A stretch of 64,000 bases of DNA. It comes from Auanema rhodensis. Lineage: Eukaryota; Animalia; Nematoda. Made by a program: the position numbers and the translations under genes. This document shows positions 1 to 64,000 of this stretch, one piece after another. The DNA is taken from NCBI GenBank assembly GCA_964057225.1, contig OZ059894.1:11656001-11720000 (forward strand). Direction: 5' to 3'. Positions within the stretch are counted from its first letter, which is position 1. The number at the start of each line of letters is the position of its first letter. The notes under the pieces are model-generated. The model was not told the DNA's origin. It saw only the letters and a list, made by a program, of their open reading frames with translations, and ran no database searches.

Positions 1-190
1 TGTTGTTAATAGTTAGGACCACAAAGAAAACAACAGGAACAGTAACAAATGAAATGCCCAAACTTTACAGTGTTCGAGTTATTTACAGTATCTAAGACTA
101 CCTCTGTCGTGTTATTAGAGCAAACATTCGATTAACAACAACTTTTTTTTAGTTATCAAAGCTTTTTTATTTCTTCAAAAAATTTCAAAT

Positions 191-201
191 AAAATATAAA
201 A
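191..201 (-). terminator. Pol III oligo-T terminator of 5S; representative copy
   Basis: TTTTATATTTT at the 5S 3' end. Confidence 0.75.
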
Positions 202-319
202 GCTTACGACACCCGGGATTCCCAAGCCGTCTCCGATCCAAGTACTAACCGGGCCCAACGTTGCTTGACTTGCCAGATCGGACGGGATGGCGTACTTTCA
301 ACGTGGTATGGTCGTAAGC
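201..319 (-). rRNA. 5S rRNA
   Basis: 119 nt GCTTACGACCATACCACGTTGAAAG...CCGATCT...GTTAGTACTTGGATCGGAGAC...GTCGTAAGCT; terminal helix I, box A, box C, oligo-T terminator. Confidence 0.98.
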
Positions 320-341
320 AATGTCATATTCTTCATTATCA

Positions 342-349
342 GTTATATC
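342..349 (-). promoter_or_regulatory. TATA-like element at about -25 to -30 of 5S; representative copy
   Basis: GATATAAC upstream of both 5S copies of each unit; position fits upstream TATA-like elements of 5S genes. Confidence 0.5.
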
Positions 350-461
350 ACTCTAAATCTTGTTGTTAATAGATACGACCACAAAGAAAACAACAGGAAC
401 AGTAACAATAACAAAAAAAATTTTTTTTTCACCTATGTGTCTAAAGGTTAGCCATGTATCC

Positions 462-464
<3 letters not shown>

Positions 465-505
<41 letters not shown>
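465..505. repeat. (TA)n microsatellite, one per unit, variable length; representative copy
   Basis: Seen directly; shortest near 7895 and 37223, longest near 27293, 39684 and 60724. Confidence 0.98.
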
Positions 506-507
<2 letters not shown>

Positions 508-1321
508 ACAGTAAAAAGTCCAATCAAGAGAGAAATTTTTTCAACACATAGTTGTTTTTTTTTTAAATATCATTGTTTTTCCTCATAACTCGGTTTAAAC
601 TCGTTCTAACCCGTTGAAATACGTCTAGAAAGTCTTTATAACATGCATATGTATGATAGAACTTCATATTTATTGTAATAGAAAATTTTATTTTCAGACG
701 TCTTGGTTAACAATGATATGTTTTACCCCCTTATAATTTTTATCATAATGTTCCTTATACGGAACGCTCAATGAAACTTGCTTCCAGAAAAATTTCTTTC
801 TATTTTTTCTTCATATGTACGTAGATACTATAGAGAACTATGATAGAAAACTTTAACATTCACGAAATCATCATTTCTCATTACGCTACGGAGGTTTAAA
901 AAGCTGTGTTTTACCTTATAATAGACCGGAAAACCCTTGTGTTAAAACTGGACCGTTTTTACACATATAAAAATGTCCCGTATTCGGGACCCTAATGTAA
1001 CTTTTGATTCCCTATATTTTTTTTCATGAAATTTACAATCTACTGTAGAAAGAAGAATTATTTTTATAAAAACTGTAAATTTTTGAAAAATGAAAACAAA
1101 ACGAAAACAAAAACAACTTTTTTTTGAACATTTTCTCACACAAGGGTCCCCCCTTACCTACTTTTTTTCTCATTACTCGTTTCAACCTCATCCGATCACT
1201 CTGCAAACATGTTTAATCGTTCTAACTTGTTGAAATACGTCTTAAAAGTCTAAACAACATGCATATGCATAATAGAAACCACCCGAATAGGCCCCCACGC
1301 ACTAAACGAGATATATACATT

Positions 1322-1455
1322 ACCAGTATAGTAATAGAACACATATTGAAGATTAATTCGATAAGAACAATTTATTGACGTAGAGAATGTTTGTTCCGAA
1401 AAACTACAATATTAAACTATAAAAGTAACAAAAGCGTAGAGGCAGCAAAGACATG
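1322..1455 (-). mobile_element. Fossil element B junction (B 3' end + U2 nt 39-79 + first 10 nt of B), present in every unit; representative copy
   Basis: 1322-1331 = 16229-16238; 1332-1372 = U2 nt 79-39 with 5 mismatches; 1373 onward aligns with 15496 onward, fading near 1455. Confidence 0.85.
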
Positions 1456-1688
1456 AATAAACATAAATGTAAATACAGAATTACCAGGTAGTACATAAGT
1501 ATGACAAAAAATTATAAGAAAGCCATGAAAATAGAAGGTTTGTGAACAAATGAGAGGTACATCTTTGATCGTATAGTCATTTCTAAACCGTTCGTATGCT
1601 GCAGCATCGTCATAAGCGTCACTCAAGTTGAATTTCCATGTGTACTACACGATTTTCATTCTTATTGTTACATTCTTTCCCTGAGGGA

Positions 1689-1873
1689 ATGGGCCGTTCC
1701 CGCCAGCAGTGCAAGAGCGGGTCGACCCGTGAGGTGGAGCTAGCAAGCCAGCATCTACCTCAAGTCTCAAAAATCGGTTAACCTTATTGTGAACCAATGG
1801 AACACATATCGAAGGTTAATTCGATAAGAACGATTACTACACTTTGATCTTAGCCAAAAGGCCGAGAAGCGAT
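1689..1873 (-). ncRNA. U2: U2 snRNA
   Basis: ATCGCTTCTCGGCCTTTTGGCTAAGATC 5' end; GTAGTA; stem IIa TATCGAA/TTCGATA; IIc TTAACCT/AGGTTAA; Sm site GATTTTTGA; stem III; loop IV TTGCAC; 3' end approximate. Confidence 0.97.
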
Positions 1874-2315
1874 ACAGCATAGCCATGAGTATCAAAGACA
1901 TCAAGCAAATGTATCGTACTTGTTACGAGTGCACTCTCTCATTTGAATATAAAAGTGTGGTTTGACAATCTTGACTGTACAGGTCATAAATGGCTCATAT
2001 AAACTGTGGATTTACTCAACTTTTGGACTTATTTTTTTCTTATTCGAAGCGCTGCACTTTTTTCTATTCTTTTTATTCAAATACTTGTATATAGTTTTAT
2101 ATGTACGGTTGCAAAGTTTCCGAATATTTTATATATTTTTATACAATAATTAGGAGAAGGTTAATACAATGAAATCTCCCAACTTTACAGTGTTTGTATT
2201 GCTTACAGTATCTAGAACAACCACTCTTGTAATATTAGAGCACATATCAATCAACAACTTTTTCTAGTTATCAAAGCTTTTTTATTTCTTCAAGATATTT
2301 CAAATAAAATATAAA

Positions 2316-2434
2316 AGCTTACGACACCCGGGATTCCCAAGCCGTCTCCGATCCAAGTACTAACCGGGCCCAACGTTGCTTGACTTGCCAGATCGGACGG
2401 GATGGCGTACTTTCAACGTGGTATGGTCGTAAGC
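2316..2434 (-). rRNA. 5S rRNA
   Basis: Copy of 201-319. Confidence 0.98.
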
Positions 2435-2675
2435 AATGTTATATTCTTCATTATCAGTTATATCACTCTAAATCTTGTTGTTAATAGTTAGGACCACAAA
2501 GAAAACAACAGGAACAGTAACAAATGAAATGCCCAAACTTTACAGTGTTCGAGTTATTTACAGTATCTAAGACTACCTCTGTCGTGTTATTAGAGCAAAC
2601 ATTCGATTAACAACAACTTTTTTTTAGTTATCAAAGCTTTTTTATTTCTTCAAAAAATTTCAAATAAAATATAAA

Positions 2676-2794
2676 AGCTTACGACACCCGGGATTCCCAA
2701 GCCGTCTCCGATCCAAGTACTAACCGGGCCCAACGTTGCTTGACTTGCCAGATCGGACGGGATGGCGTACTTTCAACGTGGTATGGTCGTAAGC
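2676..2794 (-). rRNA. 5S rRNA
   Basis: Copy of 201-319. Confidence 0.98.
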
Positions 2795-2936
2795 AATGTC
2801 ATATTCTTCATTATCAGTTATATCACTCTAAATCTTGTTGTTAATAGATACGACCACAAAGAAAACAACAGGAACAGTAACAATAACAAAAAAAAATTTT
2901 TTTTCACCTATGTGTCTAAAGGTTAGCCATGTATCC

Positions 2937-2982
<46 letters not shown>

Positions 2983-4163
2983 ACAGTAAAAAGTCCAATC
3001 AAGAGAGAAATTTTTTCAACACATAGTTGTTTTTTTTTTAAATATCATTGTTTTTCCTCATAACTCGGTTTAAACTCGTTCTAACCCGTTGAAATACGTC
3101 TAGAAAGTCTTTATAACATGCATATGTATGATAGAACTTCATATTTATTGTAATAGAAAATTTTATTTTCAGACGTCTTGGTTAACAATGATATGTTTTA
3201 CCCCCTTATAATTTTTATCATAATGTTCCTTATACGGAACGCTCAATGAAACTTGCTTCCAGAAAAATTTCTTTCTATTTTTTCTTCATATGTACGTAGA
3301 TACTATAGAGAACTATGATAGAAAACTTTAACATTCACGAAATCATCATTTCTCATTACGCTACGGAGGTTTAAAAAGCTGTGTTTTACCTTATAATAGA
3401 CCGGAAAACCCTTGTGTTAAAACTGGACCGTTTTTACACATATAAAAATGTCCCGTATTCGGGACCCTAATGTAACTTTTGATTCCCTATATTTTTTTTC
3501 ATGAAATTTACAATCTACTGTAGAAAGAAGAATTATTTTTATAAAAACTGTAAATTTTTGAAAAATGAAAACAAAACGAAAACAAAAACAACTTTTTTTT
3601 GAACATTTTCTCACACAAGGGTCCCCCCTTACCTACTTTTTTTCTCATTACTCGTTTCAACCTCATCCGATCACTCTGCAAACATGTTTAATCGTTCTAA
3701 CTTGTTGAAATACGTCTTAAAAGTCTAAACAACATGCATATGCATAATAGAAACCACCCGAATAGGCCCCCACGCACTAAACGAGATATATACATTACCA
3801 GTATAGTAATAGAACACATATTGAAGATTAATTCGATAAGAACAATTTATTGACGTAGAGAATGTTTGTTCCGAAAAACTACAATATTAAACTATAAAAG
3901 TAACAAAAGCGTAGAGGCAGCAAAGACATGAATAAACATAAATGTAAATACAGAATTACCAGGTAGTACATAAGTATGACAAAAAATTATAAGAAAGCCA
4001 TGAAAATAGAAGGTTTGTGAACAAATGAGAGGTACATCTTTGATCGTATAGTCATTTCTAAACCGTTCGTATGCTGCAGCATCGTCATAAGCGTCACTCA
4101 AGTTGAATTTCCATGTGTACTACACGATTTTCATTCTTATTGTTACATTCTTTCCCTGAGGGA

Positions 4164-4348
4164 ATGGGCCGTTCCCGCCAGCAGTGCAAGAGCGGGTCGA
4201 CCCGTGAGGTGGAGCTAGCAAGCCAGCATCTACCTCAAGTCTCAAAAATCGGTTAACCTTATTGTGAACCAATGGAACACATATCGAAGGTTAATTCGAT
4301 AAGAACGATTACTACACTTTGATCTTAGCCAAAAGGCCGAGAAGCGAT
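4164..4348 (-). ncRNA. U2: U2 snRNA
   Basis: Copy of 1689-1873. Confidence 0.97.
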
Positions 4349-4790
4349 ACAGCATAGCCATGAGTATCAAAGACATCAAGCAAATGTATCGTACTTGTTA
4401 CGAGTGCACTCTCTCATTTGAATATAAAAGTGTGGTTTGACAATCTTGACTGTACAGGTCATAAATGGCTCATATAAACTGTGGATTTACTCAACTTTTG
4501 GACTTATTTTTTTCTTATTCGAAGCGCTGCACTTTTTTCTATTCTTTTTATTCAAATACTTGTATATAGTTTTATATGTACGGTTGCAAAGTTTCCGAAT
4601 ATTTTATATATTTTTATACAATAATTAGGAGAAGGTTAATACAATGAAATCTCCCAACTTTACAGTGTTTGTATTGCTTACAGTATCTAGAACAACCACT
4701 CTTGTAATATTAGAGCACATATCAATCAACAACTTTTTCTAGTTATCAAAGCTTTTTTATTTCTTCAAGATATTTCAAATAAAATATAAA

Positions 4791-4909
4791 AGCTTACGAC
4801 ACCCGGGATTCCCAAGCCGTCTCCGATCCAAGTACTAACCGGGCCCAACGTTGCTTGACTTGCCAGATCGGACGGGATGGCGTACTTTCAACGTGGTATG
4901 GTCGTAAGC
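4791..4909 (-). rRNA. 5S rRNA
   Basis: Copy of 201-319. Confidence 0.98.
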
Positions 4910-5150
4910 AATGTTATATTCTTCATTATCAGTTATATCACTCTAAATCTTGTTGTTAATAGTTAGGACCACAAAGAAAACAACAGGAACAGTAACAAAT
5001 GAAATGCCCAAACTTTACAGTGTTCGAGTTATTTACAGTATCTAAGACTACCTCTGTCGTGTTATTAGAGCAAACATTCGATTAACAACAACTTTTTTTT
5101 AGTTATCAAAGCTTTTTTATTTCTTCAAAAAATTTCAAATAAAATATAAA

Positions 5151-5269
5151 AGCTTACGACACCCGGGATTCCCAAGCCGTCTCCGATCCAAGTACTAACC
5201 GGGCCCAACGTTGCTTGACTTGCCAGATCGGACGGGATGGCGTACTTTCAACGTGGTATGGTCGTAAGC
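5151..5269 (-). rRNA. 5S rRNA
   Basis: Copy of 201-319. Confidence 0.98.
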
Positions 5270-5411
5270 AATGTCATATTCTTCATTATCAGTTATATCA
5301 CTCTAAATCTTGTTGTTAATAGATACGACCACAAAGAAAACAACAGGAACAGTAACAATAACAAAAAAAATTTTTTTTTCACCTATGTGTCTAAAGGTTA
5401 GCCATGTATCC

Positions 5412-5461
<50 letters not shown>

Positions 5462-6642
5462 ACAGTAAAAAGTCCAATCAAGAGAGAAATTTTTTCAACA
5501 CATAGTTGTTTTTTTTTTAAATATCATTGTTTTTCCTCATAACTCGGTTTAAACTCGTTCTAACCCGTTGAAATACGTCTAGAAAGTCTTTATAACATGC
5601 ATATGTATGATAGAACTTCATATTTATTGTAATAGAAAATTTTATTTTCAGACGTCTTGGTTAACAATGATATGTTTTACCCCCTTATAATTTTTATCAT
5701 AATGTTCCTTATACGGAACGCTCAATGAAACTTGCTTCCAGAAAAATTTCTTTCTATTTTTTCTTCATATGTACGTAGATACTATAGAGAACTATGATAG
5801 AAAACTTTAACATTCACGAAATCATCATTTCTCATTACGCTACGGAGGTTTAAAAAGCTGTGTTTTACCTTATAATAGACCGGAAAACCCTTGTGTTAAA
5901 ACTGGACCGTTTTTACACATATAAAAATGTCCCGTATTCGGGACCCTAATGTAACTTTTGATTCCCTATATTTTTTTTCATGAAATTTACAATCTACTGT
6001 AGAAAGAAGAATTATTTTTATAAAAACTGTAAATTTTTGAAAAATGAAAACAAAACGAAAACAAAAACAACTTTTTTTTGAACATTTTCTCACACAAGGG
6101 TCCCCCCTTACCTACTTTTTTTCTCATTACTCGTTTCAACCTCATCCGATCACTCTGCAAACATGTTTAATCGTTCTAACTTGTTGAAATACGTCTTAAA
6201 AGTCTAAACAACATGCATATGCATAATAGAAACCACCCGAATAGGCCCCCACGCACTAAACGAGATATATACATTACCAGTATAGTAATAGAACACATAT
6301 TGAAGATTAATTCGATAAGAACAATTTATTGACGTAGAGAATGTTTGTTCCGAAAAACTACAATATTAAACTATAAAAGTAACAAAAGCGTAGAGGCAGC
6401 AAAGACATGAATAAACATAAATGTAAATACAGAATTACCAGGTAGTACATAAGTATGACAAAAAATTATAAGAAAGCCATGAAAATAGAAGGTTTGTGAA
6501 CAAATGAGAGGTACATCTTTGATCGTATAGTCATTTCTAAACCGTTCGTATGCTGCAGCATCGTCATAAGCGTCACTCAAGTTGAATTTCCATGTGTACT
6601 ACACGATTTTCATTCTTATTGTTACATTCTTTCCCTGAGGGA

Positions 6643-6827
6643 ATGGGCCGTTCCCGCCAGCAGTGCAAGAGCGGGTCGACCCGTGAGGTGGAGCTAGCAA
6701 GCCAGCATCTACCTCAAGTCTCAAAAATCGGTTAACCTTATTGTGAACCAATGGAACACATATCGAAGGTTAATTCGATAAGAACGATTACTACACTTTG
6801 ATCTTAGCCAAAAGGCCGAGAAGCGAT
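6643..6827 (-). ncRNA. U2: U2 snRNA
   Basis: Copy of 1689-1873. Confidence 0.97.
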
Positions 6828-7269
6828 ACAGCATAGCCATGAGTATCAAAGACATCAAGCAAATGTATCGTACTTGTTACGAGTGCACTCTCTCATTTGA
6901 ATATAAAAGTGTGGTTTGACAATCTTGACTGTACAGGTCATAAATGGCTCATATAAACTGTGGATTTACTCAACTTTTGGACTTATTTTTTTCTTATTCG
7001 AAGCGCTGCACTTTTTTCTATTCTTTTTATTCAAATACTTGTATATAGTTTTATATGTACGGTTGCAAAGTTTCCGAATATTTTATATATTTTTATACAA
7101 TAATTAGGAGAAGGTTAATACAATGAAATCTCCCAACTTTACAGTGTTTGTATTGCTTACAGTATCTAGAACAACCACTCTTGTAATATTAGAGCACATA
7201 TCAATCAACAACTTTTTCTAGTTATCAAAGCTTTTTTATTTCTTCAAGATATTTCAAATAAAATATAAA

Positions 7270-7388
7270 AGCTTACGACACCCGGGATTCCCAAGCCGTC
7301 TCCGATCCAAGTACTAACCGGGCCCAACGTTGCTTGACTTGCCAGATCGGACGGGATGGCGTACTTTCAACGTGGTATGGTCGTAAGC
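7270..7388 (-). rRNA. 5S rRNA
   Basis: Copy of 201-319. Confidence 0.98.
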
Positions 7389-7629
7389 AATGTTATATTC
7401 TTCATTATCAGTTATATCACTCTAAATCTTGTTGTTAATAGTTAGGACCACAAAGAAAACAACAGGAACAGTAACAAATGAAATGCCCAAACTTTACAGT
7501 GTTCGAGTTATTTACAGTATCTAAGACTACCTCTGTCGTGTTATTAGAGCAAACATTCGATTAACAACAACTTTTTTTTAGTTATCAAAGCTTTTTTATT
7601 TCTTCAAAAAATTTCAAATAAAATATAAA

Positions 7630-7748
7630 AGCTTACGACACCCGGGATTCCCAAGCCGTCTCCGATCCAAGTACTAACCGGGCCCAACGTTGCTTGACTT
7701 GCCAGATCGGACGGGATGGCGTACTTTCAACGTGGTATGGTCGTAAGC
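7630..7748 (-). rRNA. 5S rRNA
   Basis: Copy of 201-319. Confidence 0.98.
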
Positions 7749-9103
7749 AATGTCATATTCTTCATTATCAGTTATATCACTCTAAATCTTGTTGTTAATA
7801 GATACGACCACAAAGAAAACAACAGGAACAGTAACAATAACAAAAAAAATTTTTTTTTCACCTATGTGTCTAAAGGTTAGCCATGTATCCGTTTATATAT
7901 ATATATATATATATATATATCAACAGTAAAAAGTCCAATCAAGAGAGAAATTTTTTCAACACATAGTTGTTTTTTTTTTAAATATCATTGTTTTTCCTCA
8001 TAACTCGGTTTAAACTCGTTCTAACCCGTTGAAATACGTCTAGAAAGTCTTTATAACATGCATATGTATGATAGAACTTCATATTTATTGTAATAGAAAA
8101 TTTTATTTTCAGACGTCTTGGTTAACAATGATATGTTTTACCCCCTTATAATTTTTATCATAATGTTCCTTATACGGAACGCTCAATGAAACTTGCTTCC
8201 AGAAAAATTTCTTTCTATTTTTTCTTCATATGTACGTAGATACTATAGAGAACTATGATAGAAAACTTTAACATTCACGAAATCATCATTTCTCATTACG
8301 CTACGGAGGTTTAAAAAGCTGTGTTTTACCTTATAATAGACCGGAAAACCCTTGTGTTAAAACTGGACCGTTTTTACACATATAAAAATGTCCCGTATTC
8401 GGGACCCTAATGTAACTTTTGATTCCCTATATTTTTTTTCATGAAATTTACAATCTACTGTAGAAAGAAGAATTATTTTTATAAAAACTGTAAATTTTTG
8501 AAAAATGAAAACAAAACGAAAACAAAAACAACTTTTTTTTGAACATTTTCTCACACAAGGGTCCCCCCTTACCTACTTTTTTTCTCATTACTCGTTTCAA
8601 CCTCATCCGATCACTCTGCAAACATGTTTAATCGTTCTAACTTGTTGAAATACGTCTTAAAAGTCTAAACAACATGCATATGCATAATAGAAACCACCCG
8701 AATAGGCCCCCACGCACTAAACGAGATATATACATTACCAGTATAGTAATAGAACACATATTGAAGATTAATTCGATAAGAACAATTTATTGACGTAGAG
8801 AATGTTTGTTCCGAAAAACTACAATATTAAACTATAAAAGTAACAAAAGCGTAGAGGCAGCAAAGACATGAATAAACATAAATGTAAATACAGAATTACC
8901 AGGTAGTACATAAGTATGACAAAAAATTATAAGAAAGCCATGAAAATAGAAGGTTTGTGAACAAATGAGAGGTACATCTTTGATCGTATAGTCATTTCTA
9001 AACCGTTCGTATGCTGCAGCATCGTCATAAGCGTCACTCAAGTTGAATTTCCATGTGTACTACACGATTTTCATTCTTATTGTTACATTCTTTCCCTGAG
9101 GGA

Positions 9104-9288
9104 ATGGGCCGTTCCCGCCAGCAGTGCAAGAGCGGGTCGACCCGTGAGGTGGAGCTAGCAAGCCAGCATCTACCTCAAGTCTCAAAAATCGGTTAACCTT
9201 ATTGTGAACCAATGGAACACATATCGAAGGTTAATTCGATAAGAACGATTACTACACTTTGATCTTAGCCAAAAGGCCGAGAAGCGAT
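9104..9288 (-). ncRNA. U2: U2 snRNA
   Basis: Copy of 1689-1873. Confidence 0.97.
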
Positions 9289-9730
9289 ACAGCATAGCCA
9301 TGAGTATCAAAGACATCAAGCAAATGTATCGTACTTGTTACGAGTGCACTCTCTCATTTGAATATAAAAGTGTGGTTTGACAATCTTGACTGTACAGGTC
9401 ATAAATGGCTCATATAAACTGTGGATTTACTCAACTTTTGGACTTATTTTTTTCTTATTCGAAGCGCTGCACTTTTTTCTATTCTTTTTATTCAAATACT
9501 TGTATATAGTTTTATATGTACGGTTGCAAAGTTTCCGAATATTTTATATATTTTTATACAATAATTAGGAGAAGGTTAATACAATGAAATCTCCCAACTT
9601 TACAGTGTTTGTATTGCTTACAGTATCTAGAACAACCACTCTTGTAATATTAGAGCACATATCAATCAACAACTTTTTCTAGTTATCAAAGCTTTTTTAT
9701 TTCTTCAAGATATTTCAAATAAAATATAAA

Positions 9731-9849
9731 AGCTTACGACACCCGGGATTCCCAAGCCGTCTCCGATCCAAGTACTAACCGGGCCCAACGTTGCTTGACT
9801 TGCCAGATCGGACGGGATGGCGTACTTTCAACGTGGTATGGTCGTAAGC
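9731..9849 (-). rRNA. 5S rRNA
   Basis: Copy of 201-319. Confidence 0.98.
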
Positions 9850-10090
9850 AATGTTATATTCTTCATTATCAGTTATATCACTCTAAATCTTGTTGTTAAT
9901 AGTTAGGACCACAAAGAAAACAACAGGAACAGTAACAAATGAAATGCCCAAACTTTACAGTGTTCGAGTTATTTACAGTATCTAAGACTACCTCTGTCGT
10001 GTTATTAGAGCAAACATTCGATTAACAACAACTTTTTTTTAGTTATCAAAGCTTTTTTATTTCTTCAAAAAATTTCAAATAAAATATAAA

Positions 10091-10209
10091 AGCTTACGAC
10101 ACCCGGGATTCCCAAGCCGTCTCCGATCCAAGTACTAACCGGGCCCAACGTTGCTTGACTTGCCAGATCGGACGGGATGGCGTACTTTCAACGTGGTATG
10201 GTCGTAAGC
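10091..10209 (-). rRNA. 5S rRNA
   Basis: Copy of 201-319. Confidence 0.98.
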
Positions 10210-10351
10210 AATGTCATATTCTTCATTATCAGTTATATCACTCTAAATCTTGTTGTTAATAGATACGACCACAAAGAAAACAACAGGAACAGTAACAATA
10301 ACAAAAAAAATTTTTTTTTCACCTATGTGTCTAAAGGTTAGCCATGTATCC

Positions 10352-10399
<48 letters not shown>

Positions 10400-11580
10400 A
10401 CAGTAAAAAGTCCAATCAAGAGAGAAATTTTTTCAACACATAGTTTTTTTTTTTTTAAATATCATTGTTTTTCCTCATAACTCGGTTTAAACTCGTTCTA
10501 ACCCGTTGAAATACGTCTAGAAAGTCTTTATAACATGCATATGTATGATAGAACTTCATATTTATTGTAATAGAAAATTTTATTTTCAGACGTCTTGGTT
10601 AACAATGATATGTTTTACCCCCTTATAATTTTTATCATAATGTTCCTTATACGGAACGCTCAATGAAACTTGCTTCCAGAAAAATTTCTTTCTATTTTTT
10701 CTTCATATGTACGTAGATACTATAGAGAACTATGATAGAAAACTTTAACATTCACGAAATCATCATTTCTCATTACGCTACGGAGGTTTAAAAAGCTGTG
10801 TTTTACCTTATAATAGACCGGAAAACCCTTGTGTTAAAACTGGACCGTTTTTACACATATAAAAATGTCCCGTATTCGGGACCCTAATGTAACTTTTGAT
10901 TCCCTATATTTTTTTTCATGAAATTTACAATCTACTGTAGAAAGAAGAATTATTTTTATAAAAACTGTAAATTTTTGAAAAATGAAAACAAAACGAAAAC
11001 AAAAACAACTTTTTTTTGAACATTTTCTCACACAAGGGTCCCCCCTTACCTACTTTTTTTCTCATTACTCGTTTCAACCTCATCCGATCACTCTGCAAAC
11101 ATGTTTAATCGTTCTAACTTGTTGAAATACGTCTTAAAAGTCTAAACAACATGCATATGCATAATAGAAACCACCCGAATAGGCCCCCACGCACTAAACG
11201 AGATATATACATTACCAGTATAGTAATAGAACACATATTGAAGATTAATTCGATAAGAACAATTTATTGACGTAGAGAATGTTTGTTCCGAAAAACTACA
11301 ATATTAAACTATAAAAGTAACAAAAGCGTAGAGGCAGCAAAGACATGAATAAACATAAATGTAAATACAGAATTACCAGGTAGTACATAAGTATGACAAA
11401 AAATTATAAGAAAGCCATGAAAATAGAAGGTTTGTGAACAAATGAGAGGTACATCTTTGATCGTATAGTCATTTCTAAACCGTTCGTATGCTGCAGCATC
11501 GTCATAAGCGTCACTCAAGTTGAATTTCCATGTGTACTACACGATTTTCATTCTTATTGTTACATTCTTTCCCTGAGGGA

Positions 11581-11728
11581 ATGGGCCGTTCCCGCCAGCA
11601 GTGCAAGAGCGGGTCGACCCGTGAGGTGGAGCTAGCAAGCCAGCATCTACCTCAAGTCTCAAAAATCGGTTAACCTTATTGTGAACCAATGGAACACATA
11701 TCGAAGGTTAATTCGATAAGAACGATTA
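11581..11728 (-). pseudogene. U2: 3' part (nt 38-end) of interrupted U2 gene
   Basis: Identical to array U2 downstream of the insertion site. Confidence 0.95.
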
Positions 11729-14700
11729 ATGGTTTATTGAATAACTAATGTTATGATACAATAAATAACCAATAAAAAAGAGCCCAGAATCGGGGAGACG
11801 GTATTACCAGTACAACTTAAAACAGCAAGTAATTAAAAAGTACATAATAAGACACATTGCCAACAGAGGCTAAAACGACTCAAGAGTCGGGGGAGTGGGT
11901 TAAAAAAAATGAACAAAAAAATGAATATTAAAGCAGAACAATGAGAAATCAAGTGCCGCTATGATCAAACAATTTGAGTGCCTACGGCAATGATGTTAAA
12001 AATAAACAACAAAATACATGTACCAATGAAGGTCAGAAAGAAAGAAACAAAAGACAAAAATAAGTAATACAAAAAGTAAATACATTACAATCAAATCACA
12101 AACAAGTCAATTGATAATTTCTTCTTCATATTGCCTTACACCAGAAACATGTTCCACGTAGATATTCCTGGCCCACTTGATGGTATCGGCGACGACGAGC
12201 TTCTCCATTAGCCGGTTGTAGTGGCTGCTGATCTTGAGTGATCGGAGGGCTTGTCCGTTGAGCGGGTCCATAGTTCCAAGCATTCCTACGACATACGCTT
12301 CTACACTAGTCTTATAACCAAGACATTGGTATTGGCTGGCTATGTCAGCATATTTCCTCTCCTTTATCATACGCGCGGCTATCATGGCTTGACGGCGGTT
12401 TTCATAGCTCACTGTAACATCAACGATACTACAGTGTTTTGCGTCATGATCGACCACTACTATGTCAGGTCGGAGTGTACTATTAATGCCAGGAAGAGGC
12501 TGGTTAGTGTAAACTTCTCCGTTTTTAGGCTCTGGCAGGGCTTTGATAAGACGGTCCACGATGTTGTTGTGGCGGAGTTGGATTGCTCTCGTGTGAGAGT
12601 GGCAGTGTCCAAGAACATGTGCAGCAGTTTCGTTGGAGTAACTACACCTGCGGCACTGTTTGTTTCCTTCTCCGTGTCTTCTACAGCCATTGAGCTGGAG
12701 AGTATTGAGTCGAGCCTTGTGGATGAATCGCCAATCAGCAAACCGTATGAAATCTCCCTTCGCCATAAAGTGATTGGACGCTTTGTTGAGCATTGTGACA
12801 TCAAAGACTTTCCCTTGATCCGGTTTTTGAAGAAGGATCCGAAGGTCTTTCAGCCATAATGCACGTCGCAGGCTTCTGTGGCATAGTGAAGGTGTTAACA
12901 GTTGGTTGTTTAGATTGAGTTCTAAACCACTTTCGAGGCATGTCCAGTTAGCGTTGATGAGTTTCTTGAGTTGACGCATCGCTACTCTTACTCTAGTCCA
13001 GATGGAGGAAACATCAGATGTTTCGGTGTCGAAAATGCCATCAACGGAACCGTTGTAATATGCAGCTGTCTCATCGTTACTGGCTTGACGTTTAATCCTT
13101 TTTGATGCTACTTTTTTTGAGTCTTGATGCGCAATATCAGCTACTACAAGATCAGATGACTTCAAAAGTTGGTAGGCATGAGTGACTTCACAGACGTCTG
13201 ACAGGTGTTGGAGTCGAGAGAGACCAAGTCCGCCGTAGTTAGTTGGCAGGTAGATTGGTTCAGCACTGGCGTTTGGAGGATAGTGCATCCATCTACGGGC
13301 ACAGCGTTTGAGTTCTTTGTCAAAGGCGACTAGTTTACTCTTTGGGACGTGGCCATTCGTCATATGAAAATTAAGGCAGGGCATCAGGAAGGTGCGTACT
13401 GCGTCAGCTTTCTGCCATTCAGCAAGTAAGGATTTGTCAATTTTTTCCAAGTGTTGACTCATAATATTCACTGTTGGAACCGCAGACTTATGTAAATGCA
13501 TTCCAGTAGGGATTCCCAGGTGGGAGTAGCTGTCGAATTTGCTGAGAGCGGGTAGAGAGGAGCTCTGTAGCATGTATGAGGCTGTTGATATTTTCCCTTT
13601 GTCGATCGTCAAGGTGGCGCATTTCGCTGGTTTGAAGGTCAAGCCTGTGAAATTAGCCGCATTTGATGCTGCGTCCAACATTTTCTGTAGATCTTCTGAT
13701 GATGAGGAGACCAGGGCAAGGTCATCGGCGTACGCTAGCACAGCGATGTTGTGGTTGTGTAGCTTATAGCCAGTAGAGGATTCCAAGATGGTTTTAATTA
13801 GAGGTTCAATGGCAAGGTTGAACAGGATCGGAGATAGTGGGGATCCTTGTAACACACCTGCATGAACTGGAATGGTCGATGTGAGTCCGGAGCCTGTCTG
13901 GATTCTTGTAGAGGCATCTGTGTATAGAGCTCGTACTCGGGATATTGAGGCTTCAGCCACTCCTGACCATCTTAGAACGTCTAGCAGAGTTTCGTGTGGC
14001 AGCGATCCAAAAGCGTTTGCGAGATCAAGCCAAGCAATTGCAATTTTCTCACGTTTACGTTTAGCGTCCGCAATGGTACTTTGCAACATAAAGTTGTGTT
14101 CCATGCATCCAGCTTTGGCCACAAAGCCCTTTTGGGAGGGAGAAAGTCTTTTTTCTGCTCTTGCCCATGTTAGCAGTCGATGCGTAAGACAAGCTGAGTA
14201 CGTCTTACCAATTGTGCACGAAAGTGCTATTGGTCGCCAGTTGTTAATGTCAGCTTTATCACCTTTCTTATGGATGAGGACGGTGGTCGACTCTTTCCAG
14301 GAAAAAGGGATGTGTCCTAGCTTGTGTACGGTGTTAAATATCGCTGCTAATATGTGACCTCCTTGGTCAAATTTCTTCCAGTGCGAGTATCGAAGTCCAT
14401 CAGCTCCTGGAGCCGTATCGCTGCAACGTCGTATGCGTTCCCAGACTTCCAAAGGGGTGAAAACACCTTCTAATGGGTCGGTACTAGCTGGCAAATCCGG
14501 TCTGGTGACTGTGATGGGGAGGGCTGGGCCTTGACTGCTGTGAACAGAAAGGAAATGTTTTTCAACCTCTGCAGATGGTATGGTGCAGGTTTCACTTTGT
14601 TCTCCGAGCAGTTGTCGAAAGGCTTTCTTCTTGTTGGCCCTCCAGAGCTTCTGGAGCTTCATCGCCTGGGTTTTTTGGTCTTCCTCAGGTTGTGTGTGTG

Positions 14701-15437
14701 GTCGGCGCCTTTGTCGGAAGTTGGGAACTTTGATCATAATGTCAAGAGACTTTCTGATTGCGTCTACCAACTCTTCCAGGACCTGCTCGAGCTCACTTTT
14801 GCACACAACCTTTTTAATTCTATCCACCCAAGTATTTTCAGAGTTTCTATTCGGATCAGGGTCGGCAAAAAATGGTTCTGTACTCGAAACCCTGATCTCG
14901 TTGAATATTTCACTCTCTCGCGGAAGGGGGGAAACTTCGGCCTCTGGGGACAAGTCCAGAATTGGGGCCTCAAACAAGCGTACCGTTGATGGAGATCCTT
15001 GTTCCTGTCCACTGGATGATGTTTCCTCCATTGTACGCTCCTCCACGGGCGGGGTGGTCGTCCTTGTGCCTGGTGGGCGGGTGTTCCTGATCCTCCGCAA
15101 TATAGGGCGGGAACTGGGCTCTCTCGGAGATAGAGGTGAGATCACCACAGTTTCCTCTATGATGCGGAGGCATCCTTCAGCTTTTTTCTGATGGCTTTTA
15201 ACGGCCTTCAGATTGCTGGTGAGGCCACAGGCACGGCACTCAAATTCTACTCCGACCTCATGTTCTCTCCGAAGATGGCGGACGAGACCATTGTGGTCTG
15301 AGTAGGATCGCGGAATAGGAGCGCAGATTGAACAAGAAAAAGGGCTCTGAAGAGGCACCTTTAGCTTGTAAAGCCCTTGCTCCATCTCTAGCAGATCTAA
15401 AGACTTACGTAGTACAGTTGCAATATCGATTTAGCCA
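11729..15437 (-). mobile_element. Element A copy 1: near-full-length U2-targeting RLE non-LTR retrotransposon (Utopia-like, NeSL-related)
   Basis: Single ZnF-RT-RLE ORF; ~380-bp AT-rich 3' UTR ending AATAAACC; joined to U2 nt 38-end downstream and U2 nt 39-96 upstream; same orientation as U2. Confidence 0.95.
12107..15385 (-). CDS. Reverse transcriptase / restriction-like endonuclease polyprotein (1092 aa)
   Basis: N-terminal C2H2 (CSIC..H....H) and C2HC (CRAC..H..C) zinc fingers; RT motifs APGADG, WRPIAL, QKGF, WLDLANAFGS, GVLQGSPLSP, YADD, YSHLG; CCHC knuckle CRRC..ETAAHVLGHC; RHN; RLE core RPD..DVT..E..KERKY; C-terminal IYVEHVSGVRQY. Confidence 0.97.
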   Translation of the reverse strand: MEQGLYKLKVPLQSPFSCSICAPIPRSYSDHNGLVRHLRREHEVGVEFECRACGLTSNLKAVKSHQKKAEGCLRIIEETVVISPLSPREPSSRPILRRIRNTRPPGTRTTTPPVEERTMEETSSSGQEQGSPSTVRLFEAPILDLSPEAEVSPLPRESEIFNEIRVSSTEPFFADPDPNRNSENTWVDRIKKVVCKSELEQVLEELVDAIRKSLDIMIKVPNFRQRRRPHTQPEEDQKTQAMKLQKLWRANKKKAFRQLLGEQSETCTIPSAEVEKHFLSVHSSQGPALPITVTRPDLPASTDPLEGVFTPLEVWERIRRCSDTAPGADGLRYSHWKKFDQGGHILAAIFNTVHKLGHIPFSWKESTTVLIHKKGDKADINNWRPIALSCTIGKTYSACLTHRLLTWARAEKRLSPSQKGFVAKAGCMEHNFMLQSTIADAKRKREKIAIAWLDLANAFGSLPHETLLDVLRWSGVAEASISRVRALYTDASTRIQTGSGLTSTIPVHAGVLQGSPLSPILFNLAIEPLIKTILESSTGYKLHNHNIAVLAYADDLALVSSSSEDLQKMLDAASNAANFTGLTFKPAKCATLTIDKGKISTASYMLQSSSLPALSKFDSYSHLGIPTGMHLHKSAVPTVNIMSQHLEKIDKSLLAEWQKADAVRTFLMPCLNFHMTNGHVPKSKLVAFDKELKRCARRWMHYPPNASAEPIYLPTNYGGLGLSRLQHLSDVCEVTHAYQLLKSSDLVVADIAHQDSKKVASKRIKRQASNDETAAYYNGSVDGIFDTETSDVSSIWTRVRVAMRQLKKLINANWTCLESGLELNLNNQLLTPSLCHRSLRRALWLKDLRILLQKPDQGKVFDVTMLNKASNHFMAKGDFIRFADWRFIHKARLNTLQLNGCRRHGEGNKQCRRCSYSNETAAHVLGHCHSHTRAIQLRHNNIVDRLIKALPEPKNGEVYTNQPLPGINSTLRPDIVVVDHDAKHCSIVDVTVSYENRRQAMIAARMIKERKYADIASQYQCLGYKTSVEAYVVGMLGTMDPLNGQALRSLKISSHYNRLMEKLVVADTIKWARNIYVEHVSGVRQYEEEIIN

Positions 15438-15495
15438 TTAACCTTATTGTGAACCAATGGAACACATATCGAAGGTTAATTCGATAAGAACGATT
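15438..15495 (-). pseudogene. U2 snRNA fragment (nt 39-96) between element B and element A; target-site duplication
   Basis: 58 bp identical to array U2 nt 39-96. Confidence 0.95.
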
Positions 15496-16238
15496 TATTG
15501 ACGTAGAGAATGTTTGTCCCGGAGGACTACAATTTAAAAAAATAATTACTGAAGCCGGAAGGCAGCGAGAAATAAAATGGATACTACCTGCACTGAGTGC
15601 GTCGTATCAAAAAAAAAAAGAGAATGATAGTCTTAAAGAAGAGAACAGCACATAAAGAAAAGTAGAACTTCCATCTGATGCTACGGGTTTAGAGGAATAG
15701 CTTATGTCAGATATCGGTTAAACATAAATGATTAGGGCAATTGCGGAACAAGGATAGTGTAATTAACATTGTTTACAGAGTTCAGGTTCTGAAGCTACGG
15801 ATAAAGAAGGGTTAGCTTGACAGATTGAAGTTAAAATGAACAACGTGGCATATTTCAGTACAGCACAATAGTAATAGCGAGACTACGGAAAAAAAAAAAA
15901 AGCTCTGTTCTGGTCCTGGAACGGCGGCTTCGACGTCTTCTGGGTGCCACTGCGGTTTGAAGGGTCAGCTAGCTTAACAGTAGAACGGCGGCAAGGCGGA
16001 ACAGGAGAAGAACATCGACGATCCTCCGGCTCGGCTGTCATAGTGTGCGACTTCTTGTTCATAATGGTAGCGGTGTCCTCGTGCTTCTTCTTTCTCCACA
16101 AAAATTACTACACTATCTGAGCGGGAGAAGCCACAGATAACATAGGACCGCCTCAAGGCCTGGTAGATCAACCAGTGTTGCTTCAATCACCAAGTATTGC
16201 GGCCTGGGCCCTTGGATCAATTCACAACACCAGTATAG
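15496..16238 (-). mobile_element. Element B: ~743-bp non-autonomous element inserted at the same U2 site
   Basis: No RT or endonuclease ORF; 3' end CGTCAATA joined to U2 nt 39; 5' end CTATACTGGT joined to U2 nt 79; both termini recur, decayed, in every array unit. Confidence 0.8.
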
Positions 16239-16317
16239 CAATGGAACACATATCGAAGGTTAATTCGATAAGAACGATTACTACACTTTGATCTTAGCCA
16301 AAAGGCCGAGAAGCGAT
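16239..16317 (-). pseudogene. U2: 5' part (nt 1-79) of interrupted U2 gene with intact upstream region
   Basis: Identical to U2 nt 1-79, then switches to element B. Confidence 0.95.
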
Positions 16318-16759
16318 ACAGCATAGCCATGAGTATCAAAGACATCAAGCAAATGTATCGTACTTGTTACGAGTGCACTCTCTCATTTGAATATAAAAGT
16401 GTGGTTTGACAATCTTGACTGTACAGGTCATAAATGGCTCATATAAACTGTGGATTTACTCAACTTTTGGACTTATTTTTTTCTTATTCGAAGCGCTGCA
16501 CTTTTTTCTATTCTTTTTATTCAAATACTTGTATATAGTTTTATATGTACGGTTGCAAAGTTTCCGAATATTTTATATATTTTTATACAATAATTAGGAG
16601 AAGGTTAATACAATGAAATCTCCCAACTTTACAGTGTTTGTATTGCTTACAGTATCTAGAACAACCACTCTTGTAATATTAGAGCACATATCAATCAACA
16701 ACTTTTTCTAGTTATCAAAGCTTTTTTATTTCTTCAAGATATTTCAAATAAAATATAAA

Positions 16760-16878
16760 AGCTTACGACACCCGGGATTCCCAAGCCGTCTCCGATCCAA
16801 GTACTAACCGGGCCCAACGTTGCTTGACTTGCCAGATCGGACGGGATGGCGTACTTTCAACGTGGTATGGTCGTAAGC
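16760..16878 (-). rRNA. 5S rRNA
   Basis: Copy of 201-319. Confidence 0.98.
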
Positions 16879-17119
16879 AATGTTATATTCTTCATTATCA
16901 GTTATATCACTCTAAATCTTGTTGTTAATAGTTAGGACCACAAAGAAAACAACAGGAACAGTAACAAATGAAATGCCCAAACTTTACAGTGTTCGAGTTA
17001 TTTACAGTATCTAAGACTACCTCTGTCGTGTTATTAGAGCAAACATTCGATTAACAACAACTTTTTTTTAGTTATCAAAGCTTTTTTATTTCTTCAAAAA
17101 ATTTCAAATAAAATATAAA

Positions 17120-17238
17120 AGCTTACGACACCCGGGATTCCCAAGCCGTCTCCGATCCAAGTACTAACCGGGCCCAACGTTGCTTGACTTGCCAGATCGG
17201 ACGGGATGGCGTACTTTCAACGTGGTATGGTCGTAAGC
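17120..17238 (-). rRNA. 5S rRNA
   Basis: Copy of 201-319. Confidence 0.98.
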
Positions 17239-17380
17239 AATGTCATATTCTTCATTATCAGTTATATCACTCTAAATCTTGTTGTTAATAGATACGACCA
17301 CAAAGAAAACAACAGGAACAGTAACAATAACAAAAAAAATTTTTTTTTCACCTATGTGTCTAAAGGTTAGCCATGTATCC

Positions 17381-17432
<52 letters not shown>

Positions 17433-18613
17433 ACAGTAAAAAGTCCAATCAAGAGAGAAATTTTTTCAACACATAGTTGTTTTTTTTTTAAATATCATTG
17501 TTTTTCCTCATAACTCGGTTTAAACTCGTTCTAACCCGTTGAAATACGTCTAGAAAGTCTTTATAACATGCATATGTATGATAGAACTTCATATTTATTG
17601 TAATAGAAAATTTTATTTTCAGACGTCTTGGTTAACAATGATATGTTTTACCCCCTTATAATTTTTATCATAATGTTCCTTATACGGAACGCTCAATGAA
17701 ACTTGCTTCCAGAAAAATTTCTTTCTATTTTTTCTTCATATGTACGTAGATACTATAGAGAACTATGATAGAAAACTTTAACATTCACGAAATCATCATT
17801 TCTCATTACGCTACGGAGGTTTAAAAAGCTGTGTTTTACCTTATAATAGACCGGAAAACCCTTGTGTTAAAACTGGACCGTTTTTACACATATAAAAATG
17901 TCCCGTATTCGGGACCCTAATGTAACTTTTGATTCCCTATATTTTTTTTCATGAAATTTACAATCTACTGTAGAAAGAAGAATTATTTTTATAAAAACTG
18001 TAAATTTTTGAAAAATGAAAACAAAACGAAAACAAAAACAACTTTTTTTTGAACATTTTCTCACACAAGGGTCCCCCCTTACCTACTTTTTTTCTCATTA
18101 CTCGTTTCAACCTCATCCGATCACTCTGCAAACATGTTTAATCGTTCTAACTTGTTGAAATACGTCTTAAAAGTCTAAACAACATGCATATGCATAATAG
18201 AAACCACCCGAATAGGCCCCCACGCACTAAACGAGATATATACATTACCAGTATAGTAATAGAACACATATTGAAGATTAATTCGATAAGAACAATTTAT
18301 TGACGTAGAGAATGTTTGTTCCGAAAAACTACAATATTAAACTATAAAAGTAACAAAAGCGTAGAGGCAGCAAAGACATGAATAAACATAAATGTAAATA
18401 CAGAATTACCAGGTAGTACATAAGTATGACAAAAAATTATAAGAAAGCCATGAAAATAGAAGGTTTGTGAACAAATGAGAGGTACATCTTTGATCGTATA
18501 GTCATTTCTAAACCGTTCGTATGCTGCAGCATCGTCATAAGCGTCACTCAAGTTGAATTTCCATGTGTACTACACGATTTTCATTCTTATTGTTACATTC
18601 TTTCCCTGAGGGA

Positions 18614-18798
18614 ATGGGCCGTTCCCGCCAGCAGTGCAAGAGCGGGTCGACCCGTGAGGTGGAGCTAGCAAGCCAGCATCTACCTCAAGTCTCAAAAATC
18701 GGTTAACCTTATTGTGAACCAATGGAACACATATCGAAGGTTAATTCGATAAGAACGATTACTACACTTTGATCTTAGCCAAAAGGCCGAGAAGCGAT
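18614..18798 (-). ncRNA. U2: U2 snRNA
   Basis: Copy of 1689-1873. Confidence 0.97.
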
Positions 18799-19240
18799 AC
18801 AGCATAGCCATGAGTATCAAAGACATCAAGCAAATGTATCGTACTTGTTACGAGTGCACTCTCTCATTTGAATATAAAAGTGTGGTTTGACAATCTTGAC
18901 TGTACAGGTCATAAATGGCTCATATAAACTGTGGATTTACTCAACTTTTGGACTTATTTTTTTCTTATTCGAAGCGCTGCACTTTTTTCTATTCTTTTTA
19001 TTCAAATACTTGTATATAGTTTTATATGTACGGTTGCAAAGTTTCCGAATATTTTATATATTTTTATACAATAATTAGGAGAAGGTTAATACAATGAAAT
19101 CTCCCAACTTTACAGTGTTTGTATTGCTTACAGTATCTAGAACAACCACTCTTGTAATATTAGAGCACATATCAATCAACAACTTTTTCTAGTTATCAAA
19201 GCTTTTTTATTTCTTCAAGATATTTCAAATAAAATATAAA

Positions 19241-19359
19241 AGCTTACGACACCCGGGATTCCCAAGCCGTCTCCGATCCAAGTACTAACCGGGCCCAACG
19301 TTGCTTGACTTGCCAGATCGGACGGGATGGCGTACTTTCAACGTGGTATGGTCGTAAGC
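19241..19359 (-). rRNA. 5S rRNA
   Basis: Copy of 201-319. Confidence 0.98.
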
Positions 19360-19600
19360 AATGTTATATTCTTCATTATCAGTTATATCACTCTAAATCT
19401 TGTTGTTAATAGTTAGGACCACAAAGAAAACAACAGGAACAGTAACAAATGAAATGCCCAAACTTTACAGTGTTCGAGTTATTTACAGTATCTAAGACTA
19501 CCTCTGTCGTGTTATTAGAGCAAACATTCGATTAACAACAACTTTTTTTTAGTTATCAAAGCTTTTTTATTTCTTCAAAAAATTTCAAATAAAATATAAA

Positions 19601-19719
19601 AGCTTACGACACCCGGGATTCCCAAGCCGTCTCCGATCCAAGTACTAACCGGGCCCAACGTTGCTTGACTTGCCAGATCGGACGGGATGGCGTACTTTCA
19701 ACGTGGTATGGTCGTAAGC
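19601..19719 (-). rRNA. 5S rRNA
   Basis: Copy of 201-319. Confidence 0.98.
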
Positions 19720-19861
19720 AATGTCATATTCTTCATTATCAGTTATATCACTCTAAATCTTGTTGTTAATAGATACGACCACAAAGAAAACAACAGGAAC
19801 AGTAACAATAACAAAAAAAATTTTTTTTTCACCTATGTGTCTAAAGGTTAGCCATGTATCC

Positions 19862-19911
<50 letters not shown>

Positions 19912-21092
19912 ACAGTAAAAAGTCCAATCAAGAGAGAAATTTTTTCAACACATAGTTGTTTTTTTTTTAAATATCATTGTTTTTCCTCATAACTCGGTTT
20001 AAACTCGTTCTAACCCGTTGAAATACGTCTAGAAAGTCTTTATAACATGCATATGTATGATAGAACTTCATATTTATTGTAATAGAAAATTTTATTTTCA
20101 GACGTCTTGGTTAACAATGATATGTTTTACCCCCTTATAATTTTTATCATAATGTTCCTTATACGGAACGCTCAATGAAACTTGCTTCCAGAAAAATTTC
20201 TTTCTATTTTTTCTTCATATGTACGTAGATACTATAGAGAACTATGATAGAAAACTTTAACATTCACGAAATCATCATTTCTCATTACGCTACGGAGGTT
20301 TAAAAAGCTGTGTTTTACCTTATAATAGACCGGAAAACCCTTGTGTTAAAACTGGACCGTTTTTACACATATAAAAATGTCCCGTATTCGGGACCCTAAT
20401 GTAACTTTTGATTCCCTATATTTTTTTTCATGAAATTTACAATCTACTGTAGAAAGAAGAATTATTTTTATAAAAACTGTAAATTTTTGAAAAATGAAAA
20501 CAAAACGAAAACAAAAACAACTTTTTTTTGAACATTTTCTCACACAAGGGTCCCCCCTTACCTACTTTTTTTCTCATTACTCGTTTCAACCTCATCCGAT
20601 CACTCTGCAAACATGTTTAATCGTTCTAACTTGTTGAAATACGTCTTAAAAGTCTAAACAACATGCATATGCATAATAGAAACCACCCGAATAGGCCCCC
20701 ACGCACTAAACGAGATATATACATTACCAGTATAGTAATAGAACACATATTGAAGATTAATTCGATAAGAACAATTTATTGACGTAGAGAATGTTTGTTC
20801 CGAAAAACTACAATATTAAACTATAAAAGTAACAAAAGCGTAGAGGCAGCAAAGACATGAATAAACATAAATGTAAATACAGAATTACCAGGTAGTACAT
20901 AAGTATGACAAAAAATTATAAGAAAGCCATGAAAATAGAAGGTTTGTGAACAAATGAGAGGTACATCTTTGATCGTATAGTCATTTCTAAACCGTTCGTA
21001 TGCTGCAGCATCGTCATAAGCGTCACTCAAGTTGAATTTCCATGTGTACTACACGATTTTCATTCTTATTGTTACATTCTTTCCCTGAGGGA

Positions 21093-21277
21093 ATGGGCCG
21101 TTCCCGCCAGCAGTGCAAGAGCGGGTCGACCCGTGAGGTGGAGCTAGCAAGCCAGCATCTACCTCAAGTCTCAAAAATCGGTTAACCTTATTGTGAACCA
21201 ATGGAACACATATCGAAGGTTAATTCGATAAGAACGATTACTACACTTTGATCTTAGCCAAAAGGCCGAGAAGCGAT
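21093..21277 (-). ncRNA. U2: U2 snRNA
   Basis: Copy of 1689-1873. Confidence 0.97.
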
Positions 21278-21719
21278 ACAGCATAGCCATGAGTATCAAA
21301 GACATCAAGCAAATGTATCGTACTTGTTACGAGTGCACTCTCTCATTTGAATATAAAAGTGTGGTTTGACAATCTTGACTGTACAGGTCATAAATGGCTC
21401 ATATAAACTGTGGATTTACTCAACTTTTGGACTTATTTTTTTCTTATTCGAAGCGCTGCACTTTTTTCTATTCTTTTTATTCAAATACTTGTATATAGTT
21501 TTATATGTACGGTTGCAAAGTTTCCGAATATTTTATATATTTTTATACAATAATTAGGAGAAGGTTAATACAATGAAATCTCCCAACTTTACAGTGTTTG
21601 TATTGCTTACAGTATCTAGAACAACCACTCTTGTAATATTAGAGCACATATCAATCAACAACTTTTTCTAGTTATCAAAGCTTTTTTATTTCTTCAAGAT
21701 ATTTCAAATAAAATATAAA

Positions 21720-21838
21720 AGCTTACGACACCCGGGATTCCCAAGCCGTCTCCGATCCAAGTACTAACCGGGCCCAACGTTGCTTGACTTGCCAGATCGG
21801 ACGGGATGGCGTACTTTCAACGTGGTATGGTCGTAAGC
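21720..21838 (-). rRNA. 5S rRNA
   Basis: Copy of 201-319. Confidence 0.98.
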
Positions 21839-22079
21839 AATGTTATATTCTTCATTATCAGTTATATCACTCTAAATCTTGTTGTTAATAGTTAGGACCA
21901 CAAAGAAAACAACAGGAACAGTAACAAATGAAATGCCCAAACTTTACAGTGTTCGAGTTATTTACAGTATCTAAGACTACCTCTGTCGTGTTATTAGAGC
22001 AAACATTCGATTAACAACAACTTTTTTTTAGTTATCAAAGCTTTTTTATTTCTTCAAAAAATTTCAAATAAAATATAAA

Positions 22080-22198
22080 AGCTTACGACACCCGGGATTC
22101 CCAAGCCGTCTCCGATCCAAGTACTAACCGGGCCCAACGTTGCTTGACTTGCCAGATCGGACGGGATGGCGTACTTTCAACGTGGTATGGTCGTAAGC
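22080..22198 (-). rRNA. 5S rRNA
   Basis: Copy of 201-319. Confidence 0.98.
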
Positions 22199-22340
22199 AA
22201 TGTCATATTCTTCATTATCAGTTATATCACTCTAAATCTTGTTGTTAATAGATACGACCACAAAGAAAACAACAGGAACAGTAACAATAACAAAAAAAAT
22301 TTTTTTTTCACCTATGTGTCTAAAGGTTAGCCATGTATCC

Positions 22341-22392
<52 letters not shown>

Positions 22393-23573
22393 ACAGTAAA
22401 AAGTCCAATCAAGAGAGAAATTTTTTCAACACATAGTTGTTTTTTTTTTAAATATCATTGTTTTTCCTCATAACTCGGTTTAAACTCGTTCTAACCCGTT
22501 GAAATACGTCTAGAAAGTCTTTATAACATGCATATGTATGATAGAACTTCATATTTATTGTAATAGAAAATTTTATTTTCAGACGTCTTGGTTAACAATG
22601 ATATGTTTTACCCCCTTATAATTTTTATCATAATGTTCCTTATACGGAACGCTCAATGAAACTTGCTTCCAGAAAAATTTCTTTCTATTTTTTCTTCATA
22701 TGTACGTAGATACTATAGAGAACTATGATAGAAAACTTTAACATTCACGAAATCATCATTTCTCATTACGCTACGGAGGTTTAAAAAGCTGTGTTTTACC
22801 TTATAATAGACCGGAAAACCCTTGTGTTAAAACTGGACCGTTTTTACACATATAAAAATGTCCCGTATTCGGGACCCTAATGTAACTTTTGATTCCCTAT
22901 ATTTTTTTTCATGAAATTTACAATCTACTGTAGAAAGAAGAATTATTTTTATAAAAACTGTAAATTTTTGAAAAATGAAAACAAAACGAAAACAAAAACA
23001 ACTTTTTTTTGAACATTTTCTCACACAAGGGTCCCCCCTTACCTACTTTTTTTCTCATTACTCGTTTCAACCTCATCCGATCACTCTGCAAACATGTTTA
23101 ATCGTTCTAACTTGTTGAAATACGTCTTAAAAGTCTAAACAACATGCATATGCATAATAGAAACCACCCGAATAGGCCCCCACGCACTAAACGAGATATA
23201 TACATTACCAGTATAGTAATAGAACACATATTGAAGATTAATTCGATAAGAACAATTTATTGACGTAGAGAATGTTTGTTCCGAAAAACTACAATATTAA
23301 ACTATAGAAGTAACAAAAGCGTAGAGGCAGCAAAGACATGAATAAACATAAATGTAAATACAGAATTACCAGGTAGTACATAAGTATGACAAAAAATTAT
23401 AAGAAAGCCATGAAAATAGAAGGTTTGTGAACAAATGAGAGGTACATCTTTGATCGTATAGTCATTTCTAAACCGTTCGTATGCTGCAGCATCGTCATAA
23501 GCGTCACTCAAGTTGAATTTCCATGTGTACTACACGATTTTCATTCTTATTGTTACATTCTTTCCCTGAGGGA

Positions 23574-23758
23574 ATGGGCCGTTCCCGCCAGCAGTGCAAG
23601 AGCGGGTCGACCCGTGAGGTGGAGCTAGCAAGCCAGCATCTACCTCAAGTCTCAAAAATCGGTTAACCTTATTGTGAACCAATGGAACACATATCGAAGG
23701 TTAATTCGATAAGAACGATTACTACACTTTGATCTTAGCCAAAAGGCCGAGAAGCGAT
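23574..23758 (-). ncRNA. U2: U2 snRNA
   Basis: Copy of 1689-1873. Confidence 0.97.
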
Positions 23759-24200
23759 ACAGCATAGCCATGAGTATCAAAGACATCAAGCAAATGTATC
23801 GTACTTGTTACGAGTGCACTCTCTCATTTGAATATAAAAGTGTGGTTTGACAATCTTGACTGTACAGGTCATAAATGGCTCATATAAACTGTGGATTTAC
23901 TCAACTTTTGGACTTATTTTTTTCTTATTCGAAGCGCTGCACTTTTTTCTATTCTTTTTATTCAAATACTTGTATATAGTTTTATATGTACGGTTGCAAA
24001 GTTTCCGAATATTTTATATATTTTTATACAATAATTAGGAGAAGGTTAATACAATGAAATCTCCCAACTTTACAGTGTTTGTATTGCTTACAGTATCTAG
24101 AACAACCACTCTTGTAATATTAGAGCACATATCAATCAACAACTTTTTCTAGTTATCAAAGCTTTTTTATTTCTTCAAGATATTTCAAATAAAATATAAA

Positions 24201-24319
24201 AGCTTACGACACCCGGGATTCCCAAGCCGTCTCCGATCCAAGTACTAACCGGGCCCAACGTTGCTTGACTTGCCAGATCGGACGGGATGGCGTACTTTCA
24301 ACGTGGTATGGTCGTAAGC
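24201..24319 (-). rRNA. 5S rRNA
   Basis: Copy of 201-319. Confidence 0.98.
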
Positions 24320-24560
24320 AATGTTATATTCTTCATTATCAGTTATATCACTCTAAATCTTGTTGTTAATAGTTAGGACCACAAAGAAAACAACAGGAAC
24401 AGTAACAAATGAAATGCCCAAACTTTACAGTGTTCGAGTTATTTACAGTATCTAAGACTACCTCTGTCGTGTTATTAGAGCAAACATTCGATTAACAACA
24501 ACTTTTTTTTAGTTATCAAAGCTTTTTTATTTCTTCAAAAAATTTCAAATAAAATATAAA

Positions 24561-24679
24561 AGCTTACGACACCCTGGATTCCCAAGCCGTCTCCGATCCA
24601 AGTACTAACCGGGCCCAACGTTGCTTGACTTGCCAGATCGGACGGGATGGCGTACTTTCAACGTGGTATGGTCGTAAGC
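24561..24679 (-). rRNA. 5S rRNA (C105A variant)
   Basis: Copy of 201-319 with g->t at 24575. Confidence 0.96.
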
Positions 24680-24821
24680 AATGTCATATTCTTCATTATC
24701 AGTTATATCACTCTAAATCTTGTTGTTAATAGATACGACCACAAAGAAAACAACAGGAACAGTAACAATAACAAAAAAAATTTTTTTTTCACCTATGTGT
24801 CTAAAGGTTAGCCATGTATCC

Positions 24822-24861
<40 letters not shown>

Positions 24862-26042
24862 ACAGTAAAAAGTCCAATCAAGAGAGAAATTTTTTCAACA
24901 CATAGTTGTTTTTTTTTTAAATATCATTGTTTTTCCTCATAACTCGGTTTAAACTCGTTCTAACCCGTTGAAATACGTCTAGAAAGTCTTTATAACATGC
25001 ATATGTATGATAGAACTTCATATTTATTGTAATAGAAAATTTTATTTTCAGACGTCTTGGTTAACAATGATATGTTTTACCCCCTTATAATTTTTATCAT
25101 AATGTTCCTTATACGGAACGCTCAATGAAACTTGCTTCCAGAAAAATTTCTTTCTATTTTTTCTTCATATGTACGTAGATACTATAGAGAACTATGATAG
25201 AAAACTTTAACATTCACGAAATCATCATTTCTCATTACGCTACGGAGGTTTAAAAAGCTGTGTTTTACCTTATAATAGACCGGAAAACCCTTGTGTTAAA
25301 ACTGGACCGTTTTTACACATATAAAAATGTCCCGTATTCGGGACCCTAATGTAACTTTTGATTCCCTATATTTTTTTTCATGAAATTTACAATCTACTGT
25401 AGAAAGAAGAATTATTTTTATAAAAACTGTAAATTTTTGAAAAATGAAAACAAAACGAAAACAAAAACAACTTTTTTTTGAACATTTTCTCACACAAGGG
25501 TCCCCCCTTACCTACTTTTTTTCTCATTACTCGTTTCAACCTCATCCGATCACTCTGCAAACATGTTTAATCGTTCTAACTTGTTGAAATACGTCTTAAA
25601 AGTCTAAACAACATGCATATGCATAATAGAAACCACCCGAATAGGCCCCCACGCACTAAACGAGATATATACATTACCAGTATAGTAATAGAACACATAT
25701 TGAAGATTAATTCGATAAGAACAATTTATTGACGTAGAGAATGTTTGTTCCGAAAAACTACAATATTAAACTATAAAAGTAACAAAAGCGTAGAGGCAGC
25801 AAAGACATGAATAAACATAAATGTAAATACAGAATTACCAGGTAGTACATAAGTATGACAAAAAATTATAAGAAAGCCATGAAAATAGAAGGTTTGTGAA
25901 CAAATGAGAGGTACATCTTTGATCGTATAGTCATTTCTAAACCGTTCGTATGCTGCAGCATCGTCATAAGCGTCACTCAAGTTGAATTTCCATGTGTACT
26001 ACACGATTTTCATTCTTATTGTTACATTCTTTCCCTGAGGGA

Positions 26043-26227
26043 ATGGGCCGTTCCCGCCAGCAGTGCAAGAGCGGGTCGACCCGTGAGGTGGAGCTAGCAA
26101 GCCAGCATCTACCTCAAGTCTCAAAAATCGGTTAACCTTATTGTGAACCAATGGAACACATATCGAAGGTTAATTCGATAAGAACGATTACTACACTTTG
26201 ATCTTAGCCAAAAGGCCGAGAAGCGAT
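26043..26227 (-). ncRNA. U2: U2 snRNA
   Basis: Copy of 1689-1873. Confidence 0.97.
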
Positions 26228-26669
26228 ACAGCATAGCCATGAGTATCAAAGACATCAAGCAAATGTATCGTACTTGTTACGAGTGCACTCTCTCATTTGA
26301 ATATAAAAGTGTGGTTTGACAATCTTGACTGTACAGGTCATAAATGGCTCATATAAACTGTGGATTTACTCAACTTTTGGACTTATTTTTTTCTTATTCG
26401 AAGCGCTGCACTTTTTTCTATTCTTTTTATTCAAATACTTGTATATAGTTTTATATGTACGGTTGCAAAGTTTCCGAATATTTTATATATTTTTATACAA
26501 TAATTAGGAGAAGGTTAATACAATGAAATCTCCCAACTTTACAGTGTTTGTATTGCTTACAGTATCTAGAACAACCACTCTTGTAATATTAGAGCACATA
26601 TCAATCAACAACTTTTTCTAGTTATCAAAGCTTTTTTATTTCTTCAAGATATTTCAAATAAAATATAAA

Positions 26670-26788
26670 AGCTTACGACACCCGGGATTCCCAAGCCGTC
26701 TCCGATCCAAGTACTAACCGGGCCCAACGTTGCTTGACTTGCCAGATCGGACGGGATGGCGTACTTTCAACGTGGTATGGTCGTAAGC
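26670..26788 (-). rRNA. 5S rRNA
   Basis: Copy of 201-319. Confidence 0.98.
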
Positions 26789-27029
26789 AATGTTATATTC
26801 TTCATTATCAGTTATATCACTCTAAATCTTGTTGTTAATAGTTAGGACCACAAAGAAAACAACAGGAACAGTAACAAATGAAATGCCCAAACTTTACAGT
26901 GTTCGAGTTATTTACAGTATCTAAGACTACCTCTGTCGTGTTATTAGAGCAAACATTCGATTAACAACAACTTTTTTTTAGTTATCAAAGCTTTTTTATT
27001 TCTTCAAAAAATTTCAAATAAAATATAAA

Positions 27030-27148
27030 AGCTTACGACACCCGGGATTCCCAAGCCGTCTCCGATCCAAGTACTAACCGGGCCCAACGTTGCTTGACTT
27101 GCCAGATCGGACGGGATGGCGTACTTTCAACGTGGTATGGTCGTAAGC
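27030..27148 (-). rRNA. 5S rRNA
   Basis: Copy of 201-319. Confidence 0.98.
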
Positions 27149-27291
27149 AATGTCATATTCTTCATTATCAGTTATATCACTCTAAATCTTGTTGTTAATA
27201 GATACGACCACAAAGAAAACAACAGGAACAGTAACAATAACAAAAAAAATTTTTTTTTCACCTATGTGTCTAAAGGTTAGCCATGTATCCG

Positions 27292-27357
<66 letters not shown>

Positions 27358-28538
27358 ACAGTAAAAAGTCCAATCAAGAGAGAAATTTTTTCAACACATA
27401 GTTGTTTTTTTTTTAAATATCATTGTTTTTCCTCATAACTCGGTTTAAACTCGTTCTAACCCGTTGAAATACGTCTAGAAAGTCTTTATAACATGCATAT
27501 GTATGATAGAACTTCATATTTATTGTAATAGAAAATTTTATTTTCAGACGTCTTGGTTAACAATGATATGTTTTACCCCCTTATAATTTTTATCATAATG
27601 TTCCTTATACGGAACGCTCAATGAAACTTGCTTCCAGAAAAATTTCTTTCTATTTTTTCTTCATATGTACGTAGATACTATAGAGAACTATGATAGAAAA
27701 CTTTAACATTCACGAAATCATCATTTCTCATTACGCTACGGAGGTTTAAAAAGCTGTGTTTTACCTTATAATAGACCGGAAAACCCTTGTGTTAAAACTG
27801 GACCGTTTTTACACATATAAAAATGTCCCGTATTCGGGACCCTAATGTAACTTTTGATTCCCTATATTTTTTTTCATGAAATTTACAATCTACTGTAGAA
27901 AGAAGAATTATTTTTATAAAAACTGTAAATTTTTGAAAAATGAAAACAAAACGAAAACAAAAACAACTTTTTTTTGAACATTTTCTCACACAAGGGTCCC
28001 CCCTTACCTACTTTTTTTCTCATTACTCGTTTCAACCTCATCCGATCACTCTGCAAACATGTTTAATCGTTCTAACTTGTTGAAATACGTCTTAAAAGTC
28101 TAAACAACATGCATATGCATAATAGAAACCACCCGAATAGGCCCCCACGCACTAAACAAGATATATACATTACCAGTATAGTAATAGAACACATATTGAA
28201 GATTAATTCGATAAGAACAATTTATTGACGTAGAGAATGTTTGTTCCGAAAAACTACAATATTAAACTATAAAAGTAACAAAAGCGTAGAGGCAGCAAAG
28301 ACATGAATAAACATAAATGTAAATACAGAATTACCAGGTAGTACATAAGTATGACAAAAAATTATAAGAAAGCCATGAAAATAGAAGGTTTGTGAACAAA
28401 TGAGAGGTACATCTTTGATCGTATAGTCATTTCTAAACCGTTCGTATGCTGCAGCATCGTCATAAGCGTCACTCAAGTTGAATTTCCATGTGTACTACAC
28501 GATTTTCATTCTTATTGTTACATTCTTTCCCTGAGGGA

Positions 28539-28723
28539 ATGGGCCGTTCCCGCCAGCAGTGCAAGAGCGGGTCGACCCGTGAGGTGGAGCTAGCAAGCCA
28601 GCATCTACCTCAAGTCTCAAAAATCGGTTAACCTTATTGTGAACCAATGGAACACATATCGAAGGTTAATTCGATAAGAACGATTACTACACTTTGATCT
28701 TAGCCAAAAGGCCGAGAAGCGAT
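28539..28723 (-). ncRNA. U2: U2 snRNA
   Basis: Copy of 1689-1873. Confidence 0.97.
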
Positions 28724-29165
28724 ACAGCATAGCCATGAGTATCAAAGACATCAAGCAAATGTATCGTACTTGTTACGAGTGCACTCTCTCATTTGAATAT
28801 AAAAGTGTGGTTTGACAATCTTGACTGTACAGGTCATAAATGGCTCATATAAACTGTGGATTTACTCAACTTTTGGACTTATTTTTTTCTTATTCGAAGC
28901 GCTGCACTTTTTTCTATTCTTTTTATTCAAATACTTGTATATAGTTTTATATGTACGGTTGCAAAGTTTCCGAATATTTTATATATTTTTATACAATAAT
29001 TAGGAGAAGGTTAATACAATGAAATCTCCCAACTTTACAGTGTTTGTATTGCTTACAGTATCTAGAACAACCACTCTTGTAATATTAGAGCACATATCAA
29101 TCAACAACTTTTTCTAGTTATCAAAGCTTTTTTATTTCTTCAAGATATTTCAAATAAAATATAAA

Positions 29166-29284
29166 AGCTTACGACACCCGGGATTCCCAAGCCGTCTCCG
29201 ATCCAAGTACTAACCGGGCCCAACGTTGCTTGACTTGCCAGATCGGACGGGATGGCGTACTTTCAACGTGGTATGGTCGTAAGC
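29166..29284 (-). rRNA. 5S rRNA
   Basis: Copy of 201-319. Confidence 0.98.
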
Positions 29285-29525
29285 AATGTTATATTCTTCA
29301 TTATCAGTTATATCACTCTAAATCTTGTTGTTAATAGTTAGGACCACAAAGAAAACAACAGGAACAGTAACAAATGAAATGCCCAAACTTTACAGTGTTC
29401 GAGTTATTTACAGTATCTAAGACTACCTCTGTCGTGTTATTAGAGCAAACATTCGATTAACAACAACTTTTTTTTAGTTATCAAAGCTTTTTTATTTCTT
29501 CAAAAAATTTCAAATAAAATATAAA

Positions 29526-29644
29526 AGCTTACGACACCCGGGATTCCCAAGCCGTCTCCGATCCAAGTACTAACCGGGCCCAACGTTGCTTGACTTGCCA
29601 GATCGGACGGGATGGCGTACTTTCAACGTGGTATGGTCGTAAGC
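29526..29644 (-). rRNA. 5S rRNA
   Basis: Copy of 201-319. Confidence 0.98.
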
Positions 29645-29786
29645 AATGTCATATTCTTCATTATCAGTTATATCACTCTAAATCTTGTTGTTAATAGATA
29701 CGACCACAAAGAAAACAACAGGAACAGTAACAATAACAAAAAAAATTTTTTTTTCACCTATGTGTCTAAAGGTTAGCCATGTATCC

Positions 29787-29834
<48 letters not shown>

Positions 29835-31015
29835 ACAGTAAAAAGTCCAATCAAGAGAGAAATTTTTTCAACACATAGTTGTTTTTTTTTTAAATATCAT
29901 TGTTTTTCCTCATAACTCGGTTTAAACTCGTTCTAACCCGTTGAAATACGTCTAGAAAGTCTTTATAACATGCATATGTATGATAGAACTTCATATTTAT
30001 TGTAATAGAAAATTTTATTTTCAGACGTCTTGGTTAACAATGATATGTTTTACCCCCTTATAATTTTTATCATAATGTTCCTTATACGGAACGCTCAATG
30101 AAACTTGCTTCCAGAAAAATTTCTTTCTATTTTTTCTTCATATGTACGTAGATACTATAGAGAACTATGATAGAAAACTTTAACATTCACGAAATCATCA
30201 TTTCTCATTACGCTACGGAGGTTTAAAAAGCTGTGTTTTACCTTATAATAGACCGGAAAACCCTTGTGTTAAAACTGGACCGTTTTTACACATATAAAAA
30301 TGTCCCGTATTCGGGACCCTAATGTAACTTTTGATTCCCTATATTTTTTTTCATGAAATTTACAATCTACTGTAGAAAGAAGAATTATTTTTATAAAAAC
30401 TGTAAATTTTTGAAAAATGAAAACAAAACGAAAACAAAAACAACTTTTTTTTGAACATTTTCTCACACAAGGGTCCCCCCTTACCTACTTTTTTTCTCAT
30501 TACTCGTTTCAACCTCATCCGATCACTCTGCAAACATGTTTAATCGTTCTAACTTGTTGAAATACGTCTTAAAAGTCTAAACAACATGCATATGCATAAT
30601 AGAAACCACCCGAATAGGCCCCCACGCACTAAACGAGATATATACATTACCAGTATAGTAATAGAACACATATTGAAGATTAATTCGATAAGAACAATTT
30701 ATTGACGTAGAGAATGTTTGTTCCGAAAAACTACAATATTAAACTATAAAAGTAACAAAAGCGTAGAGGCAGCAAAGACATGAATAAACATAAATGTAAA
30801 TACAGAATTACCAGGTAGTACATAAGTATGACAAAAAATTATAAGAAAGCCATGAAAATAGAAGGTTTGTGAACAAATGAGAGGTACATCTTTGATCGTA
30901 TAGTCATTTCTAAACCGTTCGTATGCTGCAGCATCGTCATAAGCGTCACTCAAGTTGAATTTCCATGTGTACTACACGATTTTCATTCTTATTGTTACAT
31001 TCTTTCCCTGAGGGA

Positions 31016-31200
31016 ATGGGCCGTTCCCGCCAGCAGTGCAAGAGCGGGTCGACCCGTGAGGTGGAGCTAGCAAGCCAGCATCTACCTCAAGTCTCAAAAA
31101 TCGGTTAACCTTATTGTGAACCAATGGAACACATATCGAAGGTTAATTCGATAAGAACGATTACTACACTTTGATCTTAGCCAAAAGGCCGAGAAGCGAT
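31016..31200 (-). ncRNA. U2: U2 snRNA
   Basis: Copy of 1689-1873. Confidence 0.97.
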
Positions 31201-31642
31201 ACAGCATAGCCATGAGTATCAAAGACATCAAGCAAATGTATCGTACTTGTTACGAGTGCACTCTCTCATTTGAATATAAAAGTGTGGTTTGACAATCTTG
31301 ACTGTACAGGTCATAAATGGCTCATATAAACTGTGGATTTACTCAACTTTTGGACTTATTTTTTTCTTATTCGAAGCGCTGCACTTTTTTCTATTCTTTT
31401 TATTCAAATACTTGTATATAGTTTTATATGTACGGTTGCAAAGTTTCCGAATATTTTATATATTTTTATACAATAATTAGGAGAAGGTTAATACAATGAA
31501 ATCTCCCAACTTTACAGTGTTTGTATTGCTTACAGTATCTAGAACAACCACTCTTGTAATATTAGAGCACATATCAATCAACAACTTTTTCTAGTTATCA
31601 AAGCTTTTTTATTTCTTCAAGATATTTCAAATAAAATATAAA

Positions 31643-31761
31643 AGCTTACGACACCCGGGATTCCCAAGCCGTCTCCGATCCAAGTACTAACCGGGCCCAA
31701 CGTTGCTTGACTTGCCAGATCGGACGGGATGGCGTACTTTCAACGTGGTATGGTCGTAAGC
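31643..31761 (-). rRNA. 5S rRNA
   Basis: Copy of 201-319. Confidence 0.98.
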
Positions 31762-32002
31762 AATGTTATATTCTTCATTATCAGTTATATCACTCTAAAT
31801 CTTGTTGTTAATAGTTAGGACCACAAAGAAAACAACAGGAACAGTAACAAATGAAATGCCCAAACTTTACAGTGTTCGAGTTATTTACAGTATCTAAGAC
31901 TACCTCTGTCGTGTTATTAGAGCAAACATTCGATTAACAACAACTTTTTTTTAGTTATCAAAGCTTTTTTATTTCTTCAAAAAATTTCAAATAAAATATA
32001 AA

Positions 32003-32121
32003 AGCTTACGACACCCGGGATTCCCAAGCCGTCTCCGATCCAAGTACTAACCGGGCCCAACGTTGCTTGACTTGCCAGATCGGACGGGATGGCGTACTTT
32101 CAACGTGGTATGGTCGTAAGC
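32003..32121 (-). rRNA. 5S rRNA
   Basis: Copy of 201-319. Confidence 0.98.
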
Positions 32122-32263
32122 AATGTCATATTCTTCATTATCAGTTATATCACTCTAAATCTTGTTGTTAATAGATACGACCACAAAGAAAACAACAGGA
32201 ACAGTAACAATAACAAAAAAAATTTTTTTTTCACCTATGTGTCTAAAGGTTAGCCATGTATCC

Positions 32264-32309
<46 letters not shown>

Positions 32310-33490
32310 ACAGTAAAAAGTCCAATCAAGAGAGAAATTTTTTCAACACATAGTTGTTGTTTTTTTAAATATCATTGTTTTTCCTCATAACTCGGTTTAA
32401 ACTCGTTCTAACCCGTTGAAATACGTCTAGAAAGTCTTTATAACATGCATATGTATGATAGAACTTCATATTTATTGTAATAGAAAATTTTATTTTCAGA
32501 CGTCTTGGTTAACAATGATATGTTTTACCCCCTTATAATTTTTATCATAATGTTCCTTATACGGAACGCTCAATGAAACTTGCTTCCAGAAAAATTTCTT
32601 TCTATTTTTTCTTCATATGTACGTAGATACTATAGAGAACTATGATAGAAAACTTTAACATTCACGAAATCATCATTTCTCATTACGCTACGGAGGTTTA
32701 AAAAGCTGTGTTTTACCTTATAATAGACCGGAAAACCCTTGTGTTAAAACTGGACCGTTTTTACACATATAAAAATGTCCCGTATTCGGGACCCTAATGT
32801 AACTTTTGATTCCCTATATTTTTTTTCATGAAATTTACAATCTACTGTAGAAAGAAGAATTATTTTTATAAAAACTGTAAATTTTTGAAAAATGAAAACA
32901 AAACGAAAACAAAAACAACTTTTTTTTGAACATTTTCTCACACAAGGGTCCCCCCTTACCTACTTTTTTTCTCATTACTCGTTTCAACCTCATCCGATCA
33001 CTCTGCAAACATGTTTAATCGTTCTAACTTGTTGAAATACGTCTTAAAAGTCTAAACAACATGCATATGCATAATAGAAACCACCCGAATAGGCCCCCAC
33101 GCACTAAACGAGATATATACATTACCAGTATAGTAATAGAACACATATTGAAGATTAATTCGATAAGAACAATTTATTGACGTAGAGAATGTTTGTTCCG
33201 AAAAACTACAATATTAAACTATAAAAGTAACAAAAGCGTAGAGGCAGCAAAGACATGAATAAACATAAATGTAAATACAGAATTACCAGGTAGTACATAA
33301 GTATGACAAAAAATTATAAGAAAGCCATGAAAATAGAAGGTTTGTGAACAAATGAGAGGTACATCTTTGATCGTATAGTCATTTCTAAACCGTTCGTATG
33401 CTGCAGCATCGTCATAAGCGTCACTCAAGTTGAATTTCCATGTGTACTACACGATTTTCATTCTTATTGTTACATTCTTTCCCTGAGGGA

Positions 33491-33675
33491 ATGGGCCGTT
33501 CCCGCCAGCAGTGCAAGAGCGGGTCGACCCGTGAGGTGGAGCTAGCAAGCCAGCATCTACCTCAAGTCTCAAAAATCGGTTAACCTTATTGTGAACCAAT
33601 GGAACACATATCGAAGGTTAATTCGATAAGAACGATTACTACACTTTGATCTTAGCCAAAAGGCCGAGAAGCGAT
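33491..33675 (-). ncRNA. U2: U2 snRNA
   Basis: Copy of 1689-1873; substitution just upstream at 33679. Confidence 0.97.
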
Positions 33676-34117
33676 ACATCATAGCCATGAGTATCAAAGA
33701 CATCAAGCAAATGTATCGTACTTGTTACGAGTGCACTCTCTCATTTGAATATAAAAGTGTGGTTTGACAATCTTGACTGTACAGGTCATAAATGGCTCAT
33801 ATAAACTGTGGATTTACTCAACTTTTGGACTTATTTTTTTCTTATTCGAAGCGCTGCACTTTTTTCTATTCTTTTTATTCAAATACTTGTATATAGTTTT
33901 ATATGTACGGTTGCAAAGTTTCCGAATATTTTATATATTTTTATACAATAATTAGGAGAAGGTTAATACAATGAAATCTCCCAACTTTACAGTGTTTGTA
34001 TTGCTTACAGTATCTAGAACAACCACTCTTGTAATATTAGAGCACATATCAATCAACAACTTTTTCTAGTTATCAAAGCTTTTTTATTTCTTCAAGATAT
34101 TTCAAATAAAATATAAA

Positions 34118-34236
34118 AGCTTACGACACCCGGGATTCCCAAGCCGTCTCCGATCCAAGTACTAACCGGGCCCAACGTTGCTTGACTTGCCAGATCGGAC
34201 GGGATGGCGTACTTTCAACGTGGTATGGTCGTAAGC
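34118..34236 (-). rRNA. 5S rRNA
   Basis: Copy of 201-319. Confidence 0.98.
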
Positions 34237-34477
34237 AATGTTATATTCTTCATTATCAGTTATATCACTCTAAATCTTGTTGTTAATAGTTAGGACCACA
34301 AAGAAAACAACAGGAACAGTAACAAATGAAATGCCCAAACTTTACAGTGTTCGAGTTATTTACAGTATCTAAGACTACCTCTGTCGTGTTATTAGAGCAA
34401 ACATTCGATTAACAACAACTTTTTTTTAGTTATCAAAGCTTTTTTATTTCTTCAAAAAATTTCAAATAAAATATAAA

Positions 34478-34596
34478 AGCTTACGACACCCGGGATTCCC
34501 AAGCCGTCTCCGATCCAAGTACTAACCGGGCCCAACGTTGCTTGACTTGCCAGATCGGACGGGATGGCGTACTTTCAACGTGGTATGGTCGTAAGC
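34478..34596 (-). rRNA. 5S rRNA
   Basis: Copy of 201-319. Confidence 0.98.
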
Positions 34597-34738
34597 AATG
34601 TCATATTCTTCATTATCAGTTATATCACTCTAAATCTTGTTGTTAATAGATACGACCACAAAGAAAACAACAGGAACAGTAACAATAACAAAAAAAATTT
34701 TTTTTTCACCTATGTGTCTAAAGGTTAGCCATGTATCC

Positions 34739-34790
<52 letters not shown>

Positions 34791-35971
34791 ACAGTAAAAA
34801 GTCCAATCAAGAGAGAAATTTTTTCAACACATAGTTGTTTTTTTTTTAAATATCATTGTTTTTCCTCATAACTCGGTTTAAACTCGTTCTAACCCGTTGA
34901 AATACGTCTAGAAAGTCTTTATAACATGCATATGTATGATAGAACTTCATATTTATTGTAATAGAAAATTTTATTTTCAGACGTCTTGGTTAACAATGAT
35001 ATGTTTTACCCCCTTATAATTTTTATCATAATGTTCCTTATACGGAACGCTCAATGAAACTTGCTTCCAGAAAAATTTCTTTCTATTTTTTCTTCATATG
35101 TACGTAGATACTATAGAGAACTATGATAGAAAACTTTAACATTCACGAAATCATCATTTCTCATTACGCTACGGAGGTTTAAAAAGCTGTGTTTTACCTT
35201 ATAATAGACCGGAAAACCCTTGTGTTAAAACTGGACCGTTTTTACACATATAAAAATGTCCCGTATTCGGGACCCTAATGTAACTTTTGATTCCCTATAT
35301 TTTTTTTCATGAAATTTACAATCTACTGTAGAAAGAAGAATTATTTTTATAAAAACTGTAAATTTTTGAAAAATGAAAACAAAACGAAAACAAAAACAAC
35401 TTTTTTTTGAACATTTTCTCACACAAGGGTCCCCCCTTACCTACTTTTTTTCTCATTACTCGTTTCAACCTCATCCGATCACTCTGCAAACATGTTTAAT
35501 CGTTCTAACTTGTTGAAATACGTCTTAAAAGTCTAAACAACATGCATATGCATAATAGAAACCACCCGAATAGGCCCCCACGCACTAAACGAGATATATA
35601 CATTACCAGTATAGTAATAGAACACATATTGAAGATTAATTCGATAAGAACAATTTATTGACGTAGAGAATGTTTGTTCCGAAAAACTACAATATTAAAC
35701 TATAAAAGTAACAAAAGCGTAGAGGCAGCAAAGACATGAATAAACATAAATGTAAATACAGAATTACCAGGTAGTACATAAGTATGACAAAAAATTATAA
35801 GAAAGCCATGAAAATAGAAGGTTTGTGAACAAATGAGAGGTACATCTTTGATCGTATAGTCATTTCTAAACCGTTCGTATGCTGCAGCATCGTCATAAGC
35901 GTCACTCAAGTTGAATTTCCATGTGTACTACACGATTTTCATTCTTATTGTTACATTCTTTCCCTGAGGGA

Positions 35972-36156
35972 ATGGGCCGTTCCCGCCAGCAGTGCAAGAG
36001 CGGGTCGACCCGTGAGGTGGAGCTAGCAAGCCAGCATCTACCTCAAGTCTCAAAAATCGGTTAACCTTATTGTGAACCAATGGAACACATATCGAAGGTT
36101 AATTCGATAAGAACGATTACTACACTTTGATCTTAGCCAAAAGGCCGAGAAGCGAT
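35972..36156 (-). ncRNA. U2: U2 snRNA
   Basis: Copy of 1689-1873. Confidence 0.97.
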
Positions 36157-36598
36157 ACAGCATAGCCATGAGTATCAAAGACATCAAGCAAATGTATCGT
36201 ACTTGTTACGAGTGCACTCTCTCATTTGAATATAAAAGTGTGGTTTGACAATCTTGACTGTACAGGTCATAAATGGCTCATATAAACTGTGGATTTACTC
36301 AACTTTTGGACTTATTTTTTTCTTATTCGAAGCGCTGCACTTTTTTCTATTCTTTTTATTCAAATACTTGTATATAGTTTTATATGTACGGTTGCAAAGT
36401 TTCCGAATATTTTATATATTTTTATACAATAATTAGGAGAAGGTTAATACAATGAAATCTCCCAACTTTACAGTGTTTGTATTGCTTACAGTATCTAGAA
36501 CAACCACTCTTGTAATATTAGAGCACATATCAATCAACAACTTTTTCTAGTTATCAAAGCTTTTTTATTTCTTCAAGATATTTCAAATAAAATATAAA

Positions 36599-36717
36599 AG
36601 CTTACGACACCCGGGATTCCCAAGCCGTCTCCGATCCAAGTACTAACCGGGCCCAACGTTGCTTGACTTGCCAGATCGGACGGGATGGCGTACTTTCAAC
36701 GTGGTATGGTCGTAAGC
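36599..36717 (-). rRNA. 5S rRNA
   Basis: Copy of 201-319. Confidence 0.98.
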
Positions 36718-36958
36718 AATGTTATATTCTTCATTATCAGTTATATCACTCTAAATCTTGTTGTTAATAGTTAGGACCACAAAGAAAACAACAGGAACAG
36801 TAACAAATGAAATGCCCAAACTTTACAGTGTTCGAGTTATTTACAGTATCTAAGACTACCTCTGTCGTGTTATTAGAGCAAACATTCGATTAACAACAAC
36901 TTTTTTTTAGTTATCAAAGCTTTTTTATTTCTTCAAAAAATTTCAAATAAAATATAAA

Positions 36959-37077
36959 AGCTTACGACACCCGGGATTCCCAAGCCGTCTCCGATCCAAG
37001 TACTAACCGGGCCCAACGTTGCTTGACTTGCCAGATCGGACGGGATGGCGTACTTTCAACGTGGTATGGTCGTAAGC
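36959..37077 (-). rRNA. 5S rRNA
   Basis: Copy of 201-319. Confidence 0.98.
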
Positions 37078-38432
37078 AATGTCATATTCTTCATTATCAG
37101 TTATATCACTCTAAATCTTGTTGTTAATAGATACGACCACAAAGAAAACAACAGGAACAGTAACAATAACAAAAAAAATTTTTTTTTCACCTATGTGTCT
37201 AAAGGTTAGCCATGTATCCGTTTATATATATATATATATATATATATATCAACAGTAAAAAGTCCAATCAAGAGAGAAATTTTTTCAACACATAGTTGTT
37301 TTTTTTTTAAATATCATTGTTTTTCCTCATAACTCGGTTTAAACTCGTTCTAACCCGTTGAAATACGTCTAGAAAGTCTTTATAACATGCATATGTATGA
37401 TAGAACTTCATATTTATTGTAATAGAAAATTTTATTTTCAGACGTCTTGGTTAACAATGATATGTTTTACCCCCTTATAATTTTTATCATAATGTTCCTT
37501 ATACGGAACGCTCAATGAAACTTGCTTCCAGAAAAATTTCTTTCTATTTTTTCTTCATATGTACGTAGATACTATAGAGAACTATGATAGAAAACTTTAA
37601 CATTCACGAAATCATCATTTCTCATTACGCTACGGAGGTTTAAAAAGCTGTGTTTTACCTTATAATAGACCGGAAAACCCTTGTGTTAAAACTGGACCGT
37701 TTTTACACATATAAAAATGTCCCGTATTCGGGACCCTAATGTAACTTTTGATTCCCTATATTTTTTTTCATGAAATTTACAATCTACTGTAGAAAGAAGA
37801 ATTATTTTTATAAAAACTGTAAATTTTTGAAAAATGAAAACAAAACGAAAACAAAAACAACTTTTTTTTGAACATTTTCTCACACAAGGGTCCCCCCTTA
37901 CCTACTTTTTTTCTCATTACTCGTTTCAACCTCATCCGATCACTCTGCAAACATGTTTAATCGTTCTAACTTGTTGAAATACGTCTTAAAAGTCTAAACA
38001 ACATGCATATGCATAATAGAAACCACCCGAATAGGCCCCCACGCACTAAACGAGATATATACATTACCAGTATAGTAATAGAACACATATTGAAGATTAA
38101 TTCGATAAGAACAATTTATTGACGTAGAGAATGTTTGTTCCGAAAAACTACAATATTAAACTATAAAAGTAACAAAAGCGTAGAGGCAGCAAAGACATGA
38201 ATAAACATAAATGTAAATACAGAATTACCAGGTAGTACATAAGTATGACAAAAAATTATAAGAAAGCCATGAAAATAGAAGGTTTGTGAACAAATGAGAG
38301 GTACATCTTTGATCGTATAGTCATTTCTAAACCGTTCGTATGCTGCAGCATCGTCATAAGCTTCACTCAAGTTGAATTTCCATGTGTACTACACGATTTT
38401 CATTCTTATTGTTACATTCTTTCCCTGAGGGA

Positions 38433-38617
38433 ATGGGCCGTTCCCGCCAGCAGTGCAAGAGCGGGTCGACCCGTGAGGTGGAGCTAGCAAGCCAGCATCT
38501 ACCTCAAGTCTCAAAAATCGGTTAACCTTATTGTGAACCAATGGAACACATATCGAAGGTTAATTCGATAAGAACGATTACTACACTTTGATCTTAGCCA
38601 AAAGGCCGAGAAGCGAT
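38433..38617 (-). ncRNA. U2: U2 snRNA
   Basis: Copy of 1689-1873. Confidence 0.97.
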
Positions 38618-39059
38618 ACAGCATAGCCATGAGTATCAAAGACATCAAGCAAATGTATCGTACTTGTTACGAGTGCACTCTCTCATTTGAATATAAAAGT
38701 GTGGTTTGACAATCTTGACTGTACAGGTCATAAATGGCTCATATAAACTGTGGATTTACTCAACTTTTGGACTTATTTTTTTCTTATTCGAAGCGCTGCA
38801 CTTTTTTCTATTCTTTTTATTCAAATACTTGTATATAGTTTTATATGTACGGTTGCAAAGTTTCCGAATATTTTATATATTTTTATACAATAATTAGGAG
38901 AAGGTTAATACAATGAAATCTCCCAACTTTACAGTGTTTGTATTGCTTACAGTATCTAGAACAACCACTCTTGTAATATTAGAGCACATATCAATCAACA
39001 ACTTTTTCTAGTTATCAAAGCTTTTTTATTTCTTCAAGATATTTCAAATAAAATATAAA

Positions 39060-39178
39060 AGCTTACGACACCCGGGATTCCCAAGCCGTCTCCGATCCAA
39101 GTACTAACCGGGCCCAACGTTGCTTGACTTGCCAGATCGGACGGGATGGCGTACTTTCAACGTGGTATGGTCGTAAGC
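39060..39178 (-). rRNA. 5S rRNA
   Basis: Copy of 201-319. Confidence 0.98.
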
Positions 39179-39419
39179 AATGTTATATTCTTCATTATCA
39201 GTTATATCACTCTAAATCTTGTTGTTAATAGTTAGGACCACAAAGAAAACAACAGGAACAGTAACAAATGAAATGCCCAAACTTTACAGTGTTCGAGTTA
39301 TTTACAGTATCTAAGACTACCTCTGTCGTGTTATTAGAGCAAACATTCGATTAACAACAACTTTTTTTTAGTTATCAAAGCTTTTTTATTTCTTCAAAAA
39401 ATTTCAAATAAAATATAAA

Positions 39420-39538
39420 AGCTTACGACACCCGGGATTCCCAAGCCGTCTCCGATCCAAGTACTAACCGGGCCCAACGTTGCTTGACTTGCCAGATCGG
39501 ACGGGATGGCGTACTTTCAACGTGGTATGGTCGTAAGC
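39420..39538 (-). rRNA. 5S rRNA
   Basis: Copy of 201-319. Confidence 0.98.
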
Positions 39539-39680
39539 AATGTCATATTCTTCATTATCAGTTATATCACTCTAAATCTTGTTGTTAATAGATACGACCA
39601 CAAAGAAAACAACAGGAACAGTAACAATAACAAAAAAAATTTTTTTTTCACCTATGTGTCTAAAGGTTAGCCATGTATCC

Positions 39681-39744
<64 letters not shown>

Positions 39745-40925
39745 ACAGTAAAAAGTCCAATCAAGAGAGAAATTTTTTCAACACATAGTTGTTTTTTTTT
39801 TAAATATCATTGTTTTTCCTCATAACTCGGTTTAAACTCGTTCTAACCCGTTGAAATACGTCTAGAAAGTCTTTATAACATGCATATGTATGATAGAACT
39901 TCATATTTATTGTAATAGAAAATTTTATTTTCAGACGTCTTGGTTAACAATGATATGTTTTACCCCCTTATAATTTTTATCATAATGTTCCTTATACGGA
40001 ACGCTCAATGAAACTTGCTTCCAGAAAAATTTCTTTCTATTTTTTCTTCATATGTACGTAGATACTATAGAGAACTATGATAGAAAACTTTAACATTCAC
40101 GAAATCATCATTTCTCATTACGCTACGGAGGTTTAAAAAGCTGTGTTTTACCTTATAATAGACCGGAAAACCCTTGTGTTAAAACTGGACCGTTTTTACA
40201 CATATAAAAATGTCCCGTATTCGGGACCCTAATGTAACTTTTGATTCCCTATATTTTTTTTCATGAAATTTACAATCTACTGTAGAAAGAAGAATTATTT
40301 TTATAAAAACTGTAAATTTTTGAAAAATGAAAACAAAACGAAAACAAAAACAACTTTTTTTTGAACATTTTCTCACACAAGGGTCCCCCCTTACCTACTT
40401 TTTTTCTCATTACTCGTTTCAACCTCATCCGATCACTCTGCAAACATGTTTAATCGTTCTAACTTGTTGAAATACGTCTTAAAAGTCTAAACAACATGCA
40501 TATGCATAATAGAAACCACCCGAATAGGCCCCCACGCACTAAACGAGATATATACATTACCAGTATAGTAATAGAACACATATTGAAGATTAATTCGATA
40601 AGAACAATTTATTGACGTAGAGAATGTTTGTTCCGAAAAACTACAATATTAAACTATAAAAGTAACAAAAGCGTAGAGGCAGCAAAGACATGAATAAACA
40701 TAAATGTAAATACAGAATTACCAGGTAGTACATAAGTATGACAAAAAATTATAAGAAAGCCATGAAAATAGAAGGTTTGTGAACAAATGAGAGGTACATC
40801 TTTGATCGTATAGTCATTTCTAAACCGTTCGTATGCTGCAGCATCGTCATAAGCGTCACTCAAGTTGAATTTCCATGTGTACTACACGATTTTCATTCTT
40901 ATTGTTACATTCTTTCCCTGAGGGA

Positions 40926-41110
40926 ATGGGCCGTTCCCGCCAGCAGTGCAAGAGCGGGTCGACCCGTGAGGTGGAGCTAGCAAGCCAGCATCTACCTCAA
41001 GTCTCAAAAATCGGTTAACCTTATTGTGAACCAATGGAACACATATCGAAGGTTAATTCGATAAGAACGATTACTACACTTTGATCTTAGCCAAAAGGCC
41101 GAGAAGCGAT
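40926..41110 (-). ncRNA. U2: U2 snRNA
   Basis: Copy of 1689-1873. Confidence 0.97.
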
Positions 41111-41552
41111 ACAGCATAGCCATGAGTATCAAAGACATCAAGCAAATGTATCGTACTTGTTACGAGTGCACTCTCTCATTTGAATATAAAAGTGTGGTTT
41201 GACAATCTTGACTGTACAGGTCATAAATGGCTCATATAAACTGTGGATTTACTCAACTTTTGGACTTATTTTTTTCTTATTCGAAGCGCTGCACTTTTTT
41301 CTATTCTTTTTATTCAAATACTTGTATATAGTTTTATATGTACGGTTGCAAAGTTTCCGAATATTTTATATATTTTTATACAATAATTAGGAGAAGGTTA
41401 ATACAATGAAATCTCCCAACTTTACAGTGTTTGTATTGCTTACAGTATCTAGAACAACCACTCTTGTAATATTAGAGCACATATCAATCAACAACTTTTT
41501 CTAGTTATCAAAGCTTTTTTATTTCTTCAAGATATTTCAAATAAAATATAAA

Positions 41553-41671
41553 AGCTTACGACACCCGGGATTCCCAAGCCGTCTCCGATCCAAGTACTAA
41601 CCGGGCCCAACGTTGCTTGACTTGCCAGATCGGACGGGATGGCGTACTTTCAACGTGGTATGGTCGTAAGC
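41553..41671 (-). rRNA. 5S rRNA
   Basis: Copy of 201-319. Confidence 0.98.
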
Positions 41672-41912
41672 AATGTTATATTCTTCATTATCAGTTATAT
41701 CACTCTAAATCTTGTTGTTAATAGTTAGGACCACAAAGAAAACAACAGGAACAGTAACAAATGAAATGCCCAAACTTTACAGTGTTCGAGTTATTTACAG
41801 TATCTAAGACTACCTCTGTCGTGTTATTAGAGCAAACATTCGATTAACAACAACTTTTTTTTAGTTATCAAAGCTTTTTTATTTCTTCAAAAAATTTCAA
41901 ATAAAATATAAA

Positions 41913-42031
41913 AGCTTACGACACCCGGGATTCCCAAGCCGTCTCCGATCCAAGTACTAACCGGGCCCAACGTTGCTTGACTTGCCAGATCGGACGGGAT
42001 GGCGTACTTTCAACGTGGTATGGTCGTAAGC
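41913..42031 (-). rRNA. 5S rRNA
   Basis: Copy of 201-319. Confidence 0.98.
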
Positions 42032-42173
42032 AATGTCATATTCTTCATTATCAGTTATATCACTCTAAATCTTGTTGTTAATAGATACGACCACAAAGAA
42101 AACAACAGGAACAGTAACAATAACAAAAAAAATTTTTTTTTCACCTATGTGTCTAAAGGTTAGCCATGTATCC

Positions 42174-42219
<46 letters not shown>

Positions 42220-43400
42220 ACAGTAAAAAGTCCAATCAAGAGAGAAATTTTTTCAACACATAGTTGTTTTTTTTTTAAATATCATTGTTTTTCCTCATAA
42301 CTCGGTTTAAACTCGTTCTAACCCGTTGAAATACGTCTAGAAAGTCTTTATAACATGCATATGTATGATAGAACTTCATATTTATTGTAATAGAAAATTT
42401 TATTTTCAGACGTCTTGGTTAACAATGATATGTTTTACCCCCTTATAATTTTTATCATAATGTTCCTTATACGGAACGCTCAATGAAACTTGCTTCCAGA
42501 AAAATTTCTTTCTATTTTTTCTTCATATGTACGTAGATACTATAGAGAACTATGATAGAAAACTTTAACATTCACGAAATCATCATTTCTCATTACGCTA
42601 CGGAGGTTTAAAAAGCTGTGTTTTACCTTATAATAGACCGGAAAACCCTTGTGTTAAAACTGGACCGTTTTTACACATATAAAAATGTCCCGTATTCGGG
42701 ACCCTAATGTAACTTTTGATTCCCTATATTTTTTTTCATGAAATTTACAATCTACTGTAGAAAGAAGAATTATTTTTATAAAAACTGTAAATTTTTGAAA
42801 AATGAAAACAAAACGAAAACAAAAACAACTTTTTTTTGAACATTTTCTCACACAAGGGTCCCCCCTTACCTACTTTTTTTCTCATTACTCGTTTCAACCT
42901 CATCCGATCACTCTGCAAACATGTTTAATCGTTCTAACTTGTTGAAATACGTCTTAAAAGTCTAAACAACATGCATATGCATAATAGAAACCACCCGAAT
43001 AGGCCCCCACGCACTAAACGAGATATATACATTACCAGTATAGTAATAGAACACATATTGAAGATTAATTCGATAAGAACAATTTATTGACGTAGAGAAT
43101 GTTTGTTCCGAAAAACTACAATATTAAACTATAAAAGTAACAAAAGCGTAGAGGCAGCAAAGACATGAATAAACATAAATGTAAATACAGAATTACCAGG
43201 TAGTACATAAGTATGACAAAAAATTATAAGAAAGCCATGAAAATAGAAGGTTTGTGAACAAATGAGAGGTACATCTTTGATCGTATAGTCATTTCTAAAC
43301 CGTTCGTATGCTGCAGCATCGTCATAAGCGTCACTCAAGTTGAATTTCCATGTGTACTACACGATTTTCATTCTTATTGTTACATTCTTTCCCTGAGGGA

Positions 43401-43585
43401 ATGGGCCGTTCCCGCCAGCAGTGCAAGAGCGGGTCGACCCGTGAGGTGGAGCTAGCAAGCCAGCATCTACCTCAAGTCTCAAAAATCGGTTAACCTTATT
43501 GTGAACCAATGGAACACATATCGAAGGTTAATTCGATAAGAACGATTACTACACTTTGATCTTAGCCAAAAGGCCGAGAAGCGAT
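43401..43585 (-). ncRNA. U2: U2 snRNA
   Basis: Copy of 1689-1873. Confidence 0.97.
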
Positions 43586-44027
43586 ACAGCATAGCCATGA
43601 GTATCAAAGACATCAAGCAAATGTATCGTACTTGTTACGAGTGCACTCTCTCATTTGAATATAAAAGTGTGGTTTGACAATCTTGACTGTACAGGTCATA
43701 AATGGCTCATATAAACTGTGGATTTACTCAACTTTTGGACTTATTTTTTTCTTATTCGAAGCGCTGCACTTTTTTCTATTCTTTTTATTCAAATACTTGT
43801 ATATAGTTTTATATGTACGGTTGCAAAGTTTCCGAATATTTTATATATTTTTATACAATAATTAGGAGAAGGTTAATACAATGAAATCTCCCAACTTTAC
43901 AGTGTTTGTATTGCTTACAGTATCTAGAACAACCACTCTTGTAATATTAGAGCACATATCAATCAACAACTTTTTCTAGTTATCAAAGCTTTTTTATTTC
44001 TTCAAGATATTTCAAATAAAATATAAA

Positions 44028-44146
44028 AGCTTACGACACCCGGGATTCCCAAGCCGTCTCCGATCCAAGTACTAACCGGGCCCAACGTTGCTTGACTTGC
44101 CAGATCGGACGGGATGGCGTACTTTCAACGTGGTATGGTCGTAAGC
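44028..44146 (-). rRNA. 5S rRNA
   Basis: Copy of 201-319. Confidence 0.98.
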
Positions 44147-44387
44147 AATGTTATATTCTTCATTATCAGTTATATCACTCTAAATCTTGTTGTTAATAGT
44201 TAGGACCACAAAGAAAACAACAGGAACAGTAACAAATGAAATGCCCAAACTTTACAGTGTTCGAGTTATTTACAGTATCTAAGACTACCTCTGTCGTGTT
44301 ATTAGAGCAAACATTCGATTAACAACAACTTTTTTTTAGTTATCAAAGCTTTTTTATTTCTTCAAAAAATTTCAAATAAAATATAAA

Positions 44388-44506
44388 AGCTTACGACACC
44401 CGGGATTCCCAAGCCGTCTCCGATCCAAGTACTAACCGGGCCCAACGTTGCTTGACTTGCCAGATCGGACGGGATGGCGTACTTTCAACGTGGTATGGTC
44501 GTAAGC
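44388..44506 (-). rRNA. 5S rRNA
   Basis: Copy of 201-319. Confidence 0.98.
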
Positions 44507-44648
44507 AATGTCATATTCTTCATTATCAGTTATATCACTCTAAATCTTGTTGTTAATAGATACGACCACAAAGAAAACAACAGGAACAGTAACAATAACA
44601 AAAAAAATTTTTTTTTCACCTATGTGTCTAAAGGTTAGCCATGTATCC

Positions 44649-44702
<54 letters not shown>

Positions 44703-45834
44703 TTTTTTTTAAATATCATTGTTTTTCCTCATAACTCGGTTTAAACTCGTTCTAACCCGTTGAAATACGTCTAGAAAGTCTTTATAACATGCATATGTAT
44801 GATAGAACTTCATATTTATTGTAATAGAAAATTTTATTTTCAGACGTCTTGGTTAACAATGATATGTTTTACCCCCTTATAATTTTTATCATAATGTTCC
44901 TTATACGGAACGCTCAATGAAACTTGCTTCCAGAAAAATTTCTTTCTATTTTTTCTTCATATGTACGTAGATACTATAGAGAACTATGATAGAAAACTTT
45001 AACATTCACGAAATCATCATTTCTCATTACGCTACGGAGGTTTAAAAAGCTGTGTTTTACCTTATAATAGACCGGAAAACCCTTGTGTTAAAACTGGACC
45101 GTTTTTACACATATAAAAATGTCCCGTATTCGGGACCCTAATGTAACTTTTGATTCCCTATATTTTTTTTCATGAAATTTACAATCTACTGTAGAAAGAA
45201 GAATTATTTTTATAAAAACTGTAAATTTTTGAAAAATGAAAACAAAACGAAAACAAAAACAACTTTTTTTTGAACATTTTCTCACACAAGGGTCCCCCCT
45301 TACCTACTTTTTTTTTCATTACTCGTTTCAACCTCATCCGATCACTCTGCAAACATGTTTAATCGTTCTAACTTGTTGAAATACGTCTTAAAAGTCTAAA
45401 CAACATGCATATGCATAATAGAAACCACCCGAATAGGCCCCCACGCACTAAACGAGATATATACATTACCAGTATAGTAATAGAACACATATTGAAGATT
45501 AATTCGATAAGAACAATTTATTGACGTAGAGAATGTTTGTTCCGAAAAACTACAATATTAAACTATAAAAGTAACAAAAGCGTAGAGGCAGCAAAGACAT
45601 GAATAAACATAAATGTAAATACAGAATTACCAGGTAGTACATAAGTATGACAAAAAATTATAAGAAAGCCATGAAAATAGAAGGTTTGTGAACAAATGAG
45701 AGGTACATCTTTGATCGTATAGTCATTTCTAAACCGTTCGTATGCTGCAGCATCGTCATAAGCGTCACTCAAGTTGAATTTCCATGTGTACTACACGATT
45801 TTCATTCTTATTGTTACATTCTTTCCCTGAGGGA

Positions 45835-46088
45835 ATGGGCCGTTCCCGCCAGCAGTGCAAGAGCGGGTCGACCCGTGAGGTGGAGCTAGCAAGCCAGCAT
45901 CTACCTCAAGTCTCAAAAATCGGTTAACATTATTGTGAACCAATGGAACACATATCGAAGGTTAATTCGATAAGAACGATTAATGGTTTATTGAATAACT
46001 AATGTTATGAAACAATAAATAACCAATAAAAAAGAGCCCAGAATCGGGGAGACGCACTTTGATCTTAGCCAAAAGGCCGAGAAGCGAT
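45835..46088 (-). pseudogene. U2: U2 gene disrupted by 72-bp element A stub
   Basis: Branch-point recognition sequence split; additional substitution at 45929 in the stem IIc strand. Confidence 0.93.
45983..46054 (-). mobile_element. Element A copy 3: 72-bp 3'-terminal stub (extreme 5' truncation) with 3-bp target deletion
   Basis: Matches 11729-11800 except one substitution; unit is 69 bp longer; replaces U2 nt 35-37. Confidence 0.95.
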
Positions 46089-46530
46089 ACAGCATAGCCA
46101 TGAGTATCAAAGACATCAAGCAAATGTATCGTACTTGTTACGAGTGCACTCTCTCATTTGAATATAAAAGTGTGGTTTGACAATCTTGACTGTACAGGTC
46201 ATAAATGGCTCATATAAACTGTGGATTTACTCAACTTTTGGACTTATTTTTTTCTTATTCGAAGCGCTGCACTTTTTTCTATTCTTTTTATTCAAATACT
46301 TGTATATAGTTTTATATGTACGGTTGCAAAGTTTCCGAATATTTTATATATTTTTATACAATAATTAGGAGAAGGTTAATACAATGAAATCTCCCAACTT
46401 TACAGTGTTTGTATTGCTTACAGTATCTAGAACAACCACTCTTGTAATATTAGAGCACATATCAATCAACAACTTTTTCTAGTTATCAAAGCTTTTTTAT
46501 TTCTTCAAGATATTTCAAATAAAATATAAA

Positions 46531-46649
46531 AGCTTACGACACCCGGGATTCCCAAGCCGTCTCCGATCCAAGTACTAACCGGGCCCAACGTTGCTTGACT
46601 TGCCAGATCGGACGGGATGGCGTACTTTCAACGTGGTATGGTCGTAAGC
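46531..46649 (-). rRNA. 5S rRNA
   Basis: Copy of 201-319; unit with three 5S. Confidence 0.98.
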
Positions 46650-46890
46650 AATGTTATATTCTTCATTATCAGTTATATCACTCTAAATCTTGTTGTTAAT
46701 AGTTAGGACCACAAAGAAAACAACAGGAACAGTAACAAATGAAATGCCCAAACTTTACAGTGTTCGAGTTATTTACAGTATCTAAGACTACCTCTGTCGT
46801 GTTATTAGAGCAAACATTCGATTAACAACAACTTTTTTTTAGTTATCAAAGCTTTTTTATTTCTTCAAAAAATTTCAAATAAAATATAAA

Positions 46891-47009
46891 AGCTTACGAC
46901 ACCCGGGATTCCCAAGCCGTCTCCGATCCAAGTACTAACCGGGCCCAACGTTGCTTGACTTGCCAGATCGGACGGGATGGCGTACTTTCAACGTGGTATG
47001 GTCGTAAGC
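46891..47009 (-). rRNA. 5S rRNA
   Basis: Copy of 201-319; unit with three 5S. Confidence 0.98.
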
Positions 47010-47250
47010 AATGTCATATTCTTCATTATCAGTTATATCACTCTAAATCTTGTTGTTAATAGATACGACCACAAAGAAAACAACAGGAACAGTAACAAAT
47101 GAAATGCCCAAACTTTACAGTGTTCGAGTTATTTACAGTATCTAAGACTACCTCTGTCGTGTTATTAGAGCAAACATTCGATTAACAACAACTTTTTTTT
47201 AGTTATCAAAGCTTTTTTATTTCTTCAAAAAATTTCAAATAAAATATAAA

Positions 47251-47369
47251 AGCTTACGACACCCGGGATTCCCAAGCCGTCTCCGATCCAAGTACTAACC
47301 GGGCCCAACGTTGCTTGACTTGCCAGATCGGACGGGATGGCGTACTTTCAACGTGGTATGGTCGTAAGC
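47251..47369 (-). rRNA. 5S rRNA
   Basis: Copy of 201-319; unit with three 5S. Confidence 0.98.
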
Positions 47370-47511
47370 AATGTCATATTCTTCATTATCAGTTATATCA
47401 CTCTAAATCTTGTTGTTAATAGATACGACCACAAAGAAAACAACAGGAACAGTAACAATAACAAAAAAAATTTTTTTTTCACCTATGTGTCTAAAGGTTA
47501 GCCATGTATCC

Positions 47512-47565
<54 letters not shown>

Positions 47566-48746
47566 ACAGTAAAAAGTCCAATCAAGAGAGAAATTTTTTC
47601 AACACATAGTTGTTTTTTTTTTAAATATCATTGTTTTTCCTCATAACTCGGTTTAAACTCGTTCTAACCCGTTGAAATACGTCTAGAAAGTCTTTATAAC
47701 ATGCATATGTATGATAGAACTTCATATTTATTGTAATAGAAAATTTTATTTTCAGACGTCTTGGTTAACAATGATATGTTTTACCCCCTTATAATTTTTA
47801 TCATAATGTTCCTTATACGGAACGCTCAATGAAACTTGCTTCCAGAAAAATTTCTTTCTATTTTTTCTTCATATGTACGTAGATACTATAGAGAACTATG
47901 ATAGAAAACTTTAACATTCACGAAATCATCATTTCTCATTACGCTATGGAGGTTTAAAAAGCTGTGTTTTACCTTATAATAGACCGGAAAACCCTTGTGT
48001 TAAAACTGGACCGTTTTTACACATATAAAAATGTCCCGTATTCGGGACCCTAATGTAACTTTTGATTCCCTATATTTTTTTTCATGAAATTTACAATCTA
48101 CTGTAGAAAGAAGAATTATTTTTATAAAAACTGTAAATTTTTGAAAAATGAAAACAAAACGAAAACAAAAACAACTTTTTTTTGAACATTTTCTCACACA
48201 AGGGTCCCCCCTTACCTACTTTTTTTCTCATTACTCGTTTCAACCTCATCCGATCACTCTGCAAACATGTTTAATCGTTCTAACTTGTTGAAATACGTCT
48301 TAAAAGTCTAAACAACATGCATATGCATAATAGAAACCACCCGAATAGGCCCCCACGCACTAAACGAGATATATACATTACCAGTATAGTAATAGAACAC
48401 ATATTGAAGATTAATTCGATAAGAACAATTTATTGACGTAGAGAATGTTTGTTCCGAAAAACTACAATATTAAACTATAAAAGTAACAAAAGCGTAGAGG
48501 CAGCAAAGACATGAATAAACATAAATGTAAATACAGAATTACCAGGTAGTACATAAGTATGACAAAAAATTATAAGAAAGCCATGAAAATAGAAGGTTTG
48601 TGAACAAATGAGAGGTACATCTTTGATCGTATAGTCATTTCTAAACCGTTCGTATGCTGCAGCATCGTCATAAGCGTCACTCAAGTTGAATTTCCATGTG
48701 TACTACACGATTTTCATTCTTATTGTTACATTCTTTCCCTGAGGGA

Positions 48747-48896
48747 ATGGGCCGTTCCCGCCAGCAGTGCAAGAGCGGGTCGACCCGTGAGGTGGAGCTA
48801 GCAAGCCAGCATCTACCTCAAGTCTCAAAAATCGGTTAACCTTATTGTGAACCAATGGAACACATATCGAAGGTTAATTCGATAAGAACGATTACT
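48747..48896 (-). pseudogene. U2: 3' part (nt 36-end) of interrupted U2 gene
   Basis: Identical to array U2. Confidence 0.95.
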
Positions 48897-51800
48897 GGTT
48901 TATTGAATAACTAATGTTATGATACAATAAATAACCAATAAAAAAGAGCCCAGAATCGGGGAGACGGTATTACCAGTACAACTTAAAACAGCAAGTAATT
49001 AAAAAGTACATAATAAGACACATTGCCAACAGAGGCTAAAACGACTCAAGAGTCGGGGGAGTGGGTTAAAAAAAATGAACAAAAAAATGAATATTAAAGC
49101 AGAACAATGAGAAATCAAGTGCCGCTATGATCAAACAATTTGAGTGCCTACGGCAATGATGTTAAAAATAAACAACAAAATACATGTACCAATGAAGGTC
49201 AGAAAGAAAGAAACAAAAGACAAAAATAAGTAATACAAAAAGTAAATACATTACAATCAAATCACAAACAAGTCAATTGATAATTTCTTCTTCATATTGC
49301 CTTACACCAGAAACATGTTCCACGTAGATATTCCTGGCCCACTTGATGGTATCGGCGACGACGAGCTTCTCCATTAGCCGGTTGTAGTGGCTGCTGATCT
49401 TGAGTGATCGGAGGGCTTGTCCGTTGAGCGGGTCCATAGTTCCAAGCATTCCTACGACATATGCTTCTACACTAGTCTTATAACCAAGACATTGGTATTG
49501 GCTGGCTATGTCAGCATATTTCCTCTCCTTTATCATACGCGCGGCTATCATGGCTTGACGGCGGTTTTCATAGCTCACTGTAACATCAACGATACTACAG
49601 TGTTTTGCGTCATGATCGACCACTACTATGTCAGGTCGGAGTGTACTATTAATGCCAGGAAGAGGCTGGTTAGTGTAAACTTCTCCGTTTTTAGGCTCTG
49701 GCAGGGCTTTGATAAGACGGTCCACGATGTTGTTGTGGCGGAGTTGGATTGCTCTCGTGTGAGAGTGGCAGTGTCCAAGAACATGTGCAGCAGTTTCGTT
49801 GGAGTAACTACACCTGCGGCACTGTTTGTTTCCTTCTCCGTGTCTTCTACAGCCATTGAGCTGGAGAGTATTGAGTCGAGCCTTGTGGATGAATCGCCAA
49901 TCAGCAAACCGTATGAAATCTCCCTTCGCCATAAAGTGATTGGACGCTTTGTTGAGCATTGTGACATCAAAGACTTTCCCTTGATCCGGTTTTTGAAGAA
50001 GGATCCGAAGGTCTTTCAGCCATAATGCACGTCGCAGGCTTCTGTGGCATAGTGAAGGTGTTAACAGTTGGTTGTTTAGATTGAGTTCTAAACCACTTTC
50101 GAGGCATGTCCAGTTAGCGTTGATGAGTTTCTTGAGTTGACGCATCGCTACTCTTACTCTAGTCCAGATGGAGGAAACATCAGATGTTTCGGTGTCGAAA
50201 ATGCCATCAACGGAACCGTTGTAATATGCAGCTGTCTCATCGTTACTGGCTTGACGTTTAATCCTTTTTGATGCTACTTTTTTTGAGTCTTGATGCGCAA
50301 TATCAGCTACTACAAGATCAGATGACTTCAAAAGTTGGTAGGCATGAGTGACTTCACAGACGTCTGACAGGTGTTGGAGTCGAGAGAGACCAAGTCCGCC
50401 GTAGTTAGTTGGCAGGTAGATTGGTTCAGCACTGGCGTTTGGAGGATAGTGCATCCATCTACGGGCACAGCGTTTGAGTTCTTTGTCAAAGGCGACTAGT
50501 TTACTCTTTGGGACGTGGCCATTCGTCATATGAAAATTAAGGCAGGGCATCAGGAAGGTGCGTACTGCGTCAGCTTTCTGCCATTCAGCAAGTAAGGATT
50601 TGTCAATTTTTTCCAAGTGTTGACTCATAATATTCACTGTTGGAACCGCAGACTTATGTAAATGCATTCCAGTAGGGATTCCCAGGTGGGAGTAGCTGTC
50701 GAATTTGCTGAGAGCGGGTAGAGAGGAGCTCTGTAGCATGTATGAGGCTGTTGATATTTTCCCTTTGTCGATCGTCAAGGTGGCGCATTTCGCTGGTTTG
50801 AAGGTCAAGCCTGTGAAATTAGCCGCATTTGATGCTGCGTCCAACATTTTCTGTAGATCTTCTGATGATGAGGAGACCAGGGCAAGGTCATCGGCGTACG
50901 CTAGCACAGCGATGTTGTGGTTGTGTAGCTTATAGCCAGTAGAGGATTCCAAGATGGTTTTAATTAGAGGTTCAATGGCAAGGTTGAACAGGATCGGAGA
51001 TAGTGGGGATCCTTGTAACACACCTGCATGAACTGGAATGGTCGATGTGAGTCCGGAGCCTGTCTGGATTCTTGTAGAGGCATCTGTGTATAGAGCTCGT
51101 ACTCGGGATATTGAGGCTTCAGCCACTCCTGACCATCTTAGAACGTCTAGCAGAGTTTCGTGTGGCAGCGATCCAAAAGCGTTTGCGAGATCAAGCCAAG
51201 CAATTGCAATTTTCTCACGTTTACGTTTAGCGTCCGCAATGGTACTTTGCAACATAAAGTTGTGTTCCATGCATCCAGCTTTGGCCACAAAGCCCTTTTG
51301 GGAGGGAGAAAGTCTTTTTTCTGCTCTTGCCCATGTTAGCAGTCGATGCGTAAGACAAGCTGAGTACGTCTTACCAATTGTGCACGAAAGTGCTATTGGT
51401 CGCCAGTTGTTAATGTCAGCTTTATCACCTTTCTTATGGATGAGGACGGTGGTCGACTCTTTCCAGGAAAAAGGGATGTGTCCTAGCTTGTGTACGGTGT
51501 TAAATATCGCTGCTAATATGTGACCTCCTTGGTCAAATTTCTTCCAGTGCGAGTATCGAAGTCCATCAGCTCCTGGAGCCGTATCGCTGCAACGTCGTAT
51601 GCGTTCCCAGACTTCCAAAGGGGTGAAAACACCTTCTAATGGGTCGGTACTAGCTGGCAAATCCGGTCTGGTGACTGTGATGGGGAGGGCTGGGCCTTGA
51701 CTGCTGTGAACAGAAAGGAAATGTTTTTCAACCTTTGCAGATGGTATGGTGCAGGTTTCACTTTGTTCTCCGAGCAGTTGTCGAAAGGCTTTCTTCTTGT

Positions 51801-52131
51801 TGGCCCTCCAGAGCTTCTGGAGCTTCATCGCCTGGGTTTTTTGGTCTTCCTCAGGTTGTGTGTGTGGTCGGCGCCTTTGTCGGAAGTTGGGAACTTTGAT
51901 CATAATGTCAAGAGACTTTCTGATTGCGTCTACCAACTCTTCCAGGACCTGCTCGAGCTCACTTTTGCACACAACCTTTTTAATTCTATCCACCCAAGTA
52001 TTTTCAGAGTTTCTATTCGGATCAGGGTCGGCAAAAAATGGTTCTGTACTCGAAACCCTGATCTCGTTGAATATTTCACTCTCTCGCGGAAGGGGGGAAA
52101 CTTCGGCCTCTGGGGACAAGTCCAGAATTGG
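48897..52131 (-). mobile_element. Element A copy 2: 5'-truncated (3.2 kb)
   Basis: Near-identical to copy 1 from the 3' end to ...CCCAATTCTGG; flanked by U2 nt 1-110 upstream and nt 36-end downstream. Confidence 0.95.
49273..52119 (-). CDS. 5'-truncated RT/RLE ORF lacking the N-terminal zinc fingers (predicted start is an internal TTG)
   Basis: Matches aa 145-1092 of the copy 1 protein except one E->K (TIPSAEV/TIPSAKV). Confidence 0.85.
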   Translation of the reverse strand: MSPEAEVSPLPRESEIFNEIRVSSTEPFFADPDPNRNSENTWVDRIKKVVCKSELEQVLEELVDAIRKSLDIMIKVPNFRQRRRPHTQPEEDQKTQAMKLQKLWRANKKKAFRQLLGEQSETCTIPSAKVEKHFLSVHSSQGPALPITVTRPDLPASTDPLEGVFTPLEVWERIRRCSDTAPGADGLRYSHWKKFDQGGHILAAIFNTVHKLGHIPFSWKESTTVLIHKKGDKADINNWRPIALSCTIGKTYSACLTHRLLTWARAEKRLSPSQKGFVAKAGCMEHNFMLQSTIADAKRKREKIAIAWLDLANAFGSLPHETLLDVLRWSGVAEASISRVRALYTDASTRIQTGSGLTSTIPVHAGVLQGSPLSPILFNLAIEPLIKTILESSTGYKLHNHNIAVLAYADDLALVSSSSEDLQKMLDAASNAANFTGLTFKPAKCATLTIDKGKISTASYMLQSSSLPALSKFDSYSHLGIPTGMHLHKSAVPTVNIMSQHLEKIDKSLLAEWQKADAVRTFLMPCLNFHMTNGHVPKSKLVAFDKELKRCARRWMHYPPNASAEPIYLPTNYGGLGLSRLQHLSDVCEVTHAYQLLKSSDLVVADIAHQDSKKVASKRIKRQASNDETAAYYNGSVDGIFDTETSDVSSIWTRVRVAMRQLKKLINANWTCLESGLELNLNNQLLTPSLCHRSLRRALWLKDLRILLQKPDQGKVFDVTMLNKASNHFMAKGDFIRFADWRFIHKARLNTLQLNGCRRHGEGNKQCRRCSYSNETAAHVLGHCHSHTRAIQLRHNNIVDRLIKALPEPKNGEVYTNQPLPGINSTLRPDIVVVDHDAKHCSIVDVTVSYENRRQAMIAARMIKERKYADIASQYQCLGYKTSVEAYVVGMLGTMDPLNGQALRSLKISSHYNRLMEKLVVADTIKWARNIYVEHVSGVRQYEEEIIN

Positions 52132-52241
52132 GTCTCAAAAATCGGTTAACCTTATTGTGAACCAATGGAACACATATCGAAGGTTAATTCGATAAGAACG
52201 ATTACTACACTTTGATCTTAGCCAAAAGGCCGAGAAGCGAT
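52132..52241 (-). pseudogene. U2: 5' part (nt 1-110) of interrupted U2 gene, including the Sm site
   Basis: Identical to U2 nt 1-110, then switches to element A ORF sequence. Confidence 0.95.
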
Positions 52242-52683
52242 ACAGCATAGCCATGAGTATCAAAGACATCAAGCAAATGTATCGTACTTGTTACGAGTGC
52301 ACTCTCTCATTTGAATATAAAAGTGTGGTTTGACAATCTTGACTGTACAGGTCATAAATGGCTCATATAAACTGTGGATTTACTCAACTTTTGGACTTAT
52401 TTTTTTCTTATTCGAAGCGCTGCACTTTTTTCTATTCTTTTTATTCAAATACTTGTATATAGTTTTATATGTACGGTTGCAAAGTTTCCGAATATTTTAT
52501 ATATTTTTATACAATAATTAGGAGAAGGTTAATACAATGAAATCTCCCAACTTTACAGTGTTTGTATTGCTTACAGTATCTAGAACAACCACTCTTGTAA
52601 TATTAGAGCACATATCAATCAACAACTTTTTCTAGTTATCAAAGCTTTTTTATTTCTTCAAGATATTTCAAATAAAATATAAA

Positions 52684-52802
52684 AGCTTACGACACCCGGG
52701 ATTCCCAAGCCGTCTCCGATCCAAGTACTAACCGGGCCCAACGTTGCTTGACTTGCCAGATCGGACGGGATGGCGTACTTTCAACGTGGTATGGTCGTAA
52801 GC
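52684..52802 (-). rRNA. 5S rRNA
   Basis: Copy of 201-319. Confidence 0.98.
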
Positions 52803-53043
52803 AATGTTATATTCTTCATTATCAGTTATATCACTCTAAATCTTGTTGTTAATAGTTAGGACCACAAAGAAAACAACAGGAACAGTAACAAATGAAATGC
52901 CCAAACTTTACAGTGTTCGAGTTATTTACAGTATCTAAGACTACCTCTGTCGTGTTATTAGAGCAAACATTCGATTAACAACAACTTTTTTTTAGTTATC
53001 AAAGCTTTTTTATTTCTTCAAAAAATTTCAAATAAAATATAAA

Positions 53044-53162
53044 AGCTTACGACACCCGGGATTCCCAAGCCGTCTCCGATCCAAGTACTAACCGGGCCCA
53101 ACGTTGCTTGACTTGCCAGATCGGACGGGATGGCGTACTTTCAACGTGGTATGGTCGTAAGC
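53044..53162 (-). rRNA. 5S rRNA
   Basis: Copy of 201-319. Confidence 0.98.
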
Positions 53163-53304
53163 AATGTCATATTCTTCATTATCAGTTATATCACTCTAAA
53201 TCTTGTTGTTAATAGATACGACCACAAAGAAAACAACAGGAACAGTAACAATAACAAAAAAAATTTTTTTTTCACCTATGTGTCTAAAGGTTAGCCATGT
53301 ATCC

Positions 53305-53354
<50 letters not shown>

Positions 53355-54535
53355 ACAGTAAAAAGTCCAATCAAGAGAGAAATTTTTTCAACACATAGTT
53401 GTTTTTTTTTTAAATATCATTGTTTTTCCTCATAACTCGGTTTAAACTCGTTCTAACCCGTTGAAATACGTCTAGAAAGTCTTTATAACATGCATATGTA
53501 TGATAGAACTTCATATTTATTGTAATAGAAAATTTTATTTTCAGACGTCTTGGTTAACAATGATATGTTTTACCCCCTTATAATTTTTATCATAATGTTC
53601 CTTATACGGAACGCTCAATGAAACTTGCTTCCAGAAAAATTTCTTTCTATTTTTTCTTCATATGTACGTAGATACTATAGAGAACTATGATAGAAAACTT
53701 TAACATTCACGAAATCATCATTTCTCATTACGCTACGGAGGTTTAAAAAGCTGTGTTTTACCTTATAATAGACCGGAAAACCCTTGTGTTAAAACTGGAC
53801 CGTTTTTACACATATAAAAATGTCCCGTATTCGGGACCCTAATGTAACTTTTGATTCCCTATATTTTTTTTCATGAAATTTACAATCTACTGTAGAAAGA
53901 AGAATTATTTTTATAAAAACTGTAAATTTTTGAAAAATGAAAACAAAACGAAAACAAAAACAACTTTTTTTTGAACATTTTCTCACACAAGGGTCCCCCC
54001 TTACCTACTTTTTTTCTCATTACTCGTTTCAACCTCATCCGATCACTCTGCAAACATGTTTAATCGTTCTAACTTGTTGAAATACGTCTTAAAAGTCTAA
54101 ACAACATGCATATGCATAATAGAAACCACCCGAATAGGCCCCCACGCACTAAACGAGATATATACATTACCAGTATAGTAATAGAACACATATTGAAGAT
54201 TAATTCGATAAGAACAATTTATTGACGTAGAGAATGTTTGTTCCGAAAAACTACAATATTAAACTATAAAAGTAACAAAAGCGTAGAGGCAGCAAAGACA
54301 TGAATAAACATAAATGTAAATACAGAATTACCAGGTAGTACATAAGTATGACAAAAAATTATAAGAAAGCCATGAAAATAGAAGGTTTGTGAACAAATGA
54401 GAGGTACATCTTTGATCGTATAGTCATTTCTAAACCGTTCGTATGCTGCAGCATCGTCATAAGCGTCACTCAAGTTGAATTTCCATGTGTACTACACGAT
54501 TTTCATTCTTATTGTTACATTCTTTCCCTGAGGGA

Positions 54536-54720
54536 ATGGGCCGTTCCCGCCAGCAGTGCAAGAGCGGGTCGACCCGTGAGGTGGAGCTAGCAAGCCAGCA
54601 TCTACCTCAAGTCTCAAAAATCGGTTAACCTTATTGTGAACCAATGGAACACATATCGAAGGTTAATTCGATAAGAACGATTACTACACTTTGATCTTAG
54701 CCAAAAGGCCGAGAAGCGAT
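54536..54720 (-). ncRNA. U2: U2 snRNA
   Basis: Copy of 1689-1873. Confidence 0.97.
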
Positions 54721-55162
54721 ACAGCATAGCCATGAGTATCAAAGACATCAAGCAAATGTATCGTACTTGTTACGAGTGCACTCTCTCATTTGAATATAAA
54801 AGTGTGGTTTGACAATCTTGACTGTACAGGTCATAAATGGCTCATATAAACTGTGGATTTACTCAACTTTTGGACTTATTTTTTTCTTATTCGAAGCGCT
54901 GCACTTTTTTCTATTCTTTTTATTCAAATACTTGTATATAGTTTTATATGTACGGTTGCAAAGTTTCCGAATATTTTATATATTTTTATACAATAATTAG
55001 GAGAAGGTTAATACAATGAAATCTCCCAACTTTACAGTGTTTGTATTGCTTACAGTATCTAGAACAACCACTCTTGTAATATTAGAGCACATATCAATCA
55101 ACAACTTTTTCTAGTTATCAAAGCTTTTTTATTTCTTCAAGATATTTCAAATAAAATATAAA

Positions 55163-55281
55163 AGCTTACGACACCCGGGATTCCCAAGCCGTCTCCGATC
55201 CAAGTACTAACCGGGCCCAACGTTGCTTGACTTGCCAGATCGGACGGGATGGCGTACTTTCAACGTGGTATGGTCGTAAGC
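55163..55281 (-). rRNA. 5S rRNA
   Basis: Copy of 201-319. Confidence 0.98.
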
Positions 55282-55522
55282 AATGTTATATTCTTCATTA
55301 TCAGTTATATCACTCTAAATCTTGTTGTTAATAGTTAGGACCACAAAGAAAACAACAGGAACAGTAACAAATGAAATGCCCAAACTTTACAGTGTTCGAG
55401 TTATTTACAGTATCTAAGACTACCTCTGTCGTGTTATTAGAGCAAACATTCGATTAACAACAACTTTTTTTTAGTTATCAAAGCTTTTTTATTTCTTCAA
55501 AAAATTTCAAATAAAATATAAA

Positions 55523-55641
55523 AGCTTACGACACCCGGGATTCCCAAGCCGTCTCCGATCCAAGTACTAACCGGGCCCAACGTTGCTTGACTTGCCAGAT
55601 CGGACGGGATGGCGTACTTTCAACGTGGTATGGTCGTAAGC
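55523..55641 (-). rRNA. 5S rRNA
   Basis: Copy of 201-319. Confidence 0.98.
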
Positions 55642-55783
55642 AATGTCATATTCTTCATTATCAGTTATATCACTCTAAATCTTGTTGTTAATAGATACGA
55701 CCACAAAGAAAACAACAGGAACAGTAACAATAACAAAAAAAATTTTTTTTTCACCTATGTGTCTAAAGGTTAGCCATGTATCC

Positions 55784-55827
<44 letters not shown>

Positions 55828-57008
55828 ACAGTAAAAAGTCCAATCAAGAGAGAAATTTTTTCAACACATAGTTGTTTTTTTTTTAAATATCATTGTTTTT
55901 CCTCATAACTCGGTTTAAACTCGTTCTAACCCGTTGAAATACGTCTAGAAAGTCTTTATAACATGCATATGTATGATAGAACTTCATATTTATTGTAATA
56001 GAAAATTTTATTTTCAGACGTCTTGGTTAACAATGATATGTTTTACCCCCTTATAATTTTTATCATAATGTTCCTTATACGGAACGCTCAATGAAACTTG
56101 CTTCCAGAAAAATTTCTTTCTATTTTTTCTTCATATGTACGTAGATACTATAGAGAACTATGATAGAAAACTTTAACATTCACGAAATCATCATTTCTCA
56201 TTACGCTACGGAGGTTTAAAAAGCTGTGTTTTACCTTATAATAGACCGGAAAACCCTTGTGTTAAAACTGGACCGTTTTTACACATATAAAAATGTCCCG
56301 TATTCGGGACCCTAATGTAACTTTTGATTCCCTATATTTTTTTTCATGAAATTTACAATCTACTGTAGAAAGAAGAATTATTTTTATAAAAACTGTAAAT
56401 TTTTGAAAAATGAAAACAAAACGAAAACAAAAACAACTTTTTTTTGAACATTTTCTCACACAAGGGTCCCCCCTTACCTACTTTTTTTCTCATTACTCGT
56501 TTCAACCTCATCCGATCACTCTGCAAACATGTTTAATCGTTCTAACTTGTTGAAATACGTCTTAAAAGTCTAAACAACATGCATATGCATAATAGAAACC
56601 ACCCGAATAGGCCCCCACGCACTAAACGAGATATATACATTACCAGTATAGTAATAGAACACATATTGAAGATTAATTCGATAAGAACAATTTATTGACG
56701 TAGAGAATGTTTGTTCCGAAAAACTACAATATTAAACTATAAAAGTAACAAAAGCGTAGAGGCAGCAAAGACATGAATAAACATAAATGTAAATACAGAA
56801 TTACCAGGTAGTACATAAGTATGACAAAAAATTATAAGAAAGCCATGAAAATAGAAGGTTTGTGAACAAATGAGAGGTACATCTTTGATCGTATAGTCAT
56901 TTCTAAACCGTTCGTATGCTGCAGCATCGTCATAAGCGTCACTCAAGTTGAATTTCCATGTGTACTACACGATTTTCATTCTTATTGTTACATTCTTTCC
57001 CTGAGGGA

Positions 57009-57193
57009 ATGGGCCGTTCCCGCCAGCAGTGCAAGAGCGGGTCGACCCGTGAGGTGGAGCTAGCAAGCCAGCATCTACCTCAAGTCTCAAAAATCGGTTA
57101 ACCTTATTGTGAACCAATGGAACACATATCGAAGGTTAATTCGATAAGAACGATTACTACACTTTGATCTTAGCCAAAAGGCCGAGAAGCGAT
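57009..57193 (-). ncRNA. U2: U2 snRNA
   Basis: Copy of 1689-1873. Confidence 0.97.
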
Positions 57194-57635
57194 ACAGCAT
57201 AGCCATGAGTATCAAAGACATCAAGCAAATGTATCGTACTTGTTACGAGTGCACTCTCTCATTTGAATATAAAAGTGTGGTTTGACAATCTTGACTGTAC
57301 AGGTCATAAATGGCTCATATAAACTGTGGATTTACTCAACTTTTGGACTTATTTTTTTCTTATTCGAAGCGCTGCACTTTTTTCTATTCTTTTTATTCAA
57401 ATACTTGTATATAGTTTTATATGTACGGTTGCAAAGTTTCCGAATATTTTATATATTTTTATACAATAATTAGGAGAAGGTTAATACAATGAAATCTCCC
57501 AACTTTACAGTGTTTGTATTGCTTACAGTATCTAGAACAACCACTCTTGTAATATTAGAGCACATATCAATCAACAACTTTTTCTAGTTATCAAAGCTTT
57601 TTTATTTCTTCAAGATATTTCAAATAAAATATAAA

Positions 57636-57754
57636 AGCTTACGACACCCGGGATTCCCAAGCCGTCTCCGATCCAAGTACTAACCGGGCCCAACGTTGCT
57701 TGACTTGCCAGATCGGACGGGATGGCGTACTTTCAACGTGGTATGGTCGTAAGC
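57636..57754 (-). rRNA. 5S rRNA
   Basis: Copy of 201-319. Confidence 0.98.
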
Positions 57755-57995
57755 AATGTTATATTCTTCATTATCAGTTATATCACTCTAAATCTTGTTG
57801 TTAATAGTTAGGACCACAAAGAAAACAACAGGAACAGTAACAAATGAAATGCCCAAACTTTACAGTGTTCGAGTTATTTACAGTATCTAAGACTACCTCT
57901 GTCGTGTTATTAGAGCAAACATTCGATTAACAACAACTTTTTTTTAGTTATCAAAGCTTTTTTATTTCTTCAAAAAATTTCAAATAAAATATAAA

Positions 57996-58114
57996 AGCTT
58001 ACGACACCCGGGATTCCCAAGCCGTCTCCGATCCAAGTACTAACCGGGCCCAACGTTGCTTGACTTGCCAGATCGGACGGGATGGCGTACTTTCAACGTG
58101 GTATGGTCGTAAGC
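57996..58114 (-). rRNA. 5S rRNA
   Basis: Copy of 201-319. Confidence 0.98.
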
Positions 58115-58256
58115 AATGTCATATTCTTCATTATCAGTTATATCACTCTAAATCTTGTTGTTAATAGATACGACCACAAAGAAAACAACAGGAACAGTAA
58201 CAATAACAAAAAAAATTTTTTTTTCACCTATGTGTCTAAAGGTTAGCCATGTATCC

Positions 58257-58292
<36 letters not shown>

Positions 58293-59473
58293 ACAGTAAA
58301 AAGTCCAATCAAGAGAGAAATTTTTTCAACACATAGTTGTTTTTTTTTTAAATATCATTGTTTTTCCTCATAACTCGGTTTAAACTCGTTCTAACCCGTT
58401 GAAATACGTCTAGAAAGTCTTTATAACATGCATATGTATGATAGAACTTCATATTTATTGTAATAGAAAATTTTATTTTCAGACGTCTTGGTTAACAATG
58501 ATATGTTTTACCCCCTTATAATTTTTATCATAATGTTCCTTATACGGAACGCTCAATGAAACTTGCTTCCAGAAAAATTTCTTTCTATTTTTTCTTCATA
58601 TGTACGTAGATACTATAGAGAACTATGATAGAAAACTTTAACATTCACGAAATCATCATTTCTCATTACGCTACGGAGGTTTAAAAAGCTGTGTTTTACC
58701 TTATAATAGACCGGAAAACCCTTGTGTTAAAACTGGACCGTTTTTACACATATAAAAATGTCCCGTATTCGGGACCCTAATGTAACTTTTGATTCCCTAT
58801 ATTTTTTTTCATGAAATTTACAATCTACTGTAGAAAGAAGAATTATTTTTATAAAAACTGTAAATTTTTGAAAAATGAAAACAAAACGAAAACAAAAACA
58901 ACTTTTTTTTGAACATTTTCTCACACAAGGGTCCCCCCTTACCTACTTTTTTTCTCATTACTCGTTTCAACCTCATCCGATCACTCTGCAAACATGTTTA
59001 ATCGTTCTAACTTGTTGAAATACGTCTTAAAAGTCTAAACAACATGCATATGCATAATAGAAACCACCCGAATAGGCCCCCACGCACTAAACGAGATATA
59101 TACATTACCAGTATAGTAATAGAACACATATTGAAGATTAATTCGATAAGAACAATTTATTGACGTAGAGAATGTTTGTTCCGAAAAACTACAATATTAA
59201 ACTATAAAAGTAACAAAAGCGTAGAGGCAGCAAAGACATGAATAAACATAAATGTAAATACAGAATTACCAGGTAGTACATAAGTATGACAAAAAATTAT
59301 AAGAAAGCCATGAAAATAGAAGGTTTGTGAACAAATGAGAGGTACATCTTTGATCGTATAGTCATTTCTAAACCGTTCGTATGCTGCAGCATCGTCATAA
59401 GCGTCACTCAAGTTGAATTTCCATGTGTACTACACGATTTTCATTCTTATTGTTACATTCTTTCCCTGAGGGA

Positions 59474-59658
59474 ATGGGCCGTTCCCGCCAGCAGTGCAAG
59501 AGCGGGTCGACCCGTGAGGTGGAGCTAGCAAGCCAGCATCTACCTCAAGTCTCAAAAATCGGTTAACCTTATTGTGAACCAATGGAACACATATCGAAGG
59601 TTAATTCGATAAGAACGATTACTACACTTTGATCTTAGCCAAAAGGCCGAGAAGCGAT
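59474..59658 (-). ncRNA. U2: U2 snRNA
   Basis: Copy of 1689-1873. Confidence 0.97.
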
Positions 59659-60100
59659 ACAGCATAGCCATGAGTATCAAAGACATCAAGCAAATGTATC
59701 GTACTTGTTACGAGTGCACTCTCTCATTTGAATATAAAAGTGTGGTTTGACAATCTTGACTGTACAGGTCATAAATGGCTCATATAAACTGTGGATTTAC
59801 TCAACTTTTGGACTTATTTTTTTCTTATTCGAAGCGCTGCACTTTTTTCTATTCTTTTTATTCAAATACTTGTATATAGTTTTATATGTACGGTTGCAAA
59901 GTTTCCGAATATTTTATATATTTTTATACAATAATTAGGAGAAGGTTAATACAATGAAATCTCCCAACTTTACAGTGTTTGTATTGCTTACAGTATCTAG
60001 AACAACCACTCTTGTAATATTAGAGCACATATCAATCAACAACTTTTTCTAGTTATCAAAGCTTTTTTATTTCTTCAAGATATTTCAAATAAAATATAAA

Positions 60101-60219
60101 AGCTTACGACACCCGGGATTCCCAAGCCGTCTCCGATCCAAGTACTAACCGGGCCCAACGTTGCTTGACTTGCCAGATCGGACGGGATGGCGTACTTTCA
60201 ACGTGGTATGGTCGTAAGC
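60101..60219 (-). rRNA. 5S rRNA
   Basis: Copy of 201-319. Confidence 0.98.
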
Positions 60220-60460
60220 AATGTTATATTCTTCATTATCAGTTATATCACTCTAAATCTTGTTGTTAATAGTTAGGACCACAAAGAAAACAACAGGAAC
60301 AGTAACAAATGAAATGCCCAAACTTTACAGTGTTCGAGTTATTTACAGTATCTAAGACTACCTCTGTCGTGTTATTAGAGCAAACATTCGATTAACAACA
60401 ACTTTTTTTTAGTTATCAAAGCTTTTTTATTTCTTCAAAAAATTTCAAATAAAATATAAA

Positions 60461-60579
60461 AGCTTACGACACCCTGGATTCCCAAGCCGTCTCCGATCCA
60501 AGTACTAACCGGGCCCAACGTTGCTTGACTTGCCAGATCGGACGGGATGGCGTACTTTCAACGTGGTATGGTCGTAAGC
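60461..60579 (-). rRNA. 5S rRNA (C105A variant)
   Basis: Copy of 201-319 with g->t at 60475. Confidence 0.96.
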
Positions 60580-60722
60580 AATGTCATATTCTTCATTATC
60601 AGTTATATCACTCTAAATCTTGTTGTTAATAGATACGACCACAAAGAAAACAACAGGAACAGTAACAATAACAAAAAAAATTTTTTTTTCACCTATGTGT
60701 CTAAAGGTTAGCCATGTATCCG

Positions 60723-60786
<64 letters not shown>

Positions 60787-61967
60787 ACAGTAAAAAGTCC
60801 AATCAAGAGAGAAATTTTTTCAACACATAGTTGTTTTTTTTTTAAATATCATTGTTTTTCCTCATAACTCGGTTTAAACTCGTTCTAACCCGTTGAAATA
60901 CGTCTAGAAAGTCTTTATAACATGCATATGTATGATAGAACTTCATATTTATTGTAATAGAAAATTTTATTTTCAGACGTCTTGGTTAACAATGATATGT
61001 TTTACCCCCTTATAATTTTTATCATAATGTTCCTTATACGGAACGCTCAATGAAACTTGCTTCCAGAAAAATTTCTTTCTATTTTGTCTTCATATGTACG
61101 TAGATACTATAGAGAACTATGATAGAAAACTTTAACATTCACGAAATCATCATTTCTCATTACGCTACGGAGGTTTAAAAAGCTGTGTTTTACCTTATAA
61201 TAGACCGGAAAACCCTTGTGTTAAAACTGGACCGTTTTTACACATATAAAAATGTCCCGTATTCGGGACCCTAATGTAACTTTTGATTCCCTATATTTTT
61301 TTTCATGAAATTTACAATCTACTGTAGAAAGAAGAATTATTTTTATAAAAACTGTAAATTTTTGAAAAATGAAAACAAAACGAAAACAAAAACAACTTTT
61401 TTTTGAACATTTTCTCACACAAGGGTCCCCCCTTACCTACTTTTTTTCTCATTACTCGTTTCAACCTCATCCGATCACTCTGCAAACATGTTTAATCGTT
61501 CTAACTTGTTGAAATACGTCTTAAAAGTCTAAACAACATGCATATGCATAATAGAAACCACCCGAATAGGCCCCCACGCACTAAACGAGATATATACATT
61601 ACCAGTATAGTAATAGAACACATATTGAAGATTAATTCGATAAGAACAATTTATTGACGTAGAGAATGTTTGTTCCGAAAAACTACAATATTAAACTATA
61701 AAAGTAACAAAAGCGTAGAGGCAGCAAAGACATGAATAAACATAAATGTAAATACAGAATTACCAGGTAGTACATAAGTATGACAAAAAATTATAAGAAA
61801 GCCATGAAAATAGAAGGTTTGTGAACAAATGAGAGGTACATCTTTGATCGTATAGTCATTTCTAAACCGTTCGTATGCTGCAGCATCGTCATAAGCGTCA
61901 CTCAAGTTGAATTTCCATGTGTACTACACGATTTTCATTCTTATTGTTACATTCTTTCCCTGAGGGA

Positions 61968-62152
61968 ATGGGCCGTTCCCGCCAGCAGTGCAAGAGCGGG
62001 TCGACCCGTGAGGTGGAGCTAGCAAGCCAGCATCTACCTCAAGTCTCAAAAATCGGTTAACCTTATTGTGAACCAATGGAACACATATCGAAGGTTAATT
62101 CGATAAGAACGATTACTACACTTTGATCTTAGCCAAAAGGCCGAGAAGCGAT
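61968..62152 (-). ncRNA. U2: U2 snRNA
   Basis: Copy of 1689-1873. Confidence 0.97.
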
Positions 62153-62594
62153 ACAGCATAGCCATGAGTATCAAAGACATCAAGCAAATGTATCGTACTT
62201 GTTACGAGTGCACTCTCTCATTTGAATATAAAAGTGTGGTTTGACAATCTTGACTGTACAGGTCATAAATGGCTCATATAAACTGTGGATTTACTCAACT
62301 TTTGGACTTATTTTTTTCTTATTCGAAGCGCTGCACTTTTTTCTATTCTTTTTATTCAAATACTTGTATATAGTTTTATATGTACGGTTGCAAAGTTTCC
62401 GAATATTTTATATATTTTTATACAATAATTAGGAGAAGGTTAATACAATGAAATCTCCCAACTTTACAGTGTTTGTATTGCTTACAGTATCTAGAACAAC
62501 CACTCTTGTAATATTAGAGCACATATCAATCAACAACTTTTTCTAGTTATCAAAGCTTTTTTATTTCTTCAAGATATTTCAAATAAAATATAAA

Positions 62595-62713
62595 AGCTTA
62601 CGACACCCGGGATTCCCAAGCCGTCTCCGATCCAAGTACTAACCGGGCCCAACGTTGCTTGACTTGCCAGATCGGACGGGATGGCGTACTTTCAACGTGG
62701 TATGGTCGTAAGC
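62595..62713 (-). rRNA. 5S rRNA
   Basis: Copy of 201-319. Confidence 0.98.
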
Positions 62714-62954
62714 AATGTTATATTCTTCATTATCAGTTATATCACTCTAAATCTTGTTGTTAATAGTTAGGACCACAAAGAAAACAACAGGAACAGTAAC
62801 AAATGAAATGCCCAAACTTTACAGTGTTCGAGTTATTTACAGTATCTAAGACTACCTCTGTCGTGTTATTAGAGCAAACATTCGATTAACAACAACTTTT
62901 TTTTAGTTATCAAAGCTTTTTTATTTCTTCAAAAAATTTCAAATAAAATATAAA

Positions 62955-63073
62955 AGCTTACGACACCCGGGATTCCCAAGCCGTCTCCGATCCAAGTACT
63001 AACCGGGCCCAACGTTGCTTGACTTGCCAGATCGGACGGGATGGCGTACTTTCAACGTGGTATGGTCGTAAGC
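62955..63073 (-). rRNA. 5S rRNA
   Basis: Copy of 201-319. Confidence 0.98.
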
Positions 63074-63215
63074 AATGTCATATTCTTCATTATCAGTTAT
63101 ATCACTCTAAATCTTGTTGTTAATAGATACGACCACAAAGAAAACAACAGGAACAGTAACAATAACAAAAAAAATTTTTTTTTCACCTATGTGTCTAAAG
63201 GTTAGCCATGTATCC

Positions 63216-63263
<48 letters not shown>

Positions 63264-64000
63264 ACAGTAAAAAGTCCAATCAAGAGAGAAATTTTTTCAA
63301 CACATAGTTGTTTTTTTTTTAAATATCATTGTTTTTCCTCATAACTCGGTTTAAACTCGTTCTAACCCGTTGAAATACGTCTAGAAAGTCTTTATAACAT
63401 GCATATGTATGATAGAACTTCATATTTATTGTAATAGAAAATTTTATTTTCAGACGTCTTGGTTAACAATGATATGTTTTACCCCCTTATAATTTTTATC
63501 ATAATGTTCCTTATACGGAACGCTCAATGAAACTTGCTTCCAGAAAAATTTCTTTCTATTTTTTCTTCATATGTACGTAGATACTATAGAGAACTATGAT
63601 AGAAAACTTTAACATTCACGAAATCATCATTTCTCATTACGCTACGGAGGTTTAAAAAGCTGTGTTTTACCTTATAATAGACCGGAAAACCCTTGTGTTA
63701 AAACTGGACCGTTTTTACACATATAAAAATGTCCCGTATTCGGGACCCTAATGTAACTTTTGATTCCCTATATTTTTTTTCATGAAATTTACAATCTACT
63801 GTAGAAAGAAGAATTATTTTTATAAAAACTGTAAATTTTTGAAAAATGAAAACAAAACGAAAACAAAAACAACTTTTTTTTGAACATTTTCTCACACAAG
63901 GGTCCCCCCTTACCTACTTTTTTTCTCATTACTCGTTTCAACCTCATCCGATCACTCTGCAAACATGTTTAATCGTTCTAACTTGTTGAAATACGTCTTA

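What the first reader, a model, noticed from the sequence alone, without database searches (positions are those of the whole stretch)
1322..1455. Every array unit carries a fixed fossil of a head-to-tail element B junction
Seen (minus strand): B 3' end (...ACAAACATTCTCTACGTCAATA), then U2 nt 39-79 with 5 mismatches in 41, then CTATACTGGT, the first 10 nt of B. Both junctions are at the same nucleotides as in the young B insertion at 15496 and 16238. Inference: an ancient tandem B-B insertion was spread through the whole array by concerted evolution. B is therefore old and independent of element A. The fossil lies ~300 bp downstream of each U2 and might be neutral, or might serve as a decoy binding site or read-through small-RNA source against B.
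Basis: partly seen in the sequence, partly recalled or inferred. Interest (0 to 1): 0.8.

Follow-up and report, generated by a model that had tools for sequence, protein, structure and literature searches.

The report
Retrotransposon scar fixed in U2 array spacer
Every repeat of this nematode's U2 snRNA/5S rRNA gene array carries, just downstream of U2, a decayed 274-base scar of two stacked U2-specific retrotransposons; it looks like a neutral relic copied through the whole array, useful as a historical record rather than as a working part.

Summary
On the minus strand, window 1455-1322 reads: element tail, then U2 nt 39-79 (5/41 mismatches, all GC>AT transitions), then CTATACTGGT. Both junctions match those of the live element B at 15496/16238.

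Two corrections:
- The relic is longer, 1595-1322 (274 nt).
- Its tail part (1595-1373) is not B-type. It matches the 3' UTR of a second autonomous Utopia-like retrotransposon, "C". C is a single copy genome-wide with one in-frame stop. Identity is 77% over ~224 nt, against 64% for B tails.

So the relic is a C-type tail | U2 39-79 | B-type head junction: a heterotypic stack, not B-B. Live stacks of the same build exist in the array.

All 22 units in the window carry it, 21 of them identical. So do 50 of the 51 U2 genes in the 264 kb I hold. Genome-wide there are about 404-410 copies against 444 U2 3' halves.

The relic has its own GC>AT changes at sites where all live elements agree, so the direction was element to spacer, not capture by B. 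B's head and the C-type tail module are old, and the tail is unrelated to A's.

I found no sign of function: none of the 50 relics examined is interrupted, and the genome holds no relic-tail/pristine-U2 chimera. RNA and protein binding are untested. Other agents of this scan described the live elements and their stacking in this genome; none described this relic.

The parts
1684..1873 (-). Intact U2 snRNA gene of the unit that carries the relic
   Evidence: Rfam RF00004, 148 bits, full length
1596..1683 (-). 88-nt U2 3' flank between the gene and the relic; no similarity to U2 or to any element
   Evidence: Local alignments against U2, A, C and four B-type families, none with z>4
1373..1595 (-).
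   Evidence: 77% identity over 224 nt to L037:1685-1908 (element C), against 64% to B and B2 tails. It shares with C a CTT..TATAG block that B tails lack
1332..1372 (-). U2 nt 39-79 fragment, the target piece that is duplicated at every B-type insertion
   Evidence: 36/41 identical to the U2 gene; all 5 changes are GC>AT transitions
1322..1331 (-). First 10 nt (CTATACTGGT) of the B-type head, joined to U2 nt 79 as in all live B, B2 and B' copies
   Evidence: Exact match at the exact junction. Similarity to B stops after it, and the rest of the spacer matches no element
15496..16238 (-). Live element B (743 bp, non-coding), the comparison copy, inserted between U2 nt 79 and nt 39
   Evidence: two more copies at ~100% identity (742 bp) elsewhere in the array
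11729..15437 (-). Element A, an autonomous Utopia-like retrotransposon (1092-aa ORF with RT) on which B is stacked. Its 3' tail is unrelated to the relic
3797..4070 (-). Next copy of the relic. Further copies start at 6276, 8737, 11214, 18247, 20726, 23207, 25676, 28172, 30649, 33124, 35605, 38066, 40559, 43034, 45468, 48380, 54169, 56642, 59107 and 61601
   Evidence: Exact string search; 21 of 22 are identical over 274 nt and the copy at 23207 has one substitution

Best explanation
The 274-nt stretch (window 1595-1322, minus strand) is a non-functional scar of an old stack of two U2-site-specific retroelements.

How stacks form. Elements of this group are copied into U2 at nt 38|39. B-type elements always leave U2 nt 1-79 upstream of themselves, so an occupied gene still offers an intact target, and a second element can land upstream of the first.

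What happened here (inferred). A 5'-truncated copy of a C-type element, or a derivative carrying C's 3' UTR, landed upstream of a B-type element. That gave C-tail | U2 39-79 | B-head. Its 5' end was joined 88 nt past the 3' end of an intact U2. In a tandem array that equals either a ~240-bp target duplication or a unit-sized deletion. A later deletion removed B from nt 11 onwards, together with the dead U2 remnant.

The resulting unit (working U2 + scar + spacer + two 5S genes) then replaced all others by unequal exchange and gene conversion. It has since collected about 11% substitutions, mostly GC>AT.

Shown: the composition, junctions, fixation and decay direction of the scar, and live examples of each step. 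Inferred: the order of events and neutrality.
For: 1. Anatomy and junctions.
2. The tail part is C-type: 77% over 224 nt to C, against 64% for B and B2 and 58-59% for the 865-bp family, with indels shared with C.
3. C is a true autonomous element: 3938 bp, RT domain, 48-59% amino-acid identity to A including the CCHC and PD..D/E..K endonuclease region. It sits in U2 with U2 nt 39 at its 3' end.
4. Live stacks have the same build. Example: U2(1-96)-A-U2(38-79)-865-bp element-U2(39-79)-B2-U2(39-190). In the window: U2(1-79)-B-U2(39-97)-A-U2(38-190).
5. A live analogue of the left edge exists: intact U2 + ~41-51 nt of flank | 1109-bp 5'-truncated A | U2 38-190, at G000:C1:11023643-11025134. Other A 5' junctions lie ~1.1 kb past U2.
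6. Direction of decay. In the U2 piece, where the ancestral state is known, 5/5 changes are GC>AT. In the last ~75 nt of the tail the relic has 8 private changes (5 GC>AT) at sites where C and four B-type tail sequences agree, whereas C has 2.
7. Fixation.
8. Precedent for element relics fixed in a U2 array: the human RNU2 6.1-kb unit holds five Alu and one LTR (PMC3795722). Tandem Utopia insertions in U2 are reported in Nasonia (PMC4640811).
Against: - The path from stack to spacer needs at least two rearrangements, and none can be reconstructed without an outgroup.
- Only 10 nt of the B head survive.
- C-versus-relic differences are roughly symmetric (21 GC>AT against 15 AT>GC), as expected if both diverged, so that comparison alone does not give direction.
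- Perfect conservation among copies says nothing about constraint, because the whole unit is ~99.8% homogeneous.
- Neutrality is therefore assumed, not shown.
Confidence: 0.8

Rival explanations
1. One reading: a homotypic tandem B-B insertion. The upstream partner was a B-type non-autonomous element, and its junction was homogenised through the array.
For: The last 22 nt before the U2 piece are identical to young B, and B-type elements do stack head to tail. An extinct B subfamily carrying a longer C-like 3' region cannot be excluded, because only 40 of 442 candidate matches were scored.
Against: Upstream of the last ~75 nt, the relic follows C and not any of the four B-type families sampled: 77% against 58-64% identity. 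The conserved B block GATACGACGCACTCAGTGC is absent, and a C-specific block is present. C's final 17 nt are also identical to the relic's.
Confidence: 0.1
2. Reverse direction: the tail module of B and C was captured from the array spacer (for example by read-through or recombination), so the 'fossil' is the source, not a relic.
For: Every insertion lies ~450 bp upstream of a spacer copy, so recombination or read-through is physically possible. Young B and C share the relic's diagnostic ..CATTCTCTACGTCAATA end, while B2 and B' differ at two sites.
Against: Capture would not explain why the spacer copy is followed by U2 nt 39-79 starting and ending at the exact insertion junctions, then by the B head. 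The relic has private GC>AT changes at sites invariant in element lineages whose interiors are only 68% alike. No relic-tail/pristine-U2 chimera exists in the genome. C's tail is 23% diverged from the relic, so there was no recent exchange.
Confidence: 0.03
3. The relic is kept because it works. Either U2 read-through RNA carrying it feeds small-RNA silencing of C/B-type elements, or it titrates their protein (decoy).
For: It sits 88 nt downstream of a highly transcribed gene, in sense orientation. It keeps exact runs of 28, 22 and 17 nt shared with C and 25 nt shared with young B. The matching autonomous family C is down to one broken copy, while A, which has no relic, is found at some 30 or more places in the array.
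Against: There is no RNA or binding data. The decay pattern (11%, GC>AT biased, also in the U2 piece) is what neutral DNA would show. B-type elements sharing the tail end are still numerous, and three young B copies are essentially identical. The relic is not an integration target. Fixation is explained by array homogenisation alone.
Confidence: 0.07

Closest known systems
Utopia, the U2 snRNA gene-specific non-LTR retrotransposons with a restriction-like endonuclease (Kojima & Jurka 2015, PMC4640811)
   Same: Elements A and C encode RT plus a C-terminal CCHC/PD..D/E..K endonuclease region. Both sit in U2 with the downstream U2 starting at nt 38/39, the Utopia site. The 5' junctions vary. Tandem insertions in U2 are reported for Utopia-1_NVit. 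Utopia families are reported from nematodes.
   Different: The paper reports 0-20 bp target duplications or deletions. Here B-type elements always duplicate nt 39-79, and A shows 60, 75 and ~194 bp duplications and longer. As far as I read it (the Results through the RT phylogeny), the paper describes no relic of a stack junction fixed in an array spacer. The non-coding B-type riders were not searched for in its text.
Transposable-element relics fixed in every unit of the primate RNU2 (U2 snRNA) tandem array
   Same: A U2 tandem array whose every unit carries the same dead element pieces: five Alu and one LTR in the human 6.1-kb unit (PMC3795722, citing Pavelitz et al. 1995). Their spread by concerted evolution rests on my own knowledge of that literature, not on the text read here.
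   Different: Those are generalist elements inserted in the spacer. Here the relic comes from the array's own site-specific parasites, and it includes a piece of the target gene displaced into the spacer.
Tandem R1/R2-type insertions separated by short rDNA target pieces (Drosophila rDNA; from my own knowledge, not checked here)
   Same: Site-specific non-LTR elements stacked head to tail with a short target segment between them.
   Different: Different target gene and element clade, and those are not reported as a scar fixed in every functional unit.

Membership tests
Utopia (for the source elements A and C) | Insertion at the specific U2 site, with downstream U2 starting at nt ~39 | tested here: met
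   C and all B-type tails are followed by U2 from nt 39; A by nt 36-38
Utopia (for the source elements A and C) | A single ORF with N-terminal zinc fingers, RT, and a C-terminal zinc finger plus restriction-like endonuclease | tested here: met
   RVT_1 at E = 3e-28 and 3e-30. The C2H2-like N-terminus, the CX2CX8HX4C motif and RPD...D.(T/V)V.YE...K are visible in the A/C alignment. C's ORF is split by one stop.
Utopia (for the source elements A and C) | RT phylogeny places the element within the Utopia/NeSL clade | not tested
   No named Utopia reference was compared. The best database relatives (50-53% identity) are unnamed or 'hypothetical' proteins, among them nematode ones (Diploscapter, Plectus).
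Head-to-tail stack junction of U2-site elements | Order is tail | U2 nt 39-79 | head, with both junctions at the nucleotides used by live insertions | tested here: met
   A live junction of the same build is seen.
   The tail part is C-type over ~223 nt, while the head is B-type
Element relic fixed in a tandem gene array by concerted evolution | Same relic at the same position in essentially all units, with between-unit divergence far below relic-to-source divergence | tested here: met
   22/22 and 50/51 units; 404-410 genome copies; units ~99.8% alike, against ~11% private decay of the relic
Small-RNA source or decoy against transposons (piRNA-cluster-like trap) | Small RNAs or protein binding arising from the relic | not testable with these tools
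   No expression or binding data are available. Only exact shared runs of 17-28 nt with C and B could be noted.

The most novel reading that the evidence does not exclude
The scar is a heritable 'memory' of the C/B-type lineage. It sits 88 nt downstream of about 440 strongly transcribed U2 genes, so it would be read through and converted by nematode RNA-dependent RNA polymerases into antisense small RNAs. These would silence elements carrying the C-type 3' end. That would explain why C is reduced to one broken copy while A, which has no matching scar, thrives. The founder unit would then have swept the array because it carried this protection.
Probability: 0.06. Interest if true: 0.7.

Novelty: new member of a known kind. 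Interest (0 to 1): 0.35.

Why it matters
- The relic implies that the present ~440-copy U2/5S array descends from one founder unit that had been hit by its own site-specific parasites and kept a working U2.
- It gives a relative clock: about 11% private decay of the scar, against ~0.2% between units.
- It shows that the C-type 3' module and the B-type head already existed at that time.
- It points to C, not the abundant A, as the historical partner of the non-coding B-type riders.
- It also documents that insertions of these elements can rearrange the array at unit scale.

For transposon and concerted-evolution specialists this is a neat natural record. It is not a new mechanism.

Tried and rejected
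1. Fetching the whole 1.3-Mb array.
2. Sister-species test. Two exact-pattern scans of metagenome contigs, one for the relic/insertion junction and one for the species-specific U2 stretch, found nothing. The closest protein relatives are only 50-53% identical. The one contig I could read (L051) is GC-rich, ends inside the 3' UTR and has no U2. The other gave no DNA.
3. The idea that the sequence after U2 nt 79 is a second, 5'-truncated C-type copy (CTAT-CTGGTAA.. resembles an internal C 3' UTR motif). The alignment is not significant (z = 2.0), so the exact 10-nt B head at the B-specific junction is kept.
4. Search for more element or U2 debris elsewhere in the unit: none with z>4.
5. GC>AT asymmetry between C and the relic as a direction test: inconclusive (21 against 15). 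It was replaced by a count of private changes at sites invariant among the elements.
6. A fuzzy-regex scan timed out and was replaced by fixed-offset comparison.

Full report
**Setting.** The window is a head-to-tail array of 2475-bp units, all on the minus strand. Each unit has one U2 snRNA gene and two 5S rRNA genes (Rfam; unit map). Units are about 99.8% identical. The window is G000:C1:11656001-11720000. Matches to array sequence run from about 10.91 to 12.26 Mb of that contig, and the genome holds 444 U2 3' halves. I did not test this, though among the named protein relatives of the elements the closest are from nematodes.

Three units in the window are interrupted inside U2.
- At 11729-15437 lies element A, with a 1092-aa ORF and an RT domain.
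- At 48897-52131 lies a 5'-truncated A.
- At 45983-46054 lies a 72-bp A remnant.
- At 15496-16238 lies the 743-bp non-coding element B, stacked upstream of the first A: U2(1-79)-B-U2(39-97)-A-U2(38-190).

The site, U2 nt 38|39, is the site of the Utopia retrotransposons (PMC4640811).

**The observation.** On the minus strand the spacer reads as follows:
- The last 22 nt of B, exactly, at 1394-1373.
- U2 nt 39-79 at 1372-1332, with 5 mismatches in 41.
- CTATACTGGT at 1331-1322, which is the first 10 nt of B.

Both junctions fall at the same nucleotides as in the live B. The same U2-79|CTATACTGGT junction is found in every B-type copy fetched from the genome, including subfamilies only 68% identical inside. 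A junction model aligned to the spacer scores 322, against 54 +/- 6 for shuffles.

All 22 U2 genes in the window have the relic at a fixed offset, and 21 are identical over 274 nt. In the 264 kb I hold, 50 of 51 U2 genes have it. The exception is a rearranged unit. Genome-wide, the 60-nt junction core occurs 404 times and its two neighbouring 60-mers 410 and 402 times.

**What the tail really is.** A unit at the edge of the array carries a second autonomous element. I call it C (L037:1685-5622, minus strand; G000:C1:10961685-10965622).
- It is 3938 bp long. Its 5' junction is at U2 nt 89 and its 3' junction at nt 39.
- Its ORF is split by one in-frame stop into 820 + 273 aa.
- It has an RT domain and is 48-59% identical to A in protein, including the CCHC and PD..D/E..K endonuclease region.
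- It is the only copy in the genome. All other RT-bearing matches are A-like at 63-66% nucleotide identity.

The last ~224 nt of C's 511-nt 3' UTR align with the spacer from 1595 to 1373 at 77% identity and run straight into the U2 39-79 piece. B-type tails reach only 58-64% over that span. They share only the last ~75-85 nt, lack a block that C and the relic share, and carry a conserved block that both lack. A's tail is unrelated.

The relic is therefore 274 nt long (1595-1322), begins 88 nt after U2, and is a C-type tail | U2 39-79 | B-type head junction. Nothing else in the unit resembles U2 or any element.

**Direction and age.** In the U2 piece the ancestral state is known, and all 5 changes are GC>AT transitions. 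In the last ~75 nt of the tail, the relic has 8 private changes (5 GC>AT, 2 AT>GC, 1 G>C) at sites where C and four B-type tail sequences agree. C has 2 private changes. The relic is thus a decaying side branch of a conserved element module, with about 11% private change (13 changes in ~116 sites).

Capture of the spacer by the elements would not explain the U2 piece or the head. No relic-tail/pristine-U2 chimera exists in the genome.

**How it got there (inferred).** Live stacks of the same build occur in the array. One example is U2(1-96)-A-U2(38-79)-865-bp element-U2(39-79)-B2-U2(39-190). B-type insertions keep U2 nt 1-79 upstream, so the target is regenerated.

The relic's left edge (intact U2, short flank, truncated element tail, U2 from nt 39) also has a live analogue. 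At G000:C1:11023643-11025134, an intact U2 plus ~41-51 nt of flank is joined to a 1109-bp 5'-truncated A, followed by U2 38-190. Other A 5' junctions lie ~1.1 kb past U2.

The simplest path has three steps:
1. A 5'-truncated C-type copy inserts into the U2 head of a B-occupied gene, with its 5' end joined 88 nt past an intact U2.
2. B is deleted from nt 11 onwards, together with the dead U2 remnant.
3. The new unit spreads through the array.

The order and number of events cannot be proven without an outgroup.

**Function.** I found no evidence for one.
- Identity among copies is uninformative, because the whole unit is homogenised.
- The relic is not an insertion site: the counts of its three parts agree, and none of the 50 relics I examined is interrupted.
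- It has not been converted by real U2, nor mobilised into U2.
- It does keep exact runs of 17-28 nt shared with C and 25 nt shared with young B, and it lies in sense orientation 88 nt downstream of U2. A small-RNA role therefore cannot be excluded, but it is only a possibility.

**Comparison and verdict.** Element relics fixed in every unit of a U2 array are known: the human RNU2 unit carries five Alu and one LTR (PMC3795722). Tandem Utopia insertions in U2 are also known (PMC4640811). What is particular here is that the relic comes from the array's own site-specific parasites and carries a displaced piece of the target gene. It also records a nearly extinct autonomous lineage (C), whose 3' module is the one used by the abundant non-coding B-type riders.

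It is not B-B, and function is unsupported. Earlier agents of this scan described the live elements and their stacking in this genome.

Noticed in passing
L037:1685-5622 (G000:C1:10961685-10965622), minus strand: A second autonomous Utopia-like family, C: 3938 bp, an ORF of 820 + 273 aa split by one in-frame stop, and 48-59% amino-acid identity to A. It is a single copy in the genome, yet its 3' end is the one shared by all B-type non-coding elements. This suggests C (or its lineage), not A, was their partner. It also raises the question of what mobilises the three essentially identical young B copies now.
   Followed up: partly
G000:C1:11023643-11025134 (in L043); also unit position 1351 junctions at G000:C1:10960408, 10989991, 11003815 and 11012672: Element A 5' junctions can lie far outside U2: about 41-51 nt, and about 1.1 kb, past the U2 3' end. 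In a tandem array this equals very long target duplications (~194 bp, ~1.3 kb) or unit-scale deletions, and it creates variant units without 5S genes. Within U2, the A 5' junctions seen are nt 34, 96/97 and 110.
   Followed up: partly
G000:C1:~11063767-11069228 (L047): A triple stack in one U2 gene: U2(1-96)-A(full length)-U2(38-79)-865-bp non-coding element-U2(39-79)-B2-U2(39-190). The 865-bp family has a different first 11 nt from the B head.
   Followed up: partly
G000:C1:11940000-11981000 (loci L007-L019): B2-occupied U2 units recur at spacings of ~3310 and ~2945 bp. This suggests a unit with a disrupted U2 was itself amplified into a sub-array by unequal exchange.
   Followed up: no
window 46383-47458 and 43396-45829: One unit has three 5S copies instead of two. 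Another lacks unit positions 1298-1339, next to the (TA)n microsatellite, whose length differs between units (13.5-31.5 repeats).
   Followed up: no
window 590-660 versus 1190-1260 (unit, minus orientation, 597-663 versus 1213-1281): A 69-nt internal duplication (84% identity) within the spacer. It hints that part of the spacer downstream of the relic derives from 5S-proximal spacer.
   Followed up: no

What the first reader, a model, noticed from the sequence alone, without database searches (positions are those of the whole stretch)
15496..16317. Element B: candidate U2-headed, U2-site-specific non-autonomous retroelement parasitising a Utopia-like element
Seen: 743 bp with no RT or endonuclease, bounded by U2 nt 79 and U2 nt 39, with a GC-richer structured 5' half, an AT-rich tail and internal T-runs on the sense strand that would stop Pol III. 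No evident similarity to A beyond terminal TCAATAAA. The exact U2-G79|CTATACTGGT junction recurs in the much older fossil, so it is a fixed property of B. Inference: B is transcribed from the host U2 promoter as U2(1-79)+B, and is reinserted into U2 genes by an RLE protein in trans, regenerating its own head and promoter each time. This would be a three-tier host snRNA / LINE / SINE-like system. Known analogues are R2-dependent SIDEs in rDNA and dispersed snRNA-headed SINEU; I know of no U2-site-specific version but cannot search.
Basis: partly seen in the sequence, partly recalled or inferred. Interest (0 to 1): 0.88.

Follow-up and report, generated by a model that had tools for sequence, protein, structure and literature searches.

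The report
Non-coding rider elements in U2 genes
A 743-base stretch with no protein-coding capacity sits inside a U2 snRNA gene, at the exact base used by U2-specific (Utopia-type) retrotransposons. It belongs to a 47-copy family found only at that site. The family most likely borrows a retrotransposon's enzyme to copy itself, but actual jumping and its RNA have not been seen.

Summary
B (window 16238->15496, U2 sense) is 743 bp with no RT, endonuclease or conserved ORF. It is bounded by U2 nt 79 and U2 nt 39.

B is not A's leader and not a lone relic:
- The genome holds 47 copies in four subfamilies: B1 743 bp x3, B2 783 x3, B3 788 x28, B4 865 x12.
- All 47 lie in one ~1.2-Mb U2/5S array. All 33 copies I read have the flanks U2(1-79)|B|U2(39-...), most without A.
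- The 5' (~100 nt) and 3' (~90 nt) ends are conserved; the core is scrambled.

New here: B's last ~80 nt match a second Utopia-like element, E2, not A. E2 is 3938 bp, single-copy, with one in-frame stop.

Best reading (confidence about 0.6): a non-autonomous retroelement copied in trans, whose RNA carries a U2 head that rebuilds the target site and allows stacking.

Array recombination could explain much of the spread.

The scan has already reported this system several times elsewhere in this genome. I found no paper describing a Utopia-dependent rider. Novelty: a new variant of a known kind (R2 SIDE-like).

The parts
16239..16317 (-). U2 head: U2 nt 1-79 directly upstream of B. It is preceded by a U2 upstream region (16318-16617) identical to that of intact units.
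   Evidence: 100% over U2 -299..79; Rfam U2.
15496..16238 (-). Element B, subfamily B1: 743 bp, non-coding.
   Evidence: Three genomic copies at >=99.9% identity.
16129..16238 (-). B 5' module (nt 1-110). The first ~100 nt are 97-100% identical among B1-B3 and ~68-84% identical to B4. It contains a 20-mer invariant in all 47 copies.
15622..16128 (-). B variable core. Identity between subfamilies is 16-85% per 50 columns. It holds conserved islands, including four pyrimidine-run + CCGYAG motifs.
15496..15621 (-). B 3' module (nt 618-743). The last ~80 nt are shared with E2 (78-82%) and with the spacer fossil.
15516..15532 (-). Small hairpin motif in the 3' module: a 4-bp stem with a UNCG-like loop, 20 nt from the 3' end. 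It is present in B1-B4, E2 and the fossil, and absent from A.
   Evidence: 100% of cells paired, one compensatory change; statistically weak. 46 genomic places.
15438..15495 (-). U2 nt 39-96: the head of element A, which follows B's 3' end.
11729..15437 (-). Element A: an intact Utopia-like retrotransposon. Its ORF is 15385->12107 (1092 aa) with RT, a CCHC finger and a restriction-like endonuclease.
11576..11728 (-). U2 nt 38-190 downstream of A.
18247..18515 (-). One example of the fossil present in every array unit: an E2-like 3' tail (18515->18298), then U2 nt 39-78 (18297->18258), then A+CTATACTGGT (18257->18247).
   Evidence: About 400 units genome-wide.
48897..52131 (-). 5'-truncated copy of A (A nt 473-3707, 99.9%), flanked by U2 nt 110 and nt 36.
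45983..46054 (-). 72-bp remnant of A's 3' end, flanked by U2 nt 34 and nt 38.

Best explanation
B is one subfamily (B1) of a non-autonomous, non-coding retroelement family that lives only in U2 snRNA genes.

Proposed cycle:
1. A B-bearing U2 gene is transcribed from the U2 gene's own upstream promoter. The RNA therefore starts with U2 sequence, including at least nt <=38 to 79.
2. A Utopia-type RT/endonuclease supplied in trans nicks another U2 gene between nt 38 and 39. It starts reverse transcription at B's 3' module.
3. The end of the cDNA, complementary to the U2 head, anneals to the upstream half of the target and primes the second strand.
4. Every full-length copy therefore ends up as U2(1-79)|B|U2(39-190).

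The rebuilt U2(1-79) is again a complete target site, so elements stack.

The enzyme most likely comes from the E2 lineage, which shares B's terminal ~80 nt and hairpin. Cross-use of the abundant, intact element A is possible.

What is shown and what is inferred:
- Shown: the anatomy, the copy census, the site specificity, the shared tail, and the pattern of conservation.
- Inferred: transcription, the trans-acting enzyme, and the annealing step.
For: 1. Family and site.
- There are 47 copies of an invariant 5' 20-mer and 46 B-type 3' motifs. All lie on one contig between 10.91 and 12.10 Mb, all in U2 orientation, and they pair 1:1.
- All 33 copies I could read have U2 nt 61-79 directly upstream and U2 nt 39-60 directly downstream.
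- B1's core occurs nowhere else in 181 Mb.
- U2 nt 39 is the published Utopia 3' junction (PMC4640811).

2. Independence from A. The B copies in L002-L004, L006-L027, L029-L030 and left:12757 are solo, with U2 39-190 intact downstream.

3. Element-level selection. The ends are conserved (84-100% among B1-B3) and the core is not (16-85% per 50 columns).

4. A LINE-derived tail. A profile of B1-B4 hits only the last ~80 nt of E2 (E 7e-14) and nothing in A. The hairpin is kept in B1-B4, E2 and the fossil.

5. A helper is available.
- A has an intact 1092-aa RT-CCHC-RLE ORF and at least 64 3' ends.
- 5'-truncated A copies join U2 at many different positions (U2 nt 2, 20, 34, 38, 110, 230). This marks independent recent TPRT events in this array.

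6. The head is specific to each family, not to the cut.
- Full-length A always joins at U2-96 (5/5), E2 at U2-89, and B at U2-79 (33/33).
- B4 also joins at U2-79 although it has 11 extra nt right at the junction.
- R2 shows the same logic: upstream target sequence retained on the RNA gives uniform 5' junctions (PMC3774820).

7. Stacks with B upstream of another element.
- B1|A in the window and B2|A in L005.
- B4|B3 at left:163767-165458.
- Four B4 copies in tandem with a 906-bp period.
- An old E2-tail|U2 39-78|B-start fossil in every unit.

8. A weak hint of RNA. Three small runs of ~20 M letters, of uncertain type, hold 69% of B1's sampled words.
Against:
- There is no 5'-truncated B copy: 46 tails against 47 heads. 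There is also no variable 5' junction and no poly(A) or other 3' tail. None of the classical footprints of independent TPRT events is seen for B itself.
- Copies within a subfamily are nearly identical. 13 B3 copies sit in consecutive units, so much of the copy number comes from array amplification.
- Every stack can also arise by crossover between the 41-58-nt U2 segments.
- E2, the lineage whose tail B carries, is single-copy and has an in-frame stop. A's tail lacks the hairpin.
- Folding energies and four-sequence covariation give no support for a structured 5' module.
- No relatives in other genomes could be examined.
Confidence: 0.6

Rival explanations
1. Dead relics spread only at the DNA level. 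One or a few ancient insertions, possibly internally rearranged E2-type copies, were carried through the array by unequal crossover, unit duplication and gene conversion. B no longer transposes, or never did as such.
For: - 28 B3 copies are almost all identical, and many sit in consecutive 3.3-kb units.
- No B copy is truncated or has a variant junction.
- One B2 copy and one B3 copy share a 3'-end variant, which points to gene conversion between subfamilies.
- Crossover within U2 39-79 or 39-96 would reproduce every stack seen.
Against: - Neutral relics should decay evenly. Instead the ends are 84-100% conserved and the core is scrambled.
- Identical B4 copies occur as far-apart singletons, in solo, A|B4, B4|B3 and four-fold tandem contexts.
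- The homology available for such crossovers is only 41-58 nt.
- The family is older than the array's homogenisation (a fossil in ~400 units), yet it still has near-identical young copies.
Confidence: 0.22
2. Same retroelement, but the U2 39-79 repeat is a true target-site duplication made afresh at each insertion by a second-strand cut at nt 79/80. It is not sequence carried in the RNA.
For: - Truncated A copies show real duplications (U2 36-110 in the window; U2 38-230 at left:123796) as well as deletions. Long staggered resolution therefore does occur here.
- Reptile Utopia make 20-bp duplications (PMC4640811).
Against: - One enzyme should cut at one place, yet full-length B, E2 and A have 79, 89 and 96, each constant within its family.
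- Truncated A copies are scattered from nt 2 to nt 230.
- B4 keeps the 79 junction despite an 11-nt indel at the junction.
Confidence: 0.2
3. The helper is A, and not E2.
For: - A is the only element here with an intact ORF. It is abundant and recently active.
- E2 is single-copy and carries a stop.
- The A and B/E2 termini share a weak ATTGTA..AACATT..TCAATA pattern.
- B1 sits upstream of a young A. Under the stacking model B1 inserted after that A.
Against: - No BLAST or profile similarity between B and A.
- A lacks the conserved hairpin.
- RLE elements of the R2 type are thought to recognise their own 3' UTR (PMC3414825).
Confidence: 0.3
4. B is a host gene: a long non-coding RNA or a variant U2 expressed from U2 promoters and kept for a cellular function.
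For: Conserved end modules and an intact U2 promoter and 3' part around solo copies.
Against: - It interrupts U2 right after the branch-site-binding bases.
- No intron-like boundaries could restore U2: there is no AG within U2 39-79 (my own reading of the U2 sequence).
- Its tail is shared with a retrotransposon.
- It stacks with retrotransposons.
- It matches no RNA family.
Confidence: 0.03

Closest known systems
R2 SIDEs (short internally deleted elements) of Drosophila rDNA (Eickbush & Eickbush 2012, PMC3414825)
   Same: Short, non-coding, low-copy passengers. They sit at the exact site of a restriction-like-endonuclease retrotransposon inside a tandem multicopy RNA gene, are co-transcribed with the host gene, and carry the parent's 3' end for recognition by its RT.
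   Different: - SIDEs keep both ends of R2, a 5' ribozyme plus the 3' UTR. Only B's last ~80 nt match an autonomous element; its 5' module and core match none.
- SIDE 5' junctions vary, while B's is invariant.
- The host gene is U2 (RNA polymerase II, snRNA type), not 28S.
Utopia, U2-gene-specific RLE non-LTR retrotransposons (Kojima & Jurka 2015, PMC4640811)
   Same: The same 3' junction (U2 nt 39), occasional tandem insertions, and several lineages co-resident in U2 arrays. A and E2 have the Utopia domain order (N-terminal fingers, RT, CCHC, RLE).
   Different: - That paper describes only autonomous families.
- Arthropod families make no duplication and reptile families make 20 bp. Here full-length elements carry 41-58 nt of repeated U2.
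- No non-coding partner is reported there, nor in the papers my searches found.
R2 elements whose ribozyme cuts upstream in 28S (Eickbush et al. 2013, PMC3774820)
   Same: Target-gene sequence kept at the 5' end of the RNA is proposed to anneal to the target and give uniform 5' junctions. This is the same logic I propose for the constant U2-79, -89 and -96 heads.
   Different: - In R2 the retained sequence lies upstream of the insertion site, so nothing is duplicated. Here the head extends 41-58 nt past the site and is duplicated, which rebuilds the target.
- No ribozyme was found here.
SINEU, SINEs with U1/U2-derived heads in crocodilians (Kojima 2015, PMC4494074)
   Same: Non-autonomous retroelements that begin with U2 sequence.
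   Different: SINEU are dispersed, have poly(A) tails, prefer a Mariner-type transposon as target and are tied to Tx1-type (AP-endonuclease) elements. B has no poly(A), is confined to U2 genes, and its 'head' is continuous with the host gene it sits in.

Membership tests
Utopia (for the helpers A and E2) | 3' junction at U2 snRNA nt 38/39 | tested here: met
   A is followed by U2 36-39 and E2 by U2 39. The site is as given in PMC4640811.
Utopia (for the helpers A and E2) | Single ORF with RT followed by a CCHC finger and a PD..(D/E)xK restriction-like endonuclease | tested here: met
   Pfam RVT_1, E 3e-28. YADD, the CCHC motif and the RPD...D.T.SYE...K region were read. E2 is colinear with A (48-60% identity) but has one in-frame stop.
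Utopia (for the helpers A and E2) | RT groups with named Utopia families in a phylogeny | not tested
   No Repbase Utopia sequences were on hand. Homologues at 40-56% identity include proteins from Dendroctonus ponderosae, a species listed as a Utopia host, and from nematodes. This is suggestive only.
SIDE-type internally deleted derivative | 3' end identical or similar to the autonomous parent's 3' end | tested here: met
   The last ~80 nt of B1-B3 are 78-82% identical to E2's end, with profile E 7e-14. For B4 only ~45 nt align.
SIDE-type internally deleted derivative | 5' end derived from the same autonomous parent | tested here: not met
   BLAST and nhmmer find no likeness of B's 5' module or core to E2 or A.
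Classical SINE | Head derived from tRNA, 7SL or 5S with an internal RNA polymerase III promoter | tested here: not met
   An Rfam E-value scan of 15400-16400 finds only U2. Sense-strand T-runs of 7-13 nt would stop polymerase III.
Classical SINE | LINE-derived tail used for trans-mobilisation | tested here: inconclusive
   The tail is shared with E2. Use of that tail by an RT was not tested.
SINEU | Dispersed copies with a U1/U2-derived head and a poly(A) tail | tested here: not met
   All 47 copies are inside U2 genes of one array and end in ...TCAATA without poly(A).
Retrotransposed element in general | Independent insertion events (truncations, variable junctions, insertion polymorphism) | tested here: inconclusive
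   No B copy is truncated or has a variant junction. Stacks and scattered singletons fit insertion but also recombination.

The most novel reading that the evidence does not exclude
B-bearing U2 genes are transcribed and finished by the normal snRNA machinery into a capped, Sm-site-bearing 'giant U2' of about 975 nt, U2(1-79)+B+U2(39-190). The rider would thereby use the snRNP pathway for stability and return to the nucleus. It would then be reverse-transcribed into another U2 gene, and each insertion would rebuild a whole target site. This would be a self-renewing landing pad shared by a three-level community of U2 gene, Utopia lineages and riders.

In addition, the functional U2 genes of the whole ~400-unit array would descend from a U2 copy rebuilt by a long target duplication during such an insertion. 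The fossil in every unit is the evidence for that.
Probability: 0.25. Interest if true: 0.8.

Novelty: new variant of a known kind. Interest (0 to 1): 0.58.

Why it matters
Non-autonomous partners of site-specific, restriction-like-endonuclease retrotransposons are rare; the R2 SIDEs are the textbook case. My searches found none reported for Utopia or for any snRNA gene.

This array offers an unusually complete natural system:
- about 400 identical targets;
- one active helper (A);
- one nearly dead helper (E2);
- four rider subfamilies that outnumber the lineage whose tail they carry;
- family-specific U2 heads that rebuild the target.

It could show how 5' junctions are formed by this class of enzyme. 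That question bears on R2-type enzymes now being used for site-specific gene insertion. It could also show how parasites of parasites persist in a small, homogenised target pool.

The advance over known systems is one of degree, and the key steps (RNA, mobility, helper) are unproven.

Tried and rejected
1. Read evidence. The look-up of sequencing runs gave four small runs of uncertain type. No depth, joint or 5'-end data exist.
   - Local scripts kept using the intact U2 copy at 18609-18798 as an annotation reference. This included a local BLAST of fetched contigs, and one script printed flanks that include U2 5' bases.
2. Fetching the whole array. The census beyond the window, that 200 kb and 30 short loci therefore rests on motif and BLAST coordinates only.
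3. Known RNA families and ribozymes. Rfam at E<=10 finds only U2. I did not run an HDV-type descriptor search.
4. Structure. Folding-energy z-scores are unremarkable. The 5' module shows no compensatory pairs. The 3' hairpin is always paired, but 87 of 500 shuffles do as well.
5. Coding capacity: none conserved.
6. Relatives elsewhere.
   - The invariant B 20-mer in metagenome contigs hit only GC-rich bacterial contigs by chance.
   - Contigs of the two closest A-like proteins show no U2 flanks.
7. The copy at C1:11339143. I confirmed only that it lacks the B-type tail. A's exact terminal 25-mer is not there.
8. A spliceosomal-intron reading that would restore U2: rejected. There is no AG within U2 39-79, so no AG|GT site can be placed in the repeat.
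9. B as A's 5' UTR: rejected.

Full report
**Setting.** The window lies in a tandem array of ~2.48-kb units, each with one U2 snRNA gene (minus strand) and two 5S genes. It is C1:11,656,001-11,720,000 of a 181-Mb eukaryotic genome. Earlier notes of this scan call it a rhabditid nematode, which I did not verify. Of the 22 U2 genes in the window, three are interrupted.

**Anatomy.** I mapped everything onto an intact U2 (18798->18609, 190 nt). In U2 sense, the interrupted gene of the finding reads as follows:
- U2 upstream region plus nt 1-79: 16617->16239, 100% identical to intact units.
- B: 16238->15496, 743 bp.
- U2 nt 39-96: 15495->15438.
- A: 15437->11729, 3709 bp.
- U2 nt 38-190 and onward.

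The other two interrupted genes hold a 5'-truncated A (52131->48897, flanked by U2 110 and 36) and a 72-bp A tail (46054->45983, flanked by U2 34 and 38).

A has an intact 1092-aa ORF with RT, a CCHC finger and a restriction-like endonuclease. Its relatives at 40-56% identity include proteins from nematodes and from arthropods such as Dendroctonus, a listed Utopia host. U2 nt 39 is the published 3' junction of Utopia (PMC4640811).

**The observation.** B has no RT, endonuclease or conserved ORF.
- Its 5' half is GC-richer than its 3' half (0.50 against 0.37). It has sense-strand T-runs of 13, 11 and 7.
- It shows no BLAST or profile likeness to A.
- The junction U2-79|CTATACTGGT recurs in the spacer of every unit (23 of 23), though position 79 reads A there.
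- The word 'structured' is not borne out. Folding energies of six segments are ordinary (z -1.0 to +2.0). Rfam finds nothing but U2. The four subfamilies give no compensatory pairs in the 5' module.

**B is a family.**
- A search of the genome with B found two more B1 copies (>=99.9% identical), three 783-bp copies at 68% (B2), and many copies that match only at nt 1-106 and 618-743 (B3, 788 bp).
- The 200 kb I could fetch added an 865-bp form (B4).
- Exact-motif counts give 47 5' modules and 46 B-type 3' modules. All are on C1 between 10.91 and 12.10 Mb, in U2 orientation, and pair 1:1. The breakdown is B3 28, B4 12, B2 3, B1 3, plus one copy without a B-type tail.
- B1's core occurs nowhere else.
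- All 33 copies I could read are flanked by U2 ...61-79 upstream and U2 39-60... downstream.
- Most are solo, with U2 39-190 intact behind them, so B is not A's leader.

Between subfamilies the first ~100 and last ~90 nt are 84-100% identical (B1-B3). The core falls to 16-85% per 50 columns. Against B4 the same pattern holds at lower levels.

**A second autonomous lineage.** At L037:1685-5622 (C1:10,961,685-10,965,622) lies E2.
- It is a 3938-bp element between U2 nt 89 and U2 nt 39.
- Its A-like ORF (48-60% identity) is broken by one in-frame stop.
- It is single-copy.
- Its last ~80 nt match B1-B3 at 78-82%, and a profile of B1-B4 hits only that stretch (E 7e-14).
- The shared part holds a 4-bp hairpin with a UNCG-like loop. 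It is paired in B1-B4, E2 and the fossil, with one compensatory change. That support is statistically weak. A lacks the hairpin.
- E2's last 217 nt also match, at 77%, the spacer fossil of every unit. The fossil is therefore E2-type tail | U2 39-78 | B start, an old stack that predates the spread of the ~400 units.

**Heads and stacks.**
- Full-length A always joins U2 at nt 96 (5 of 5), E2 at nt 89, and B at nt 79.
- B4 also joins at nt 79, although it has 11 extra nt right at the junction.
- Truncated A copies join at U2 nt 2, 20, 34, 38, 110, 230, or far into the spacer.
- The junction is therefore a property of each full-length family, not of a fixed second cut.

The simplest account is the one proposed for R2 elements whose RNA keeps upstream target sequence (PMC3774820). 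The template RNA begins in U2, and the cDNA end anneals to the upstream half of the target and primes the second strand. Here the retained head runs past the insertion site, so it is duplicated. As a result U2(1-79) or U2(1-96) is a complete new target.

That explains the stacks:
- A|B4|B3 (left:163615-169323).
- A|B2|A (L005).
- A|B3 (L028).
- B1|A (the window).
- Four B4 copies in tandem with a period of 865+41 bp.

Under this model the upstream member of a stack is the younger one. B1 would then have entered the head of a young A.

**What is not shown.**
- No B copy is truncated or has a variant junction.
- Copies within a subfamily are near-identical (B4: 0 mismatches and 1 gap; B2: 5-9 differences).
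- Thirteen B3 copies sit in consecutive units, so array amplification accounts for much of the count.
- Crossover between the 41-58-nt U2 segments could produce each stack.
- RNA evidence failed. The runs found are small and of uncertain type, although they hold 69% of B1's words, which would be hard to reach with 0.1x DNA. I kept those letters out of all later searches. Local scripts still used the intact U2 copy at 18609-18798 for annotation.
- The helper is uncertain. B's tail points to E2, which is single-copy and stopped. A is intact and active but unlike B.

**Comparison and novelty.**
- B works like an R2 SIDE (PMC3414825): a short passenger at the site of an RLE retrotransposon in a tandem RNA gene, with the parent's tail. 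It fails the SIDE test at the 5' end.
- It fails the SINE test, having no polymerase III head.
- It fails the SINEU test, being neither dispersed nor polyadenylated (PMC4494074).
- My literature searches found no non-autonomous Utopia partner.
- This scan has already reported the same system several times on other DNA of this genome.

**Verdict.** B is a new variant of a known kind, with interest about 0.58.

Noticed in passing
L037:1685-5622 (minus strand; C1:10961685-10965622): E2 is a second Utopia-like autonomous element of 3938 bp. It is single-copy in the genome. Its ORF (816 + 274 codons) is colinear with A's (48-60% identity) but interrupted by one in-frame stop. Its 5' junction is at U2 nt 89, and a truncated A sits in its head.
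   Followed up: yes
window 18247-18798 (every unit); compare L043:3796-5134: The spacer fossil has the layout U2(1-190) + 93 nt | E2-type tail | U2 39-78 | B start. A modern truncated A has the same layout: U2(1-190) + 40 nt | A 2619-3709 | U2 38-190. This suggests that the intact U2 gene of the ancestral array unit was rebuilt by a long target duplication during an insertion.
   Followed up: partly
C1:11633726-11637201 (about 19-22 kb before the window; coordinates only): Four B4 copies lie in direct tandem with a 906-bp period (865 bp plus the 41-nt U2 39-79 piece).
   Followed up: partly
L032:3605-3621 (B4 start); window 15404-15437 (A start): B4 begins with about 17 nt that are roughly the reverse complement of U2 nt 32-48, the branch-site-binding region and insertion site. 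A's leader holds GTACTAC and a direct U2 18-24-like TGGCTAA.
   Followed up: no
window 15686-15955 (B1 nt 284, 351, 439, 553) and matching places in B2 and B3: Four pyrimidine-run + CCGYAG motifs sit at conserved places in the otherwise scrambled core. They look like nematode 3' splice sites or a repeated protein-binding site. Their meaning is unknown.
   Followed up: no
L006:1501-1520 and L023 (3' ends of one B2 copy and one B3 copy): Both carry the same variant, ...AACATTGACTAC..., instead of ...AACATTATCTAC.... This hints at gene conversion between subfamilies.
   Followed up: no
C1:11339132-11339237 and 11338493-11338574 (coordinates only): One B3-like copy has the 5' module and nt 618-699 but no B-type tail. 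A's exact terminal 25-mer is not found there.
   Followed up: partly
L031-L050 (C1:10.90-11.10 Mb): The array is broken here by blocks of 9-16 kb that match neither the unit, A, B nor E2. A ~404-bp unmatched piece recurs. One unit is inverted (U2 on the plus strand at C1:10958341).
   Followed up: no
C1:11227098-11303446 (coordinates only): A tails and unit fossils lie on the plus strand here, so a stretch of the array of roughly 75 kb is inverted.
   Followed up: no
window 15386-15437 (A 5' UTR): A's 5' UTR is only 52 nt and has TTTAG and CTAG just before the ATG. These are possible trans-splice acceptor sites that could turn a U2-promoter transcript into an mRNA. This is pure conjecture.
   Followed up: no
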